Assembly: GCA_001799715.1 (NCBI GenBank)
Contig: MGTZ01000038.1
Span: 11,558 to 75,557 of the forward strand
Source of the DNA: Elusimicrobia bacterium GWB2_63_16
GTDB taxonomy: Bacteria; Elusimicrobiota; Elusimicrobia; Elusimicrobiales; UBA9959
Direction: 5' to 3'
DNA length: 64,000 nucleotides
Shown here in pieces: positions 1 to 64,000 of the stretch. Position 1 is the stretch's first letter; every line of letters starts with the position of its first letter. The translations under genes were made by a program, and so were the position numbers. The notes under the pieces are model-generated. The model worked only from the letters and a program-made list of their open reading frames with translations, was not told the DNA's origin and did not search any database.

Positions 1-2
1 AA

Positions 3-26
3 GCCTCGGCCTCCGAGGCGGTTTTG
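3..26 (+). terminator. weak hairpin plus short T run; possible terminator of a gene lying upstream of the window
   Basis: GCCTCGG / CCGAGGC 7-bp stem with 3-nt loop, followed by GGTTTTG, read directly. Confidence 0.3.
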
Positions 27-95
27 CTTAGCCTCCCCCTTGCAACGCCCCGCGCAGTTCGTCCTTTCTCGCTAAATATTAAAGGGGAATAATGT

Positions 96-1724
96 ATGGC
101 GGATTTTAAATACACCGAACTCTTCCAGCTCTCCAAACGCGACACCAGGTTCAGGCTGGTTTCTAAGGAGGGAGTGGTGGTGTCGCGGGACGGGGGACGC
201 GAGATACTTGAGGTGGAACCGGCGGCGCTCACGCGGCTGGCGCGCGAGGCCGTGCGGGACGTCTCCTTCCTGCTGCGCCGCGCCCATAACGAACAGGTGG
301 CGGCCATCCTCGCCGATCCCGAAGCCTCCGAGAACGACAAGTTCGTGGCTTACTGCCTGCTGGAGAACGCGGCCATCTCCGCCGATTTCGAGCTGCCCTT
401 CTGCCAGGACACGGGTACGGCCACGATAGTGGCCAGGAAGGGAGAGCAGGTATGGACGCGGGCCAACGACGAGGAAGCCCTCTCGCGCGGCGTTTGGGAA
501 GCCTACACGGGCGAGAACCTGCGCTACTCGCAGACGCTGGCCGCGGACATGTACCGCGAGCGCAACTCCGGCGACAATCTGCCGGCGCAGATAGATATTT
601 ACGCGAAGCCCGGCATGGCCTACGAGTTCCTGTTCGTCACCAAGGGCGGCGGCTCGGCCAACAAGACCATGCTCTACCAGGAGACCAAGGCCACGCTGAC
701 GCCCGCCAACCTGAAGCCCTTCCTCATAGAGAAAATGAAATGGCTGGGCACGGCGGCCTGCCCCCCCTACCATATAGCTTTCGTCATCGGCGGCACCTCC
801 GCCGAGATGTGCCTCAAGACCGTCAAACTCGCCAGTACCGGCTACCTCGACGGCCTGCCGGCCGATCCCGGCGACAGCGGCCGCGCTTTCAGGGACAAAG
901 CCCTGGAGGCGGAATTGCTGGAGGCTTCGCGCCATATCGGCTACGGGGCGCAGTTCGGCGGCAAATATTTCGCCCACGACATAAAGGTGGTGCGGCTGCC
1001 GCGCCACGGCGCCTCGGCCCCCATCGGCATGGGCGTCTCCTGCTCGGCGGACCGCAACGTGCTGGCCCGCATAGACCGCGACGGCCTCTGGCTGGAAGAG
1101 CTGGACCGGGAACCCGGCAGCCTGATCCCCAAAGAGACCCGCGCCAGATTCTCCTCCTGCTCCAGCTGCGCCGGCGTGGACCTGAACAGGCCCATGCCCG
1201 AGATCCTGGCCCAGCTGTCCGGGCGCCCGGTGGGCACCCGCCTTTCGCTCTCCGGCCGCATAGTGGTGGCGCGCGACCTGGCCCACGCCAAGTTCAAGGA
1301 ACTGCTGGACGCCGGGCGGCCGCTGCCCGAGTACCTGAAGAAACACCCAGTATATTACGCCGGGCCGGCCAAAACGCCGAAGGGCAAACCGTCGGGCTCT
1401 TTCGGCCCCACCACGGCCGGCCGCATGGATTCCTACGTCGACCTGCTGCAGGGCCTGGGCGCCTCGCTGGTGATGATAGCCAAGGGCAACCGCTCGGCGG
1501 CCGTCACCGACGCCTGCAAAAAACACGGCGGCTTCTACCTGGGCTCGCCGGGCGGCCCGGCCGCGCTGCTGGCCGAGCGGCACATAAAAAAAGTAGAACC
1601 GCTCGATTACCCGGAGCTCGGCATGGAGGCCGTCTGGGCCATAGACGTGGAGGATTTTCCGGTTTTTATCCTGGTGGACGACAAGGGCGGCGACTTCTTC
1701 CGCCCGGCGGCCGGAGGCAAGTGA
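96..1724 (+). CDS. fumA: class I (Fe-S dependent) fumarate hydratase, fused alpha/beta FumA type
   Basis: 542 aa. Near-collinear with E. coli FumA as I recall it: [77 protein letters not shown]. Confidence 0.95.
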
Positions 1725-2440
1725 AGAACGTCGCGGCGCGGATTAATGCCCCTCGTATAAAAAGGACGCTGCTGGCGGCAGCCCTGGCCTGCGGGGCCGC
1801 GTTCTCGGCCGGCTGCGATATTCCAATCGGCACGCCCGAGGAGCGGATGTTCAAAGCCGCCAAGAACGATTACGAGCGCAATATGCGCCGCCTGCTGGAC
1901 TCCGGCATCAGCCCCAACATCACCGACGAGGCCGGCTGGACCCCCCTGATGTGGGCGGCGGCTAAGGATAATTCAGACAGCATTAAACTGCTGCTGTCGC
2001 GCGGCGCTTACCTCGAGGCCCGCAACAAGAAGGGCGAGACGGCCCTGCACATAGCGTCGCGCTGGAGCCGCCTGGACACGGTGCGCTACCTCGTTTCCGC
2101 AGGTGCCAAGACCGGCGCGCTGGACCGCCTGGCCTGGCCGCCGCTGATGTGGGCGGCGATGCAGGGCCGCACCGACGTGGCCATAGCCCTTGTCGAGGGC
2201 GGCGCCAGGATAGACTTCAGGGACAGCAACGGCAACACCCCGCTGATGATGGCCGCCTACCGCGGCCGCGAGGCCACCGTGCGGGCCCTGCTGCGTCTGG
2301 GGGCCAACCCCGCACGCCGCAACCGGGCCGGCGAAACCGCCGCCGACGCTGCCAGGCGTAGCGGCTACACTGAACTAGCCGCCCTGCTGGGAGCCGGCGC
2401 GCCCGCGAGGCCGGCCGGAAAAAATAAAAACCCGCGCTGA
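1721..2440 (+). CDS. ankyrin-repeat protein with N-terminal signal peptide and possible lipobox (FSAGC)
   Basis: GTG start at 1721 overlaps the fumA stop (GTGA). About five ankyrin repeats ([27 protein letters not shown], GANPxxRN). This is the in-frame 3' third of the 452..2440 ORF. Confidence 0.85.
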
Positions 2441-2444
2441 CTCC

Positions 2445-2864
2445 ATGTCCTTTAAGATCACCACCGATACCGGCGACGCCGGACTTACGGCCGAAGCCGC
2501 CACTCCGGGCGCCCTGCTGGCCGACCTGGCCGCCGGGTTCGCCGTCCTCGCCTGCGGCGGGGCCATAGAAGAAAACGCGATCAAGGCTATCTCGCTGAAA
2601 GCCGAAACCCCGGAATCGCTGGCGGTTAATTTTCTCAATGAACTGGTTTTCCTGGCCGACACCGAAGGCTTCATCGCCGCGGCCGCCAGCGTGAGCGCCT
2701 CTTTCAAGCCCGGGGCCTGCGAGCTGACGGCCACCCTGCGGGGCGAGCCCCTGGCCTTCGAACGGCACCAGCGCGGCCTGCTGGTAAAAGCCGCCACCTA
2801 CCACGGGCTCAAGATCGAGCGCGCCGGCGGGCTGTGGAGGGCCAGCGTAGTCCTGGACATCTGA
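2445..2864 (+). CDS. archease (RtcB activator family)
   Basis: 139 aa. C-terminal KAATYHGLKIE...W.ASVVLDI signature and N-terminal DTGDAGL block. Lies directly upstream of rtcB with a 1-nt gap. Confidence 0.85.
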   Translation: MSFKITTDTGDAGLTAEAATPGALLADLAAGFAVLACGGAIEENAIKAISLKAETPESLAVNFLNELVFLADTEGFIAAAASVSASFKPGACELTATLRGEPLAFERHQRGLLVKAATYHGLKIERAGGLWRASVVLDI

Positions 2865-2865
2865 T

Positions 2866-4308
2866 ATGGACCCGCGAGTAAAAAGACTGGACCCTTACCG
2901 CCTGGAGATACCCTCCACGTACAAACCCGGCATGAACGGCCGCGTGATCGTCTATGCCGACGAGGCCATAGCGCGGGACATCGAGGCCGGCGCGCTGGAG
3001 CAGGCCGCCAATACCGCCACGCTGCCCGGCTTGGCCGCCCCGGCGCTGGCCATGCCCGACATCCATTCCGGCTACGGTTTTCCCATAGGCGGCGTGGCAG
3101 CTTTCTGCGCCAGGGACGGCGTCATCTCGCCGGGCGGCGTGGGCTACGACATCAATTGCGGCGTGCGCCTGCTGGCCTCCTCGCTGGAAGCCAAAGCCGC
3201 GGCCAAGAACCTGGAAGATCTCGCGCATAAGCTTTATGCCGGCATTCCCGCCGGCGTGGGCGCAGGAGGCGGCCTGCGGCTTAACCGCCGCGAGCAGGAC
3301 GCGCCGCTGATAGAGGGCGCGGCCTGGGCGGTGAGTCAGGGCCTGGGCCGGCTTGAAGACCTGGCCCACGCCGAATCCGGCGGGGCCCTGCCCGGGGCCG
3401 ACCCGCGCGCCGTCAGCAACCGGGCCATGGAACGCGGCCGCGGCCAGCTCGGCACGCTGGGCTCGGGCAACCATTTCCTGGAAGTGCAGGAAGTCACGGA
3501 CATCTACGACGAGGAGGCCGCGCGCGCCTACGGCTTGTTCAAGGGCCAGCTGACCGTGATGCTGCATACCGGTTCGCGCGGCTTCGGCCACCAGGTCTGT
3601 ACCGATTCCATAGAGGCGATGCGCGCCGCCTCCGGCCGCTACGCCATACCGCTGGCCGACCCGCAGCTGGCCGCCGCCCCCTTCCGCAGCACCGAGGGCC
3701 AATTATATTTCGGCGCCATGCAGGCAGCGGCCAACTACGCCTGGGCCAACCGCCAGGCCCTGACGGGGCTGACCCGGGAAATTTTCGAAAAAGCGTTCGG
3801 GCTGGGCGAAGCCAGGCTCGACCTGCGCCTGGTCTACGACGTGGCCCACAACATAGCCAAGCTGGAGGAGCATGAGCTGGACGGCAAAAAGGTCAACCTG
3901 ATAGTGCACCGCAAGGGCGCCACGCGCGCCTTCGGCCCGGGCCACCCGGAGTTGCCGGCCGACTATGCCGCTGTCGGCCAGCCGGTGATCATCCCCGGCG
4001 ACATGGGCCGCTGCTCCTACCTGCTGGCCGGCACGGCCAAAGCGATGCGGGAGACTTTCGGTTCGGCCTGCCACGGGGCGGGGCGGCTGATGAGCCGCGG
4101 CGAGGCCACCCGCCGCGCGCGCGGCCGCCGCATAGCCGACGAGCTGGCGGCTAAAGGCGTCTGGGTGCGGGCCTCCGGCCGCGAGACGCTCTCCGAAGAG
4201 ATGCCCGAAGCCTATAAGGATGTGGAGAACGTGGTAGGCGTAATGGCCGGCGCCGGCATAGCCAAAAAAGTGGCCCGCTTCCGCCCGCTGTTAGTCATCA
4301 AAGGATAA
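2866..4308 (+). CDS. rtcB: RNA-splicing ligase RtcB (3'-phosphate/5'-hydroxyl RNA ligase)
   Basis: 480 aa. MPDIHSGYGFPIGG, GYDINCGVR, GSGNHFLE, HTGSRGFGHQ, IPGDMG, SxCHGAGR motifs. Confidence 0.95.
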   Translation: MDPRVKRLDPYRLEIPSTYKPGMNGRVIVYADEAIARDIEAGALEQAANTATLPGLAAPALAMPDIHSGYGFPIGGVAAFCARDGVISPGGVGYDINCGVRLLASSLEAKAAAKNLEDLAHKLYAGIPAGVGAGGGLRLNRREQDAPLIEGAAWAVSQGLGRLEDLAHAESGGALPGADPRAVSNRAMERGRGQLGTLGSGNHFLEVQEVTDIYDEEAARAYGLFKGQLTVMLHTGSRGFGHQVCTDSIEAMRAASGRYAIPLADPQLAAAPFRSTEGQLYFGAMQAAANYAWANRQALTGLTREIFEKAFGLGEARLDLRLVYDVAHNIAKLEEHELDGKKVNLIVHRKGATRAFGPGHPELPADYAAVGQPVIIPGDMGRCSYLLAGTAKAMRETFGSACHGAGRLMSRGEATRRARGRRIADELAAKGVWVRASGRETLSEEMPEAYKDVENVVGVMAGAGIAKKVARFRPLLVIKG

Positions 4309-4314
4309 GACATT

Positions 4315-5472
4315 ATGTCCCTCAACAGGATCTTTCTAGCGCTGGCGCTGCCTCTTGTTTTCTCCGCCTGCGGTACCGGTAGGCTGGCGCCGGCCGCCCG
4401 GGCGCCGGGTATGGAGTACGCCGAGGTTTGCGACAGGCCCAGCCATTGCCTGGAGCTGTCCCGGCTGGTGATGGGCACCGATCACCTGGGCAAGATGGAG
4501 AACGCGAAAACGGTCGAGATCCTCGACGAGGCCGTGCGGCTCGGCATCAACGCCTTCGACACCTCCCCTATCTACGCCGAGCGCATAGAATACCGCCTGG
4601 GCGAATGGCTGCGCGCCGGGCGTACCGGTCTCTATGTGATATCCAAAGGCGGTTTCCCGCGGGACCTGGGGCCGGGCACCTATTCAAGCCGTCTCAAAGG
4701 CAGCAGCGCCGAGATCGCCGCCGGCGTCCGGGAAGAACTAGACACTTCCTCCCGCCAGCTGAACGGGAACATCGCCATCTACCTGCTGCACCGCGACGAC
4801 GCCGACTTTGAGAATTTCAAAAAGACGGCAAGGCAGGCCACCCCGGCCGGGACCATCCTGGCGGCGCTTGCCCGGCCGGAACTAAGGAACAGTTACGGCA
4901 TGCTGGGCGTCTCTAACTGGGAAACGGCGCGCGTCGCAGAAGCTCTTGCCGCCGCTGATCTGGATCCGGGACTACCGCGGCCGGCAGTGAACAGCCCGTA
5001 TTTTTCATTGCTTGAGATGAGTTCGGTCACTACCCACTCAGGCGGCGTGCAGGTACGGCATGAAGAAATGGCGGACCCGGCCTTCCAGCCCGGCATCAAG
5101 CTCATGCCGTATTCCCCGCTGGGCGGCTTCAGCATCATCCGCCGCGGCTGGGCGGAGGCGCGGCGGGACGCCAGGGAGCGCCGGGACGCGGGGGACCGCT
5201 ACTGGGGCCACGCCTTCGAGGCCATCTTCCATGAGGCGAACGAAAAAAGGTTCAACAGGGCGGCCGCTTTTATCGAGAGCTTCAACACGGCGCACGGCAC
5301 GGATTACACGGTGGACCAGCTCCTCAACGCCTATGTCCTGGCCCATCCGCGCGCCGACTTCCTGGTTATCGGCCCCCGGGACCTGGAGCAATTGCGCAGG
5401 ACGGTAGGCGCCCTGCGGCTTTCCAAGCTGCTGACCCGGGAGGACCTGGATCACCTGCATGGGAAAGAGTGA
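4315..5472 (+). CDS. aldo/keto reductase family protein with signal peptide and possible lipobox (VFSACG)
   Basis: 385 aa. GTDHLG...EILDEAVRLGINAFDTSPIY...LGEWL AKR N-terminal pattern. Hydrophobic leader ending in Cys. Confidence 0.8.
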   Translation: MSLNRIFLALALPLVFSACGTGRLAPAARAPGMEYAEVCDRPSHCLELSRLVMGTDHLGKMENAKTVEILDEAVRLGINAFDTSPIYAERIEYRLGEWLRAGRTGLYVISKGGFPRDLGPGTYSSRLKGSSAEIAAGVREELDTSSRQLNGNIAIYLLHRDDADFENFKKTARQATPAGTILAALARPELRNSYGMLGVSNWETARVAEALAAADLDPGLPRPAVNSPYFSLLEMSSVTTHSGGVQVRHEEMADPAFQPGIKLMPYSPLGGFSIIRRGWAEARRDARERRDAGDRYWGHAFEAIFHEANEKRFNRAAAFIESFNTAHGTDYTVDQLLNAYVLAHPRADFLVIGPRDLEQLRRTVGALRLSKLLTREDLDHLHGKE

Positions 5473-5481
5473 CCCGGGCTG

Positions 5482-6366
5482 CTAGGCGGCGTCCTGCCGC
5501 CTGACCAGCAGCGTTACCCAGTAAGCGCCGGCGAGCGCGAGGCCCAGGCCTGTCAACTGATAGGCCTGTATCTTTTCTATACCGAGGGAATGGGAAAGCA
5601 GCGCGGTCAGCACCGGGTAGGACAATACGATGGCCGTAGCCTTGCTCAGGTCCATGTTGAGTATGGCCTTGTACCAGAGCACATTGTTCAGGGCGGTCAG
5701 CACCAGGCCCCAGGCCAGCATTATCCCCAGCAGTTCCAGGCTGGGTTCGAACGACGCCACCGGCACGAAGAAGCCCAGCAGGAAGACCGGCAATATGCCC
5801 AGCGTGGCGAACAGGGTGCGGGCCGAAGCCACGAAAACGTGGTCCAGGTCCCTGGGGAGTTTTTTGCTGAACAAATGCGAGACCTGGTACATCAGCGGCA
5901 CGGCCAGCACTATCAGGTCGCCGGTCCAGCGCATGGTGAACCGCTCCTTGAAAGCTATCAGCAGGGTGCCGGCCAGCACCAGCGAGGTGCCGAACAGCTG
6001 GCTAAGGGAGATCTTCTCCCGTAGGAAAAGCCTGGACAGTATCACCGTGTAAACGGCTTCCACCTGGCCCAGAATAGCGGCGTTGGCCGGCGTGGTGTAG
6101 CGCAGCGCCAGCACCAGCGCGGCTATGGGCAGCGCGCTGCCGAAGAAGCCCACCGCGAAAAGACGCGGCCACAGGTCGCGCCGGAAATATACCGAAAAAG
6201 CCCCGTTCTTCAGTGCCCAGGGCAGGAAACAGGCGAAACCCAGCGCCGAACCGCACAGCGCGAACAGCGGCGGCGAGATGCGGCCAGCGGCAAGATAACC
6301 AATTACGGGCATGAAAGAATTTATGCAGACGGTCAGCCAGATAGCGCCCAGCGGGGTAATGGTCAT
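5482..6366 (-). CDS. EamA/DMT-superfamily transporter
   Basis: 294 aa, about 10 hydrophobic segments, duplicated EamA-like halves. Confidence 0.8.
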   Translation of the reverse strand: MTITPLGAIWLTVCINSFMPVIGYLAAGRISPPLFALCGSALGFACFLPWALKNGAFSVYFRRDLWPRLFAVGFFGSALPIAALVLALRYTTPANAAILGQVEAVYTVILSRLFLREKISLSQLFGTSLVLAGTLLIAFKERFTMRWTGDLIVLAVPLMYQVSHLFSKKLPRDLDHVFVASARTLFATLGILPVFLLGFFVPVASFEPSLELLGIMLAWGLVLTALNNVLWYKAILNMDLSKATAIVLSYPVLTALLSHSLGIEKIQAYQLTGLGLALAGAYWVTLLVRRQDAA

Positions 6367-6412
6367 CGGCTAAATTATATAATTTGTCCCTGGGCGGCCC
6401 CGGGACTCAAAC

Positions 6413-7528
6413 ATGAAAACCTACCATTTCCTTCCCATCTTCATCGTCATGGTGGCCTCCTACGTGTCCATGCATTTTTACGCCGCCAACTGGCTGGCCC
6501 GGGCTTTCACCCTGGCCCCGGCGGCCGCGAAGTGGCTGCGTTTGGCGCTGCTGGGCCTGGCCCTGTTCTCCCCCTTCATCATGTTCCTCAAGCGCGCCTT
6601 CCACGGCGGCGCGCTGGAGCAAGTATACGCCGCCGGCTATGCCTGGATGGGTATCATCTTCCTGGCCGCGCTGGTCTTCGCCTGCTCCGACCTGGCCGCG
6701 CTGCTGCTGCGCCGGTACGCCTGGTTCAGAACTCTCCCTTTCGCCTGCGCCACACTGACGCTGCTGGCCATTATTGTCGGCTGGGCGCTGTACGGCGGCC
6801 ACAAGACACCGGACATTAAAGAGGTCACCGTGACGATAACGGACCTGCCTCCCGCCCTGGACGGCCTGCGCATAGCCCAGATCTCGGATATGCACGTTGA
6901 CTCCAATTTCAAGCTGCGCCAGTACGCGGCCATAGCCGACCGCATAAACGCCGCCCGGCCGGACCTGCTGCTTATCACCGGCGACCTGATAGATCCCGGC
7001 ATAACCTGCCGCGATGAGATCGGCGAGCTGACGGCCAGGATCAAGCCGCGGCTCGGCGTTTTCGGCGCCCTGGGCAACCACGAGTACTATTATGGCCTGG
7101 GCAATGCCATGGACTGCTATGCTGCCTTCGGCATCAAGCTGCTCAAGAACGAGGCTTATGACCTGGGCGACCTGCGCCTGATAGGCTTGGGCGACATACA
7201 TACGGAACACCTCACCCGCGAGGACGTCACCGGCATACTGAACAAACACAAGGACGGAAAATTCACCATACTGCTCTCCCACCAGCCGGTATTCTACAGG
7301 GAGATAGCCGCTACCGGGGACTACCTGGGCTTCTCCGGCCACACCCACAGGGGTCAGATCTTCCCCTTCCATATCTTCACGCGGCTCGTTTATAGATACT
7401 TCTACGGTTTATATAAAGTGGGCGGCAGCTATTTCTACGTAACTTCCGGCGCCGGCACCTGGGGCCCCCCCCTGCGCTGGCTGGCCCCCGCCGAGATCCC
7501 CATAATCACACTTAGGGGACGTTCTTAA
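6413..7528 (+). CDS. membrane-anchored metallophosphoesterase (YaeI-like)
   Basis: 371 aa. N-terminal TM segments then SDMHVD, GDLID, GNHEYY, SGHTHRGQ. The last 4 codons and the stop lie inside hairpin repeat E1. Confidence 0.85.
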   Translation: MKTYHFLPIFIVMVASYVSMHFYAANWLARAFTLAPAAAKWLRLALLGLALFSPFIMFLKRAFHGGALEQVYAAGYAWMGIIFLAALVFACSDLAALLLRRYAWFRTLPFACATLTLLAIIVGWALYGGHKTPDIKEVTVTITDLPPALDGLRIAQISDMHVDSNFKLRQYAAIADRINAARPDLLLITGDLIDPGITCRDEIGELTARIKPRLGVFGALGNHEYYYGLGNAMDCYAAFGIKLLKNEAYDLGDLRLIGLGDIHTEHLTREDVTGILNKHKDGKFTILLSHQPVFYREIAATGDYLGFSGHTHRGQIFPFHIFTRLVYRYFYGLYKVGGSYFYVTSGAGTWGPPLRWLAPAEIPIITLRGRS

Positions 7529-7610
7529 CTATTGGACTATTTGACCTGCACACCCCCCTAAAAAAGTAATTCCGCTTTTTCTCAATAGTCCAATAGTTAA
7601 GAACGTCCCC
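7515..7610. repeat. GGGGACG-capped perfect hairpin element E1 (26-bp arms, 44-nt loop)
   Basis: 7515-7540 GGGGACGTTCTTAACTATTGGACTAT is the exact reverse complement of 7585-7610. Arms are AT-rich in a GC-rich context. Confidence 0.9.
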
Positions 7611-7731
7611 ATACCCAAAGGGCCCAGACGGGACTAGCCCATTTAACCCCGGGCCTCTGGGCCCGGTGAACCTTGCCGTTTTTGCCCCCTCTGATAAACT
7701 ATAGGTGTAGCGAACCCCAAGGAGGGAGTGA

Positions 7732-8925
7732 ATGAACGGCACCATCAAAAACCTTGCTCTGATATCGGCGCTCTTCTGCTTTACGGCGCAGGCCTATGCC
7801 AACGGGACGGTTCCCGCGGACAGCCAGCCCAAATCGGAAACGACCCTTTTAATGGAGCAGGCCCTGGACCAGGGCGGCAGCGCCGAAACCCGCGAGGCCG
7901 CGGTGGAAGAACTCCTGGCCAACATCGAAAATTACCAGTCCGCCGGCTCGGCTAACAAAGGCCCCTACGAGGACAACCTCAAGGCCCGCCTGAAGGCCAT
8001 AGACTCCATCTGGTCCCTGGGCCAGATCGGCGACCCCCGCCTGATGGCCAAGCTGACCAAGTTCTACTCCCAGTCGGACGACGTCCTGAAGATCAACCTG
8101 CTCATCAGCATGGGCAAGCTCAAGAGCAACACCAAAGCCGGCCCCTACCTCTTCGACATAGCGGCCGACGCCCGCGAGACCGAGGTGGTCCGCGCGGCGG
8201 CTTTCGAAATGCTGGAGAAGATAGGCTACCCATCCACCGTCATCAACCTGCAGCGCTCCGCCAAGGTCGGCATAGAGAAGGCCGATCTGATCTACACCGG
8301 CGGCATCACCGGCACCATCAGCGGCTGGGTCAGCCCCGACCTGCCCATAGGCCACGCCGGCCTGTTCGTGGGCACCGAGGTCAAGGACGGCAAGATAAAG
8401 CTGATCATAGCGGACTGCGTGCCGGACAACTTCAAGCCGGGCGGCGTGCGCAACATTGATTCCTGGAGCAACTTCACCCACCACTTCATGTACCCTTACT
8501 ACGGTAACCGCACCACCGCGAGGAAGCCTACCGCGGCGCAGCGCGAGCGCATCGCCCAGCTCGGTATAGCGATGGGCAAAAAGGGCCTGCACTACAGCGA
8601 CACCCACTTCTCGCAGAAGGGGCCCAAGGATTTCGACTGCGTGGGCTATACCGAGTACCTCTACGAGGCCGTCGGACTGAACCCCACCGAGAACAGCTAC
8701 GAGACCGGCACCGGCTGGCCGCTGACCCCCTGGGAGCAGTTCATCGCCGTTAAGCCTTACGCCGCGGCCGCCCCCTCGGCGATCATAGTGCCCAGCCAGA
8801 ACATAGTGATGCCCAGCCAGGCCATCATCACCAACGGCTTCAACGCCCTGGGCGGCGCTTTCGGGACCATCGGCCTGCGCGCCCCCGAAGTGAACACCAA
8901 CATACAGCCCGAGATCATAGAGTAA
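7732..8925 (+). CDS. exported protein: N-terminal HEAT-like repeats plus C-terminal permuted papain-fold (YiiX/NlpC-P60-like) domain
   Basis: 397 aa. Signal peptide (ALISALFCFTAQAYA), GGAGGG RBS. His before Cys (PIGHAGLFVG ... FDCVGYTEYLYEAVG), as in permuted NlpC/P60 enzymes. The domain call is by eye only. Confidence 0.6.
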   Translation: MNGTIKNLALISALFCFTAQAYANGTVPADSQPKSETTLLMEQALDQGGSAETREAAVEELLANIENYQSAGSANKGPYEDNLKARLKAIDSIWSLGQIGDPRLMAKLTKFYSQSDDVLKINLLISMGKLKSNTKAGPYLFDIAADARETEVVRAAAFEMLEKIGYPSTVINLQRSAKVGIEKADLIYTGGITGTISGWVSPDLPIGHAGLFVGTEVKDGKIKLIIADCVPDNFKPGGVRNIDSWSNFTHHFMYPYYGNRTTARKPTAAQRERIAQLGIAMGKKGLHYSDTHFSQKGPKDFDCVGYTEYLYEAVGLNPTENSYETGTGWPLTPWEQFIAVKPYAAAAPSAIIVPSQNIVMPSQAIITNGFNALGGAFGTIGLRAPEVNTNIQPEIIE

Positions 8926-8945
8926 GCTCTTCCTCAAGGCAAAAG

Positions 8946-8977
8946 GAACGCCCCGGCAACGGGGCGTTCTTATTTTG
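8946..8977 (+). terminator. intrinsic terminator after the 7732..8925 gene
   Basis: GAACGCCCC / GGGGCGTTC 9-bp stem, 6-nt loop, then TTATTTT. Confidence 0.7.
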
Positions 8978-8991
8978 TTAGAATAATCTTG

Positions 8992-9145
8992 TCCCTTTGG
9001 GACGCGGGGAGCTTGGTTGTTACCAGGCTGAGAGTTCCGGTATTGCCGGAAGACCCTTAAAACTTGATCCGGGTAATACCGGCGGAGGGAAAATGAAAGG
9101 GTCACAACTATTGCCGACTGCAACCGCGCAGCCGGCATTTTTTTG
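8992..9145 (+). promoter_or_regulatory. TPP (THI-box) riboswitch with terminator-type expression platform
   Basis: Aptamer 8992-9090 has CTGAGA...ACCCTT.AAC(T)TGATCCGGGTAATACCGGCG.AGGGA with P1 TCCCTT/GAGGGA. Downstream hairpin 9113-9136 (GCCGACTGC/GCAGCCGGC) plus a T7 run. Lies directly upstream of thiC. Confidence 0.85.
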
Positions 9146-9171
9146 TCATTTTTCCTCTCATAAAGGACAAA

Positions 9172-10437
9172 ATGACGCAACTCCAGTCAGCCCGCAAGGG
9201 CGCACTCACACCTGAAATAGTACAAGCCGCCGCGCGCGAGGGCGCCGAGGCAGGCCTGTTGCTGAAAGAAGTAGCCGCCGGCCGGGCAGTGGTGCCGGCC
9301 AACATCAACCATAAAAACCTGTTCCCCGCCGCCATAGGCCGCGCCTTCAACTGCAAGATCAACGTGAACCTGGGCACCTCCGGCCTGGACTCGGGGCTGA
9401 AGCAGGAACTTAAGAAGCTCGCGCTCGCGGCCGAGCTGGGCGCCGACGCCGTGATGGACCTGTCCACCGGCGGCGACCTGCCGAAGATAAGGAAAGAGAT
9501 CATAAAGCGCAGCCCCATGCCGGTGGGCACGGTGCCGATGTACGACGCCCTGAAACGCGCCGGCGGGGTAAAGCGCCTGACGCCGGAACTGCTGCTGGAG
9601 GTAATAGAAGAGCACGCCGAGGCGGGCGTGGACTTCATGACGGTGCACGCCGGGCTGCTGCGCCGGCATCTGCCGCTGGTTAGGGGCCGCACCACCGGCA
9701 TAGTGTCGCGCGGCGGGGCGGCGCTGGCGCGCTGGATGGAGCTCAATAAAGCCGAGAACCCGCTCTACGAGCGCTTCGGCGACCTCTGCGCCATCTTCCG
9801 TAAATACGACGTTACCTTCAGCCTGGGCGATGGGCTGAGGCCCGGGTCGCTCGCCGACGCGTGCGACGCAGCGCAGTTCGCCGAACTGGACGTTCTCGGC
9901 AAGCTCGTAAAAAGGTCACGCGCCGCGGGCGTGCAGGTGATGGTGGAAGGCCCCGGCCACGTGCCTCTGGACAAGGTGTTCATGAACGTAGAGCGCGCGC
10001 ACAAGGTCTGCCATGGCGCGCCGTTCTATGTACTGGGCCCGCTCGTCACCGACATCGCCGCCGGTTATGATCACATCAACTCCGCCATAGGCGGGGCGTT
10101 GGCCGCCTGGGCGGGGGCGTCTTTCCTCTGCTATGTCACCCCCAAAGAGCACCTGGGCCTGCCGGGGCTGGAGGACGTGCGGCAGGGAATAATAGCGTCC
10201 AAGATAGCCGCCCATGCGGCCGACATCGCCCGCGGCCGGCCCGGCGCCATAGAGCGAGACCATGCCATGTCCAAGGCCCGCTACGCCTTCGACTGGGAAA
10301 AACAATTCTCGCTGTCGCTGGACCCGCGGCGGGCGCGCTGCTACCGCGGCGACGGCCAGAAGAAAAAGTTCTGCAACATGTGCGGCCCCGATTTCTGCTC
10401 CATGCGCCAGTCGCGCAAGCTGAAGGTGAAAGCATGA
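9172..10437 (+). CDS. thiC: phosphomethylpyrimidine synthase ThiC (short form)
   Basis: 421 aa, radical-SAM ThiC. NINHKN, DLSTGG, VPMY, FMTVHAG, VSRGG, GPGHVP, C-terminal [11 protein letters not shown] cluster. Confidence 0.95.
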
Positions 10438-11234
10438 CGGCCCGCGCGCTTACCATAGCGGGCTCGGACCCCGGCGGCGGGGCCGGCGCGCAGGCGGACC
10501 TTAAGACCTTCAGCGCCTTCAGGGTCTACGGCATGTCGGCGCTGACCGCCGTCACCGTGCAGAACACCCTGGGGGTGCGCGGCGTGATGGCCGTGCCGCC
10601 GCAGGTGGTGGCGGAACAGATAGACGCGGTGCTGGAGGACATAGGGGCTGGCGCCGTTAAGACCGGCATGCTGGGTTCGGCCCCGGTCATAAAAGCTATC
10701 GCCTCCCGCCTCAAGGCGCACCGGGTGAAGAATTTGGTAGTGGACCCGGTGATGTACGCCAAGAGCGGCCACGCCCTGCTGGCCCCGGCGGCCGCCGGGA
10801 CGCTGATAAGGGAACTGCTGCCGCTGGCGCTGTTGGTCACCCCCAATGCGCCGGAGGCAGAGCGGCTTTCCGGCCTGAAAGTGCGCGACCTGGCCGGCGC
10901 TAAAAAAGCAGCCAGGGCCATACGAGCCATGGGCCCGCGTTATGTACTGGTGAAGGGCGGCCACCTGCCCGGGCCGGTCTGCGAGGACCTGCTCTACGAC
11001 GGGCGCGGCTTCACGGCGTTCCGTTCCCCCCGCGTGCATACCCGCAACACGCACGGCACAGGCTGCACCCTGTCGGCCGCCATAGCCTCGGGGCTGGCGC
11101 TGGGCCTGCCCCCGCGACAGGCCGTCGCGGAGGCGGTGGCCTATGTGGCCGGCGCCATAAGGCACGCGCTGCCGCTCGGCGGCGGCCACGGCCCGCTGAA
11201 CCACCACTGGAGGACGCATGCGGAAACTGCCTAG
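10434..11234 (+). CDS. thiD: hydroxymethylpyrimidine/phosphomethylpyrimidine kinase ThiD
   Basis: ATG at 10434 overlaps the thiC stop (ATGA). [47 protein letters not shown]. Confidence 0.9.
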
Positions 11235-11841
11235 CGGCCTCTATGTGATCACCGACGAGAAGCTGCTGCGCAGGAAGGACTTCTTGCGCAAGGTGGCCGA
11301 AGCCGCGGCGGCCGGTGCGGGCATCATACAGCTGCGCGAGAAAGCCAGCCGCCTGCGCGACCGGCTGGAGATCGCGCGGGCGGCGGTGAGGGCCGCGCAT
11401 GCCCACGGCGCCAGGCTCGTCATCAACGACGACCCGCGCCTGGCCGCGGAGATAGGCGCCGACGGCGTGCATATAGGCAAGGACGACGCCGGTGTGGAGG
11501 AGGCCCGCGAACTGCTAGGGCGGAGGGCCCTCATAGGCGTGAGCTGCTACGGCGACATAGACCTGGCCGTCCGGGTGCAGCGGGCCGGCGCGGACTATGT
11601 CTCTTTCGGCGCCTGCTTCAAGTCCCCCACCAAGCCGAAAGAGGCGCTGGTGCCGCTCTCGGTCTTCGGGGAGGCGCGGCGGCGGCTGAAGGTGCCGCTG
11701 GTGGCCATAGGCGGCATCACGGCCGCCAACGCGCCGTCGGTATACGCCGCCGGGGCCGACCTGGTCTCGGTGGTAAGCTCGGTGTTCGCGCGCGGCCGCG
11801 TGGCCGCCGCGGTGAAAGAATTCGAAAGGAGAACAAAATGA
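11218..11841 (+). CDS. thiE: thiamine-phosphate synthase ThiE
   Basis: 207 aa. LYVITD, IQLREK, LVINDD, GVHIG, GVSCY, ADYVSFG, AIGGI. Confidence 0.9.
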   Translation: MRKLPSGLYVITDEKLLRRKDFLRKVAEAAAAGAGIIQLREKASRLRDRLEIARAAVRAAHAHGARLVINDDPRLAAEIGADGVHIGKDDAGVEEARELLGRRALIGVSCYGDIDLAVRVQRAGADYVSFGACFKSPTKPKEALVPLSVFGEARRRLKVPLVAIGGITAANAPSVYAAGADLVSVVSSVFARGRVAAAVKEFERRTK

Positions 11842-12914
11842 CGACTACAGCAGAACTTCCCCTCGGCAAGATCGACCCCGCCGTGTTCGACGGCCTCATC
11901 TACCCGCGCCTCGGCGCGCCGTCACCGGACATCCTGGCCGGGCCCATGCACGGCGTGGACTGCGGCGTGGTGCGCGTGGCGCCGGGCCGGGTGCTGGCCA
12001 TGACGGCCGACCCGTTCTTCATAGTGCCGGAATACGGCTGGGAGCGGGCGGCCTGGTTCGCCTTCCATATCCTGGCCTCGGACATCACTACCACGGGCCT
12101 GCGGCCCTCGCATTTGGCCGTGGACCTTAACCTCCCCCTCTCCATAAAGAGAGAGGAGCTGGAACTCATGTGGGAGACCGTGCACCGCGAATGCCTGAAG
12201 TACGGCGTCAGCGTGGTGACCGGCCACACCGCCCGCTACGCCGGCTGCAATTACCCCATGGTGGGCGGCGCGGTGATGACGGCCCTCGGCGACGAGGACA
12301 AATACGTGACGACGAAGATGGCGAGGCCCGGCGACCGGGTGATAGTGACCAAGGGCGCCGCCATAGAGACCTGCGGCCTGTTCGCCGCGGCCTGCCCGCG
12401 GCTGGTGGAAGCGGAACTGGGCGCCGCCGCGCTGCGCGACCTGGAGAAGATGTTCTACCGGATGAGCACCGTGGAGGACGCGCTGACCGCCGCGGACGGC
12501 AACGCCCGCGCCGCCGGCGTGACCTCCATGCACGACGCCACCGAGTGCGGCATCTGGGGCGGGCTCTACGAGATAGCCCGGGCCTCCGGCACCGGCATGG
12601 CCGTGGACCGGGACGCGATAATGATCGAGCACGCCGCGGCGCGGCTCTGCGAGCGTTTCGGCATGGACCCCTACTCGGCCATCAGCGAAGGCACGCTGAT
12701 CATAACGGCCAAGCCGGGCGCGGTGCCCGCGCTGCTCTCGCGCCTGGCCGCCAGGAACATAGCCGCCGCCGTGATCGGGGAGGTTACGGACAAGTCGCGC
12801 GGCATAAAGGTCACGGAGGCCGGCCGGCAGCGGGACCTGCCGCACCCGGTAAACGATCCGTTCTGGCCCGCCTTCGCCGCGGCGATGGAGAGGGAGAGGG
12901 GGCTGAGGGCGTAA
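11838..12914 (+). CDS. AIR-synthase-related (PurM/HypE/ThiL superfamily) protein, last gene of the riboswitch-controlled thi operon
   Basis: 358 aa. 4-nt overlap with thiE. GVDCGVVRV N-domain motif, SMHDATECGIWGGLYEIA...GMAVD C-domain motif. Confidence 0.75.
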   Translation: MTTTAELPLGKIDPAVFDGLIYPRLGAPSPDILAGPMHGVDCGVVRVAPGRVLAMTADPFFIVPEYGWERAAWFAFHILASDITTTGLRPSHLAVDLNLPLSIKREELELMWETVHRECLKYGVSVVTGHTARYAGCNYPMVGGAVMTALGDEDKYVTTKMARPGDRVIVTKGAAIETCGLFAAACPRLVEAELGAAALRDLEKMFYRMSTVEDALTAADGNARAAGVTSMHDATECGIWGGLYEIARASGTGMAVDRDAIMIEHAAARLCERFGMDPYSAISEGTLIITAKPGAVPALLSRLAARNIAAAVIGEVTDKSRGIKVTEAGRQRDLPHPVNDPFWPAFAAAMERERGLRA

Positions 12915-12946
12915 AAGAAAAAGCCCCGCCGGAGCGGGGCTTTTTC
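12914..12946. terminator. bidirectional intrinsic terminator between the convergent thi operon and the cyclase gene
   Basis: A-run, GCCCCGC / GCGGGGC stem with CGGA loop, then T5. Confidence 0.75.
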
Positions 12947-12958
12947 ACGCCCGGCGGC

Positions 12959-13564
12959 CTAGCGGTATTTCACCTTGTAAACGTCGAAGCTGGCGCCGCC
13001 TATGGTCACGTGCTTGGAATAGTCGGTGCGGAACTTCTTCTTCAGCATCTCGTTGACCTGGCCGGTGACCAGCAGGTCGTCCTTGCCGGCTATGTCCTCG
13101 CCCAGTTTGAAAGAGACGTTCACGGCAGGGCCGTAGGCGTCGTCGGCGAAGCGCAGCAGGCTGCCGTGGTGCACGCCCACGCAGATATTGTATTTCTTGT
13201 GCTCCGGCAGGCCCACGTTGCGCTTCTTGAGCCAGCGGTGCATGTCTATGCCGCAGGCTACGGCCTTGACCGGCTCGGGGAAGATCAGCATCAGGTTGTC
13301 GGCCTTGTCGGAAAGGGTTATGCCGCCGTGGCGGGCCACTATCCTCTCCAGCCCGTCGTGGCACTTGGTCATGTTGTCCATGAACTCTATGATGCCGTGC
13401 TCGTGCGTCTTCCTGGAGAAACCGGAGGAGTCGCAGGACACCACGGTCAGCTCGGCGGCGCAGGCCTTGTGGATGCGCGCGTCCACGGCCGCGGCGTTGC
13501 GCGCGTTGCGGATGCGCATCAAGTCGAAGAATTTCTTAGTGGTCATCGAAGATTTTTTCTTCAT
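12959..13564 (-). CDS. stand-alone class III nucleotidyl (adenylate/guanylate-type) cyclase domain protein
   Basis: 201 aa from MKKKSSM, the in-frame 3' half of the 12959..14194 ORF. VVSCDSSGFS and KADNLMLIF (metal Asp positions), VGVHHGSLL...DDAYGPAVNVSFKLGE. No sensor or TM domain. Confidence 0.7.
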   Translation of the reverse strand: MKKKSSMTTKKFFDLMRIRNARNAAAVDARIHKACAAELTVVSCDSSGFSRKTHEHGIIEFMDNMTKCHDGLERIVARHGGITLSDKADNLMLIFPEPVKAVACGIDMHRWLKKRNVGLPEHKKYNICVGVHHGSLLRFADDAYGPAVNVSFKLGEDIAGKDDLLVTGQVNEMLKKKFRTDYSKHVTIGGASFDVYKVKYR

Positions 13565-13610
13565 AGCAGAAGTATACAAAAACGGCCGCGGAGTTTTAAG
13601 TCCCGGCAAA

Positions 13611-13640
13611 AGAAAAAGCCCGCGGCGGGCGGGCTTTTTC
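13611..13640 (-). terminator. intrinsic terminator downstream of the PLD-family gene
   Basis: A5 / GCCCGC-GCGGGC stem / T5, symmetric. A T-run follows the stem on the minus strand. Confidence 0.6.
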
Positions 13641-13656
13641 GCTTTACGGGGCCGGC

Positions 13657-15354
13657 TTACAGCTGGTTGAACATCAGTTTGTGTATCAGGCCCTTGATCG
13701 GCATGGCCGGGATCTGCAGGTCTTTCACCTTCCTGGCGTGCTTGGCGGCCGCTATGTCGCCGCGGAAGGCGGCGTCCAGCTCGCCCACGGCCTGCCTGTC
13801 GGAGAAGTTCACGGCTATCTCCATGACGTAGCGGATGGAGCGGGGCTGCAGGTTGAAGGAGCCTATGGTGCCGTAGGCGCCGTCCACCGTCATGAACTTG
13901 GAGTGCAGGCGCCGGCTCAGGCCGCCCTCTTTCAGGTACACGTTCACGCCGGCCTTCATCAGGTCGGGGAACTCGCCCAGTATCATCGCGCCCATGATCT
14001 TGTCGCCTATGGTCTCGAGCGAGTTCGACAGGATATTCACTTCCACGCCGCGGGCCCTGGCGTCCAGGAGGGCCTGCTTCACGGAGGGCATCATCACGAA
14101 GATGGCGTTCTCTATGTTGATGCGCTCCTTGGCACCGTACATGGCCCGCAGCATCGACAGCAGGATGTAAGGGTCGTTGCCGGGGGTGTTCCACACTATG
14201 GAGGCGTCGGCTGAACCGGCCGGGGCGGCGTCATAGGCGGAGGCGTCGGCGCGCAGCGCCAGGCCGTCCTCGGCGGCCTGGGCGTTCCAGGCCTGGGCGA
14301 AGAAGCGCATGGCGTCCTTCAGGGCGGGGCCCTGCACCAGCACGTCGGTGTCGCGCCAGATCTCGTCGCCGGCCATGTGGGAATACTCGTTGCCGATGTT
14401 CATGCCGCCCAGGATGGCGTACTTGCCGTCGGTGATCAGGATCTTGGAATGGAACTCATGGTAATTCTTGGAGCGGGGCTGGTAGCGCAGCACCGGGATG
14501 CCGGCCTTTTCCATCTTGCCCAGCACGCCCTTGTCGTAGAGGCCGGCGGTGTCCTTGTCTATCATCAGGCGCACGTCCAGGCCCTCGCGCTTCTTCTGTA
14601 TCAGCAGGTCGGCCGTGTGGTGGCCGGTCTCGTCGTCATAGAAAGCCCAGGTGGTCAGGTACACGCTGCGCCTGGCGGCGCGGATCAGTTCGGCGCGTTT
14701 GCCGAAGGAGGCGGGGCCGTTGATCAGGGGTTTAATAAGGTTGCCGGAAGAGAAGGGGGTCTGCTGCACGGCCGCCACGCCGGCGAGGAAGGCCTGGCCA
14801 GCGGAAACGGGGGCGCCGGGCCTGGTCAGAGCCAGGTGGCGCGCGGTCAGGGCGTCCCAGCCCTCTATCGGGGCTATGCCGGCCACGTGGCCGTTGGATT
14901 CGAGTTCGGCGCCCACGTACATGGAGAACATGCGGGCCGCTTCCTCGGGGGGCATCTTGGCCCCGGCGGGGAAAAAGCGTTCCAGGCGCGGGTCGCTGAG
15001 CACGGCCACTATGACCGGCTCCAGCACTCCCTCAGAGTAGGCCTGACCCAGTTCCTTCACTATGGCGTCGTCCACGCGGGAAGGGTGGTTCCAGTTGGAG
15101 GTCACCTGTTTTACCAGGCGCTCCTTGAAAGCGTTCACGAGCAGGGTTTTGTCCTCTTTAGGCAGCTGCACGGCGGATGGGGCGGAGGCGGCGGGCGCCG
15201 CGCGCAAATTGTCGGAGCCGGCGTAGCCGCCGAGCTGGCCCATGGCTTGCTGGCCGTAGCTGAGGTCCGCGAAACAGGCGAGGAAAATGGCGAAGATGGT
15301 TATGAAGATGGCGTTGAAGATCTTGAGCTCGTAAACGAGGGTTTTATGTACCAT
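13657..15354 (-). CDS. phospholipase D / cardiolipin-synthase-like protein with N-terminal TM anchor
   Basis: 565 aa. Two HKD motifs (HSKILITDGKYAILGGMN and HSKFMTVDGAYGTIGSFN). N-terminal hydrophobic helix, then an approximately 200-aa domain of unknown type. Confidence 0.85.
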   Translation of the reverse strand: MVHKTLVYELKIFNAIFITIFAIFLACFADLSYGQQAMGQLGGYAGSDNLRAAPAASAPSAVQLPKEDKTLLVNAFKERLVKQVTSNWNHPSRVDDAIVKELGQAYSEGVLEPVIVAVLSDPRLERFFPAGAKMPPEEAARMFSMYVGAELESNGHVAGIAPIEGWDALTARHLALTRPGAPVSAGQAFLAGVAAVQQTPFSSGNLIKPLINGPASFGKRAELIRAARRSVYLTTWAFYDDETGHHTADLLIQKKREGLDVRLMIDKDTAGLYDKGVLGKMEKAGIPVLRYQPRSKNYHEFHSKILITDGKYAILGGMNIGNEYSHMAGDEIWRDTDVLVQGPALKDAMRFFAQAWNAQAAEDGLALRADASAYDAAPAGSADASIVWNTPGNDPYILLSMLRAMYGAKERINIENAIFVMMPSVKQALLDARARGVEVNILSNSLETIGDKIMGAMILGEFPDLMKAGVNVYLKEGGLSRRLHSKFMTVDGAYGTIGSFNLQPRSIRYVMEIAVNFSDRQAVGELDAAFRGDIAAAKHARKVKDLQIPAMPIKGLIHKLMFNQL

Positions 15355-15450
15355 GCCTATAGTCTAGCGCGCGGGGCGCAAGTCTAAAAGGGCCAATGGG
15401 ACCCTAAAGATCAATTAAAGGGCCTACCCCCGGGGACAAAGGGCCCAGGG

Positions 15451-16167
15451 TCACTCTTCCTGGCGGGAGAGATAGCGGCTGTAATTGCGGGCAGTTTTGA
15501 GGGCTGTCTTCAGCAGGCCGCGGCGGGAATACCTGGGCTCGCAGTCGTCCACTTTCTCTATCACGCAGAGGCCGTTGCCTATGCCTTCGAGCATGATTGG
15601 GTCTATGGCGTCGCCGTAACTGTCGAGCCAGGCGCGCACGTACTCCTTCTCCATGTCGGCGCGGTTGGCGTCGTCCAGCACCAGATAGCCGCCGGGGGCT
15701 ACGGCCGCGAAAGCGTCGTAGAAGACCGACTCGCGGCCATAGTCGTGGTGCGGCGCGTCTATCAGCACCAGGTCGAAAGGACCGAGGGCCTCCAGCAGGC
15801 CTTTGGGCAAAGTATAGCCCAGCAGCAGCCGCGGGCCGTACAGCTTCAGCTTCAGCGGGGCGGTGCGGAATTCCACCTTGGCCGGGCACTCGGAGGTTTC
15901 GAAGGCCTCGCGGGCCAGCCCGGTGTATTTCGCCGAGTCGTCCACGGAGAGCAGGTAATTGCCCTCCTGCGTGGCTATTTCCCTGGCCATCATCAGCGTA
16001 GAGAAGCCGGAGCCGAATTCCAGCACCCGTTTGGCGCCCAGGGCGCGGGTAAAGGCGGCCAGGAAACGGCAGGAGGTGGGGTCCATGGCCCAGGAACCCG
16101 GGTGTTCGAACCTGGAGACGCTGACTTTGTCCATTTCCGCCACTGCGGCAGCTATGTAAGGGTTCAT
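15451..16167 (-). CDS. class I SAM-dependent methyltransferase
   Basis: 238 aa. VLEFGSGFST glycine-rich SAM loop, LVLIDAPH, YLVLDD. Confidence 0.8.
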   Translation of the reverse strand: MNPYIAAAVAEMDKVSVSRFEHPGSWAMDPTSCRFLAAFTRALGAKRVLEFGSGFSTLMMAREIATQEGNYLLSVDDSAKYTGLAREAFETSECPAKVEFRTAPLKLKLYGPRLLLGYTLPKGLLEALGPFDLVLIDAPHHDYGRESVFYDAFAAVAPGGYLVLDDANRADMEKEYVRAWLDSYGDAIDPIMLEGIGNGLCVIEKVDDCEPRYSRRGLLKTALKTARNYSRYLSRQEE

Positions 16168-16171
16168 AATT

Positions 16172-16846
16172 TTATATCCATTCCGCGGAACGCGGCCCGC
16201 AGTTCAGCAGCAGGTCCAGCGCGCTCATATCCGGTTCGAAACCGGGGAAAGCCTGCGTGTATTCCCGCGGCTTGAAATCCTGCCAGGCCAGCTTTATCCC
16301 CGCGTAACTGAAAACTCCGGGGTCCAGGTAGGCCTTGGCCCCGGCGCCGGACAGGTATTCACTCGCTCCGGCCGCGGCGCAGAGCCGCGCCAGGCGGGCG
16401 CTGGAGGCTTCCTCCACCTTGAACTCCGACGAAAATCGCACCGGAGTCGCGATCTTGAAGCCGTCCTTCAGGAAATCCATGGTAGCCATGGCCAGGTCGG
16501 ACAGCAACCGGTAATCGCGCGAATAGAGTTCTTCCAGCGCCGGCAGGTGCTCCTTAAAAAAAGGCGCGCGCGCGTAATTCAGCTTTATGGCCTGCAGGTG
16601 GTCCGCCGCCCAGTCGCTCGTGGCTTCCAATTCCACCTCGTTGATCTTCTGGGAGAAGCGCCCCTTGGAGATCACGGGGGCCGTCAGGTACTGCCAGCCG
16701 CGCGGCGTGCGGATGCGGTTGCGGTTCTGGAACTCGCGTTTCTCGTACTGCACGTCGTCGAGATAAATGAAAAGATCGGCCTGCCGCATCTTCGCGAAGA
16801 AGCGGAGCCCGGGCCAGTACTGCAGTTGATGTATGGCTGCTATCAT
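16172..16846 (-). CDS. WbqC-family protein
   Basis: Start trimmed to MIAAIHQLQYWPG (ATGA overlap with the upstream gene stop at 16843). YLDDVQYEKREFQNRNRIRT is the typical WbqC N-terminus. Confidence 0.8.
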   Translation of the reverse strand: MIAAIHQLQYWPGLRFFAKMRQADLFIYLDDVQYEKREFQNRNRIRTPRGWQYLTAPVISKGRFSQKINEVELEATSDWAADHLQAIKLNYARAPFFKEHLPALEELYSRDYRLLSDLAMATMDFLKDGFKIATPVRFSSEFKVEEASSARLARLCAAAGASEYLSGAGAKAYLDPGVFSYAGIKLAWQDFKPREYTQAFPGFEPDMSALDLLLNCGPRSAEWI

Positions 16847-17667
16847 TTGCGCGCCGTCACTATCAGCGAGGAACCGGCGTAGACGCGCCCGGAACTTAAG
16901 AACCAAAGCGCCTGCGCCAGGTTATAGTATAGAAATTTAAGGAGGCCCGTAGAAAAACCACCCAGACGGCCGCCGGTGCGGTACGGGTCGCCGGAGGTGG
17001 GCGGGGAGTTGCTTATCCGCACCTCCCGGAACCCGGCGCCCTCCAGCAGCGCGCGCAGGCTGCGCGGCGTAAAATTGAAGTCGTGCAGTACAGCCGGCCT
17101 CAGGCCAAGAAACTTAAAGAGTCCGCCCCGCTGCAGCCGCAGCAGCGCCAGATGGAAGCCGGCGTTGAATTCTCGCATGTAAACGGCGCCGCCAGGTTTG
17201 AGGAGCCTGAATATTTCAGCCGCGGCCGCGGCCGGCGCGGCCATCTGGCTGAAAACCTCGAACGCCGTCACGGCCTCGCAGGCGCCGCCGTCCAGCCCGC
17301 ACTCCTCCACAGGCCGGCGGTGCACGGCGCAGCCGCTTCCCGCGGCGAGGTCCGCCAGGCGGGCGTCTATCTCTACGCCCTCACCCCGCCAGCCCCGCGC
17401 GGCCGCGGCCCGCAGCAGTTCGCCGCCGGCGCAGCCCAGGTCCAGCAGCCTGCCCCGTCCCGGCAGCGCGGAGTCCAGCCAGTCCAGGGCCGTCTTAAAC
17501 AGTTTTGTCTTGGCCGAAACATAAATATCCTGCTCCAGGCCGGGGGCATAAACCGGTACCGGCATATGCTTCTCGGTGGAATAGGTCAGGCCGCAATCGG
17601 CGCAGGTCAGCAGGCCGGGCAGTGCCGCGGCGGCGGTCTTTCCGCCGCATACCGGGCAAGCGCTCAT
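16843..17667 (-). CDS. SAM-dependent methyltransferase with N-terminal CxxC...CxxC zinc ribbon
   Basis: Start at MSACPVCGG (ATGA overlap with the stop of the 974-aa gene). LLDLGCAGG SAM motif. Confidence 0.8.
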   Translation of the reverse strand: MSACPVCGGKTAAAALPGLLTCADCGLTYSTEKHMPVPVYAPGLEQDIYVSAKTKLFKTALDWLDSALPGRGRLLDLGCAGGELLRAAAARGWRGEGVEIDARLADLAAGSGCAVHRRPVEECGLDGGACEAVTAFEVFSQMAAPAAAAAEIFRLLKPGGAVYMREFNAGFHLALLRLQRGGLFKFLGLRPAVLHDFNFTPRSLRALLEGAGFREVRISNSPPTSGDPYRTGGRLGGFSTGLLKFLYYNLAQALWFLSSGRVYAGSSLIVTARK

Positions 17668-20588
17668 CCCAGCAGCTCCGAGGCCGCCGCCAGGGCGTCG
17701 GCCGGCGTTACGGCATCGAGGCAGGCGGGATTGGCGCAGTCGAATTTGTAGCAGGGCACCTCGCAGCCGGGCACGTCCTTGCGCAGAACGCGCAGGCGCT
17801 CGGCCGGCACCGAGGGCGAGAAGCGCCAGTGGTCGCCGGGCCCGAAGATGCACACGGTCTTGGTGCCCGCGGCTGCCGCCAGGTGCATGGGGCCGGTATC
17901 GTTAGTGATGAAAACGTCCATCAGGGCATAAAGCGCGGCGCTCTCGCGCGCGGAATAAAGCCCGGCGGCCGGGAATACCCGCTCCGAGATCTTCAGGCCG
18001 GCGGCCAGTTCCTGCTCCCCGGCCGAGCCGGTCACCACCAGCAGCGCGCCGGGATACTTCTCCAACAGCAGCCCGGCCAATGCTTTCCATTTCTCTGCCG
18101 GCCAGCGGCGAGACGGGCGAAAAGCGCCGGGGTTCAGGCCTATCACCGGCTTGCCGGACAGGCCGCGCGCGGCCAAGTCCTTGAGCACGGCCCGCTTCTC
18201 TTCGAAGCCGGGCGTCCAGCTGATGGTCAGGTCCCGCGGCTCCAGCCCCAGCGGGCCCAGCAGCCTGGCGGTCAGCTCCACCTCGCTTTTCTTCTCCACG
18301 ACCTCTTCGTAAAAAGTGAAAGTGCCGGCGGCGCCCAGGCCCTTCAGGGCGCGGCAGGCCGAAAGGCCCGGCTTGACCAGCTTGTTTATCAGGCCGGCCT
18401 TCACCAGGCCGCCGAACGACGAGACCAGGCTGAAATTCACCAGCGCGTCGAAGCGCTCGCCGCGCAGCGCCAGCAGCGTCCCGAGGAATTTATACAGCGC
18501 CCCCGGGCCGGCCCAGCGGTACTGTATCGGCACGGCGTATATCTTGTCTATGCCGGCTATGCCTTCGGCCAGCTCCCTGGAGCGGTCTATGGTCAGCAGC
18601 TCCAGCGACGCGTCCGGATAGGCCGAGCGCAACGCGCGCACGGCTGGCGTCATCATAACGATGTCGCCCAGGCCCGCCATGTTCACCAGCAGTATCCTGC
18701 GTTTTCCCCTCACGCTCCACGCGCCGGAGATGACGGCCGGCGGATTGTGCCGGGTATGCTCCAGCCACAGGTGGAAGACCGAGGCGGCGTAGACGCGGTC
18801 ATAGAGGTTGCGCCGGCCGGAAGCGTGTTCGGCCAGCATTTTCGCCGCGCCTTCGGGCGACAGCACGCCGCCCCTTTTTACAGCCTCGGGGCTGAGGGCG
18901 GCGGCCGTGAAATCTTTAAGTTCATTAGCCTGCCAGCCGGCCAGCGGTACCTGGAAGCCGCGCTTGGCGCCGCCCAGTATCTCCGGAGGCAGGCGACCGG
19001 CCAAGGCTTTCTTCAGTAAATGCTTAAGCCTGAAGCCGCGGGTCTTGGCCGCCAGCGGTATGCCGGCCATGAATTCTACCAGGCGCGTGTCCAGAAAAGG
19101 CACGCGCATTTCCAGCGAGTTGGCCATCGAGGCGCGGTCCGCCAGGCAGAGCAGGTCGTCGGGCAGGTAGGAGCCCAGCTCGAACTTGAAAATGCCGTCC
19201 GGGCCGCCGGGCAGGCCGGGCAGCGCGCCGGAACCGCCGGAGGTCTCGGCGTACAGGCGGCCGGAGTAAAATTCTTTTTTCTCGGCGGCGGTGAGATAGG
19301 AGATCCAGGAATTATAGCCGCCGCCAAAATCGGAAGCGCCGGAATTGAGAAAGCGCTTTACGCGGCCCGGCAGGTTGAAGGAGGAGCGGCTCTCGGGCAA
19401 CAGCGAGGCGGCAGAGCCGGCCAGCCGGCGCAGCGCGCCGGGCACTTTCAGATAGCCGGGCAGCAGCCTGGCCCCCAGATGCCGCGGGTAGCCGCCGAAC
19501 AGCTCGTCGCCGCCGATACCGGCCAGCGCCACCGTCACATGCGCGCGGGCCTCCCTGGTCACCAGATAATTGGCCAGCGCCGAGGAGTCGGCGAATGGTT
19601 CGTCGAAATGGCCGGCGAGTTTGGTTATCACCGCGCCGATGTCGGCCTTTACCGGAATTATAAAATGCTCGGCCCCGTAACGCTTCGCCGCAACCGCGGC
19701 CGCGCCGGTCTCGTCGAAGTCTCCGCCGCCGAAGCCGGCCGTGAAGGCCTTTACCCCTGCGCCGGCATGTTCGGCCATGTAGGACAAGATAGAAACGGAA
19801 TCCACGCCGCCCGACAGCAGCAGCCCCAGCGGCACGTCGCTGACCAGCTGCTCCTTGACGCTTTTAGAAAGCAGGTCCCTGATATTCTCCAGCAGGTATT
19901 CTTCGGGCTTCCCCGCGCTGTCCGTCGGGGTTAGTTCCCAGTATTTTTCCACGGAGGCCGTGCCGTTGCGCAGGACCAGAACGCAGCCGGGCTCCAGTTT
20001 CTTGACGCCTCGGTAGATGGTCAGCGGCGCCGGTATATAGAGATAGGTGAAATAGCGGTCTATGGCCAGCGGGTCCAGCTCCCCGCAGACGCCGGGCGCC
20101 AGGCGCAGCGCTTTGAGCTCCGAGGCGAAATAGAACTTGCCGCCGGCCTGCGCGTAATAGAGCGGCTTGATGCCGAACTGGTCGCGGCCCAGCAGCAGTT
20201 TGCGCTCTTTGGTGTCCCACAGCGCGAAGGCGAACATGCCGCGCAGGAATCTGGGGAAATCGTCGCCGTGCCGCTCGTAGAGATGCGCCAGCACCTCGGT
20301 GTCCGTGTTGGTGGAGAAGCGGTGGCCCTGCGCCTGCAGCTCGGCGCGCAGTTCCCTGTAATTGTATATCTCGCCGTTGAACACCACGGCCACGGAGCGG
20401 TCCTCGTTGAAGACCGGCTGCGACCCGGTGGCCAGGTCTATCACCTTCAGCCGCCGCATGCCCAGAGACACACGCTCTTCGTCGGTAAAAAAACCGTCCT
20501 CGTCCGGCCCGCGGTGCCGCAGCGAGCCCGCCATCGCCCTCAGCAGGCCTTCGTTCTTATCGCCGGCGAAGCCGCAGATGCCGCACAT
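17664..20588 (-). CDS. fusion protein: glutamine-hydrolysing asparagine synthase (AsnB-like amidotransferase) + family 9 glycosyltransferase (heptosyltransferase-like)
   Basis: 974 aa. N-terminal MCGICG Ntn nucleophile, LLSGGVDS PP-loop. From about residue 629 (nt about 18704 downwards) RILLVNMAGLGDIVMMTPAVRAL ... ITNDTGPMHLAAAAGTKTVCIFGP (GT9). Confidence 0.9.
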   Translation of the reverse strand: MCGICGFAGDKNEGLLRAMAGSLRHRGPDEDGFFTDEERVSLGMRRLKVIDLATGSQPVFNEDRSVAVVFNGEIYNYRELRAELQAQGHRFSTNTDTEVLAHLYERHGDDFPRFLRGMFAFALWDTKERKLLLGRDQFGIKPLYYAQAGGKFYFASELKALRLAPGVCGELDPLAIDRYFTYLYIPAPLTIYRGVKKLEPGCVLVLRNGTASVEKYWELTPTDSAGKPEEYLLENIRDLLSKSVKEQLVSDVPLGLLLSGGVDSVSILSYMAEHAGAGVKAFTAGFGGGDFDETGAAAVAAKRYGAEHFIIPVKADIGAVITKLAGHFDEPFADSSALANYLVTREARAHVTVALAGIGGDELFGGYPRHLGARLLPGYLKVPGALRRLAGSAASLLPESRSSFNLPGRVKRFLNSGASDFGGGYNSWISYLTAAEKKEFYSGRLYAETSGGSGALPGLPGGPDGIFKFELGSYLPDDLLCLADRASMANSLEMRVPFLDTRLVEFMAGIPLAAKTRGFRLKHLLKKALAGRLPPEILGGAKRGFQVPLAGWQANELKDFTAAALSPEAVKRGGVLSPEGAAKMLAEHASGRRNLYDRVYAASVFHLWLEHTRHNPPAVISGAWSVRGKRRILLVNMAGLGDIVMMTPAVRALRSAYPDASLELLTIDRSRELAEGIAGIDKIYAVPIQYRWAGPGALYKFLGTLLALRGERFDALVNFSLVSSFGGLVKAGLINKLVKPGLSACRALKGLGAAGTFTFYEEVVEKKSEVELTARLLGPLGLEPRDLTISWTPGFEEKRAVLKDLAARGLSGKPVIGLNPGAFRPSRRWPAEKWKALAGLLLEKYPGALLVVTGSAGEQELAAGLKISERVFPAAGLYSARESAALYALMDVFITNDTGPMHLAAAAGTKTVCIFGPGDHWRFSPSVPAERLRVLRKDVPGCEVPCYKFDCANPACLDAVTPADALAAASELLG

Positions 20589-21718
20589 CAGCGCTGGGCC
20601 TCCGGGAACACCTTATGGTAGAAAGCCGCATGCCCCTCGATGAAGTTGTCGAGCGTGAACCTGGACGCGGTTTCGGAGGCCTTGGCACCCATACGACAGG
20701 CGCCGGCGGGGTCGGAGAGCAGCGCGGCCAGCCGCTCGGCCAGCGCGGCCGGATCACCTGACTTGAACAGGGCGCCGTTCGTCCCGTCCGTCACTATCTC
20801 CGTCACGCCGGGCAGGTCGGCCGCCAGCACCGGCTTGCCGATGGCCATGGCCTCCAGCAGGGCCAGCGGCTGGCCTTCGGCGCGCGACGGCAGCACGAAC
20901 ACGTCGGCGGCCGCCAGGAAATCGCGCACGTCGCTGCGGAAACCGGTGAAAACCACTTTATCCCCCAGCGGCGCGGCCCGGCGGCGCAGGTCGGCTTCCA
21001 GCGACCCGGAGCCGGCTATCACGCATTTGATCTTTTCGAACAGCTCGGGGCGGGACTTGGCCAGCAGCGGCAGAGCTTCCAGAAGTATGTCAAAACCCTT
21101 CTGGTTCTCCAGCCTGCCCAGGGCAGCCAGCACTATATGACCGCGCAGGCCCAGCTCGTTTATGACGCGGGACGCGTCGAAGCCCGCCCCGCCGTCGAGT
21201 ACGGCCGGGTTCGGGATCACATCCACGCGTCCGGCCGGCACGGCATGTTTGTGCACCAGCAGGTCCTTGATATAACCGGCCACCGTTATAAAAGAGTGCG
21301 TGCGCTTCTCGGCGGCCGCGTTCAGCGCCAGGTAAAGTTTCTTGCGCAGGAAACCCACGTCGAAACCGTCCACCGGCATAGCCACTGTGGACACCGCGCG
21401 CACGCCGGCCTTTGCCGCCGCCAGGGCGCAGTAGAAATCGGCCCTGGCGCCCTGGCTGTGCGCTACGTCTATGCCGTTCTCGGCCATCAGCTTCTTCAGC
21501 CGCCCGATATTGCGCAGGTCCAGGCCGCACGAGAGGTCCAGCGGAAGGAAGCGGCAGTGGTCCTTGACCTCGTCGTAGAAGCGGCCCTCCGGCCGGGCCG
21601 CGCAGTACAGCCCGAACTCTTCCTTGGGCAGGCCGCGCAGCAGCAGCGAGAAGGTCTTCTCCCCGCCGCCGTAGCACGAGTTCTCTATGACGAAAAGCAG
21701 TTTTATTCTGCGCTTCAT
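20588..21718 (-). CDS. family 4 (GT-B) glycosyltransferase
   Basis: 376 aa. GGGEK N-terminus, C-terminal VFVLPSRAEGQPLALLEAMAIGKPV EX7E motif. Confidence 0.85.
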   Translation of the reverse strand: MKRRIKLLFVIENSCYGGGEKTFSLLLRGLPKEEFGLYCAARPEGRFYDEVKDHCRFLPLDLSCGLDLRNIGRLKKLMAENGIDVAHSQGARADFYCALAAAKAGVRAVSTVAMPVDGFDVGFLRKKLYLALNAAAEKRTHSFITVAGYIKDLLVHKHAVPAGRVDVIPNPAVLDGGAGFDASRVINELGLRGHIVLAALGRLENQKGFDILLEALPLLAKSRPELFEKIKCVIAGSGSLEADLRRRAAPLGDKVVFTGFRSDVRDFLAAADVFVLPSRAEGQPLALLEAMAIGKPVLAADLPGVTEIVTDGTNGALFKSGDPAALAERLAALLSDPAGACRMGAKASETASRFTLDNFIEGHAAFYHKVFPEAQR

Positions 21719-21894
21719 AGCGTTTCCCCCGACAGCCGTTCAGCGGGCGGTCAGCCGTAGCATGACCGCTGAGCAAGTCGCAAAAGCGTCTTGTCCTTCA
21801 TTCGACCGAAAGACAATTATATATTTTCGCGAAGCGTGTCTGAGAGCAAAAACACCGGCTGGCTTTTACAGCCTAAAGGTTATAAAATCAAGGC

Positions 21895-22614
21895 ATGACG
21901 AATATGGCGGCATACTACCTGAAAAAGCCGTTCTCTCTTTTCAGAGACATCTTCACCTACCCTGCGGCCAAGATCTCCTCTATGGACTACGCCGACTACT
22001 GGACAGCACGAGGAGAATCCTCGTGGACAGCGCGCTACGACGTCTTCTCCAGTTTGATAGAACCAGGGACGTCCCTTCTGGACATCGGGTGCGGCGATGG
22101 CTTCGCCCTTAAATATCTCGCCGAGAAAAAAAGCGTTTCAGGAGAAGGGGTAGACATTTCCGAAGCCGCTGTACGGGCCGCGACCAACCGGGGGGTCAAA
22201 GCCCGCGCGGCAGATATTACTGCGGCCGGATTCGAGATATCAGGGGTATACGATTATATCCTGATCTCGGAAGTGATAGAGCACATAGCGCGACCTGAAG
22301 ACCTGCTCCGTAAAATTCACGGGCATTTCAGGAAAGGCCTGATAGTTTCCATACCCAACTCGGGTCATTACATACACAGATTGCGCCTTCTTTTCGGCCG
22401 TTTCCCGGTTCAATGGATGCTGCATCCCGGAGAGCATCTGCGCTTCTGGACGTTACGTGATTTCCGCCGATGGTCGGAATGGTTAGGATTCAGGGTCGCC
22501 GGCATCAGGACGAGCACGGGAGTCCTTCTTTTGAGCGGAATTTGCCCCGCCTTGTTCGCCGATAATCTGGTATTCCTTTTGAAAGATGCCGGCGGAGTAC
22601 AGGATGCTTCTTAA
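21895..22614 (+). CDS. class I SAM-dependent methyltransferase (MetW-like)
   Basis: 239 aa. LLDIGCGDG, YILISEVIEHI. Confidence 0.8.
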   Translation: MTNMAAYYLKKPFSLFRDIFTYPAAKISSMDYADYWTARGESSWTARYDVFSSLIEPGTSLLDIGCGDGFALKYLAEKKSVSGEGVDISEAAVRAATNRGVKARAADITAAGFEISGVYDYILISEVIEHIARPEDLLRKIHGHFRKGLIVSIPNSGHYIHRLRLLFGRFPVQWMLHPGEHLRFWTLRDFRRWSEWLGFRVAGIRTSTGVLLLSGICPALFADNLVFLLKDAGGVQDAS

Positions 22615-23299
22615 CAAATTGCTCAGGACCGATCTGGAAGGAGAGAGAAACAATGCCGCGATATTGCGGCTGTTGGCGCGCCTCCCCAAAGGCGGGAATT
22701 TGTTGGACGTGGGGTGTGCAGACGGAGGCAGAACAGCGCTGTACGCCAACTCCCTGGGCATAAGTCTGAACGCCGTGCATGGCATCGAAGCGAAGAGCGC
22801 TTATCTTGAAAAGGGGCTTCCTTTCCCGATTTCGGTCTTGAACCTGGAAACCGACAGTTTCCCCTGGGAAGCCGGTTCCTTCGACCTTGTCGTCTGTAAC
22901 CAGGTCCTTGAGCACCTAAAGAACATGTTCCTGCCGATGAACGAGTCGGTCAGGGTGCTGCGCAAAGGCGGGCGCCTGCTCATTGGAGTGCCGAACGTGG
23001 CCGCGTTGCACAACCGCATCCTGCTTCTTTTCGGCGGTCAGCCGGTATGTAATCACCTGGCCGGCCCCCACCTGCGATGTTTCGCTCACAAAGCCTTCCT
23101 GCGTTTCCTGCTGTCGAATCCCGCCGTATCCCTCGAGGCCTGCACTGGAGCCTCGTTATACCCCCTGCCCTGGCCGATGGATGACTGGGCCGCCGCACTG
23201 GCGCCGCCGCTGGCAGCTGGCACGTTCTACCTACTCAGGAAGACGGCAGTTGCGCCAGCGCCCTGGGCTATGGAAGAAGGCGCAGACACTTTTCTTTGA
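22586..23299 (+). CDS. class I SAM-dependent methyltransferase
   Basis: 237 aa. LLDVGCADGG, VVCNQVLEHL. Start uncertain (alternative Met at 22604). Confidence 0.75.
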   Translation: MPAEYRMLLNKLLRTDLEGERNNAAILRLLARLPKGGNLLDVGCADGGRTALYANSLGISLNAVHGIEAKSAYLEKGLPFPISVLNLETDSFPWEAGSFDLVVCNQVLEHLKNMFLPMNESVRVLRKGGRLLIGVPNVAALHNRILLLFGGQPVCNHLAGPHLRCFAHKAFLRFLLSNPAVSLEACTGASLYPLPWPMDDWAAALAPPLAAGTFYLLRKTAVAPAPWAMEEGADTFL

Positions 23300-23300
23300 C

Positions 23301-24575
23301 ATGAAGATCTGCATTCTTAGCACATCAACAACCGCGCACACCCTGGGCGGAACGGAAATACAGGCGGAAGCGCTCGCGGCGGAAGCCTCGCGGCTGGGAC
23401 ACTCGGTCCTTGTTCTCACCTCCGCCAGCCCCGCCGGCCTCGAGAGGGAAATGAAAGACGGATACGAAGTTAGATATCTGTCCGGAACGCACCACTCCAT
23501 GACAAGACACTGGGTAGAGCCCTGGTACCGGGAGAGTGCCGCGGCCATTGCCAGGCTCCGCGCGGAGAAAAAGATTGACGTAGTCTGGGCCGAGAATTTC
23601 TCCGGTCTGTCTTATGCCGGACTCCCTCCAAAAGACCGCGCCCCGCTGATCTCTATCGCAAACGGGTTGGCCATAAGGGGAGAGCTTTCTAGTCATTACA
23701 AAGCTCTGTCCGGGCCTGCCGATCTTGCTTATTTCCTGACGTTCTATGCGGCACAGCTTCTTTTCTATTACATCCCCTGGTTCCGCGCGATGGCAAGGGA
23801 TTCAGATCTGATTGCGGCTGTGAGCCGGGAAACTGCCGAGGCTTTTGAGAGCGAACTCCCGGACAGCCGCGGGAAGACGGAGGTCATGTACAACCCGGTG
23901 GATTGCTCCCACTTCCATCCTGACCCGGAGTTGCGCCGCCGGGCCCGCAAGGAATTAGGAATAGCTCCGGAATCCGTGGTTATATTGATGGCAGGGGTAA
24001 TGCACAGGCAAAAAGGAATGCACATCGGACTTACCGCTTTTGCCGAACTGGCCGCACAAAATCCAGGAGCGCTGCTACTGATGGCTGGAGACGGCCCGGA
24101 AAGGCCGGGACTGGAGAACATTGCAACACGCGCGGGCCTATCCGGAAGAGTCAGGTTCTTAGGCCTGCTTCCCAACAGCGGTATGCCTTACTTCTACAAC
24201 GCGGCAGACATATACCTCAACCCGACCACCCGGGCGGAAGGGTTCGGCATCGTAAACGCGGAGGCGATGGCCTGCGCGCTGCCGTGCATAATATCCAGGA
24301 CCGGCGGCACAGCCTCGACCATCGACGACGCAGAGAGCGGCTATTTCTCCGAGCCAGGGGATGCGGCGTCTATCGCAGGCCCGCTCTTACGTTTGGCCGG
24401 AGACTCCGCGCTTCGCGCTGATTTCGGCCGCACTGGCAGGGCTAAGGCCGTTAAAATATTTGACAAGAAGGTGGTGGTAGGAAGGTACATTGAGGCCAGC
24501 GAAAGACTCCTTACCGCAAGATCAGCTCGACAGGGGACCACCGCGGCCGATAAGTCCGTCGAAGACGGCTTTTAG
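23301..24575 (+). CDS. family 4 (GT-B) glycosyltransferase
   Basis: Start at MKICILSTS (23301) within the 22983..24575 ORF. LGGTE N-terminus, NPTTRAEGFGIVNAEAMACALP EX7E region. Confidence 0.85.
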   Translation: MKICILSTSTTAHTLGGTEIQAEALAAEASRLGHSVLVLTSASPAGLEREMKDGYEVRYLSGTHHSMTRHWVEPWYRESAAAIARLRAEKKIDVVWAENFSGLSYAGLPPKDRAPLISIANGLAIRGELSSHYKALSGPADLAYFLTFYAAQLLFYYIPWFRAMARDSDLIAAVSRETAEAFESELPDSRGKTEVMYNPVDCSHFHPDPELRRRARKELGIAPESVVILMAGVMHRQKGMHIGLTAFAELAAQNPGALLLMAGDGPERPGLENIATRAGLSGRVRFLGLLPNSGMPYFYNAADIYLNPTTRAEGFGIVNAEAMACALPCIISRTGGTASTIDDAESGYFSEPGDAASIAGPLLRLAGDSALRADFGRTGRAKAVKIFDKKVVVGRYIEASERLLTARSARQGTTAADKSVEDGF

Positions 24576-25421
24576 AATAAGCCTCAGTTCTTTCAGGTTG
24601 ACCCCTCGGTTCGTCTTTATAGATTCGAGGAAATACAGAGGCAGGCCCAAAAACACGGTTACTATACTGGCGGTCAATCTCCTGACCGGCGGAAAATTCC
24701 TTTCAAAAAGAAGCAATTTATTACGGTACAGGTAGTAGAGACGGCCGCGCCTGCTGCCGCCGGAAAGCGGAAGGTCGTGGACGGCTTTGACCGAGGGGCA
24801 GTACCTCACGCGCCACCCGGCCTTTTTCAATTGCAGGCAGAAATCCACCTCCTCGTGCGCCGTATAAAACAATTCCGCGTGAGTTACCACGGCCGCGGCA
24901 GCGGCTCTAGCCAGAAAACAACTGGAATTCAGCCAATCGCAATCCATCTCTTCGTCCGGATCCGTCTCCGAATACCGCCCGTCCCATCGTCCTATGAAAT
25001 TCGCGCAATGAGCGGTTCGGTCCGGATCGGAGGCGTAAACCAGCCTTGGCCCGACCAGAGCGCAACCGGGATTCCTGGCCAGACAGCCCACAAGACCGGC
25101 GATCGTGTCTTTCTGAACATAAACGTCGTCATCGAGATAGAGCAAAGCCTCGGCCGGGCCTGACTCTTTCGTAAGCCTGAAGCGGTTATACGCGATGCCC
25201 TTGTTCGCGCTGTTGCGCAGCAGGGTAAAACCAGTCATCCCACGCGCCAATGCCTCCGCACGAAGCGGTTCCAGCACCGCGCAGGAACAGTCGGAGCCGG
25301 CATCATCCAAAACGGTCAATGTAAGGTCTGTCAGCGGATATTCCTGGTCAAGGATGGCTCGGATCGTGCGAAGCAAGGTCTCACGGCGGTTATATGTGGG
25401 GATTAAGACGCCGATTTTCAC
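24522..25421 (-). CDS. family 2 glycosyltransferase
   Basis: 299 aa. IGVLIPTYNR, VLDDAGSD, LDDDV. Confidence 0.85.
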   Translation of the reverse strand: MKIGVLIPTYNRRETLLRTIRAILDQEYPLTDLTLTVLDDAGSDCSCAVLEPLRAEALARGMTGFTLLRNSANKGIAYNRFRLTKESGPAEALLYLDDDVYVQKDTIAGLVGCLARNPGCALVGPRLVYASDPDRTAHCANFIGRWDGRYSETDPDEEMDCDWLNSSCFLARAAAAAVVTHAELFYTAHEEVDFCLQLKKAGWRVRYCPSVKAVHDLPLSGGSRRGRLYYLYRNKLLLFERNFPPVRRLTASIVTVFLGLPLYFLESIKTNRGVNLKELRLILKAVFDGLIGRGGPLSS

Positions 25422-26215
25422 GGTTTCTCCGTGCCGATTCCGGCAGCACGCACGGCGGCGCCGCGGCCGCAGTAGACGAAGAGCAGCGCCAGCACCAGCG
25501 AGCCGTTTAAGACCAGGAAGAATGACAGCAGCAGGTCCAGCGCCCCGCCAAAACAGGCGGCCAGAAAGAGGATATAATGCGTTTCCCTGACACGGAGATT
25601 GGCGATCAATATAAGCGCCAGCCGCAAGGGCTTATCTCTCCCCTCGAGCGGACCACGCTGCGGCGCGCCGTCTAAACCACGGAGCTTTTCCCAGTGCTGC
25701 CGCAGTGACACATCGAAGAGGCTCTCAAGGTACGCGGCGTAAACCGACAGGAAAGCAGCGGCGCCGCCCACCCAAAGCCACGCCGCGCCGGAAACATATT
25801 CAAGAAGGCGCAGCGAGGGCGTACGCCAGGCGAGTACGCCGACCGCGGACCAGAAAAGCATGTCGGCAAAACCCATTACCGAGTCGAGGAACCGGCCATA
25901 AGGATTCCGCGTCCGCATTACCCTGGAGATGTCCCCGTCCACGCAGTCCAAAAGATTGAAAAGCGTCAATAAGGCTATGCCGCACCACGGCCGAGCAGCT
26001 AAGGGCAGGAATAAGCAGGCCAGGCCTGCCGCCGCGGTAGCCCCGGAAAGCCAGGAAACCGTTTCAGAGGACAGGCCGATCCGTATCGCAATCCAAGTCA
26101 TATGATAGGAGAGCGGCCTGAATAAATACGTGTTCGCCAGCAGAAAGCGTTCATAATCCGCCCTGCCCGCGTGTGCGGAGCGTATCTCAGCCAGCGTTGG
26201 AAAAGGACCCCTCAT
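25418..26215 (-). CDS. CDP-alcohol phosphatidyltransferase-family membrane protein
   Basis: 265 aa. DCVDGDISRVMRTRNPYGRFLDS resembles DG(x2)AR(x8)G(x3)D. The last Asp of the motif is displaced. Multi-TM. Confidence 0.7.
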   Translation of the reverse strand: MRGPFPTLAEIRSAHAGRADYERFLLANTYLFRPLSYHMTWIAIRIGLSSETVSWLSGATAAAGLACLFLPLAARPWCGIALLTLFNLLDCVDGDISRVMRTRNPYGRFLDSVMGFADMLFWSAVGVLAWRTPSLRLLEYVSGAAWLWVGGAAAFLSVYAAYLESLFDVSLRQHWEKLRGLDGAPQRGPLEGRDKPLRLALILIANLRVRETHYILFLAACFGGALDLLLSFFLVLNGSLVLALLFVYCGRGAAVRAAGIGTEKP

Positions 26216-27513
26216 ATCAAATCTTTCCTTTCAGACTCCGCACCGAATATCTCAGAGAAAACCTTGAGCAGTTCCCCGTAATTCGCCCCGGCCCAGAAAA
26301 AAAGTGCAAGTGCGGACAGGAAATGCAGGGAGAAGAATCCCCGGGCCAACATAGGCCAGATTTCCCTCTGTAGCCAGATTTGGCGCAGGGTTAGATTAGC
26401 AAAAGGCAGTGGAACTTGGTAGTAGAATATTTCCCAGAAACTATTCAAAATAAAGGCCAGCACGAAAACAGGCACGGCTTTGAAGCCCTTGCGCCCCGAC
26501 AGCAGTGAATGGATCACAGCATAGAACGGCACAGTGAAAAGAGCTCCGTACATCAGCCAAATGGAGGGGGCGGTAAGCGTCATGACCAGCGTTGCCATGA
26601 AAAAATCTACGGCCATGGCAGGACCGTTTGCCGCGGCGGGATATGCTCCAGCCTTGCGGAACCAGAACCAGACCAAAAAGGCGAATAACGCCAGGCTGGC
26701 AGGCAATATCAGATATAGCTGATTTCCACCCAAGAAAAGACCGGAAACAAACGTCAACGACATTCCGTGAAAAAAATGGGAATACTTACTCAGTTCCGGA
26801 AACTGCTTTAGGTACTGCAGGTTTTCATGCAAACCGAATATTACAAGCGAAGCGCACGCCAACGCCAGGCTTGTCAGAACAAAGACTATTAAGCCGCGCA
26901 CATCCTTGCGCCTAAGGTATACGGCCGCGAGCGCCGCCGGAGCCAGTTTAATGGAAGCAAAGACAGCCAGCAACGCGGGCAACAATCCAGGCCGATTCTT
27001 CGCCATTAGCAGATAAGCCAGGCACAGCCCAGAAAATATCAGGATGTTAATATTCCCGGTTTGCAGAGTTTGGTAAAGCGGCATTGAAAGAAAGACTGCG
27101 GCTGAGGCTGCGGCGGCTGAAAGCAGTTTACCCTGCGTAGCCCCTAGCTTGTACACTATAAAAAAAGAAGCTAATACCAGCCCATGAGACAGCGCGAACC
27201 ACGCCAGTGAAGCCTCATACACCGGAAGGCGGCTGAAAGGCAGATATATCACCACGGAAAGAGGGAAGTAGGAATAGCGGTTGAACCAGGCCGGGATATC
27301 GTATATCGAACGCCCATCCAGCAGGTTAGCGGCTGCCATGTACCCCCGATAAAAATCCAGGCCCTGTACGTCGAAGTTTTGCGAAAGCGGCTTGTAAATG
27401 CCGTAGTAGAGATAAAAGAGCATACTGGATACTATTACAAGCGAGAGCAGCAGCGTCCGCAACTGCGGCCGCAAGGCGAACACTGTGCTGTACAGGCGGC
27501 TCATTTTTTCCAT
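26212..27513 (-). CDS. polytopic membrane protein, GT-C type (DUF2029/GT87-like) glycosyltransferase
   Basis: 433 aa, more than 10 TM. N-terminal loop GLDFYRGYMAAANLLDGRSIYD...YSYFPL is typical of this family by eye. Confidence 0.6.
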   Translation of the reverse strand: MEKMSRLYSTVFALRPQLRTLLLSLVIVSSMLFYLYYGIYKPLSQNFDVQGLDFYRGYMAAANLLDGRSIYDIPAWFNRYSYFPLSVVIYLPFSRLPVYEASLAWFALSHGLVLASFFIVYKLGATQGKLLSAAAASAAVFLSMPLYQTLQTGNINILIFSGLCLAYLLMAKNRPGLLPALLAVFASIKLAPAALAAVYLRRKDVRGLIVFVLTSLALACASLVIFGLHENLQYLKQFPELSKYSHFFHGMSLTFVSGLFLGGNQLYLILPASLALFAFLVWFWFRKAGAYPAAANGPAMAVDFFMATLVMTLTAPSIWLMYGALFTVPFYAVIHSLLSGRKGFKAVPVFVLAFILNSFWEIFYYQVPLPFANLTLRQIWLQREIWPMLARGFFSLHFLSALALFFWAGANYGELLKVFSEIFGAESERKDLI

Positions 27514-28463
27514 ATAAAGTCCGGGCCGGGACCTGTTTTACCCAGGAGATAATCGGCAATCCCCGCCGCGTATGCGCGCGCTCTGGTAAAATTATCCGGA
27601 GTACCGATCCTGAGCAGCAACCATAGGATATCCTTAGCGAAGCCATATAAAAGACGGGGCGGCGCGGAGGGGGCGTGTCTGGACGCGAAAAGCAGCTGGG
27701 CTCGCGTCTTATGATATATTTTTAGCGGTGAATTCTCGCCGCCGCCTGACAATGAAACTCGGTGAAAGACCGTAGCTGCAGTAACTACCAGGGGCCGATA
27801 ACCAGCCCGGATAGCGCGCAGCCCCCAGTCCGCATCTTCCCAGTACAGGAAATACCGCTCATCCATCAGCCCCACTTTTTCCATGAAGCCCCGACCAAAG
27901 AGAAGAGCACAGCCGCTAATGAAATCCGTTGGCAGGAGATCAGATCCTGAACGGCTCGCAATTTCCTGGCCGGCCGAATAGAAAGAGAAAGAAGCGTTAA
28001 TTGGATTAAAAGTTGCCCCGGAAAACCATATCCGTCGCGGCGAAGAAGAGTATAAGATGCGGGGCCCAACTATTCCGGCCTCCGGATGCTCCAGCGCGGC
28101 CGAGACAAGTGTTTGCAGCGCCCCGGGCACAAGCTCGGCATCGTCGTTCAGCAGAAAGATGTAGTCGGCGCCGCGCGCGAACGCTTCTTTTATACCCGGG
28201 TTATTGCCCGCAGCGAACCCGAGGTTAGAGCCTGTGAATATTACGCCGGCCAGGCGGGCAGTAACCTTCCGAAGCGAGTCCTCCAGTTCCTGGACGAAGG
28301 GGCCGTTGCGGACAACGATTATTTCCAGATTGCCATACCCGCATTTATCCAATGCCGCAAGGCAGGAGCGGAGTTCCGCAACAGAGCAGAGATTAAGAAT
28401 TACGGCGCACACCTTGGCTTCCCAGGCGCTCACTTGCCCACCCCCTTGGTAAGGATCGCGCAA
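27501..28463 (-). CDS. family 2 glycosyltransferase
   Basis: 320 aa. AVILNL, IIVVRNG, FLLNDDAEL. The 34-nt overlap with the upstream gene suggests the true start may be internal. Confidence 0.8.
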   Translation of the reverse strand: MRDPYQGGGQVSAWEAKVCAVILNLCSVAELRSCLAALDKCGYGNLEIIVVRNGPFVQELEDSLRKVTARLAGVIFTGSNLGFAAGNNPGIKEAFARGADYIFLLNDDAELVPGALQTLVSAALEHPEAGIVGPRILYSSSPRRIWFSGATFNPINASFSFYSAGQEIASRSGSDLLPTDFISGCALLFGRGFMEKVGLMDERYFLYWEDADWGLRAIRAGYRPLVVTAATVFHRVSLSGGGENSPLKIYHKTRAQLLFASRHAPSAPPRLLYGFAKDILWLLLRIGTPDNFTRARAYAAGIADYLLGKTGPGPDFIWKK

Positions 28464-29440
28464 GATACTCTCCCTCGTTTCCCCGATATGCGACGCTCAC
28501 CGGTCAAAGACTCTCTAACCGTACGATACCCCCCCGCGCCGCCAACCTTCTCGGCGAGGCGCTCCAGCCACCAGTCCATTGGCGGTGGTTGGAGCTTAAT
28601 GCACGGTTCACCATTTGAATCAAGGAAATGCCGCCTTGCATTCGCGGAAGGGAATATGGCGCGGTTCTCCCGCACATAATGCGCAGAGTAAAAACCGGAA
28701 AAATCAAAGAGTTCCAAATCGCACCCAAGGTGTCCGGAGATATACTCTAAAGATCTCTCTGAAAACCACCAGTAATGCACCGGAGGAAGATCTGTTTCCC
28801 AAACCGCGCCGTTGCGAGAAAAGGACCTGTTGGGAGTAGTGACCAATATCCTGCCAGAAGGCGATGCAACCTTCACGGCATTCTCCAGCAGGCTCCGCAC
28901 ATCAACGACATGCTCAACCAGTTGGTTGAGGATAACGACGTCGAACCCAGGGCCTTCATGCAACAGGTCTTCAAGGGAAGAACATACGAACAGTCGTCCG
29001 AACCTGGCTTCTGCCGTTTCAACAGCTTTGCGGGATACGTCTACCCCTTTTACGTCAAAGCCATCACGGTGCAGCGCATAAGTCAGATATCCCATCCCAC
29101 TCCCGACATCCAACACTTTCAGCTGTCTTCCAGAGCGCTCCCGTAAAGCCCTAAGGGTGACCGCCGTGGCCCAATACGACTCTTCCTTATTTGCAAGATA
29201 ATCTAGCGGTGAAGCCTGTTTCGCCACATTCTCGGCATAAGATAAATATCTTGAATACCCGGGGATACTTTTTATGCTCCTGTATATCCTTTCATAGATA
29301 GCCTCTCCTCCGGACATAGGCCATGAGAATTCAGCTCCGCATAAGCCGCAGTCATAGACGTCGAAGCGGGCCGGGGCCTGATACCCGGCAAGTCCCGCAT
29401 GCACGAGTACCGCGTCAGATCCGCATAATGGACACAGCAT
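28430..29440 (-). CDS. SAM-dependent methyltransferase with N-terminal zinc ribbon
   Basis: 336 aa. MLCPLCGS...CGLCG, VLDVGSGMGYLT, VVILNQLVEHV. Confidence 0.8.
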   Translation of the reverse strand: MLCPLCGSDAVLVHAGLAGYQAPARFDVYDCGLCGAEFSWPMSGGEAIYERIYRSIKSIPGYSRYLSYAENVAKQASPLDYLANKEESYWATAVTLRALRERSGRQLKVLDVGSGMGYLTYALHRDGFDVKGVDVSRKAVETAEARFGRLFVCSSLEDLLHEGPGFDVVILNQLVEHVVDVRSLLENAVKVASPSGRILVTTPNRSFSRNGAVWETDLPPVHYWWFSERSLEYISGHLGCDLELFDFSGFYSAHYVRENRAIFPSANARRHFLDSNGEPCIKLQPPPMDWWLERLAEKVGGAGGYRTVRESLTGERRISGKRGRVSCAILTKGVGK

Positions 29441-30716
29441 TATCTTTCCTTAAAACAGACTGCAGTTTAATCAGAATTAGTACTCCAAAAATGGCGAACC
29501 CGCCGAACAGACCATACATCAACCCAAGCGCTCCCTTACCTATACAGATCCAACTGAAAAATATTACCGCCCCCCCCCAGAGAGCGTTAGCCATAAAATT
29601 CTCCCACATCTCTCCCTGAGCCGTCCAGTATGCCACAACCGGGGACTGCAGCGCCTGCATGAACGTAACGGCCTGAGCCACGATAAAAACCCCCCAGCGG
29701 CCCCTGAAGCCATCTCCATACCATCCCATGATAAACGGACTGAACAATGAAAACACTACCATCAACAGGCTGCCGATCGCAAAGTTTATCTTTAGTGTAT
29801 GGAGTAGCTGGTTCCGACGGTCTTTTCCGCTTATCCCCGCCCCGCCGCCAGCCATGATCGGCAGAGTTACCTGCATCAGTATCGCAGGAACCGACAGCGA
29901 GAGCAGCCTCCATTGATTCGCAGCATTGAAGACGCCCAGCTCCGAGTATCCGTCAGGCTGATTTGCCAGCATGGCGCTGCAAGCCCATGCCACCGGGGAC
30001 ACCATGAGTCCGCTGAGCAGCGATGGCAATGTAAATTTCCACAATATCCACGCGTCCTTATGAAATCCGGAATAGCGGACATTTATCCCTGCCGCGCGCA
30101 ATTCGCTACGCAGCACCCAACTTCCGATCAAGCAGCCAGCCAGACCTACAAACAACAACCCGACCACAGCACCTGTCAACCCCCCGAGCAGCACACCTCC
30201 GACCATCAGCGGGAAATTCAGCAGGCCGGTAGCCAGATTGATCTTTGCTATACGTTTAAAGGCTTCGAGCCCGGATAGGGCGCCCACCTGCACCCCTGAC
30301 CAAGCTCCGAGAAGCAGCAGCGGAGCCGAAATGGACAAAAGTCCGGACAGGTGCGGCGCGCTCAAGACGCGCGATGCGATGTGATCGGAGAGAAAGACAA
30401 GCAGCATGGACATCAGCGCGCCCGTCAGCACCGAAACCGAGGAACAAAGCCCTATAAGTCTGCCGGCTCGTTCCGGATCTCCGTGCCTGAACTCTGCGAT
30501 ATGTTTCGTGACTGTCATGCCCAAACCGAACCCGGCGAAAACTGAAAACATCCCGACAGTGCCCTGTATGATGCTTAATTCTCCAAAACCTCTTCCACCG
30601 AGAACCCGGGCGATCAACACTGAAGCCAGCAGGCCGCAAAGGCGCGACGCTACAAGGCCGGCAAGTGACCAGAACGTACCGACAGCCAGCCTGGACAGGA
30701 GGGGTGAGGCGATCAT
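29415..30716 (-). CDS. Wzx-type oligosaccharide flippase (MOP superfamily)
   Basis: Multi-TM. N-terminus SLAGLVASRLCGLLASVLIARVLGGRGFGE. Start placed at Met22 (30716); the maximal ORF reaches 30779. Confidence 0.75.
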   Translation of the reverse strand: MIASPLLSRLAVGTFWSLAGLVASRLCGLLASVLIARVLGGRGFGELSIIQGTVGMFSVFAGFGLGMTVTKHIAEFRHGDPERAGRLIGLCSSVSVLTGALMSMLLVFLSDHIASRVLSAPHLSGLLSISAPLLLLGAWSGVQVGALSGLEAFKRIAKINLATGLLNFPLMVGGVLLGGLTGAVVGLLFVGLAGCLIGSWVLRSELRAAGINVRYSGFHKDAWILWKFTLPSLLSGLMVSPVAWACSAMLANQPDGYSELGVFNAANQWRLLSLSVPAILMQVTLPIMAGGGAGISGKDRRNQLLHTLKINFAIGSLLMVVFSLFSPFIMGWYGDGFRGRWGVFIVAQAVTFMQALQSPVVAYWTAQGEMWENFMANALWGGAVIFFSWICIGKGALGLMYGLFGGFAIFGVLILIKLQSVLRKDNAVSIMRI

Positions 30717-30930
30717 TCTATCCAACCAAGACTGAATGAACACAGGACAGCAAGAACACCTGCGGGCCGGTAGTTTCATGTTTATATCTTCCGCGTATTA
30801 TTCATGTAAGTATTTGATATTTCCGCATTTTACCGAGTGCCGCTTCGGCCCTGCTCTATGATAACAAAAAGAGTGGATTTTTATTTTTGAGCTGCAAACT
30901 GAATCGAGAACCAATCATTCGCCTGAATCT

Positions 30931-32358
30931 TCACTTAAAACAATATATCACGGCAGAGCCTCCTATGGAGGCGGCTGTCACAAGATTAGAAGACGGGGCA
31001 GTCAGCGCCATAATGCCTGGCGGATGCGCCTCGATCACGCAGCGCCCGGAAAGATTTTCAATCTTTATCGCTTCATTATATGGCTGAAGGAAATCAGTTT
31101 TATCCCGCTGATGATAATAAGGTTTATTAGGTTTTCGCATACTGTATCCAAGGAATTGCGCCCAGGCACCGTCAGCGTAAACACCGGCCGGCGCGCGCTT
31201 TTCCAGATAGTCGCCAGCTAACCGCAGCGGCGCAGCCTCACGCGTCTGGTAGGCGCTCATTTCCCGCGCGCCGATAAAGGAAGCGGCCAGCGCGAATCCC
31301 AGCACTGGCCAGGCTAGCCCGCGGCGCAATTCAGAGAGATAAGCGCCAGCCACGGCCAGGCCCGGGAACATGGCCATGGAAAGGAAACGCAGCTGCTTAT
31401 GCACAGGCTTATACGGTGACAGGGACGCGGGGCCGAATTCCAGATAGGCGAAAACCACGGCGAACCAAGCCAGCGGCAGCCAGATCTGTGCCAGCCGCTT
31501 CTTCATAGCGAAGCCTATCACCGCTGCCGCAAACAGATAGAAACTGACTCCGAACAATGCGAGCCCGTACAGGTCCAGCCCCAGCAGGCCACGCAGGTAA
31601 ACCAGGTGGCCCTCCGGGTAAACCGCCGTGTCGGCCGCGAGTTTAGTCAGTTGCGAATGCAGGCTGAACAGCGGACTGCCCGCCAGCGCGGCGCCAGCAA
31701 TCCAGTCCGGGACAAGGGCGGCGGCAAATCCCGCCGCTACGGCCAGGTGGGCCGGGCGAGGCCGCAACTTTATCAGCCAGGCCGCAAAGACCAGCAGCAT
31801 AATAGCGGAGTTGAGCCTGGTATGCCAGCCGAATCCCGCGGCAAGGCCGGAAAGCGCCAGAAGGCCGGCACCGCCCCAACTGCCCCCCTTTTTGGAACCC
31901 TTGAGAAAAAGCAGGGCCGCAAGCCCTGTCCACAAGGTCAGTATCTCCTCGGGATAGAGCATTGTCCCGTGCACCACGCTCAGCGGCAGGAAAGCCTGCA
32001 GGAACGCGGAGATGACCCCGGCGCGGCGATCAAAAAGTTCCCGTCCAATGAAATAAGCGAGGACCGTGTTGCAGAGCGAACAGAGGAATGGCCAGGCCGC
32101 GGCGGCATAAACCCCCTGCCCGAGGAGTTTGTGAAAGAGCGCGGCCGGATAAGTTACGAGATATCTAAAGCCGTAATAACCGGAGGCGTCCCCCAGCCTG
32201 AACACGCCTTCGGAAATGTCGGCGGCTATCCTGGCATAAGCGAACTCGTCATAACCGGTCAGGCCGCTGTAAAAGGCGACTCGCAACGCGGCGGCGCAAA
32301 GAACGGCGGCCGCCAGCGGCAGCGCGTCTTCGCGGGAACCATCAGGAGCTTTTGGCAA
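30931..32358 (-). CDS. GT-C glycosyltransferase, ArnT/PMT-like (GT39/83-type)
   Basis: 475 aa, polytopic. Early DEFAY acidic loop motif. Confidence 0.75.
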   Translation of the reverse strand: MPKAPDGSREDALPLAAAVLCAAALRVAFYSGLTGYDEFAYARIAADISEGVFRLGDASGYYGFRYLVTYPAALFHKLLGQGVYAAAAWPFLCSLCNTVLAYFIGRELFDRRAGVISAFLQAFLPLSVVHGTMLYPEEILTLWTGLAALLFLKGSKKGGSWGGAGLLALSGLAAGFGWHTRLNSAIMLLVFAAWLIKLRPRPAHLAVAAGFAAALVPDWIAGAALAGSPLFSLHSQLTKLAADTAVYPEGHLVYLRGLLGLDLYGLALFGVSFYLFAAAVIGFAMKKRLAQIWLPLAWFAVVFAYLEFGPASLSPYKPVHKQLRFLSMAMFPGLAVAGAYLSELRRGLAWPVLGFALAASFIGAREMSAYQTREAAPLRLAGDYLEKRAPAGVYADGAWAQFLGYSMRKPNKPYYHQRDKTDFLQPYNEAIKIENLSGRCVIEAHPPGIMALTAPSSNLVTAASIGGSAVIYCFK

Positions 32359-33724
32359 CCAGCTCCTCCATTTGGGCCATCTTCATGACTACGGCGGTAA
32401 GGAACCAGAAGGGCTCCATGATGCGGACGATGATGAAAGTATTGACCCCCGTAGACTGGAACAGGAGCCCGATGAGTCCTATAATATACCCGATCGAGAT
32501 AGCCCTGACGAACGGCTCCTGACTGCCGCGGTAGAGCCGCCAGGCTACTTTAAAGCAGACATAGATCATCCATATCCACAGCAGGAAACCGATCACGCCG
32601 GTCTCTCCGATCACCAGCGGCAGCTGGGCGTCCACCAGGCCCGTGCCCGTCACGCCGTTGCCGATAAGGATGTTCTTTGGCAGCCAGTAGAATACGCTGC
32701 GCTGCCAGGCCCGCACGCGCATGGCCGCGGATTCCTCCAGGCGTATCTCGCCGAACGGGGTCTGGAACGTATTGGTAGCGTAAACGCCGCTATAGGTGAT
32801 CTCTACCCTCTCCTTGGCGCGCTCCGCCAAAAACGGGGTCATAACCAGAGCGGCCATGCCGGCTAGGAAGACCCCTGTCAGGAAAAGTTTTCTTTTTTTA
32901 GACAGCAATACGGCCGCGGCCGCGGAAAAAGCCAGGCCGATATAGGAAGAGCGGGACAGGGTGAAGACGAAGGCCGGCATCATGGCCACCATCGCCGCGA
33001 AGGACCAGGCGAAGCTGCGCACCGGCATTTCCGAGATCACGCCGAAGATCAGGCCGAAGACCAGTATATAGTAGCCGCCCAGGGAGGCCGGCTCGGATTC
33101 ATCCGGTTTGCCCAGCGGCACCTCGAAAGGGGTGGTGGCGCGGGCCCCGGCGCCGGCATTCAGATAGTACCAGACCGCATAGACCGTTACTATGGCCGCC
33201 ACTATAGCCCCGTATTTGAGGTAGCGCCGCACGTCATCCTTGCTCTCGATGATATTGAAAGTCATGAAATACAGCAGGAAGTACTCCACGTATTTCAGCA
33301 CATAGAAGATGGAGACTTCCCACCGCACCTTGCCGCCCAGCACCGCGAAGGCGGTGGAGAGCACGCAGACCATCGTGTAGAGAAGGATAGGGTTCTGCAC
33401 CGGGCTGCGAAAGACCAGCGGCTTGTCCTTTAGGATGGCCGTCTTGGCGAACCAGGAGAGGAACAGGACTATCAGGATGATGTCGTCGTAACGCAGAACA
33501 ATGTCGCGGCTGGTGCCCGAGAGGCCGGCCAGGTTGATCTCCGGCGACAGCAGCATGGCGAACACCAGCACCGTAAGGCCCGATTTCGGGGAAAGGAAAG
33601 CCAGCAGGATGGAAACAAAAGCGGCGCCCAGGGCCAGCGCCGGGGCCACGTTGGCACCGCCGCCGGCCAGGTGGCCGGCGAAGGCTGCTACCACCAGCGC
33701 TATGAGGACCAGTATTACCTGCAT
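32342..33724 (-). CDS. O-antigen ligase/polymerase (Wzy-like) membrane protein
   Basis: 460 aa, about 11 TM with a large loop in the C-terminal third. Position next to wzc/wza. Confidence 0.7.
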   Translation of the reverse strand: MQVILVLIALVVAAFAGHLAGGGANVAPALALGAAFVSILLAFLSPKSGLTVLVFAMLLSPEINLAGLSGTSRDIVLRYDDIILIVLFLSWFAKTAILKDKPLVFRSPVQNPILLYTMVCVLSTAFAVLGGKVRWEVSIFYVLKYVEYFLLYFMTFNIIESKDDVRRYLKYGAIVAAIVTVYAVWYYLNAGAGARATTPFEVPLGKPDESEPASLGGYYILVFGLIFGVISEMPVRSFAWSFAAMVAMMPAFVFTLSRSSYIGLAFSAAAAVLLSKKRKLFLTGVFLAGMAALVMTPFLAERAKERVEITYSGVYATNTFQTPFGEIRLEESAAMRVRAWQRSVFYWLPKNILIGNGVTGTGLVDAQLPLVIGETGVIGFLLWIWMIYVCFKVAWRLYRGSQEPFVRAISIGYIIGLIGLLFQSTGVNTFIIVRIMEPFWFLTAVVMKMAQMEELVAKSS

Positions 33725-33754
33725 GTAGTGTCGCGGGAGCGGAGCCGCGGGCCG

Positions 33755-35611
33755 TCAGCGGCTCACGTAGTTCTTGTAATCGTAATAATAGTTGCCGTAC
33801 TGCGGGCCCATCTCGGAGGCGCGCACGCCGTTGAGGACTACGCCCACCATGCGGGCGTTGGCCCCGCCGATCTGCTCCTTGGCGCGCTTGAGCGCGCCGC
33901 GTGCGATCTTGCCGGCCTTGTAGACCAGCACCACGCCGTCGGAGGCGTGCTTGGCGAGCATCAGCGAGTCGGCGAACAGCAGCACCGGCGGCGCGTCGAA
34001 GATGATCAGGTCGAACTCGCTCTTCAGGTCGGGCATCAGCTCGCGCCAGTTGGCCGAGTCCAGGATGTCTATCACGTTATCGGGCTGGGTGCCGCAGTTG
34101 AGGATCTTGAGGTTCTCTATGCCGGGAAAGCGCATCAGCTGGTCGTAGTCCAGGCCGCCCATGATGAAGTCGGCGCTCTCCAGCACTACGTCGCGCCACT
34201 CGCTGCGGCCGGTCAGCACGTCGCTGAGGCCCGGCTCTTTGCGCGTGCCGAAGATCTGGTTGATGGCCGGGCGCCGCAGGTCGGCGTCAATGAGCAGCGT
34301 ACGCATGCCCGAGTGCGCGCTGGCCAGGGCGAAGTTGACGGCGGTGAGGGTCTTGCCCTCCGCGGCGCCGGCGGAGCTGAACACCAGCGAGACGCTCTCC
34401 TTGGTGTTGAGCTGCGACATGATGTTGGTGCGCAGGGTGTGGTAGGACTCTATGATGCCGGTGGCGTAGCGGCGGTTGACCACGAGCACGCTGCGGAAAG
34501 CGTCCACCGTGTAGCGCTCCTTCTTGAACACCTGCGTCAGCCAGTTATCCAGGTGTTTCTCGCTGAGGATGTTGGGGATGATGCCCAGCACCGGCAGTTT
34601 GATGAAATTCTCGATGTCCTCGATGGTGGATATGGAGACGTCGAGGTTCTCCAGCAGGAACACCAGCACCACGGCCAGGAACACGCCCAGCACGGAGCCG
34701 GCCATCATGTTCAGGGCGCGGTTGGGCGACACCGGCGCCTGGTCCGGCACCGGCTTGTTGACCACGCTGACGAAAGAGACTATGGACGAGACGCCCAGCT
34801 TGGCTTCCTCGTACTGCTTGTTCAGCGTGGTGTAGAGGTCCTCCTGCATGCGCAGCTCGCGGCTGATGCGGGCCAGCTGCACTTCCTGCGCGGGGATCTC
34901 CTCCAGCTTGGACTGCACCACGTCGATGCGCTGGTCCAGGCTCAGCACGTCGGGATGGTTGGGCGTGTACTTCTCCAGCATCTGGCGCTTGCGTATCTCC
35001 AGGTCGGCCAGCTGGTTGGCCAGCGCGGAGCCCAGGCCGGTCCGCGGGTTGCGCTCCACGAAATTCTGCTTCTGCCGCTCCAGCGAGCGCAGGTTCTCCT
35101 CCACCTCGTCCTTGCGCGACGAGATGTCCTGCAGCGTCTTGCGGGCCTGCAGGCTCTTCTGCTCCAGGTCGAATTCCTTGTAGGCGTCTATCACGGCCGT
35201 CGCGATGTTCGCGGCGCGCTCCGGGTCGCTGCTGAAGGCGTAAAGGGCTATCAGGTTGGATTCCTGCAGGCGTTCCACCTTGTAGGAGCGGGACACCTCG
35301 TTTATCGAAGCGGCTCCGGAGGGCAGGCCCAGCTTGGCGGCGGCGCGCTCGGAGATCTCCGACGAGGTTATCACTTTGAGTTCCGTGGCCACGGCGCTCC
35401 ACGGGTCGTAATCCATCAGGTCGGCGCCCGGCATCTTGGCGTAGGAGGCCGGCGGCTTTATCTTGATGAGCGACTGGCTGCGGTACACCGTCGGCTGCAG
35501 CCGGGTGTAGAACATCGTGGAGAAGATCGTGACGGCGAAGACCAGCAGCGCCACCCATTTGCGGCGGTTGATGATGCGCCAGTAATCGTACAGCGTCAGT
35601 TCGGATTCCAT
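33755..35611 (-). CDS. polysaccharide co-polymerase / tyrosine autokinase (Wzc, BY-kinase)
   Basis: 618 aa. Wzz-like N-terminus with 2 TM and a coiled coil. Walker A SAGAAEGKT, A' LLIDADLRRP, B LIIFDAPP. C-terminal Tyr cluster YGNYYYDYKNY. Confidence 0.9.
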   Translation of the reverse strand: MESELTLYDYWRIINRRKWVALLVFAVTIFSTMFYTRLQPTVYRSQSLIKIKPPASYAKMPGADLMDYDPWSAVATELKVITSSEISERAAAKLGLPSGAASINEVSRSYKVERLQESNLIALYAFSSDPERAANIATAVIDAYKEFDLEQKSLQARKTLQDISSRKDEVEENLRSLERQKQNFVERNPRTGLGSALANQLADLEIRKRQMLEKYTPNHPDVLSLDQRIDVVQSKLEEIPAQEVQLARISRELRMQEDLYTTLNKQYEEAKLGVSSIVSFVSVVNKPVPDQAPVSPNRALNMMAGSVLGVFLAVVLVFLLENLDVSISTIEDIENFIKLPVLGIIPNILSEKHLDNWLTQVFKKERYTVDAFRSVLVVNRRYATGIIESYHTLRTNIMSQLNTKESVSLVFSSAGAAEGKTLTAVNFALASAHSGMRTLLIDADLRRPAINQIFGTRKEPGLSDVLTGRSEWRDVVLESADFIMGGLDYDQLMRFPGIENLKILNCGTQPDNVIDILDSANWRELMPDLKSEFDLIIFDAPPVLLFADSLMLAKHASDGVVLVYKAGKIARGALKRAKEQIGGANARMVGVVLNGVRASEMGPQYGNYYYDYKNYVSR

Positions 35612-36300
35612 TAGTCGTTATTCCTTGCCACCAGGCCGGCGGTTATCGCGAAGACGAAAAGGGTAGCCCACGGCACCACGTTGTCGGTGACCCAGCGCGC
35701 GGCGGCCGAGTAGGGCTTGCGCGGGATATAGACGATGTCGCCGGTGACGAGCGGGATATTGCTCTCCATCTTGCCTTCGAAAACGTCCTCGAGGTTGGCC
35801 TTTAGTACCACCTCGGTAACCTTGTCCCCGTCCTTGAGCTTGCGGTAGATGCGCACCTTGGCGTCGCGCGAGTAGTCGGCGGTGCCGCCGGCCAGCGCCA
35901 CCAGGTCCAGCAGGCGCATGCCCTCGCGGAATTCATGATAGCCGGGCGACTTCACCTGGCCTATCAACGCCACCCTGTTGAACGAGAACCTGCGCACGTT
36001 GAGCGTGATGGACGGGTTGGAGACGTACTTGGAGAACTTGGCGGTGAGCATCTTCTCCAGCTCGCCGGGCTTTATGCCCTGCGCCCGCATGGAGCCGAGC
36101 AGCGGTATCTCTATGGTGCCGTCGGGCTGTACCGTGACCTCTTTGGAAAATTCCTGCGCGGGGAAGACGTTGACGCTGATAACGTCTCCGGCCTCTATGA
36201 AATATTCCTTCTCCGCGGCGGCCGCTTCCAGGGCCGAGGCGGGCACCGAGCCCAGCAGCAGCAGGGCGGACAGGGCTATGGATATGATTTTCATAGTCAA
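35611..36300 (-). CDS. polysaccharide export protein (Wza-like, Poly_export + SLBB)
   Basis: 229 aa. Signal peptide, GDVISVNVF, PDGTIEIPLLG, GDIVYIP. 1-nt overlap with wzc. Confidence 0.85.
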   Translation of the reverse strand: MTMKIISIALSALLLLGSVPASALEAAAAEKEYFIEAGDVISVNVFPAQEFSKEVTVQPDGTIEIPLLGSMRAQGIKPGELEKMLTAKFSKYVSNPSITLNVRRFSFNRVALIGQVKSPGYHEFREGMRLLDLVALAGGTADYSRDAKVRIYRKLKDGDKVTEVVLKANLEDVFEGKMESNIPLVTGDIVYIPRKPYSAAARWVTDNVVPWATLFVFAITAGLVARNND

Positions 36301-36327
36301 ATTATATATATATTTGCGGTTATTATC

Positions 36328-36963
36328 TTATTTATTTCCGCCTTCCACGGCCTTGGACAGGCTTTTTACCAGGATGCGCAGTTCGTCCACTTTCTGCTCC
36401 AGCTCGCGGTCCCCGGCGCCTCCGGACTGGGTCTGGGGGTGCGCTCCGCCCGATACGGCCCTCGAACTGAGCACTTCGACGCGCTTGGACAGCGCGTCTA
36501 CCCGCTCTATCAGGCCGTTAGACTCCTGAGCCGGGCGCTGCGAATTCAGCACCAGCCTGAAGATAGCGACGGCCATGACCAGCGAGAAGAGCGAAAAAAT
36601 GGCGATGCCGGCTATGACCAGGTATTCAAAGCCGGCCAGCACGCCGCCCAGCGCGGCCGTCAGTGAACCCAGCATACCGAACAGTATGGTCTCCTTTATC
36701 TCGGCCCAGGCCGTGCCGGACAGCTTGTCTGCCGCTTCGGGCCGGGTCTCGGGAAGCCTGTACGGCCTGTTCATCCCCTCGCGCCGCACGCCCGCCGGCG
36801 CCGGGCCGGGACCGGTACCCGGCCGATAAGCCGGCGGCCGGCCGGACGGCTCTGACTGGCCCGCCTCGGGAAACCGGCCTTCGGACAGCCTGTCCCCGGG
36901 CAGCGGCCCCACCTCGCCTTTCAGGCGCTCCAGCAAGTCCTTCAGATCTTTGGTGCCGCTCAT
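36328..36963 (-). CDS. hypothetical membrane protein: Pro-rich N-terminus, two adjacent TM helices, C-terminal coiled coil
   Basis: 211 aa. ATGA overlap with the upstream gene. Hydrophobic block ILFGMLGSLTAALGGVLAGFEYLVIAGIAIFSLFSLVMAVAIF. 27 nt upstream of wza. Confidence 0.65.
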   Translation of the reverse strand: MSGTKDLKDLLERLKGEVGPLPGDRLSEGRFPEAGQSEPSGRPPAYRPGTGPGPAPAGVRREGMNRPYRLPETRPEAADKLSGTAWAEIKETILFGMLGSLTAALGGVLAGFEYLVIAGIAIFSLFSLVMAVAIFRLVLNSQRPAQESNGLIERVDALSKRVEVLSSRAVSGGAHPQTQSGGAGDRELEQKVDELRILVKSLSKAVEGGNK

Positions 36964-37667
36964 ATGCCGCCGCCTTTGGCCGGCTGCTGCGCCTCGCGCG
37001 CGGCCAGTCCTTTTTCCCTGGCTTCGAGACCTTCGCGGATGCGGTCGAAAGTCCGTATCAGCTCGCTTTTGCGGGCGTTAAATTCTTCTTCCAGGGCTTT
37101 TTCGCGGAGTTTCAGCTGCCGCTCCCTGGCGGCGCGCTCGCCTTCGAACTCCTGGCTCCGCGCCTCCAGCGCCCGGTTCTTGTCCTCCCAGCGCAGCAGC
37201 AGGTCCAGCTCCTTCTTGCTGACCTTATCGTAGAGCTCCTGCATGCGGGTCACGTACTTGGAATTCAGCTCGCCTTCCTGCTCGGCGGTGCGCATCTTCA
37301 GCTCGGCCAGCAGCGTCTCGCGGTCCGACAGAACGGAGCGGAATTCCTCCAGGCGCTTGAGCGCATCGGCGCGGTCGGCTTCGGACTTGGCCAGGCGGGC
37401 CTTCAGGTCCTCTATCTCTTTCTTCAGCCGGCCCTCTTTCTGCTCGTATTTGTCGTGGCCGGCCTGCAGGCGCTCGGCATAGTCCTCGTCGTATTCCTTG
37501 ACGAGCTGCCCGAGCGATTTCACGTCGGGCTCGAACTCCTCGAGGATGGCGGTCAGGTGCACCGAGGCCGGGCTTTTGCTCTCCCAGAGGCGGGCGGCCA
37601 GGTCCTTGAGGCGCTCCATCAGCTCCACCGGCACGCATTGTATGGCGCGTTCTTTTTCCATGATCAT
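36960..37667 (-). CDS. hypothetical coiled-coil protein
   Basis: 235 aa, E/K/R/L-rich heptad-like sequence, no signal peptide. ATGA overlaps at both ends. Confidence 0.7.
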   Translation of the reverse strand: MIMEKERAIQCVPVELMERLKDLAARLWESKSPASVHLTAILEEFEPDVKSLGQLVKEYDEDYAERLQAGHDKYEQKEGRLKKEIEDLKARLAKSEADRADALKRLEEFRSVLSDRETLLAELKMRTAEQEGELNSKYVTRMQELYDKVSKKELDLLLRWEDKNRALEARSQEFEGERAARERQLKLREKALEEEFNARKSELIRTFDRIREGLEAREKGLAAREAQQPAKGGGI

Positions 37668-40600
37668 TTCCTGCCCTTATAGTCCATGATGGCGCGGGTC
37701 AGTTCCGCCTTCATCTGCTCCAGCTCGCCGGCCTTGATGGAATATTCCTTTTCCAGTTTCAGCCTGTAGTCGCTGAGATTCTGCTCCTTCTCGCTGAGCG
37801 CCTGCTTCTGCGCGTAGAGCTCGTCGTTGAACTTGCTCAGGCGCTGGTTCAGCTCGGCGTGCGTCTTGTCCAGTTCCAGCTGCTTCTGGCGGCAGAACCT
37901 GTCGCTGTCGCCCAGCAGCTTCTCCTTGGCTTCCAGCAGCTCCTCGAGCTGCTTCACGCGCGCCTCGGTGCGGGCTTTCTCCTCGGCGGCCGCGTCGCGG
38001 AACCGCTTGTCCTGCTCGGAGATATTGCGCATCAGCTCGCTGGAAGAGTCCTGGCGGTAGCGCAGCATCTCGCGCTCCAGTTCCTGCATCTTGGCCTCGG
38101 CGCTCTCTATGTAGCGGTCGCGGCGGTCCATTTCCTCGAGCAGGCGGTCCTTCTCGGCGGCGAACTCGGCTTCCATGGAGCCAGCTTCCTCGAGGGCCTC
38201 CTTGCGGGCCTTAGCCAGCTCGTCCTGCGCGTGGCGCAGGCGCTGTTCCGTCACCTCTACCGCGGCGGCCACGGCCTCGCTGATGGAGGCCTCGGCCTCG
38301 CGCACGTGCTCCGTCTGCATGCCGAGCTTCTCGGAGTGGTAATTCTTCTCGGCGGCCAGCAGTTTCTCGGCCAGTTCGGCCGACCTGGCGTTGGCGGAAG
38401 CCGCGGCGGCGCTGATCTTCTCCAGGGCGCTCTTCAGCGCGGCGTTCTCCTCGGTAAGGCGGTCGCGCTGCAGCCCTATCTCGGCCTCGAGCGCGGCGCG
38501 GCGGGCGCGGAAATCGTCCTCCAGCGCGGCCTGGCGCGCGGCGTAAGAACCTTCCAGTTCCACGCGCCTGTCTTCCTCGGCGCGCGTGAAATCCGCCAGT
38601 ATCCTGGCTTCCAGGTCGCTGCGGGAGCGCTGCGAATCTTCTTTAAGGCGCTGCAGTTCCTCGTGCTTGGTCTGCAGCGAATCGGCCAGTCCGGCCTTCT
38701 CAACCTTCATGGCTTCCATGGCTTCCACCAGGGCCGCCGTCTGGGCGAGCACGGCCTCCTTGACCCTGGCGGAAAGTTCGCGGTCGAAAGAGGCTTTGGC
38801 CGCTATAACCTCGCCGGTCAGGGCGGCTTCGCTGGCGCCCGCGTCCTCGGCCGCCTTGCGCAGCCGGGTGTTGAGTTCCACGATCTCCACCTGGGCGTCG
38901 CGGAACTGACCGGAGAGCTGCTCCAGCGTAGCCTCCAGGCGCGCCCGCTCGGCGTCGCGGTTCTTGCCGTCGGCCTGCGACGAAGCGGAGAAGGACGCCT
39001 TGAAAGCCTCTATCGCGGTCTCGGAGTCGGCCTTGATCCTGGCGGTCATCGCCTCGTAGCCGGCCTTCAGTTCGGCCGAGCGCTCCTCGAATTTAGCGGC
39101 GGCTTCGGCGGAGACGCGGGCCAGTTCGGCGCCATGCCTCTCGCGCTCCACGGCGGCTTCCCTGGCGGCGGCCTCCAGGCGGGCGGCCATAGCGCCCAGC
39201 TCGGCCTCGTAGACCGACGCCCTCGCGGCGGCCTCGGAGTCCAGGCGCTGCCTGTCGGCGGCGGAGGCCGCGTCCCTGGCGCGCAGTTCCTCCTCCATCT
39301 TCTTTATTGAATCGTTATAAGCCCGCCGCTCGGTCTCGAAGGCGGCAAGTTTCTCCCGGAAGGAGGCCTCGGCGGCGCTCACGCGCGCCATGATCTCCCC
39401 GCGGTGGTCCTCTTTCAGGGAAGAGATATTATTCTCAAGTTCTTTTATTTTATCCGAAGCTGCGGCCAGCGCGGCCTCGAAGTGCCCTTTGGCTTCGGCC
39501 ATGCTTGCGCGTTCGGCGGCCATCACGGCCCGCTCCCGGGCCATGCGGTTTTCCAGGTTTCTTTCCAGCTCGCCCCGCTCGGCGGACATGGCCGAGGCGA
39601 TGGACTCTTTGCGGACGGTGTAATCCCGCTCAAAACCGGCCTCGCGCTCACGGAACGCGGCCTCCATGGCCGCAGCGCGGGCGTCGAAGTCGGCGCGCAG
39701 GGCGGCCTTTTCGGCCTCCCAGCCGGCGGCCCGCTTCTCCAGCGCGGCGGACAGCTCGCGCACGCTGTTCTCCTTGGCGGCCTTCTCCTTCTCCAGCTCG
39801 GCGAGCTGGGCGCGGAAGGCGGTCTCCTTCTCGGAGATCAGCTTCAGCAGCTCGGAGTGATGTTTCTCCTGCTGGGCGGCCAGATTGTTCTCTATCTCCT
39901 TAATGCGGTCCTGGGCCGCGAGGAACTGCTCCTCGCGCACGCGCTGCTCTTCCAGCAGGCGCGAACGCTCGGCCTGCCAGGAGGCCTCCAGCGAGGAAAC
40001 CTGGGCGGCGTGGTCGGAATCGGCGGCGCGGATCTTCTCCTCCAGGCCGGTCTCCAGCATGGAGCGCAGCTTGCGGTAATTCTCCTCGGTCTCGCGCTTC
40101 TTGGAGAGGTACTCGGCCTCCAGTTCGCGGCGGCGGGTCTCCACCCGCTCCTCGGAGCTGCGCACGTTGCCCTCGAGCAGCGCCAGCCGCTCGCCGAATT
40201 CCTTCTCCTTGGCCTTGAAAGAGGCCTGCAGGGCGGTCAGGCGCCCCTGGTGCTCGGCGTCCAGCTCGGCGCGCAGCGAATCGTATTTTTTCTGGGCCTC
40301 GCTCAGGCGGCCGGCGTACTGGCTCTCCACGTCCAGCAGGCGGGCGTTCCAGCGCTCCATGATGGCGCGCTGGCTGCGGTCCAGCTCCTCGAACTTCTCC
40401 TGGTACTCGGTCTCCAGGCTGCGGCGCAGCGAATCCAGCTTGGCCTCTTTCTTGAGCAGCTGCTGTATGTCCAGCTTGCCCTCGCCCAGCAGGGACATCG
40501 TGGCTTCCAGCTTGGTGTAAAAATCCTCTTTCTCCTCGATGGTCTTGTTGCGGGAATCGTAGGCGTCGCGCAGCGAGCTCTCTTTGAGCTGCAGCCGCTT

Positions 40601-40759
40601 GGCGGTCTCTTCGGCCAGCGTCAGGTTCTTCTTGAGGTCGGCCTTTTCTTTCTCGATGTTCTGCAGCCGTTCCAGCGCCCAGCGCAGGGTCATGCGCGCC
40701 GTGTCCAGGCTGGTCACGTCGTTAACAAGCTGTTCGAGTTCGCCGTATTCGTTTGCCAT
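37664..40759 (-). CDS. giant coiled-coil protein (1031 aa), no signal peptide, no recognisable enzymatic domain
   Basis: Uninterrupted ORF with E/A/R/K/L-rich heptad-like sequence throughout. Recurrent acidic-Ala-acidic-aromatic motif (ELEAEY, SLEASW, AAEASF, SMEAEF). Confidence 0.8.
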   Translation of the reverse strand: MANEYGELEQLVNDVTSLDTARMTLRWALERLQNIEKEKADLKKNLTLAEETAKRLQLKESSLRDAYDSRNKTIEEKEDFYTKLEATMSLLGEGKLDIQQLLKKEAKLDSLRRSLETEYQEKFEELDRSQRAIMERWNARLLDVESQYAGRLSEAQKKYDSLRAELDAEHQGRLTALQASFKAKEKEFGERLALLEGNVRSSEERVETRRRELEAEYLSKKRETEENYRKLRSMLETGLEEKIRAADSDHAAQVSSLEASWQAERSRLLEEQRVREEQFLAAQDRIKEIENNLAAQQEKHHSELLKLISEKETAFRAQLAELEKEKAAKENSVRELSAALEKRAAGWEAEKAALRADFDARAAAMEAAFREREAGFERDYTVRKESIASAMSAERGELERNLENRMARERAVMAAERASMAEAKGHFEAALAAASDKIKELENNISSLKEDHRGEIMARVSAAEASFREKLAAFETERRAYNDSIKKMEEELRARDAASAADRQRLDSEAAARASVYEAELGAMAARLEAAAREAAVERERHGAELARVSAEAAAKFEERSAELKAGYEAMTARIKADSETAIEAFKASFSASSQADGKNRDAERARLEATLEQLSGQFRDAQVEIVELNTRLRKAAEDAGASEAALTGEVIAAKASFDRELSARVKEAVLAQTAALVEAMEAMKVEKAGLADSLQTKHEELQRLKEDSQRSRSDLEARILADFTRAEEDRRVELEGSYAARQAALEDDFRARRAALEAEIGLQRDRLTEENAALKSALEKISAAAASANARSAELAEKLLAAEKNYHSEKLGMQTEHVREAEASISEAVAAAVEVTEQRLRHAQDELAKARKEALEEAGSMEAEFAAEKDRLLEEMDRRDRYIESAEAKMQELEREMLRYRQDSSSELMRNISEQDKRFRDAAAEEKARTEARVKQLEELLEAKEKLLGDSDRFCRQKQLELDKTHAELNQRLSKFNDELYAQKQALSEKEQNLSDYRLKLEKEYSIKAGELEQMKAELTRAIMDYKGRK

Positions 40760-40903
40760 AGTTTTCCCATTGCCTGCGCAGGTGCCGCATCAGGGGCTTT
40801 GCCCATCAAGCGGCCTTTTTACTACTTAAAGTCTAATATACCGGGCCCTCTTTAGCAATAAAGGGAATGTTAAATGATTATTAAATGAATGTTTCGGGCC
40901 CGG

Positions 40904-40940
40904 GGGCCGCTTTTGCCTCCTGCGGCGGCCCGCTATTTTT
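40904..40940 (+). promoter_or_regulatory. terminator-like hairpin plus T5 located 13 nt upstream of the 40954 start codon (leader element or end of an unannotated small transcript)
   Basis: GGGCCGC / GCGGCCC 7-bp stem, 14-nt loop, then GCTATTTTT. Confidence 0.4.
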
Positions 40941-40953
40941 GTAAAATCTCCAT

Positions 40954-41379
40954 ATGCTGAAAAGGTTTTTCTGGACGGCCCTGGTGGCCGCGGCGGTACT
41001 CGCGGGGTGGCGCTTCGGCTACCAGGCGGCGCTGAAATATTTTTTCAAGGTTTCCGGTTCCGTGACCCTGGCCGGGGAAGTGGCCGGGGCCCTGCCCGGG
41101 GCCAACGGCATGCTCTTCGTAATAGCCCGCAACGAGCGGGGCGTGCCGGTGGCGGTAGCCAAGATCATCAACCCCCGCTTCCCGGCCGAGTTCGCTCTGA
41201 CCCCCTCCAGCCTGATCATGCCCGACCTGCTGACCACCAGGGTATACCTGGAAGCGGCGCTGAACACGCACGGCCAGCTGGGCTCCTTCCGTAAGGGCGA
41301 CCTGCGCGGCGAGCGCCCGGAACGCGCCTACTTCATCAGCAAGGACATCCAGGTCCGCCTCGACAGCACCGTAAAATAA
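40954..41379 (+). CDS. hypothetical exported or membrane-anchored protein
   Basis: 141 aa. N-terminal hydrophobic helix FFWTALVAAAVLAGW. No family recognised with confidence. Confidence 0.6.
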   Translation: MLKRFFWTALVAAAVLAGWRFGYQAALKYFFKVSGSVTLAGEVAGALPGANGMLFVIARNERGVPVAVAKIINPRFPAEFALTPSSLIMPDLLTTRVYLEAALNTHGQLGSFRKGDLRGERPERAYFISKDIQVRLDSTVK

Positions 41380-41382
41380 ACC

Positions 41383-41410
41383 GGGGCGCCTTTCAGCGCC
41401 CCGTTCTGGT
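41383..41410 (+). terminator. probable terminator after the 40954..41379 gene
   Basis: GGGGCGC / GCGCCCC stem, 6-nt loop, weak T-rich tail. A second small hairpin plus T6 lies at 41414-41434. Confidence 0.4.
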
Positions 41411-41425
41411 TGAAGCGGCCGCCCG

Positions 41426-41596
41426 CTATTTTTTGTATTGGGTTCTGCCGCCGTTGGAGAGCGAAAAGAGCCATACCAGTTTGTCCGTGGACTTCATCAG
41501 GTTGTCCCAGTTCTTCTCCAGCTTCGGCGCCCGCCGTCCGGGCTTCTCCGTCTTGGCTTCCTGCTCGTATTTCTTATCTATCTCTTCCCAGGTCAT
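41426..41596 (-). CDS. possible small basic protein (56 aa from MTWEEIDKK)
   Basis: G-rich RBS-like run 4 nt upstream of this ATG. No family recognised. Confidence 0.3.
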   Translation of the reverse strand: MTWEEIDKKYEQEAKTEKPGRRAPKLEKNWDNLMKSTDKLVWLFSLSNGGRTQYKK

Positions 41597-41750
41597 AGTC
41601 CCCCCACCCATAGCTTACCCCCTATTAGACTCACGGGAAAAACAAAAATGATTTTGGATTTCCCCCCGCTATATTCTACAACAACCCGGCAAAAAGCCAA
41701 GGGGCATTAGGAGCAGGCCCGGCTGGGCCTTTAGACCTATGCCTCCCCGG

Positions 41751-41981
41751 TTACCAGCCCCAGATGCGGGCCATGCCCATGTAGAGCAGCACGCAGCCTA
41801 TCAGCAGCAGCAGGAACCCCCAGTTCTTGCGGTGCAGCGCCACGTACGAGTCGTTGAGGAATGTTTCCCTGATGATCTTGTTTACGCGCTCGATGATGCC
41901 CGGCCTGTAGATGTAGCCGAGGCCCAGCAGCAGGAAGACCAGGCCGAAGAATATCTTAATGTACGGATTTATCGCCGTCAT
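41751..41981 (-). CDS. small two-TM membrane protein
   Basis: 76 aa with two clear hydrophobic helices. Start overlaps the pth 3' end by 26 nt. Confidence 0.45.
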   Translation of the reverse strand: MTAINPYIKIFFGLVFLLLGLGYIYRPGIIERVNKIIRETFLNDSYVALHRKNWGFLLLLIGCVLLYMGMARIWGW

Positions 41982-42552
41982 GATTGTAGCGGTTCATCGC
42001 CGTCTCTACCCCGTCCCGGAACGCCGCTTCAAGCGCGTCGCAGGCCCGGTCGAGGAACTCCGGCAGCCGCCCCCCCTCTTCTTTAGAAAACTTCGACAGA
42101 ACGAAATTCTTGCCCTCTATATGCGCGGGCCGGGGGCCTATGCCCAGGCGCAGGCGCGGGCAGGCCGGGCCCACGGCGGAGATCACGGAGGCCATGCCGT
42201 TGTGCGAGCCGGCCGAGCCGTCCTTACGCAGCCGCAGCTTGCCGAAGGGCAGCGCCAGGTCGTCGTAGCCGGCCAGGATGGCCGCGGGCGGGATCTTGTA
42301 GAACCCCCCGAGGCTAGCCACCGCCTGGCCGGAGAGATTCATGTAGGTCTGCGGCTTGAGCAGGAAGCAGTTCTCCCCGCCCATTTCGAAAGCCACGTAC
42401 AGCCCCAGCCCCTTCCAGTCCCGCCAGCGCTCGCCCGGCGCCAGGCGCGAGGCGGCCAGGTCGGCCAGCATAAAGCCGATATTGTGCCTGGTCCTCTCGT
42501 ATTCCGGCCCCGGGTTTCCCAGCAGCGCGGCCAATCTTAAGCGGTCTTTCAC
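41956..42552 (-). CDS. pth: peptidyl-tRNA hydrolase
   Basis: 198 aa. LGNPGPEYERTRHNIGF, GSHNG motifs. Confidence 0.95.
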   Translation of the reverse strand: MKDRLRLAALLGNPGPEYERTRHNIGFMLADLAASRLAPGERWRDWKGLGLYVAFEMGGENCFLLKPQTYMNLSGQAVASLGGFYKIPPAAILAGYDDLALPFGKLRLRKDGSAGSHNGMASVISAVGPACPRLRLGIGPRPAHIEGKNFVLSKFSKEEGGRLPEFLDRACDALEAAFRDGVETAMNRYNHDGDKSVH

Positions 42553-42587
42553 CTGGCCCCTCTCGCGGCCGCCTGGGTGGCGGCCGC

Positions 42588-42638
42588 ATAAAAAACAGGG
42601 AGCAGAAGCCGAACGTTAAAAGTCCAACTTCTGCTCCC
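42588..42638 (-). terminator. hairpin plus T-run downstream of ctc (terminator or attenuator ahead of pth)
   Basis: GGGAGCAGAAG / CTTCTGCTCCC 11-bp stem, 19-nt loop, followed on the minus strand by TGTTTTTTAT. Confidence 0.55.
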
Positions 42639-42654
42639 GTGCCGCGGACTCCCG

Positions 42655-43383
42655 TTACTTCTTGGGTTCCGCTTTCTTGTCTCCGGCGGGCGCGCCGGCG
42701 GCGGGCTTGGCGCCGGGCGCGGGTTTCGCGCCGGCGGCGGGAGCGGCGCCCTCGGCGCCCTCTTCCTTCTTGCCCTTCGCGGCCACGACTTCCGGCTCAC
42801 CGGCTCCGGCCACGGGCTCCTCGACCTTCTCTTCCTTCGGCGCGGTCACGCTGACCACGATCAGGTTGGCGTCGTCGAGCAGCTCGGCCTTGCCGGGCTT
42901 AACGTCCTTGACGCGCAGGGAGTGGTTGAGGTGCAGATCGGTAATATCCAGCTCGATCTCGTGCGGGATCTCGGTAGGCAGGCAGGAGATGTTCAGTTCG
43001 CGCATCGTGTGTTCCACGAGGCCGCCTTCCACCTTGGAGCCGACGCACTCGCCGACGAGCTTCAGGTGCACCTTGACCTTGATCTTCTCGGTCAGGGAGA
43101 TGCGCTGGAAGTCGAAATGGCGGTACTTGTCGCTGACCGGATGGCGCTGGGTGGCCTTTATGATGACCACGTCCTCGCCGCCCTGGTACTTTATAGTGAT
43201 GATGGCGTTGGGGTTGGAGCGGATGAGGGCGATCATGCCCTTCTCGTCCACGGTCACGTTGACCGGGGCTTTGTCCAGGCCGTATATAACGGCGGGAATG
43301 CGGCCGCCGGCCCTGAAGGCGCTAAGCTGCCCGCGCTGCCCGGCCCTGTCACGCATCTCGGCTGAAAGAATCGTCTGTTGCAT
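42655..43383 (-). CDS. rplY: 50S ribosomal protein L25 / general stress protein Ctc, with Ala/Pro/Lys-rich tail
   Basis: 242 aa. RxxGxxPAVIYG N-terminus, long-form Ctc. Located between prs and pth. Confidence 0.9.
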   Translation of the reverse strand: MQQTILSAEMRDRAGQRGQLSAFRAGGRIPAVIYGLDKAPVNVTVDEKGMIALIRSNPNAIITIKYQGGEDVVIIKATQRHPVSDKYRHFDFQRISLTEKIKVKVHLKLVGECVGSKVEGGLVEHTMRELNISCLPTEIPHEIELDITDLHLNHSLRVKDVKPGKAELLDDANLIVVSVTAPKEEKVEEPVAGAGEPEVVAAKGKKEEGAEGAAPAAGAKPAPGAKPAAGAPAGDKKAEPKK

Positions 43384-43420
43384 AGTACTGCTCCTCCTGC
43401 TGAATTACATCCCGCGGCTC

Positions 43421-44374
43421 TCACTTGAAAAGTTCGCTTATGGACTCGCCCATGTGATTGCGCTTAATGGCCTCCGCAAGGATGGGGGCCACGGATACTA
43501 TCTTTATTTTAGCACTTTTTGAGGCATTTACGGGAATCGTATCGCTCAAAATCAGCTCTTCTATAGGGGATTTATCTATCCTCTCTATGGCGTCCCGGGA
43601 GAGCACGCCGTGCGTGGCGGCCGCTATGATCTTGGCCGCGCCGTGCTCTTTTATGCTCTGCGCCACCTGGCACAGGGTGCCGGCGGTGTCCACCAGGTCG
43701 TCGAAGATAAAGCAGGTCTTGCCTTTGACGTCGCCGATGATATTATAGACCACGGCCTCGTTGGGGCGGGGGCGGCGCTTGTCGATGATGACCAGGCCCA
43801 TGTCCAGGCGCTTGGCGAAGGAGCGCGCGCGCTCCACGCTGCCCACGTCGGGCGAGACCACCACGGTGTTCTCGAAATTGCGGTTGCGGATATACTCCAG
43901 GATGGCCGGGCGCGAGTACAGGTGGTCCAGCGGGATGTCGAAAAAGCCCTGGATCTGCGCGGCGTGCAGGTCCAGCGTGATGACGCGGCTGGCGCCGGCC
44001 TCGGTGATGAGGTTGGCCACGAGCTTGGCGGTGATGGCCACGCGGGGGGCCGGCTTGCGATCGGCGCGGGCGTAGCCGTAATAAGGGACCACGGCCGTTA
44101 TGCGGCCGGCCGAGGCGCGGCGCAGGGCGTCCATGAAGATCAGCAGCTCCATCAGGTTGTCGTTGACGGGGTTGCAGGTGGGCTGTATGACGTAGCAGTC
44201 CTCGCCGCGCACGCTCTCGAGTATGCGCACGTCTATCTCGCCGTCGGCGAAGCGGTTGACGTTGGCCTCGGAGAGCGGTACGCCGAGGATGTCGCAGATC
44301 TTTTTGGCCAGCGCCGGGTTGGCGTTGCCGCTGAAAACCTTGAAGTTGCCCCTCTTCCTCATGTCGGGAGTCAT
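43421..44374 (-). CDS. prs: ribose-phosphate pyrophosphokinase
   Basis: 317 aa. VFSGNANPALA, RFADGE, YYGYARADRK, DLHA, DDLVDTAGT. Confidence 0.95.
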   Translation of the reverse strand: MTPDMRKRGNFKVFSGNANPALAKKICDILGVPLSEANVNRFADGEIDVRILESVRGEDCYVIQPTCNPVNDNLMELLIFMDALRRASAGRITAVVPYYGYARADRKPAPRVAITAKLVANLITEAGASRVITLDLHAAQIQGFFDIPLDHLYSRPAILEYIRNRNFENTVVVSPDVGSVERARSFAKRLDMGLVIIDKRRPRPNEAVVYNIIGDVKGKTCFIFDDLVDTAGTLCQVAQSIKEHGAAKIIAAATHGVLSRDAIERIDKSPIEELILSDTIPVNASKSAKIKIVSVAPILAEAIKRNHMGESISELFK

Positions 44375-45765
44375 TTGGTCCTTTTTTTCAACCGCTTAAC
44401 CACCTGCCGGGCGCGCGCTATGCCTAGGGTCCCGCCCGGGACGTTTTCCGTTATCGTGGAACCGGCGGCCGTGTACGCTCCTGGGCCTATGTTCACCGGG
44501 GCCACCAAATTGGTATTGGAGCCGATGAAAGCGCCGGCCCCTATCACCGTCTTGTTCTTGTTCACGCCGTCGTAGTTGCAGGTTATCGTGCCGGCGCCGA
44601 TGTTCACCTTGTCGCCCATGTCGGTGTCGCCGACGTAGCTGTGGTGGTGCATCTTGGAGCCGCGGCCGATGCGGGATTTCTTGACCTCCGCGAAATTGCC
44701 TATCTCGGCCGCCGGGCCGATGTCGGAGAGCGGGCGCAGGCGGGCGAAGGGGCCCACGATGGCGCCCTCGCGCACGCGGCTGTTCTCCAGGGCGCAGGAG
44801 TACTTCACCACCGCGCCGTCGTCTATGCGGCAGCCGTCTATCACGCCGGCCGGGCCTATCTTGCAGCCCTTGCCGATCACGGTGTCGCCCTTGATGAAGA
44901 CGCCGGGGTGTATCACGGTGTCGCGGCCTATCACGACGCTCTCTTCGATATAGGTGTTGGCGGGGTCCACCACGGTAACGCCGTCGGCCATCAGGTCGGC
45001 GGCCTTGCGGGCGGTCAGCATGGCGTAGGCGGCGGCGAGGTCGGCGCGGGAATTTATGCCTGTCATCTCGGTGGCGTCCGAGAGTTTGAACGCGGCGGCC
45101 CGGCCGCCGGCGGCTATGATGTTCTCCACCGCGTCGGTCAGGTAATACTCGCCCTTGGAGCCTTTCTTTTTGAGGTTGCGGATGGCCTTCTCGAGGGCCC
45201 TCACGCTGAAGAAATAGGTGCCGGAGTTGACCTCTTTTATGGCCTTCTCCCACTCGTCCGCGTCGGCGACCTCCACGATGGCGGCCACGTCCCCGGCGTG
45301 GTTGCGCTTGATGCGGCCGTAGGAGCCGGGGTTCTCCAGGTCGGCGGTCATCACCAGGCAGTCGTGCCCGGAGCGGAAATAGAAGCCCAGCATCTTGCGG
45401 GCGGTCTCGGCGCGGAACAGCGGGGCGTCGCCGCAGAGTATCATGGCGTGGTCGTGGCGGCGGATCAGGCCCATAGCCTCCTGCACCGCCCGGCCGCTGC
45501 CCTTCAGCAGCTTCTGCCGTATAAAGACGGTCTTGGCCACAGTCTCGGGGGAGAGCTTTTTGGAAAGTTCCGCCTCCACCAGCTCGGCCTTGTGCCCGGT
45601 GATCACGATGATCTTTTCCGGGCCCAGCAGCGCTATTTTGCGTATCGCGCGCTCGGCCAGCGACATATCGCCCAGATAATGAAGCACCTTCGGCAGGTCG
45701 GACTTCATCCTGGTGCCGAGGCCGGCCGCCAGTACCACCGCCGCGAAATTTTTATTCTTTGGCAT
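44371..45765 (-). CDS. glmU: bifunctional UDP-N-acetylglucosamine pyrophosphorylase / glucosamine-1-phosphate N-acetyltransferase
   Basis: Start at MPKNKNFAAVVLAAGLGTRM (45765). C-terminal left-handed beta-helix hexapeptide repeats. ATGA overlap with prs. Confidence 0.95.
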   Translation of the reverse strand: MPKNKNFAAVVLAAGLGTRMKSDLPKVLHYLGDMSLAERAIRKIALLGPEKIIVITGHKAELVEAELSKKLSPETVAKTVFIRQKLLKGSGRAVQEAMGLIRRHDHAMILCGDAPLFRAETARKMLGFYFRSGHDCLVMTADLENPGSYGRIKRNHAGDVAAIVEVADADEWEKAIKEVNSGTYFFSVRALEKAIRNLKKKGSKGEYYLTDAVENIIAAGGRAAAFKLSDATEMTGINSRADLAAAYAMLTARKAADLMADGVTVVDPANTYIEESVVIGRDTVIHPGVFIKGDTVIGKGCKIGPAGVIDGCRIDDGAVVKYSCALENSRVREGAIVGPFARLRPLSDIGPAAEIGNFAEVKKSRIGRGSKMHHHSYVGDTDMGDKVNIGAGTITCNYDGVNKNKTVIGAGAFIGSNTNLVAPVNIGPGAYTAAGSTITENVPGGTLGIARARQVVKRLKKRTK

Positions 45766-45825
45766 AGTTACCGTAAATAACCGAGAATTAAGGAACGGAA
45801 GGACTACCACTAAATTCTATAAAAA

Positions 45826-45923
45826 AGGGGACGTTCATTCCTAATTCCTAATTACAAATTCATCCGAAACAACCAGCCTGCTAAGCGCAAAACCGAATTA
45901 GGAATTAGGAATGAACGTCCCCT
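45826..45923. repeat. GGGGACG-capped perfect hairpin element E2 (28-bp arms, 42-nt loop)
   Basis: 45826-45853 AGGGGACGTTCATTCCTAATTCCTAATT is the exact reverse complement of 45896-45923. The plus-strand A6 run abutting the left arm gives a T-run after the stem on the minus strand. Confidence 0.9.
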
Positions 45924-45929
45924 CCCCGG

Positions 45930-46475
45930 CTATTTCCCGATCAGGTACAGCTTGTTGTCGTCCAGCCGGTAGAACAGCGGGAGGACCTTGACCTTGGGGT
46001 ACTTGTGGTTCAGCCGGCAAGCCTCGGCCAGCACGAACTCCGTCTCGTCCCCTATCTCGAAGAGGGGCGCGTAAGAAGCGAAATATTCGGAGGCCCGCTT
46101 GGCCGTCCAGCCGGCGTTCTTCACCATGCCCTTTATGAAGGCTCCGCGCCGGTCTATCAGGCTGGACATGCCGCAGTTGTCGTGCGCTATCATGGCCACG
46201 TGCCGCACGCCGCCTATGCCGATGGCGTAGGAAACCTTGAACTCGCTGTGGCGGATATTGCCGCCGCCGGTGCGCAGCTTGTAGGCGAAATTCTCCGGCA
46301 GGCGCAGCTGTTTGCGGTTGTCCATGCACATGCAGACCACCAGCCTGGCCTTGTCGTACTTCCTGAACGGCTCGCCCAGGTTGTGATAGCGCAGCAGCTC
46401 GCCGAAAGGCGTGGCCCGCAAGTTCTTCGGTATGTCGGAAACGGAATTTACGGCCTTCAGCTTTTTCTCGTTCAT
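45930..46475 (-). CDS. beta-class carbonic-anhydrase-like protein
   Basis: 181 aa. CMCMDNR and HDNCGM resemble the beta-CA zinc motifs CxDSR and HxxCG, with Asn in place of Ser. Confidence 0.6.
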   Translation of the reverse strand: MNEKKLKAVNSVSDIPKNLRATPFGELLRYHNLGEPFRKYDKARLVVCMCMDNRKQLRLPENFAYKLRTGGGNIRHSEFKVSYAIGIGGVRHVAMIAHDNCGMSSLIDRRGAFIKGMVKNAGWTAKRASEYFASYAPLFEIGDETEFVLAEACRLNHKYPKVKVLPLFYRLDDNKLYLIGK

Positions 46476-46750
46476 ATATCTCTCCTGCCGGCCAACAGGC
46501 CGTCCTTCTCCGCCCGAGGCAGCTTCTTGATCGCCGCCTCCAGCTTAGAGGCCGCCGACCGGTCCTTCTTCCTCCGCTTCCAGGCCAGCGTCACCGGCCC
46601 GAAAGCCGCCGTATACTTCGCCCCCCGCCCCGCATTATGGTCGGCAATGCGCCCCGCCAAATCGTTGGTTATCCCCGTATACAGCGAACCATTGGCGCAG
46701 CGCACCACATAAACCGTCCAGGATTTCTTCTTCTCAACTTTCTTCATCAA
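46472..46750 (-). CDS. GIY-YIG nuclease-family protein (UPF0213/YhbQ-like)
   Basis: 92 aa. VYVVRCANGSLYTGITNDLAGRIADHNAGRGAKYT. ATGA overlap with the downstream gene. Confidence 0.85.
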   Translation of the reverse strand: MMKKVEKKKSWTVYVVRCANGSLYTGITNDLAGRIADHNAGRGAKYTAAFGPVTLAWKRRKKDRSAASKLEAAIKKLPRAEKDGLLAGRRDI

Positions 46751-46757
46751 TTTACAG

Positions 46758-46842
46758 AGGGGACGCTGCTTCCTATCTTCCTAATGCAACCTCTCCCCTG
46801 GTCAGCGGCAGCGGTTTAGGAAGATAGGAAGCAGCGTCCCCT
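46758..46842. repeat. GGGGACG-capped perfect hairpin element E3 (27-bp arms, 31-nt loop)
   Basis: 46758-46784 AGGGGACGCTGCTTCCTATCTTCCTAA is the exact reverse complement of 46816-46842. Confidence 0.9.
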
Positions 46843-46857
46843 AGACGCCCTCAAGAT

Positions 46858-46931
46858 TGGCTCCCGGGCATGGATTTGAACCATGTCTAACCGAGTCAAA
46901 GTCGGTTGTGCTACCGTTACACCACCCGGGA
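46858..46931 (-). tRNA. tRNA-Gln (anticodon UUG), CCA encoded
   Basis: Cloverleaf folded by hand: acceptor UCCCGGG/CCCGGGA (U1-A72), anticodon stem ACCGA/UCGGU with loop CUUUGAC, T arm CAUGG-UUCAAAU-CCAUG. Confidence 0.9.
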
Positions 46932-46999
46932 ATAAAACTTATACAGCACAAAGACCCCTCCCGCGAGAACGGGAAGGGTGCTTTTTCCGTCTCGGGGCT

Positions 47000-47296
47000 T
47001 TAGAAGCCTTCGGTTTGGGTAGGAGTCGCCATCGGCCCGGCCTTGGCATTCTCATTCTCGTATTCCTTGAGAATGAGCTGCTCCAGACGGCCGCGGAACT
47101 CGTTATTGATCGGGTGCGCTATGTCCTTGTACGTGCCGTCCTTGATCTTCCTGGACGGCATGCAGACAATAAGGCCGTTATTACCGTTCACGACCTTCAT
47201 ATTGTGCACCACGAACGCGTTGTCAAAGGTCACAGTAGCGAATGCCTTAAGCCTGGCCTCGTTCCTGAGATGTATCCTCACTTCGGTGATTTCCAT
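47000..47296 (-). CDS. spoVG: SpoVG family protein
   Basis: MEITEVRIHLRNEARLKAFATVTFDNAFVVHNMKVVNG...VCMPSRK. Start set at the MEITEV Met. Confidence 0.9.
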   Translation of the reverse strand: MEITEVRIHLRNEARLKAFATVTFDNAFVVHNMKVVNGNNGLIVCMPSRKIKDGTYKDIAHPINNEFRGRLEQLILKEYENENAKAGPMATPTQTEGF

Positions 47297-47398
47297 CATA
47301 CGAACCCCCCCCACATGTTGTCCGCCCCCCCGTACACCCCTGCAGTTGCGTACTACTCAAGGCAGCGTTACTATTACTAGTCTGAATTCTAGCAAAAA

Positions 47399-48277
47399 TC
47401 AGCAAAACTTGGTCAAGAAAACCCTGTAACCTTTTATACGCCCCATAGCTTTGGCTATAAGCGCCGCTTTGGCCCTGCCCCGGCACAGGCCGAACACGCA
47501 GGCCCCGGAACCCGACATCAGGACGGCGTCGGCCCCCAGGCCGGCCAGCCTTTCCCTGGCCAGCCGCACGGCCTTATGCCGCGGCAGCACCGGGTCCTCC
47601 AGGCGGTTGAACAGCCGGCCGGACTGGCCGGGCACAAAGGCGCCTTTCTTCATAAAGGAACAGAGCTCGCTGAATTCCCTGAGCCTGGCCTTTATCTCCG
47701 GCGCGGCCCCCAGCTTCAGGTTGCCGTAAACATCCTTAGTATAGACCGGCACCCCCGGGTATACCAGCACGATGTGCGGCAGGCGGCCGGCCGGCTTAAG
47801 GGGTTTCAGTTTCTCCCCCCGCCCGCGGCCTTCGGCCAGCACTTCGTCCAGCATAAAGAAAGGCACATCCGAACCTATGGCCGCGGCTATTTTCATCAGC
47901 CGCGGGAAGGCGGAACGGGGCGTACGATAAAGTTTGGCCAGCCCCAGCAGCGCGGCCGCGCCGTCGGAGGAGCCGCCGCCAAGGCCGGCGCCTACCGGTA
48001 TGTTCTTTTTGAGCTTTATCTCCACGGCGGGGCTGATCCCGAAAGCGGCGAAGAATTTTTCCGCTGCCTTGTAGACGATGTTGTCCTGAGGCTTTCCGAG
48101 GGCGGGGCCGCCCTCCACCTTCAGGGCTATCCCGGGCGCGGCGGACCTCCGCAGCGTCAGCGCGTCGGCCAGCCCGATGCGGGCGAACAGCGTGGCCAGG
48201 TCGTGATAGCCGTCCGGCCGGCGCCGGGTGACTTCCAGGAACAGGTTCAGCTTGGCTCGGGCCGCTATCTTAACCAT
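47399..48277 (-). CDS. ispE: 4-diphosphocytidyl-2-C-methyl-D-erythritol kinase
   Basis: 292 aa. AKLNLFLEV, KNIPVGAGLGGGSSDGAA GHMP kinase motif. Confidence 0.9.
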   Translation of the reverse strand: MVKIAARAKLNLFLEVTRRRPDGYHDLATLFARIGLADALTLRRSAAPGIALKVEGGPALGKPQDNIVYKAAEKFFAAFGISPAVEIKLKKNIPVGAGLGGGSSDGAAALLGLAKLYRTPRSAFPRLMKIAAAIGSDVPFFMLDEVLAEGRGRGEKLKPLKPAGRLPHIVLVYPGVPVYTKDVYGNLKLGAAPEIKARLREFSELCSFMKKGAFVPGQSGRLFNRLEDPVLPRHKAVRLARERLAGLGADAVLMSGSGACVFGLCRGRAKAALIAKAMGRIKGYRVFLTKFC

Positions 48278-48278
48278 G

Positions 48279-50429
48279 TTATTGCGGCAGGTTGAGCGCG
48301 TTCACGCCGTCGAAGTTCATCTGCCTGCCGTCCAGCGTGACCTTCAGCGAGACCAGCGGCAGCTTGAACTCGAAAGTCTGCGGGAACAGGTAGAGCCCGC
48401 GCAGGAAATAATTTCCGGGCTTGAAGACCAGCCGCTTCTCGGCCGAGTTGCGGATCTGCTCGGGCCAGGCCAGCGCCTTGTCCAGGCACACCTCGCGCGG
48501 GCCGGCCGCGTAGCAGGCGCCGTCGAGGTCCGGGGGGACGGCGGGCAAATGGTCGCCGGCGAACCAGCCACGCAGCTCGCCGGTTATCAGCGAGGCCCAG
48601 TAGCTGAAAGCGCCCGCGTCCAGGCCCTTCAGGGCCACTTCGTCCATCTCCATCACGCCGCCGCTGGTCTTGGCCTTCCACAGCGGCACCATCAGCGGGC
48701 CCATCACCGTCAGGCTGAAATCGCCGGGCGGCGAGAAATGCACTATGGCGTCGAACTTCACCGTCTTGCCGCGCACCTTGCCTTCCACCTTGGCGAAGGA
48801 GGAGAACTCCATGCCGGCCGGGCTGAAAGTTCTAAGGTAGGCCTGCGCCAGCGCCGGCAGCGAGCCGGCGGGCAATTTGCCGGCCAGCTCCCTGAGCCGC
48901 GCCGCGGCCTTGCCGCGCTTCTCAGGCTGCTCCAGCAGCCAGGAATATTTCCAGGCCGTCCAGGCGGCGGGGTAGCTGCCGGCCGCCGCGTAAATGTCTC
49001 CCGCGTGCGCCCAGATTACCGGGTCGTCGTGCACGGCCGCCACGGCCCGGCGTATGGCCTCCAGCGCTCCGGCGTTATCGCCGCGCCTGTAGCGCACCCA
49101 GGCCAGCGAGTCCAGGAAGGCCCCGTTGGCCGGCTCCAGCGCCACGGCCCTCTCGATAAAGCCCTGCGCCTCCTCCAGCTTCAGGCCGCGGTCGGCCAGC
49201 GAGTAGCCCAGGTAATTGAGCGCGTTGGAATTGTCGGGCTTCTTGGCCAGCAGGTAGCGGAAATGCTCCTCGGCCGTGGCCATATCGCCCTCGCGCTCGC
49301 TGATCACCGCGCACTGCATGCGGGCTTCGGTATTGTCGGGGCTGCGGCGGATGATGCCCTTGAGCAGCTCCACGGCTTTCTTCGCCTTGCCGGTATCGTC
49401 GTAGCCGAGCGCCAGGAAATAGGCTATCTCGGTGTTGTCCGGCCACTTCATCGCGGCCTTCTCCAGCATGCCGATGGCCCGCTTGTAGCCGCCGGCCTGC
49501 GTGTAATAGTAGGCCAGGCGCAGCACGGCGTCGGGATCCTCCTTCAGGGCGGCCGAACCTTCCAGGAAGGCGGCGGCCGCCGGGAAATCCCGGCGCTGCT
49601 CGCTGATGATGGACAGCCAGTAGCAGGCTACCGGGTCCGTCCTGTCCAGCGCGTAGGTCTTCAGGAAATATTTCTCCGCCTCGTCGAGATTGACGGCGGC
49701 GGGCGAGGTGTAGATGCTGCCGATGTGGTTGTAGAGGTCCTTGTTGCGCGGCTCCAGTTCGGTCAGCTCCAGGTATTCCGCCAGCGCGGCGGCGGTGGCG
49801 CTGCGGGCCTCGTAAAAATCGCCCAGCATGTAGCGCGGCTGCGGGTAGTAGGGGTCGGCGGCCTTGGACTTGAGCAGGCTCTCCTCCACGCCGGCGGCGT
49901 TGCCCTTCATATTATGCAGCACGGCCATCTGGTAGTACACCTCCGCGGAATCTTCGGGCCGCAGCTCCAGATATTTGCCCAGGTAACCGATGGACTTTTC
50001 CGGGTTGCGCGAGCTCCACAGGCTGGCCAGCTGGTAGATGCCCTCGTGGGCGGCGGGGTCCAGTTCCACGCCCTTCTCGTAGGCCGAGCGCGCGCCTTCC
50101 AGGTCGCCCTTGGCCCAGCGCACATTGCCGTAAAGCACCCAGTTGTCGGCGGTGGCGGAGTCGGCCTTGACCACGTACTCGGCCCACTGCGCGGCTTCCT
50201 CCACTTTGCCGATGTGCAGCGCCAGGTTCAGCGCCTGCTTGTAGACGAAGACCGATTCGGGATCGATGGCCATGGTGCGGCGGTATTCCTGCAGCGCCAG
50301 GTCGTAACTGCCCTTGCGTTCCAGCACCATGCCGTTCATGAAGTGCAGGTAGGCTTCCTTGTCGGCGGCCGCGGAGGCGGCGGCGCGGCAGCAGGCGAAC
50401 AGCAGAACGGAACAGATGAGCTTCTTCAT
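48279..50429 (-). CDS. exported TPR-repeat protein (possible lipoprotein) with a non-TPR C-terminal domain of about 200 aa
   Basis: 716 aa. Leader MKKLICSVLLFACC. More than 10 TPR-like repeats. The beta-rich C-terminus shows no TPR pattern. Confidence 0.85.
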   Translation of the reverse strand: MKKLICSVLLFACCRAAASAAADKEAYLHFMNGMVLERKGSYDLALQEYRRTMAIDPESVFVYKQALNLALHIGKVEEAAQWAEYVVKADSATADNWVLYGNVRWAKGDLEGARSAYEKGVELDPAAHEGIYQLASLWSSRNPEKSIGYLGKYLELRPEDSAEVYYQMAVLHNMKGNAAGVEESLLKSKAADPYYPQPRYMLGDFYEARSATAAALAEYLELTELEPRNKDLYNHIGSIYTSPAAVNLDEAEKYFLKTYALDRTDPVACYWLSIISEQRRDFPAAAAFLEGSAALKEDPDAVLRLAYYYTQAGGYKRAIGMLEKAAMKWPDNTEIAYFLALGYDDTGKAKKAVELLKGIIRRSPDNTEARMQCAVISEREGDMATAEEHFRYLLAKKPDNSNALNYLGYSLADRGLKLEEAQGFIERAVALEPANGAFLDSLAWVRYRRGDNAGALEAIRRAVAAVHDDPVIWAHAGDIYAAAGSYPAAWTAWKYSWLLEQPEKRGKAAARLRELAGKLPAGSLPALAQAYLRTFSPAGMEFSSFAKVEGKVRGKTVKFDAIVHFSPPGDFSLTVMGPLMVPLWKAKTSGGVMEMDEVALKGLDAGAFSYWASLITGELRGWFAGDHLPAVPPDLDGACYAAGPREVCLDKALAWPEQIRNSAEKRLVFKPGNYFLRGLYLFPQTFEFKLPLVSLKVTLDGRQMNFDGVNALNLPQ

Positions 50430-50430
50430 G

Positions 50431-50877
50431 TCAGTCCTTTACGGGCAGCGTCCTTCTCAGCAGCAGGGCCGCGTCGGTGTTATTATAGAACTTCGGCCTT
50501 TTGCCGACCAGCTCGAAACCGCGGGCCCTGTACAGCGCTATCGCTCCGGCGTTGCGCTCATTGACCTCCAGGTCCACCTCGCGGCAGAGGTTCTTGGCGG
50601 CGTACTCCAGCAGTTTGCCCAGCAGGGCCGAAGCCGCGCCGCGCCGGAGATAGGCCTTGCCCACGGCCAGGGTGTTGAGCTGCACCTGCGGCCGCAGTAT
50701 CCAGAAATTTATAAAACCGGCCACGGCCCCGTCCAGCTCCGCCGCCAGCGTCACCGAGTTGCGGTTGCTCTCCTCGGCGGCGAAGCCCTTCTCTCCCCAG
50801 GCGGGGTAGCCGGGATGCTGCGCCTCTATCTCGGCGAAAGCGGGGTAATCCGAAGGCCTGGCCCGGCGTATCAGCAT
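50431..50877 (-). CDS. rimI: GNAT acetyltransferase, RimI-like
   Basis: 148 aa. LxVxKAYLRRGAASALL acetyl-CoA-binding region. Lies downstream of tsaE-tsaB. Confidence 0.8.
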   Translation of the reverse strand: MLIRRARPSDYPAFAEIEAQHPGYPAWGEKGFAAEESNRNSVTLAAELDGAVAGFINFWILRPQVQLNTLAVGKAYLRRGAASALLGKLLEYAAKNLCREVDLEVNERNAGAIALYRARGFELVGKRPKFYNNTDAALLLRRTLPVKD

Positions 50878-51605
50878 TATTTTTTCAGCCGCCGGCCCGG
50901 CCCGTAGCTGATATTGTTCTCCAGCTCGTACTTGGCCGGCTTGAGGTACAGCGGTTTAAGGCTGCGGTTCTTATAGGCCAGCGCGGCCTTGATGATATAG
51001 GCCGGGATGATCTTGGAAACAGAAGCAGGGGCCCGGGCGGCGGCGGGCGGTACCAGCGCGTAGACTCCGGGATCTTCCTCCGCGTCGGCCACGGCGTAAA
51101 GCGGTCCTCCGCCGGCGGCCAGGAGTTTCTTAGCCTCTTCGGCCTTCAACCACACCGGCTCCCCCTCGGGCGCGGGCCTGGCGCCCGGCGCGGCGGCGAA
51201 GAACTGGCAGAAATATTCGTCCTTGAAGGCGTGCAGCAGCACGGCCAGGCGGCCGCCGGACGGCGACCATCTCCTGAAATCCCGGCTCTCGGCGGCCTGC
51301 AGCGCCAGTATTTCGAAGAGGGTGGCCGTATGCACGGCCGCGCCGGCCATGGCCTTGAGCGAGGCGGCCAGCGTCAGCGAGATCCTGATGCCGGTGAAAC
51401 GCCCCGGGCCGCGCGCCGCGCAGACCGCCTCCACGCCGCGCAGGCCGGTGCCTGCCTTGGCCAGCAGGCGCTTGACCATGGGGAACAGTTCCAGCTCCTG
51501 GTTGAAAACCTTTTTCTGCGCGCCGAGGAATTTTTTTCCGTCGTAAACGGCCGCCTTCAGGCGCGAGCCCGAGGTGCACAGGCCGAGGATTATTTTTTCA
51601 GCCAT
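50877..51605 (-). CDS. tsaB: tRNA t6A biosynthesis protein TsaB (YeaZ)
   Basis: Start at MAEKIILGLCTSG (51605). GPGRFTGIRISL motif. Confidence 0.85.
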   Translation of the reverse strand: MAEKIILGLCTSGSRLKAAVYDGKKFLGAQKKVFNQELELFPMVKRLLAKAGTGLRGVEAVCAARGPGRFTGIRISLTLAASLKAMAGAAVHTATLFEILALQAAESRDFRRWSPSGGRLAVLLHAFKDEYFCQFFAAAPGARPAPEGEPVWLKAEEAKKLLAAGGGPLYAVADAEEDPGVYALVPPAAARAPASVSKIIPAYIIKAALAYKNRSLKPLYLKPAKYELENNISYGPGRRLKK

Positions 51606-52081
51606 AAAGCCTCTATCTTCTCCAGCTGGACCGAGTTGTCCGCCCCGGCGGAGACGCTTATCAGGCGGCTGTCGCCGCCGGTCAGCGAGAATTCTATCTT
51701 TATGGCGCCGCGCGCGCCCAGTTCGCCGGCCGCCTCGGGCCATTCCACGGCGGTGATGCCGTCGGTCCGGCCGAGGTACTCGTCGAGGCCGATATTTTCC
51801 ATATCGGCCTCGCCGGCGCGGAACAGGTCGAAGTGGTAGAGCTTCAGCCGCCCGCCGTAAGCGCGCATCAGGTTGAAGCTGGCGCTGACCGGCAGCCGCC
51901 GCGCGCCCAGCGCCAGGGCCAGCTCGCGGACGAAGAAAGTCTTGCCGGAGCCTATGGGCCCCTCGAGGAACAGCGCGTCCCCGCCGCGCAGGACGCGGGC
52001 GAACAGCCCCGCCAGCCGCGCGGTGTCGGCCGGGCAGGAGCTTTTGAATCTAAAAATGCTCGAAGCTTTTGACCTTGCCAT
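51590..52081 (-). CDS. tsaE: tRNA t6A biosynthesis ATPase TsaE (YjeE)
   Basis: 163 aa. LEGPIGSGKTFFVR Walker A, HFDLFR, EWPE. Start position uncertain (32-nt overlap with thiL). Confidence 0.8.
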   Translation of the reverse strand: MARSKASSIFRFKSSCPADTARLAGLFARVLRGGDALFLEGPIGSGKTFFVRELALALGARRLPVSASFNLMRAYGGRLKLYHFDLFRAGEADMENIGLDEYLGRTDGITAVEWPEAAGELGARGAIKIEFSLTGGDSRLISVSAGADNSVQLEKIEALWLKK

Positions 52082-53030
52082 TGAAATTCTCTATCACGGC
52101 CCCGGCGCCCTTCTCCACCCTGCCCACCACATAAGCGGCCGGCAGCAGTTTCTTTATCGCGCCCAGGTTCTTCTCCGGAGCGGTAAAGACCAGGCCGTAA
52201 TCCTCGCCGCCGTTCACGGCATAATGCCGCCACGGCCGGCCGGCGCTGGCGCTGCAGGCGCGCAGCTCCGGCGCGCAGGCTCCCTCGCCCACGCTCACTA
52301 TCACGCGGCAGCCGGACAGTTCGGAAATTATCGCAGCGCTGCGGGCCAGCCCGTCGGAATTGTCCAGCATGGCCGTGGCCAGCCGCCTGCCGCCCAGCAG
52401 CGCGCCGGCGGCCAGCTGCGGCTCCGGCCGCCAGAAAGCCTTTATGAGGCCGGGGAACTTTTTCGGAGCGGCGCCGCCCTTCATAAGCAGTTCCAGGCCG
52501 GCGGCGGCCTGCCCCAGCGGGCCGACGTTGAACAGCAGGTCTCCCGGCCTGGCGCCGTAGCGCGTCACCATGGGCGTAGTGCCCGCCTCGCCCCAGACCG
52601 TCATGTAAAAATGGTTCTCGCGCGCGCCGGCCAGGTTGCCCCCGGCTATGGAGATGCCGTAGCGCAGGGCCTCGGCCTTGAGCGCCTTCATGAAGCGCCG
52701 GGTGAAGTCGGGCGGGATGTCCTTGCGCAGTCCGGAGCCGACCACGCAGGAGACCGGCTGCACGTCGCCCATGGAGGCGAGATCGCTGAGGTTGATGCGC
52801 ATGAGTTTGCGGGCTATGTCCTCCGGCGTTGCGAAGCGCGCCAGGTAATGGGTCCCCTCCACCATCTCGTCGGTGGTGATCACCAGGTCCCGGCCCGCGC
52901 CGTGGCGCAGCACGGCGCAGTCGTCGCCGGGGCCGAGCAGCAGCCGCCGGTCCGACGGGAACCGGAAAGTTTTCTCGATATGCTCTATCAGCCTGGCTTC
53001 GCCGCCGGTCTTTTTCTTTTTCACAGACAC
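52050..53030 (-). CDS. thiL: thiamine-monophosphate kinase
   Basis: 326 aa. GEARLIEHI, GPGDDCAVL, SDLASMG, DNSDGL. Confidence 0.85.
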   Translation of the reverse strand: MSVKKKKTGGEARLIEHIEKTFRFPSDRRLLLGPGDDCAVLRHGAGRDLVITTDEMVEGTHYLARFATPEDIARKLMRINLSDLASMGDVQPVSCVVGSGLRKDIPPDFTRRFMKALKAEALRYGISIAGGNLAGARENHFYMTVWGEAGTTPMVTRYGARPGDLLFNVGPLGQAAAGLELLMKGGAAPKKFPGLIKAFWRPEPQLAAGALLGGRRLATAMLDNSDGLARSAAIISELSGCRVIVSVGEGACAPELRACSASAGRPWRHYAVNGGEDYGLVFTAPEKNLGAIKKLLPAAYVVGRVEKGAGAVIENFNGKVKSFEHF

Positions 53031-53902
53031 CCCAGCGCCGCCGGCAGGAAATCCAGCAGTTCCCCCGCCAGCACGCAGCGTTCGGTATATTTTTTAGCGG
53101 CCAGACTGCCGCACAGGCCGTGCAGGAAGACGGCCAGCGCCGCGCTGCCGGCCGCCGTCTCCGGCGTAAAGCCGCGGGCCAGGCCGTTCTGCGCGTAGAA
53201 GCCGGCCGTCAGGCCCGCCAGCACGTCGCCGGAACCGCCCTTGGCCAGTTCCGGTCCTCCGCTGATATTCTTGTAAAGTTTCCCCGCGCCGCAGACCAGC
53301 GTGCCCGGGCCTTTGAGCACGGCGGTACTACCGGTGAGCGCGGCCAGGGCCGCGGCCGCGGCCGGGCGGTCGGCTATCTTTTTTCCCAGCAGCCTGGCGG
53401 CCTCGCCGGGATGCGGCGTTATGATGGAAGATCCGGTTTTCAGTTTTAACGGCCTGGGCCCGGCGGCCAGCGCGTTGAGCGCGTCGGCGTCCACTACCGC
53501 CGGCAAGTCCAGCGCGGCCAGCAGTTTAAGGGCGAAAGAGCGGGCGCCCGCGGAAGCGCCCAGGCCGGGGCCCACAAGCAGGACGTCCATTTTTTTAACC
53601 CGGGCGAAGGCGGCCACCCGTGCGGCCGCCGCGGCAGTAAAAGTATCCCCGGCACAGGCGGCGAAGGTCATGGCCTCGGGCAGGGCGCAGGCTATGGTTT
53701 TCTGTATACCGGCGGGGCAGGCCACGGTGACCAGGCCGGCGCCGGCCTTGAGCGCCGCGCGGGCCGAAAGTATGGCCGCGCCGGCCATGCCGCGCGAACC
53801 GGCCACAACCAGTATCCGGCCGAAATCCCCCTTATGGGCATGGCGCGGCCTCGGAGGCAGCTGGTCGGCCAAATAAGACCTGGTAAGGACTGTTGCTTTC
53901 AT
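53021..53902 (-). CDS. nnrD: ADP-dependent NAD(P)H-hydrate dehydratase (YjeF C-terminal type, no epimerase domain)
   Basis: 293 aa. HKGDFGRILVVAGSRGMAGAAILSARAALKAGAGLV, GGSGDVLAG. Confidence 0.85.
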   Translation of the reverse strand: MKATVLTRSYLADQLPPRPRHAHKGDFGRILVVAGSRGMAGAAILSARAALKAGAGLVTVACPAGIQKTIACALPEAMTFAACAGDTFTAAAAARVAAFARVKKMDVLLVGPGLGASAGARSFALKLLAALDLPAVVDADALNALAAGPRPLKLKTGSSIITPHPGEAARLLGKKIADRPAAAAALAALTGSTAVLKGPGTLVCGAGKLYKNISGGPELAKGGSGDVLAGLTAGFYAQNGLARGFTPETAAGSAALAVFLHGLCGSLAAKKYTERCVLAGELLDFLPAALGCL

Positions 53903-53903
53903 T

Positions 53904-54274
53904 TCAGGCTTTAAAAGCTATCACGGCGGCCACGGCGTAAGTGGCTGTGTGCGAGATGGAAACCATCAACTGCAGGCCGGGCCGGCCGCGCACGCCCACG
54001 CGGGGGCGTCCGCTCTCGGTATTCTCCACCTCTATGGCGTTGAGCGGCAGCGAAGTCTCGTCGAGGGCCTTGATGACGGCCTCTTTAACCGCGAAGCGCG
54101 CGGCCAGGCGCTCGAACCTGTTCTTGCTTTTCCCGGCGTAGGCCAGCTCGCCGGGGGTGAAGACCCGCTTGAGGAAAGCCGGCTTGGCGGCCAGGCGCTT
54201 TATCCTGGCCACCTCGGCCAGGTCCACGCCCAGGCCGGCCACGGCCGGCGGCTGCTTGCGGGGCTTCGAGGGCA

Positions 54275-54275
<1 letters not shown>
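53904..54275 (-). CDS. acpS: holo-[acyl-carrier-protein] synthase
   Basis: 124 aa from MPSKPRK. GLGVDLAEV, RFAVKEAVIKAL, SISHT. 1-nt overlap with the glmS stop. Confidence 0.85.
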
Positions 54276-56152
<1,877 letters not shown>

Positions 56153-56238
56153 AGTTCAGTCGTTCCTTCCAGGGGTTACAAGACAGAACGCAGAACAGCG
56201 GGGCGCGGGCGCCGGTGTTCTGCGTTCCGGGGCGGCGC

Positions 56239-56958
56239 TTACTGTATCAGGCGCTTCATCTCGGCCACGGCGCTCTTGAGGCCGACGAACATGGCGCGGG
56301 AGACGATGGCGAAGCCGATGTTGAGGCAGTCCATGCCCTCGATGCGGGCCACCGGGGCCACGTTGTAGTAATCCAGGCCGTGCCCGGCGTGCAGTTCCAT
56401 GCCGAGCTCCTTCACGAGGAAGCCGGCCAGCTGCAGCTTCTCGAGCTCCTTGGCCTGCAGCTTCTTGCCCCAGCAGGCGGCGTAGTTCTTGGTGCACAGC
56501 TCTATGCTGTCGGCGCCCATGTTGTGGGCGGCGCGGATGGCGCCCGGCTCCGGGTCTGCGAACACGCTGACCTCTATGCCGGACTTGGACAGGTTCTTTA
56601 TGATCTTCTCGAGCGCGGGGTTCTTGCCGTCGAGCTTCATGCCGCCCTGCGTGGTGAGTTCCTTCGGGGACTCGGGCACCAGGCAGACGGAATCGGGGCG
56701 GAAGCGCAGCGCCAGCTTCTCCATCTCGGGGACGGCGGCCATCTCCAGGTGGATCAGGCCCTTCACCTCATGGCGGACCCGCTCTATATCGGAATCCTGT
56801 ATGTGGCGCCGGTCCTGGCGCAGGTGCATAACCACCAGGTCGCCTCCGGAGCCGTAGACCACGCGCGCGGCTTCCACCGTGTCGGGGTTCTGCTCGCCGC
56901 GCGCCTGGCGCAGCGTGGCCACGTGGTCGATGTTCACACCGAGTTTAACGTTTCTCAT
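56239..56958 (-). CDS. pdxJ: pyridoxine 5'-phosphate synthase
   Basis: 239 aa. LGVNIDHVATLRQARG, HLRQDRRHI, LNIGFAIV. Confidence 0.95.
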   Translation of the reverse strand: MRNVKLGVNIDHVATLRQARGEQNPDTVEAARVVYGSGGDLVVMHLRQDRRHIQDSDIERVRHEVKGLIHLEMAAVPEMEKLALRFRPDSVCLVPESPKELTTQGGMKLDGKNPALEKIIKNLSKSGIEVSVFADPEPGAIRAAHNMGADSIELCTKNYAACWGKKLQAKELEKLQLAGFLVKELGMELHAGHGLDYYNVAPVARIEGMDCLNIGFAIVSRAMFVGLKSAVAEMKRLIQ

Positions 56959-56986
56959 TGTATCCTCCGGTAAATCTTCCCAAAAA

Positions 56987-58354
56987 TCAACGCGCCGCCA
57001 CGGCGCCGGAATGCCTGCGGTAATGCTCCAGCAGGTCGTCGGCGATGGCCTTTATTTTGCCGCGGCTCTCGCCTTCCACCAGCAGGCGCAGCAGCGGCTC
57101 TGTACCGGAATAGCGGATGAAGATGCGCCCGTTGCCCTTCAGGCCGCCTTCCAGCTTTGAGAGTTTTTCACTGAAGCCGGGCACCGCCCCGAAGTCGGGC
57201 TTGCTGGACACCTTCACCTTCTCCACCACCTGGGGATAGCGGCTCCAGTGCCGGCGGAACCAGCTGAAAGGCTTGCCCATGTCGCGCACGGCGGCCAGCG
57301 TCTGCAGCGCGGTCAGTATGCCGTCGCCCGTGGGGGCGAACTCGCGGAAAATGATATGGCCGCTGGTCTCGCCGCCCAGCTTCAGGTCTCCCCTCTCCAT
57401 GGCGTCGGTGACGTTCTTGTCGCCCACCGGCACTTCGGCCACGCTTATCCCCTGGTCGCGCAGGTATTTAAGCAGGCCGCAGTTGGACATGAAGGTGAGC
57501 GACACGCCGTTATTGGTGAGGCGGCCGCGCGCCTTCATGTACGGGGCGGCCATGGCTATCACGTCGTCCCCGTCGAGCTGGTAGCCCTTCTCGTCGGCGA
57601 ACATGCAGCGGTCGGCGTCGCCGTCGAAGCTGATGCCGCAGAACGCGCCCCATTTAGCGGCGGCGGCGGCCATCTTTTCGGTATGCAGGGCGCCGCAGCC
57701 CATGTTGATATTTTTGCCGTCGGGCTTGTCGCCTATCACCTTCACCTTGGCGCCCAGGTCGCGGAACACGCGCGGCGCTATCTTGTAGGCGGCGCCGTTG
57801 GCGCAGTCGAGCAGGATCTTCAGCCCCTTCAGGCTGAAGCCCGGGGGCAGCGTGCACTTGAGGAAATCCTCGTAGTCGCGCGTAAAATCTTTCTTGTGCA
57901 GGCCGGGGTGCGACGGGCGGAACTTGAGCGGCGTCTTGCCGAGCAGCAGCTTCTCGATCTTGTTCTCGATGGCGTCGTTGAGCTTGAGGCCGTCGCTGGA
58001 GAAGAACTTGATGCCGTTGAACTCCGGCGGGTTGTGGCTGGCCGAGATGACGATGCCGAAGTCGGCGTTCTCGCGCTTGACCAGGTAGGAAACGGCCGGG
58101 GTGGGGATGATGCCGAGGTCAACCACCTTGAACTTGCTCGCGCCCAGGCCCTCCACCAGGTACTTCTTTATCAGCCGGCCGGAGGCGCGGGAATCCATGC
58201 CTATGAGCACCACCGGCTTGCCGGCATGCCCCTTCTTCTTATACTTGGGCAGCACCAGGGAGGCCGCGTAGCCTATTTTGCGTATGAAATCGGGTGTAAA
58301 GGGATAATCCCAGGTGATGCCGCGTATGCCGTCAGTGCCGAAAAGTTTGCCCAT
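56987..58354 (-). CDS. glmM: phosphoglucosamine mutase
   Basis: 455 aa. FGTDGIRG, ISASHNPPEFNGIKF active-site Ser loop, FDGDADR. Confidence 0.95.
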   Translation of the reverse strand: MGKLFGTDGIRGITWDYPFTPDFIRKIGYAASLVLPKYKKKGHAGKPVVLIGMDSRASGRLIKKYLVEGLGASKFKVVDLGIIPTPAVSYLVKRENADFGIVISASHNPPEFNGIKFFSSDGLKLNDAIENKIEKLLLGKTPLKFRPSHPGLHKKDFTRDYEDFLKCTLPPGFSLKGLKILLDCANGAAYKIAPRVFRDLGAKVKVIGDKPDGKNINMGCGALHTEKMAAAAAKWGAFCGISFDGDADRCMFADEKGYQLDGDDVIAMAAPYMKARGRLTNNGVSLTFMSNCGLLKYLRDQGISVAEVPVGDKNVTDAMERGDLKLGGETSGHIIFREFAPTGDGILTALQTLAAVRDMGKPFSWFRRHWSRYPQVVEKVKVSSKPDFGAVPGFSEKLSKLEGGLKGNGRIFIRYSGTEPLLRLLVEGESRGKIKAIADDLLEHYRRHSGAVAAR

Positions 58355-58428
58355 TAATTAAACCCCGCTTTTAACAGCGTTATATAATTTTATATTATAT
58401 CATTCTAGTAAGGCGCTGTAGCCGGCAG

Positions 58429-58519
58429 GGAAGGATGGCCGAGCGGTTTAAGGCGCCGGTCTTGAAAACCGGTGTACGGTTAATCCGTACCGTGGGTTCG
58501 AATCCCACTCCTTCCGCCA
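58429..58519 (+). tRNA. tRNA-Ser (anticodon UGA), long variable arm, CCA encoded
   Basis: Folded by hand: acceptor GGAAGGA/UCCUUCC, anticodon stem CCGGU/ACCGG with loop CUUGAAA, T arm GUGGG-UUCGAAU-CCCAC. Confidence 0.9.
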
Positions 58520-58746
58520 GATCTTTGGATTTAATAAGCGCGCGGGCTTGCGCTATTTGTGCCATACCGATTGAATAAGGTAAATTTCATCTTCGGGTGG
58601 TTCAGCGCAGCGACCAAGCGAAGCGCAGGAAGCAAGCGACGATGAAACGGAGGGCAGAGCCCTCCTTGTAAAGCGCCGGACCGGGTTCCTCTTGAGGTCC
58701 GGACGAAGTCCCGAAGCGCGCAAGCGCGGAGGGCGCGGTATCAGAC

Positions 58747-58834
58747 GGAGAGGTGTGTGAGCGGTTGAAACAGCAGGTCTCGAAAACCTGTAAGGGTCAA
58801 ACCTTCGAGGGTTCGAATCCCTCCCTCTCCGCCA
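58747..58834 (+). tRNA. tRNA-Ser (anticodon CGA), long variable arm, CCA encoded
   Basis: Folded by hand: acceptor GGAGAGG/CCUCUCC, anticodon stem CAGGU/ACCUG with loop CUCGAAA, T arm GAGGG-UUCGAAU-CCCUC. Confidence 0.9.
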
Positions 58835-58844
58835 GATTTTTTCC

Positions 58845-58972
58845 TGCGGAAAAAATTGGCGCAGCGTCCGAAGTAAAAGCGGGAAGCGAAGTCCGCCCCG
58901 CCAGAATGATGCGGAAAAATCGGCGCAGTGTCCGTAGCGGCGCAGGATAGCGTAGTCCACTCCGAAGAAAGT
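58845..58972 (+). repeat. degenerate tandem direct repeat of about 64 nt in the tRNA-Ser trailer
   Basis: Units begin TGCGGAAAAA(A)T(T/C)GGCGCAG(C/T)GTCCG(A/T)AG at 58845 and 58910. A related GCGCAGCG(A/T)CC.AAG motif occurs at about 58605 after the first tRNA-Ser. Confidence 0.5.
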
Positions 58973-58973
58973 T

Positions 58974-58997
58974 AAAAAGCCCCGCAAGGGGCTTTTT
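58974..58997. terminator. bidirectional intrinsic terminator
   Basis: A5-GCCCC-GCAA-GGGGC-T5, perfectly symmetric. Sits between the tRNA unit (+) and the XRE operon (-). Confidence 0.7.
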
Positions 58998-59021
58998 AAT
59001 TTAGGAAAGGCGGCCACCCGT

Positions 59022-59225
59022 TTACTTCTCCAGGTAGAACACTTCTTCCAGCCGCTTGCCGAAGTAGGCGGCGATTCTGAGCGCCAGGGTTACGGAGGGA
59101 GAATAGTCGTCCCCCTCGATGGCCACCACCGTCTGCCGGGAAACCCCGACGGCCTTGGCCAGCACCTCCTGCGAGATGTCCTTCTCCGCGCGCAGCACGC
59201 GCAGCCGGTTCTTGAGTTTCTCCAT
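59022..59225 (-). CDS. XRE-family helix-turn-helix transcriptional regulator (YozG-like, 67 aa)
   Basis: LRVLRAEKDISQEVLAKAVGVSRQTVVAIEGDDYSPSVTLALRIA. Confidence 0.85.
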   Translation of the reverse strand: MEKLKNRLRVLRAEKDISQEVLAKAVGVSRQTVVAIEGDDYSPSVTLALRIAAYFGKRLEEVFYLEK

Positions 59226-59226
59226 A

Positions 59227-59574
59227 TCAGTTCCAGGACTTCCTGAAGACCAAAGTTGAGGCGGCCCAGGACACGATGAAAACGTACAGCATGTAGCTGT
59301 AGGCCTGCGCTACGGCCGGGTCGCCCTGCGTGACCGCCTGCATGACGAGAGCGAAGGCCATTACCGCCGCCAGCGCCACATAATTGCTGAGCATCTCCAC
59401 CTGTATATCCCGCTCGTCCGACTCCTTCTTTTTGCGCAGGGAAAGCGCTATCAGGACGGCGACGCCCACGGCTATCAGGGCCGCGTAGCCGTCCCGCAGC
59501 CACACGCTCAGGCCCGCGGCGGAGAACATCAGCCCGGCTGCCGCCTTGCGCATCAGTCTAATTTTATTTTCCAT
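59227..59574 (-). CDS. small multi-TM membrane protein, paralog A
   Basis: 115 aa, about 4 TM. Shares the pattern ME.KI..M...LS...RKK.E.DERDIQ...FRK.WN with the adjacent gene. Confidence 0.7.
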   Translation of the reverse strand: MENKIRLMRKAAAGLMFSAAGLSVWLRDGYAALIAVGVAVLIALSLRKKKESDERDIQVEMLSNYVALAAVMAFALVMQAVTQGDPAVAQAYSYMLYVFIVSWAASTLVFRKSWN

Positions 59575-59575
59575 A

Positions 59576-59920
59576 TCAGTTCCAGACCTTCCTGAAGATA
59601 CCGACGAAGAAGACCAGCGAGAGCACCAGCACGGTCTGCACGTTGCCGTAGGCCAGGCTGCCCGCCGCCCCGAAGCGCTGCATGATGAAAGTAAAGCACA
59701 GGGTAGCCATGAGCGAGCCGTAGCAGGCCAGCAGGTGTATCTGTATGTCCCGCTCGTCCGCTTTATATTCGGCTTTGCGGCGGGCGAACAGCACGACCGC
59801 TATGACCAGAGCCACGAAACCGGCCAGCAGATACGCGCCTTTCATCAGCATATCTGAAAGCACCAGGAGGATTATCAGCCCCCCCATGACCCGCTGCATT
59901 ACCGCTATTTTCTTTTCCAT
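59576..59920 (-). CDS. small multi-TM membrane protein, paralog B
   Basis: 114 aa, tandem paralog of 59227..59574. 1-nt intergenic gaps suggest a single operon with the XRE gene. Confidence 0.7.
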   Translation of the reverse strand: MEKKIAVMQRVMGGLIILLVLSDMLMKGAYLLAGFVALVIAVVLFARRKAEYKADERDIQIHLLACYGSLMATLCFTFIMQRFGAAGSLAYGNVQTVLVLSLVFFVGIFRKVWN

Positions 59921-60177
59921 TTTTCCCCTCTCCCCTTCTTCCTGTTTATTTTGACCACGGAAATAGTATACATCAAACCATACATTGTGTCAAGTATACT
60001 TTACATATAGTAAACGTTTCCTTTCATCATGTAGCGCAGCCGAGATCCGGCAAGCGGCGCGATTTTTTAAATACAACGCAGGGGCGGGCGGAAGGAATAC
60101 AGTACAGCGGCAAAATGAGCGAGCGGCCCTTACCGGGAAAAGTAACGGACGGAATTATATTCAGCCGGCGGCCGGGT

Positions 60178-62631
60178 TCAGTCGGGATCAGACCAAGGCG
60201 GATTTTTACCGATAACTTTAAGCCAGGGCACGTGCGAGAAATTCTCCGGGGGATGCCCGGTAGCCAGGCAGATCTCGGTAAAACCTTTTTTTCGCAGCTC
60301 CTCGGCTATATTATCGCCTTTTATCCCCCCGCCCAGTTCGGCGTCTATGTAGATGGGAGTGTTCTCAGGGAAGGCCGCCAGGCCGGCCAGGAACTCGGCG
60401 GGTTCCGAGAACGTCTTAAGGCTGACGCCGGCGCTTTGCGCGGCCAGCGTCCAGTTCAGTCGCACCAGTGAATCGTCGTCTATCAGCACCGCGGGGGCGG
60501 TCTTCGGCCGGGCCTTAATGGAAATAGGCGCCAGGCCGGCCAGGCTTTTGGGGATCATCCGGATCTTTAAGCGCCGGGCCTCTTCGGCGATGGGTCGTTC
60601 GTCGTAACGGCTGGTCACCAGCACGACCCTGGCCGCGATACCTAATTCCTGCGCCAGGCTCAGCCCCGTTTCCCTGCAGCCCAGGAGTTCATAATCGAAA
60701 AGATAAACGGCGCTGCCGGCTTTGGCGGGCTCCTTCCCGATCCAGGCACGCAGCGTTCCCGGTTCGCTGAAATGCAGCACTTCTATCCCCTGCTCACCGG
60801 CGCGTTCGGCTTCCAGCCGGGACTGCCAGACCTGGTGGATGGTCTCGTCGTCGTCGAGCACCACTACGGGCCTGCCCGGGTAAAGTCGCAATTCAGGCTC
60901 GAACCCGTCCGGGGCAGCCGACCTGGGGAGCGAGATGGTAACGGTTGTCCCTTTGCCTTCTTCCGAAACGATAGCCAGGCTGCCGCCCCAGTTCTCGGCC
61001 GTGGTTTTGGCATGGAACAGGCCCAGGCCGGAGCCGCCGGGCTTGCCATGAGTTTCGCCCCTTTGCCCCAGCTTCGGCAGGATCTCCGGCGGGATGCCTT
61101 TGCCGTTATCGGAGACGGTCAAAAGGACGCTTCCGTCCAGATGCAGCAGCCCCACGTTCACGGAGCCGCTCTCTCCCAGGGCCTCTACGGCGTTGTTGAC
61201 CAGGTTGGAGAGCATGCGCTTGAATTCTACCGGCTGGATCCTGGCGAACAGACCGTAGGACTCCGGGGTCAGTTCAAGATCTATATGTACTCCGGGCCGC
61301 GACTCGAACTGCAGTCTTTTTTCCGTGACCACAGGGTCCAGAATGCAGGAAAGCAGGTAGAGCTCCAGTGGGCTTTCCGGGCCTCCGGCGGAGGGCTTGG
61401 CCTGCTGGCGGGTCTTTTCGAGAAGATTATTGGCGATGTCCCGTATGCGGTTGACCGCGTGCCGCAGCATCACGCGCTTGCTTTCCGGGAGCTGGGGCGT
61501 GTTCTTAAGCGCCGCGTCCAGGGCCGCCAGCGGCGAGCGGATGTCGTGCGCCACCTGCGCGGCCTGCTTGCCCACCGCGGCCAGCTGTACGGCCTCTTTG
61601 TACTCCAGGAGCCTGTCGATCAGCGAGTTGGCGTAGTTTATATATTTGTCATGCGGCAGCCGGCCCTGCTCTATCCTGCTGTAGTTCCCCTTGGAGAGTT
61701 CCTCCATCTTGCCCAGCAGGAGTTCGATGGAGCGGAAGGAAGTTTTGGCCACGTAGACTATTAAAACGGCCACGCCGGCCAGGAAGAGCGGGACCACGAC
61801 CCAGAAGAGGACGCGCAGCAGGCGCAGCCTGGAAAACAAAGCGCTGCTCTTTGCCTGAAAGAAGGTCCTGACGCCGCCGGCCTCTTCGTAAGTGTTCCAG
61901 ACGCTCAGCAGCCCGCCGGAGTCCGCCTGGCCGTCTTTGCCGGCCTCGGAAAACGGGGATGGCTGGACGAAACCGGGGGAATGGTTCAAGGTGACGTAGC
62001 TCTCCCCGATCTTGACGGCCGCGAGGTATTGCAGCGGTACCCCGTTGATGCGCTCGTATTTTTCGGAGAAGGCCGCCAGCAGCTCGTCCAGGGCGGTCCG
62101 GTTCAGCAGCACCGCCAGGTAGCCGATATGGCCTTTGCCCTCGCTGACCACCCTGGAGATCACCACGGGGGTAAGCCCGGCGCCGGTCTTTACGAACTGC
62201 CAGGGCTGCCGGCTTTTAAAATCCAGGCCGGAGAGATAGCCCGCGAGTTCCGCGCGGTTGTTGACCAGGTATTTCCCGTCCCCGGAGACCTCGTTGCAGG
62301 CCTGTATCCGCAGGGCCTTGTCCAGAAAACAGACCCCGGCGTAGCCCCTTTCATTCTTCATCATGGAGTTGAAGAAGAGCGTCAAGCCCTCGAACCGCTG
62401 GTATTCCACCGCCACCGAGAACATCCCCAGTTCGGAAAGTATGGCCTGCGTCTGCTTTTTGAGGGAGAGGTAGCCGTGGATCTCCTTGGCTTTATATTCG
62501 GCCTCCAGCGTCAGCGAGCCTATTATGGCCCGCTGCGCGCTGTTAAGGGAGGTCCTGTAAATTATCACGCAGGCAGCGAGAACCGGGAGGAGGGAGCTCA
62601 ACACCACCGTCAGGAGGAATCGTTTGTTCAT
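60178..62631 (-). CDS. hybrid sensor histidine kinase: periplasmic sensor domain, HisKA, HATPase_c and two C-terminal receiver-like domains
   Basis: 817 aa. Two TM flanking an approximately 260-aa loop. H-box AHDIRSPLAAL, N-box NLVNNAVEAL, DNGKGIP, GSGLGL. Then VVVLDDDE...LFDYEL and VLIDDDS...IYIDAEL receiver patterns. Confidence 0.9.
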   Translation of the reverse strand: MNKRFLLTVVLSSLLPVLAACVIIYRTSLNSAQRAIIGSLTLEAEYKAKEIHGYLSLKKQTQAILSELGMFSVAVEYQRFEGLTLFFNSMMKNERGYAGVCFLDKALRIQACNEVSGDGKYLVNNRAELAGYLSGLDFKSRQPWQFVKTGAGLTPVVISRVVSEGKGHIGYLAVLLNRTALDELLAAFSEKYERINGVPLQYLAAVKIGESYVTLNHSPGFVQPSPFSEAGKDGQADSGGLLSVWNTYEEAGGVRTFFQAKSSALFSRLRLLRVLFWVVVPLFLAGVAVLIVYVAKTSFRSIELLLGKMEELSKGNYSRIEQGRLPHDKYINYANSLIDRLLEYKEAVQLAAVGKQAAQVAHDIRSPLAALDAALKNTPQLPESKRVMLRHAVNRIRDIANNLLEKTRQQAKPSAGGPESPLELYLLSCILDPVVTEKRLQFESRPGVHIDLELTPESYGLFARIQPVEFKRMLSNLVNNAVEALGESGSVNVGLLHLDGSVLLTVSDNGKGIPPEILPKLGQRGETHGKPGGSGLGLFHAKTTAENWGGSLAIVSEEGKGTTVTISLPRSAAPDGFEPELRLYPGRPVVVLDDDETIHQVWQSRLEAERAGEQGIEVLHFSEPGTLRAWIGKEPAKAGSAVYLFDYELLGCRETGLSLAQELGIAARVVLVTSRYDERPIAEEARRLKIRMIPKSLAGLAPISIKARPKTAPAVLIDDDSLVRLNWTLAAQSAGVSLKTFSEPAEFLAGLAAFPENTPIYIDAELGGGIKGDNIAEELRKKGFTEICLATGHPPENFSHVPWLKVIGKNPPWSDPD

Positions 62632-62680
62632 AGCGTGCCCGTCACCGCGGGCCGGCCGGGAAAGCTCCCGGGCGGCGCTC

Positions 62681-63730
62681 CTACCGGAGATAGCTCAGCG
62701 GGATCTTTTTCTCTATTTCGGCGAACTCTAAAAAACCGATAGGGATCTTGTAATGGAGCGTGTCCGCCCTTTTCTTGTTGATGATAAGCCGGACGGTCTC
62801 GACTTTGGCGAAAGGGACGCGGGACAGACTGCGCTTGTTCTTTATGGCCTGGATGCCGGCGGCCGCCGCCTGGTAGCCCAGGTCTTCCGAATTTACGGAG
62901 AAACAGGCCAGGAGGCCTATCATGTGGTTCGCGTTCACGATCCCAAGTTCCGGGATCCTGCTTTCGCGCTGGTAGAATTCGCCTATCTCGTTGAGCGGCA
63001 CTTCCTTGCCGTCCTTGCCGTAGACGTCCCACGGGACCAGTATCCAAAAGGCTTCGTTCACGCCCCTGTGGGACCTGATGGCGGCCTGCCAGCGCTCCCA
63101 GTCCCGGGACTTGATGACTTCTTTCAGCCTGATCCCGGAAGAAGCGCCGCCGGACTTGCGGAACTGCCTGATGAACTGCTCGACGATGACCGAGGAGGAG
63201 ACGTTCTCGCTGGTGAGGATGGTTATTTCGCTGATCTCCGGGTTGATCTTCTTTAGGAATTTCAGGGGCTGCTCGAACGGGTAGCGTTCCAGCACCCCGG
63301 TGAAGTTCCTGTCCGCCGCGCCCTCCGGCTTGAACCAGGAAAGGTCCTTGAGCTCCCGGTTTATCCCGGTCGCCACGATAGGGATATCGAGCCTGTTCAG
63401 GTCCGGGATCAGGTCCTCCGAAGCTTCGTCGTCGAAAACGATGATCAGGTCCGGCCTGAAGCCGGCTATCTCCGCGGTTATTTTCTTCAGCTCTTCGGTC
63501 CGGTATTTCCTCTTCTCGACGTAGTTGTAGTTATAAACTTTCGTCTCAAAGTCCGTTATGTTCTGGTTCCTGAGCGCGAGCTCCACGCCCCGCCTGCCCT
63601 GCTCGTCCCACATGCCGGGGGAGTAACTGAAGACGAGATAGACCCGGAACGCGCCCGCGGCGGCCTCCGCAGGGAGCTGCCACGCGGCCAGGCAGAAGAG
63701 CAGGAGCAGCGCGATCTTGAGCGGCTTCAT
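62681..63730 (-). CDS. periplasmic substrate-binding-like protein (ABC_sub_bind/PBP type) with signal peptide
   Basis: 349 aa. Leader MKPLKIALLLLFCLAAWQLPAEA. Alternating beta-alpha pattern. Lies immediately upstream of the sensor kinase. Confidence 0.65.
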   Translation of the reverse strand: MKPLKIALLLLFCLAAWQLPAEAAAGAFRVYLVFSYSPGMWDEQGRRGVELALRNQNITDFETKVYNYNYVEKRKYRTEELKKITAEIAGFRPDLIIVFDDEASEDLIPDLNRLDIPIVATGINRELKDLSWFKPEGAADRNFTGVLERYPFEQPLKFLKKINPEISEITILTSENVSSSVIVEQFIRQFRKSGGASSGIRLKEVIKSRDWERWQAAIRSHRGVNEAFWILVPWDVYGKDGKEVPLNEIGEFYQRESRIPELGIVNANHMIGLLACFSVNSEDLGYQAAAAGIQAIKNKRSLSRVPFAKVETVRLIINKKRADTLHYKIPIGFLEFAEIEKKIPLSYLR

Positions 63731-64000
63731 TTCTGTAAAACCTTGAACACGGGGAGATCCAGTATGGTTTCGGGCTTCTGCAGGTGGACGGCGTGAAGGC
63801 CGGTTTTTTTAGCCCCGAGCACGTGGTGCGCGCTGTCGTCTATAAAAAGACAGCGGTCCGGCCGCAGGCGGTTTTCGGACAGCACCAGCTCGAAAATATC
63901 GGCGTTCGGTTTCCTGCGCCCGACCTGGTACGAATAATACACCTTGTCGAACAGGTCGTGGAATTTTTCCGGATGGCCCAGCCTGGCGTAGCTTTCCTCC
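63727..64000 (-). CDS. HAD-superfamily hydrolase, C-terminal part (gene continues beyond the window edge)
   Basis: The frame stays open to nt 64000 (EESYARLGHPEKFHDLFDKVYYSYQVGRRKPNADIF...CLFIDDS..H..GAKKTG). HAD motifs III and IV present. ATGA overlap with the downstream gene. Confidence 0.75.
   Translation of the reverse strand, partial: EESYARLGHPEKFHDLFDKVYYSYQVGRRKPNADIFELVLSENRLRPDRCLFIDDSAHHVLGAKKTGLHAVHLQKPETILDLPVFKVLQK

What the first reader, a model, noticed from the sequence alone, without database searches (positions are those of the whole stretch)
36328..40759. Translationally coupled triad (1031-aa coiled coil, 235-aa coiled coil, 211-aa Pro-rich two-TM anchor) heading the Wza/Wzc polysaccharide export operon
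Seen directly: three minus-strand genes are joined by ATGA start/stop overlaps at 37664-37667 and 36960-36963. The last one ends 27 nt before the wza-like gene, which overlaps wzc. The two large proteins have no signal peptide, no TM segment and no enzymatic motif. They are E/A/R/K/L-rich throughout, with a recurring acidic-Ala-acidic-aromatic motif (ELEAEY, SLEASW, AAEASF, SMEAEF, ALEAEI). The third protein has a proline-rich N-terminus, two adjacent TM helices and a short C-terminal coiled coil. Inference: this is a membrane-tethered cytoplasmic coiled-coil scaffold co-expressed with, and possibly positioning or gating, a Wzx/Wzy/Wzc export machine, for example for localised or polar glycan or adhesin deposition. 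Canonical Wza-Wzb-Wzc loci do not, to my knowledge, include such components.
Basis: partly seen in the sequence, partly recalled or inferred. Interest (0 to 1): 0.65.

Follow-up and report, generated by a model that had tools for sequence, protein, structure and literature searches.

The report
Elusimicrobial coiled-coil triad beside polysaccharide exporter
Three tightly packed genes found only in Elusimicrobia encode a giant helical rod, a shorter related rod and a small membrane anchor; they almost always sit just upstream of a sugar-polymer export machine, which suggests an uncharacterised internal scaffold for it, but the function is untested.

Summary
Three minus-strand genes are real: A (1031 aa), B (235 aa) and C (211 aa). 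They are packed by ATGA overlaps and lie 33 nt upstream of wza-wzc-wzy.

- **Family status.** None of the three matches Pfam, NCBIfam, PHROGs, PADLOC, PDB sequences or PDB folds. All detectable homologues come from Elusimicrobia MAGs.
- **A and B.** Both are all-helical rods with no TM segment and, in A, no proline. A has a short heptad N-terminus followed by a rod with hydrophobic periodicity 3.625, not 3.5. This holds in all 67 homologues tested. It resembles the hendecad-rich rods of Streptomyces Scy/FilP, but the DivIVA-like motif is absent.
- **C.** It has a conserved N-terminal helix, a Pro-rich linker, a TM hairpin and two C-terminal helices.
- **Linkage to the exporter.** The block A-B-C-wza-wzc-wzy persists in about 40 loci, including four where the DNA read upstream is unrelated to the usual neighbours. 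Starting from wza, 42 of 48 metagenome loci carry C upstream. The link is not obligate: one genome keeps A+B alone, and a Wza lineage at 40% identity has wza-wzc-wzy without the triad.
- **Operon claim.** A conserved TATATAAT box 6-9 nt before the wza ATG suggests wza has its own promoter, so "heading the operon" is only partly right.

Best reading: a membrane-tethered, IF-like scaffold functionally tied to the export machine. This is an inference.

The parts
37664..40759 (-). Gene A: 1031-aa all-helical rod protein with no Pro and no TM segment. The AF2 model has five long helices (4-92, 98-233, 246-420, 431-826, 841-1028).
   Evidence: 71 homologues, all those named being from Elusimicrobia, 578-1774 aa. 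ORFs in related loci range from 790 to 2957 aa.
39770..40759 (-). Conserved head of A (residues 1-330). It includes a heptad-type segment (1-92), the invariant stretch DTARMTLRWALE (residues 19-30) and the invariant LLGEGK break (residues 90-95).
   Evidence: Alignments A3 and A4. Periodicity peaks at 3.45 for residues 1-97.
38183..39769 (-). Variable-length, Ala/Glu/Arg-rich central rod of A (residues ~331-859). Hydrophobic periodicity is about 3.625.
37667..38182 (-). Moderately conserved tail of A (residues ~860-1031), ending in the conserved ...AELTRAIMxY motif.
36960..37667 (-). Gene B: 235 aa (233 aa if it starts at the conserved MEKER, ATG at 37661). It has a conserved 60-aa N-terminal helical hairpin with invariant C-V-P, then one ~190-residue helix. 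Residues 120-216 are related to A residues 152-237.
   Evidence: AF2 mean pLDDT is 88. hhalign gives probability 80% and E 1.4e-5.
36328..36963 (-). Gene C: 211-aa anchor. It has a conserved N-terminal helix (MSGTxDLKDLLDRLKGEVGPLP), a variable Pro-rich linker, a TM hairpin and two conserved C-terminal helices.
   Evidence: Only 68 hits among 1.84 billion representative proteins.
36550..36690 (-). TM hairpin of C (residues 92-138), with invariant Gly/Ser residues and a short E/D-Y turn.
40830..40862 (-). Promoter-like element upstream of A. In the window it reads TTGCTA-17-TAGACT; in relatives TTGACT-17-TAAACT. An AT-rich block lies upstream of it and an AAAGG-type Shine-Dalgarno sequence precedes the ATG.
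   Evidence: Conserved across about 20 loci. It falls below the threshold of the consensus scan in the window.
36295..36327 (-). C-wza spacer carrying AAATATATATATAAT (TATATAAT at 36301-36308), 6 nt before the wza ATG. This is a probable internal -10 box of the leaderless type.
   Evidence: The motif is conserved next to the wza ATG in most of 31 related loci, even where the spacer is 130-140 nt. The octamer occurs 5 times in the window against 0.32 expected, always intergenic, and once 41 nt upstream of a tRNA.
35611..36294 (-). wza-like OPX gene (227 aa: signal peptide, Poly_export, one SLBB domain and a hydrophobic C-terminal helix).
33755..35611 (-). wzc-like PCP/BY-kinase gene (Wzz, GNVR, Walker A/A'/B and a C-terminal Tyr cluster).
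32342..33724 (-). Wzy_C-like polymerase/ligase gene, the last member of the conserved six-gene block.

Best explanation
A, B and C form a lineage-specific, membrane-tethered rod scaffold in the cytoplasm of Elusimicrobia.

**Shown**
- A and B are paralogous, fully alpha-helical rods. A has a short heptad N-terminal segment followed by a long rod with hydrophobic periodicity of about 3.63, meaning nearly straight, Ala-rich, hendecad-type packing.
- A has a highly conserved head and tail and a central rod of very variable length.
- C is a two-TM hairpin protein with both tails on the same side of the membrane. I place them in the cytoplasm because the 90-residue N-terminal tail is rich in Arg/Lys (15 K+R, against 14 D+E) and has no signal peptide, so translocating it would be unlikely, and because the partners A and B lack signal peptides.
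- B and C are made from overlapping ATGA start/stop codons.

**Inferred**
- A and B co-assemble into a rod or filament, as paralogous long/short pairs such as Scy/FilP do.
- C ties this assembly to the inner membrane, using its conserved N-terminal helix on a flexible Pro-rich tether and its C-terminal helices.
- The assembly organises or positions the adjacent Wza-Wzc-Wzy polysaccharide assembly and export machine, rather than taking part in its chemistry.
- The triad has its own promoter and wza probably has a second one, so the two modules can be expressed together or separately.
For: **Structure**
- AF2 models are all-helical.
- Periodicity peaks at 3.625 with z about 30, while 3.5 scores z 0.3. 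All 67 A homologues peak at 3.625-3.65 and 104 B homologues at 3.575-3.60.
- The head and tail of A are conserved and the centre varies in length.
- B is related to part of A.
- The architecture and TM hairpin of C are shown.
- The B-C ATGA overlap is present in 32 of 37 loci.

**Link to export**
- The order A-B-C-wza-wzc-wzy is found in 31 of the 32 GTDB species-representative loci that B retrieved; the remaining contig ends just after C.
- The block is retained where the upstream neighbours seen are different: L040 (HD-GYP, response regulator, ABC transporter), L005 (where the C-like gene overlaps the wza start by 20 nt) and L041 (M48 peptidase). In L042 and L043, reached through distant C homologues, too little upstream DNA is held to see the neighbours.
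- Starting from Wza instead, 42 of 48 metagenome loci with at least 700 nt upstream carry C, and 33 of 36 with at least 1500 nt carry B.
- No terminator lies between C and wza.

**Precedents**
- Cytoskeletal scaffolds that guide polysaccharide secretion are known: the BcsH/BcsD scaffold and cortical belt (PMC9757748, PMC7811197), and the Streptomyces polarisome with tip-localised CslA (PMC6224456).
Against: - No experiment or interaction prediction links the triad to Wza, Wzc or Wzy.
- L002 keeps A and a duplicated B but has no C and no wza-wzc nearby.
- A lineage whose Wza is 40% identical has wza-wzc-wzy-flippase without the triad (L097).
- wza carries its own conserved promoter-like box, whereas the triad has a different promoter and a Shine-Dalgarno sequence.
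- All loci come from one phylum, so part of the synteny may simply be inherited.
- The oligomeric state and any filament formation are unknown. AF2 was run on monomers only, and the model of A has mean pLDDT 67.
Confidence: 0.45

Rival explanations
1. The triad is a general cytoskeletal, cell-shape or polarity scaffold (a coiled-coil-rich, IF-like system). It has nothing specific to do with polysaccharide export, and the adjacency is inherited synteny within one clade.
For: - L002 retains A+B without C, wza or wzc.
- A related lineage has wza-wzc-wzy without the triad.
- The triad and wza have separate promoter-like elements.
- The triad also keeps a fixed position downstream of glmU-prs-L25-pth in most loci.
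- All members come from Elusimicrobia.
Against: - The six-gene block survives at least three changes of the upstream neighbourhood.
- C was never seen away from wza in about 80 loci.
- In L005 the C-like gene overlaps wza.
- Extra rod paralogues are inserted inside the block, between C and wza, rather than elsewhere.
Confidence: 0.3
2. A and B are substrates or regulators of the Wzc tyrosine kinase. Their conserved Tyr/Phe-containing repeat motifs would be phosphorylated to switch scaffold assembly or export activity.
For: - Wzc is a complete BY-kinase with a Tyr cluster.
- A has invariant tyrosines: Y5, Y81, Y119, Y159 and Y1027.
- FilP is reported to be phosphorylated (PMC6224456).
Against: - The aromatic positions are Phe, Trp or Tyr interchangeably. 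They sit at hydrophobic core positions, with Leu at -4, +4 and +7. This fits packing rather than phospho-acceptor sites.
- There is no direct evidence.
Confidence: 0.1
3. The rods are membrane-binding amphipathic helices, in the manner of PspA/Vipp1, apolipoproteins or perilipins. Their role would be to remodel or protect the inner membrane.
For: A periodicity of 3.6-3.64 equals that of an undistorted amphipathic alpha-helix (the figure of 3.63 residues per turn is from PMC9858780).
Against: - Only 16-27% of residues are bulky hydrophobics and the sequence is highly charged.
- There is no Pfam match to PspA/IM30 or any other family.
- A dedicated TM anchor, C, would be unnecessary.
Confidence: 0.08
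4. The genes belong to a known family seen through coiled-coil noise: an SMC/Rad50-like ATPase, EzrA, DivIVA or a phage tape-measure protein.
For: - JGI auto-annotations read "chromosome segregation ATPase".
- There are sub-threshold matches of the rods to SMC, LmuB and ZorA coiled-coil regions.
Against: - All such matches score far below the curated cut-offs (18 bits against 729) and cover only coiled-coil parts.
- No ATPase head, DivIVA domain or PHROG match was found.
- Foldseek against PDB found nothing for A and nothing with E below 2 for B.
Confidence: 0.02

Closest known systems
Scy / FilP (Streptomyces IF-like rod proteins of the polarisome)
   Same: - A long protein sits next to a short one with related rods (that scy and filP are adjacent genes is from my own knowledge).
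- Each has a short N-terminal heptad coiled coil followed by a long Ala-rich rod that departs from heptads towards hendecads, with a periodicity of about 3.63-3.64 (PMC9858780, which cites Walshaw et al. 2010).
- Scy and FilP act in a scaffold that directs envelope synthesis at a defined site, where a glucan synthase (CslA) also localises (PMC6224456).
   Different: - There is no GYDxxEVD / DivIVA-like N-terminal domain.
- No sequence similarity was detected.
- The phylum is different and the cells are diderm.
- This system has a dedicated TM-hairpin partner, C.
- It is genomically tied to wza-wzc-wzy.
BcsH-BcsD cytoskeletal scaffold / cortical belt of Gluconacetobacter cellulose secretion
   Same: A cytoplasmic supramolecular scaffold is encoded with a polysaccharide secretion system and is proposed to organise the secretion machines from the inside (PMC9757748, PMC7811197).
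   Different: - The fold is unrelated: BcsD octamers rather than long rods.
- That system is synthase-dependent (BcsA), not Wzx/Wzy-dependent.
- No homology was found.
Bacterial coiled-coil-rich proteins (crescentin, Helicobacter Ccrp, cyanobacterial CCRPs)
   Same: They are long cofactor-independent helical rods with no enzymatic domains, are often lineage-specific, and are sometimes encoded as interacting pairs (PMC7002697; bioRxiv 10.1101/553073).
   Different: - Those proteins are linked to cell shape, not encoded within a polysaccharide export block.
- They are mostly heptad-based.
- They have no dedicated hairpin anchor.
Canonical Wza-Wzb-Wzc (group 1 capsule / Wzx-Wzy-dependent) loci
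   Same: The downstream genes are a bona fide OPX protein, a PCP-2a BY-kinase, a Wzy-like protein, a flippase and glycosyltransferases.
   Different: - To my knowledge, canonical loci have no cytoplasmic rod proteins or hairpin anchor. Two full-text searches (Elusimicrobia plus coiled-coil; Wzc plus coiled-coil, cytoplasmic, scaffold and localization) returned no paper describing one.
- The Wza here is short: one SLBB domain plus a C-terminal hydrophobic helix.
- No wzb phosphatase lies next to wzc.

Membership tests
Scy/FilP/DivIVA-like domain proteins | [quoted passage not shown] | tested here: not met
   The N-terminus of A reads MANEYGELEQLVNDVTSLDTARMTLRWALE and lacks the motif. There is no Pfam DivIVA hit. 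The profile of A residues 1-130 finds no DivIVA, GpsB or Wag31 chains in PDB at E up to 10.
Scy/FilP/DivIVA-like domain proteins | Short heptad segment followed by a long Ala-rich rod with hendecad-type periodicity | tested here: met
   A residues 1-97 peak at 3.45. Residues 98-1031 peak at 3.625 (z about 30), while 3.5 scores z 0.3. This is conserved in 67 homologues. A is 17.5% Ala.
Scy/FilP/DivIVA-like domain proteins | Cofactor-independent self-assembly into filaments or networks | not testable with these tools
   This needs purified protein and EM. AF2 monomer models only show long helices.
SMC / Rad50 / MukB-like proteins | Walker A/B ABC-type ATPase head domains flanking an antiparallel coiled coil with a hinge | tested here: not met
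   There are no SMC_N, AAA_23 or similar Pfam hits. NCBIfam SMC matches B at 18 bits against a cut-off of 729, in the coiled-coil region only.
EzrA | N-terminal TM helix plus spectrin-like repeat arch (Pfam EzrA) | tested here: not met
   No Pfam hit. No TM segment in A or B. No Foldseek match in PDB.
Phage tape-measure proteins | Membership of tape-measure PHROGs or Pfam families, in a tail-gene context | tested here: not met
   PHROGs gives no hit for A or C, and only an unknown-function family at E 0.006 for B. The neighbours are housekeeping and polysaccharide genes.
PspA / IM30 / Vipp1 | PspA_IM30 domain (ESCRT-III-like helical hairpin) | tested here: not met
   No Pfam or NCBIfam hit. 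The only ESCRT-III-like Foldseek row for B has E 6.3.
Wza-Wzc (OPX + PCP-2a BY-kinase) export system: neighbouring genes only | OPX protein with Poly_export and SLBB domains; PCP with Wzz and GNVR domains, a Walker A/A'/B kinase domain and a C-terminal Tyr cluster | tested here: met
   A, B and C themselves match none of these models.

The most novel reading that the evidence does not exclude
The triad is the first dedicated cytoplasmic, IF-like scaffold of a Wzx/Wzy-dependent (Wza-Wzc) export machine. In this reading a straight A/B rod is tethered by the hairpin protein C and places or spaces the export complexes on the inner membrane. Rod length varies from 790 to 2957 residues between species, roughly 0.1-0.4 micrometres if fully extended, which is comparable to the width of these very small cells. 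That length would act as a ruler for where the polymer emerges.
Probability: 0.2. Interest if true: 0.75.

Novelty: new variant of a known kind. Interest (0 to 1): 0.5.

Why it matters
Wzx/Wzy-dependent export machines are usually described as self-contained envelope complexes. How they are placed in the cell is largely unknown outside a few models.

This is a conserved gene block in which a giant rod, a shorter paralogue and a membrane anchor travel with wza-wzc-wzy. It offers a concrete candidate for an inside-out organiser of polysaccharide secretion, comparable in idea to the BcsHD scaffold for cellulose.

It also adds a second, phylogenetically remote example of the unusual non-heptad rod type (periodicity about 3.63) so far associated with Scy/FilP. 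The three families have no annotation at present.

The limits are that everything functional is inferred and that the organisms are uncultivated MAG lineages.

Tried and rejected
**Family and fold searches that found nothing significant**
- Pfam, NCBIfam, PHROGs and PADLOC scans of A, B and C gave only sub-threshold coiled-coil noise: SMC, HBL, LmuB and ZorA.
- PDB sequence searches with single sequences and with profiles of the A head, B and C found nothing significant. The best hit was E 0.017 to a phage needle coiled coil.
- Foldseek against PDB gave no hits for A and nothing with E below 2 for B.
- Rfam found no riboswitch or known RNA in the A 5' UTR or the C-wza spacer.
- Literature searches found no description of this triad or of cytoplasmic rods in Wza/Wzc loci.

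**Items set aside**
- P0071 (E 3e-7 to A) sits in an unrelated context and was dismissed as coiled-coil noise.
- The consensus promoter scan did not flag either promoter-like element in the window, because both fall below its 9-of-12 rule. The case for them rests on conservation.
- A strict internal tandem repeat in A was rejected. The spacing of the aromatic motifs is irregular (29-54 residues). What is regular is the 7/11/18/29-residue hydrophobic autocorrelation.

**Not done**
- I did not use the third fold search, because single long helices give uninformative matches.
- Multimer prediction of C with A, B or Wzc was not possible with the tools, which fold single chains only.
Full report
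**1. What is in the sequence**

- The A/B junction reads ...GGC AGG AAA TGA TC ATG G... The ATGA overlap is real. Most homologues begin B at the second ATG (MEKER), 2 nt after the A stop and 8-9 nt after an AGGA.
- The B/C junction (GGC ATA TGA GC) is a true ATGA overlap.
- wza most probably starts at the ATG at 36294, not at the TTG at 36300. The ATG opens a signal peptide and is the invariant start in relatives. The spacer is therefore 33 nt.
- wza and wzc overlap by one base.

The downstream genes are a genuine Wzx/Wzy-type set. They comprise an OPX protein (Poly_export + SLBB) and a PCP-2a BY-kinase with Walker motifs and a YGNYYYDYKNY tail. A Wzy_C-like protein, a PMT_2 glycosyltransferase, a flippase, a methyltransferase and a GT2 follow.

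Upstream, after a divergently transcribed 141-aa gene, lie pth, L25, prs and glmU. The triad therefore has its own 5' intergenic region.

**2. The proteins**

*A.* It has no proline and is 17.5% Ala and 16.5% Glu. It has no hydrophobic segment: the maximum 19-residue Kyte-Doolittle mean is 0.85. AF2 models it as five long helices separated by four short breaks, with mean pLDDT 67.

Across 15 homologues the first ~330 residues are strongly conserved. They include twelve consecutive invariant residues, DTARMTLRWALE, which remain invariant even in loci only 42-55% identical over this region. The last ~170 residues are moderately conserved. The centre is variable in sequence and length. Homologues range from 578 to 1774 aa. 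ORFs in related loci range from 790 to 2957 aa.

*B.* It has a conserved 60-residue N-terminal helical hairpin with an invariant Cys-Val-Pro, followed by a single ~190-residue helix (pLDDT 88). Profile-profile comparison relates B 120-216 to A 152-237 (probability 80%, E 1.4e-5). The two rods are therefore probably paralogous.

*C.* It has a conserved N-terminal helix (MSGTxDLKDLLDRLKGEVGPLP) and a Pro-rich linker of variable length. A hydrophobic hairpin follows at residues 92-138, with invariant Gly/Ser positions and a two-residue E/D-Y turn. Two conserved C-terminal helices complete the protein. The hairpin puts both tails on the same side of the membrane. I infer that this side is the cytoplasm. 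The 90-residue N-terminal tail carries 15 Lys/Arg (and 14 Asp/Glu) and has no signal peptide, so translocating it would be unlikely. The partners A and B also lack signal peptides.

**3. The rods are not ordinary coiled coils**

Windowed Fourier analysis of bulky hydrophobic residues gives the following.

| Segment | Peak period | Score |
|---|---|---|
| A 1-97 | 3.45-3.5 (heptad-type) | z about 4 |
| A 98-1031 | 3.625 | z about 30 |
| A 98-1031, at period 3.5 | not a peak | z 0.3 |
| B rod | 3.6 | z about 11 |

- The strongest autocorrelation lags in the A rod are 7, 18, 11, 25, 40, 29 and 51.
- The pattern holds in all 67 A homologues (peaks at 3.625-3.65) and in 104 B homologues (3.575-3.60).
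- A periodicity equal to that of an undistorted helix (3.63) means almost no supercoiling. This is characteristic of hendecad-containing rods, which need small core residues such as Ala (PMC9858780).
The aromatic residue has Leu at -4, +4 and +7, Glu at -3 and Ala at -2. This 4-4-3 spacing is a hendecad core signature, not a catalytic or ligand motif.

**4. No known family**

- Pfam, NCBIfam, PHROGs and PADLOC give nothing above noise.
- PDB sequence and profile searches are negative, including a specific test of the A head against DivIVA, GpsB and Wag31.
- Foldseek against PDB is negative.
- Wherever a source gives a name, the homologues of A, B and C are Elusimicrobia MAG proteins called hypothetical.
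- A profile of C finds only 68 proteins among 1.84 billion cluster representatives.

**5. Neighbourhood survey**

- Using B as probe on one genome per GTDB species gave 32 loci, none named outside Elusimicrobia. In 31 of them the order is A-B-C-wza-wzc(-wzy). In L017 the contig ends just after C. Where the flank is long enough, glmU-prs-L25-pth and the divergent 141-aa gene lie upstream.
- This clade-wide synteny alone could be inherited. Loci with other upstream contexts are more informative. L040 has an HD-GYP protein, a response regulator and an ABC transporter upstream (A 33% identical). L005 has unrelated neighbours, an A-like protein of 1763 aa and a C-like gene overlapping wza by 20 nt. 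L041 has an M48 peptidase upstream. L042 and L043 were reached through the most distant C homologues. In L042 the giant gene nearly reaches the contig end, and L043 starts within it, so their upstream neighbours are not visible. All five keep the order giant rod, 230-330-aa rod, C, wza, wzc, and wzy where the contig is long enough; L005 has an extra small gene.
- The reverse probe used a Wza profile on metagenome contigs and gave 59 loci. C was upstream in 42 of 48 loci with enough flank, and B in 33 of 36.

Some of the misses have an extra gene between C and wza. In L018 this is a 938-aa paralogue with a B-type head and a long rod. L019, L055, L062, L067 and L101 show a gap of similar size (2-3 kb) between C and wza, which I did not read.

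There are true exceptions in both directions.
- L002 has A and an internally duplicated B (382 aa). It has no C and no wza-wzc; other genes follow.
- L097/L098, whose Wza is 40% identical, have wza-wzc-wzy-flippase preceded by radical-SAM genes on the opposite strand.

The association is strong, and C in particular was never seen away from wza. It is not obligate.

**6. Transcription signals**

- No terminator-like hairpin lies between C and wza. A bidirectional one closes the upstream gene pair at 41382-41403.
- The short C-wza spacer carries AAATATATATATAAT ending 6 nt before the wza ATG. This box, at 6-9 nt from the ATG, is conserved in most of 31 relatives. It persists even where the spacer is 130-140 nt and otherwise unalignable.
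- In this window of about 63% GC, TATATAAT occurs five times against 0.32 expected. All occurrences are intergenic. One is 41 nt upstream of a tRNA gene, and one is 7 nt before another ATG.
- I therefore infer that it is a real -10 element and that wza has an internal promoter, possibly of the leaderless type.
- More distant lineages (L003, L005) lack the box and have a Shine-Dalgarno-like spacer or an overlap instead.
- A has a different conserved signal: TTGACT-17-TAAACT in relatives and TTGCTA-17-TAGACT here, followed by an AAAGG-type ribosome-binding site.

The triad is thus one translationally packed unit. "One operon with wza" is at best partly true in this clade.

**7. Most likely mechanism**

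*Shown.* There are two paralogous straight rods with conserved ends, a hairpin anchor co-translated with the short rod, and persistent adjacency to wza-wzc-wzy.

*Inferred.*
- A and B co-assemble.
- C tethers them to the inner membrane through its N-terminal helix on a flexible Pro-rich arm and its C-terminal helices.
- The assembly organises the export complexes.

In L005 three consecutive proteins, two of them with hydrophobic hairpins, start with C-like peptides: (S)xEDLRKLM..., SLEELRRVLQKM... and SIEELRNLLNRL.... This fits a docking-peptide role for that helix.

Precedents for the idea are the BcsH/BcsD scaffold of cellulose secretion (PMC9757748, PMC7811197) and the Scy/FilP/DivIVA polarisome, near which the CslA glucan synthase works (PMC6224456).

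I put 0.45 on the scaffold-for-export reading and 0.3 on a general cytoskeletal role with inherited synteny. Smaller weights go to a kinase-substrate role (0.1), a membrane-binding role (0.08) and a known-family explanation (0.02).

**8. Comparison and novelty**

In how it is built, the A/B pair works like Scy/FilP. It has a heptad start, a hendecad-type Ala-rich rod and a long-plus-short paralogue pair. It fails the family's defining DivIVA-like motif, so it is not a member. It is not part of any described Wza-Wzb-Wzc system.

I classify it as a new variant of a known kind, the bacterial coiled-coil-rich or IF-like scaffolds. It is distinguished by its dedicated hairpin anchor, its extreme rod-length variation and its linkage to a polysaccharide export block.

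Interest is moderate at 0.5. The finding is conserved, unannotated and conceptually attractive, but its function is unproven and the hosts are uncultivated.

Noticed in passing
window 36295-36327 (minus strand); also 6374-6383, 21816-21823, 58381-58388: TATATAAT behaves as this genome's -10 box. It occurs 5 times against 0.32 expected, always in intergenic DNA. One copy is 41 nt upstream of a tRNA. A palindromic copy (ATTATATAAT) lies between divergent genes, 7 nt before one ATG. The copy before wza is 6 nt from the ATG, which suggests a leaderless transcript.
   Followed up: partly
L018:6587-9403; gaps of similar size in L019, L055, L062, L067 and L101: In L018 an extra 938-aa paralogue is inserted between C and wza. 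It has a B-type N-terminal domain (MEKEKLVHYVPADMVDRLKKLLVRLWETRNP...) fused to a long A-like rod. Five other loci have a 2-3 kb gap at the same place, which I did not read. The rod family seems to expand inside the block.
   Followed up: partly
L034:1123-9993; L032, L021, L039: A-family proteins reach 2957 aa (L034), and 1774-1891 aa in other species, against 790 aa in L041. The variation lies in the central rod.
   Followed up: partly
L005:15289-17590: Three consecutive genes (421, 138 and 205 aa) all begin with a C-like N-terminal peptide (xxEDLRKLM / SLEELRRVL / SIEELRNLL). Two of them carry hydrophobic hairpins, and the last overlaps wza by 20 nt. This suggests the N-terminal helix is a shared docking peptide.
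   Followed up: no
L002:13272-14420: In the only locus lacking C and wza-wzc, B is internally duplicated (382 aa, with two copies of the rod module).
   Followed up: no
window 40760-40830 (minus strand): The 5' UTR of A contains a GC-rich insert of about 50 nt (GGCCGCTTGATGGGCAAAGCCCCTGATGCGGCACCTGCGCAGGC). It is present in some relatives (L009, L010, L032, L034) and absent in others. It has no Rfam match.
   Followed up: partly
window 35611-36294 (minus strand): The Wza is short (227 aa): Poly_export, a single SLBB domain and a conserved hydrophobic C-terminal helix (VVPWATLFVFAITAGLV). Its OPX class, and whether it needs a separate outer-membrane beta-barrel partner (compare PMC9601211, PMC9603273), was not resolved.
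   Followed up: no
window 40954-41379 (plus strand): A divergently transcribed 141-aa gene has an N-terminal hydrophobic segment. Its relatives carry an Ig_CycH Pfam mark. It is conserved next to A in most loci, including L002.
   Followed up: no
window 8998-9107 (plus strand): TPP riboswitch, 54.4 bits against a gathering score of 54.3. tRNA genes lie at 46861-46931 (minus strand), 58429-58516 and 58747-58831 (plus strand).
   Followed up: no
window 33755-36300 and downstream: No wzb-type phosphatase gene lies next to wzc in the conserved block. The gene content downstream of wzy varies between species (ABC transporter Wzm/Wzt in L003, NeuB and CMP-sugar genes in L040), as is typical of surface-glycan diversity.
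   Followed up: no
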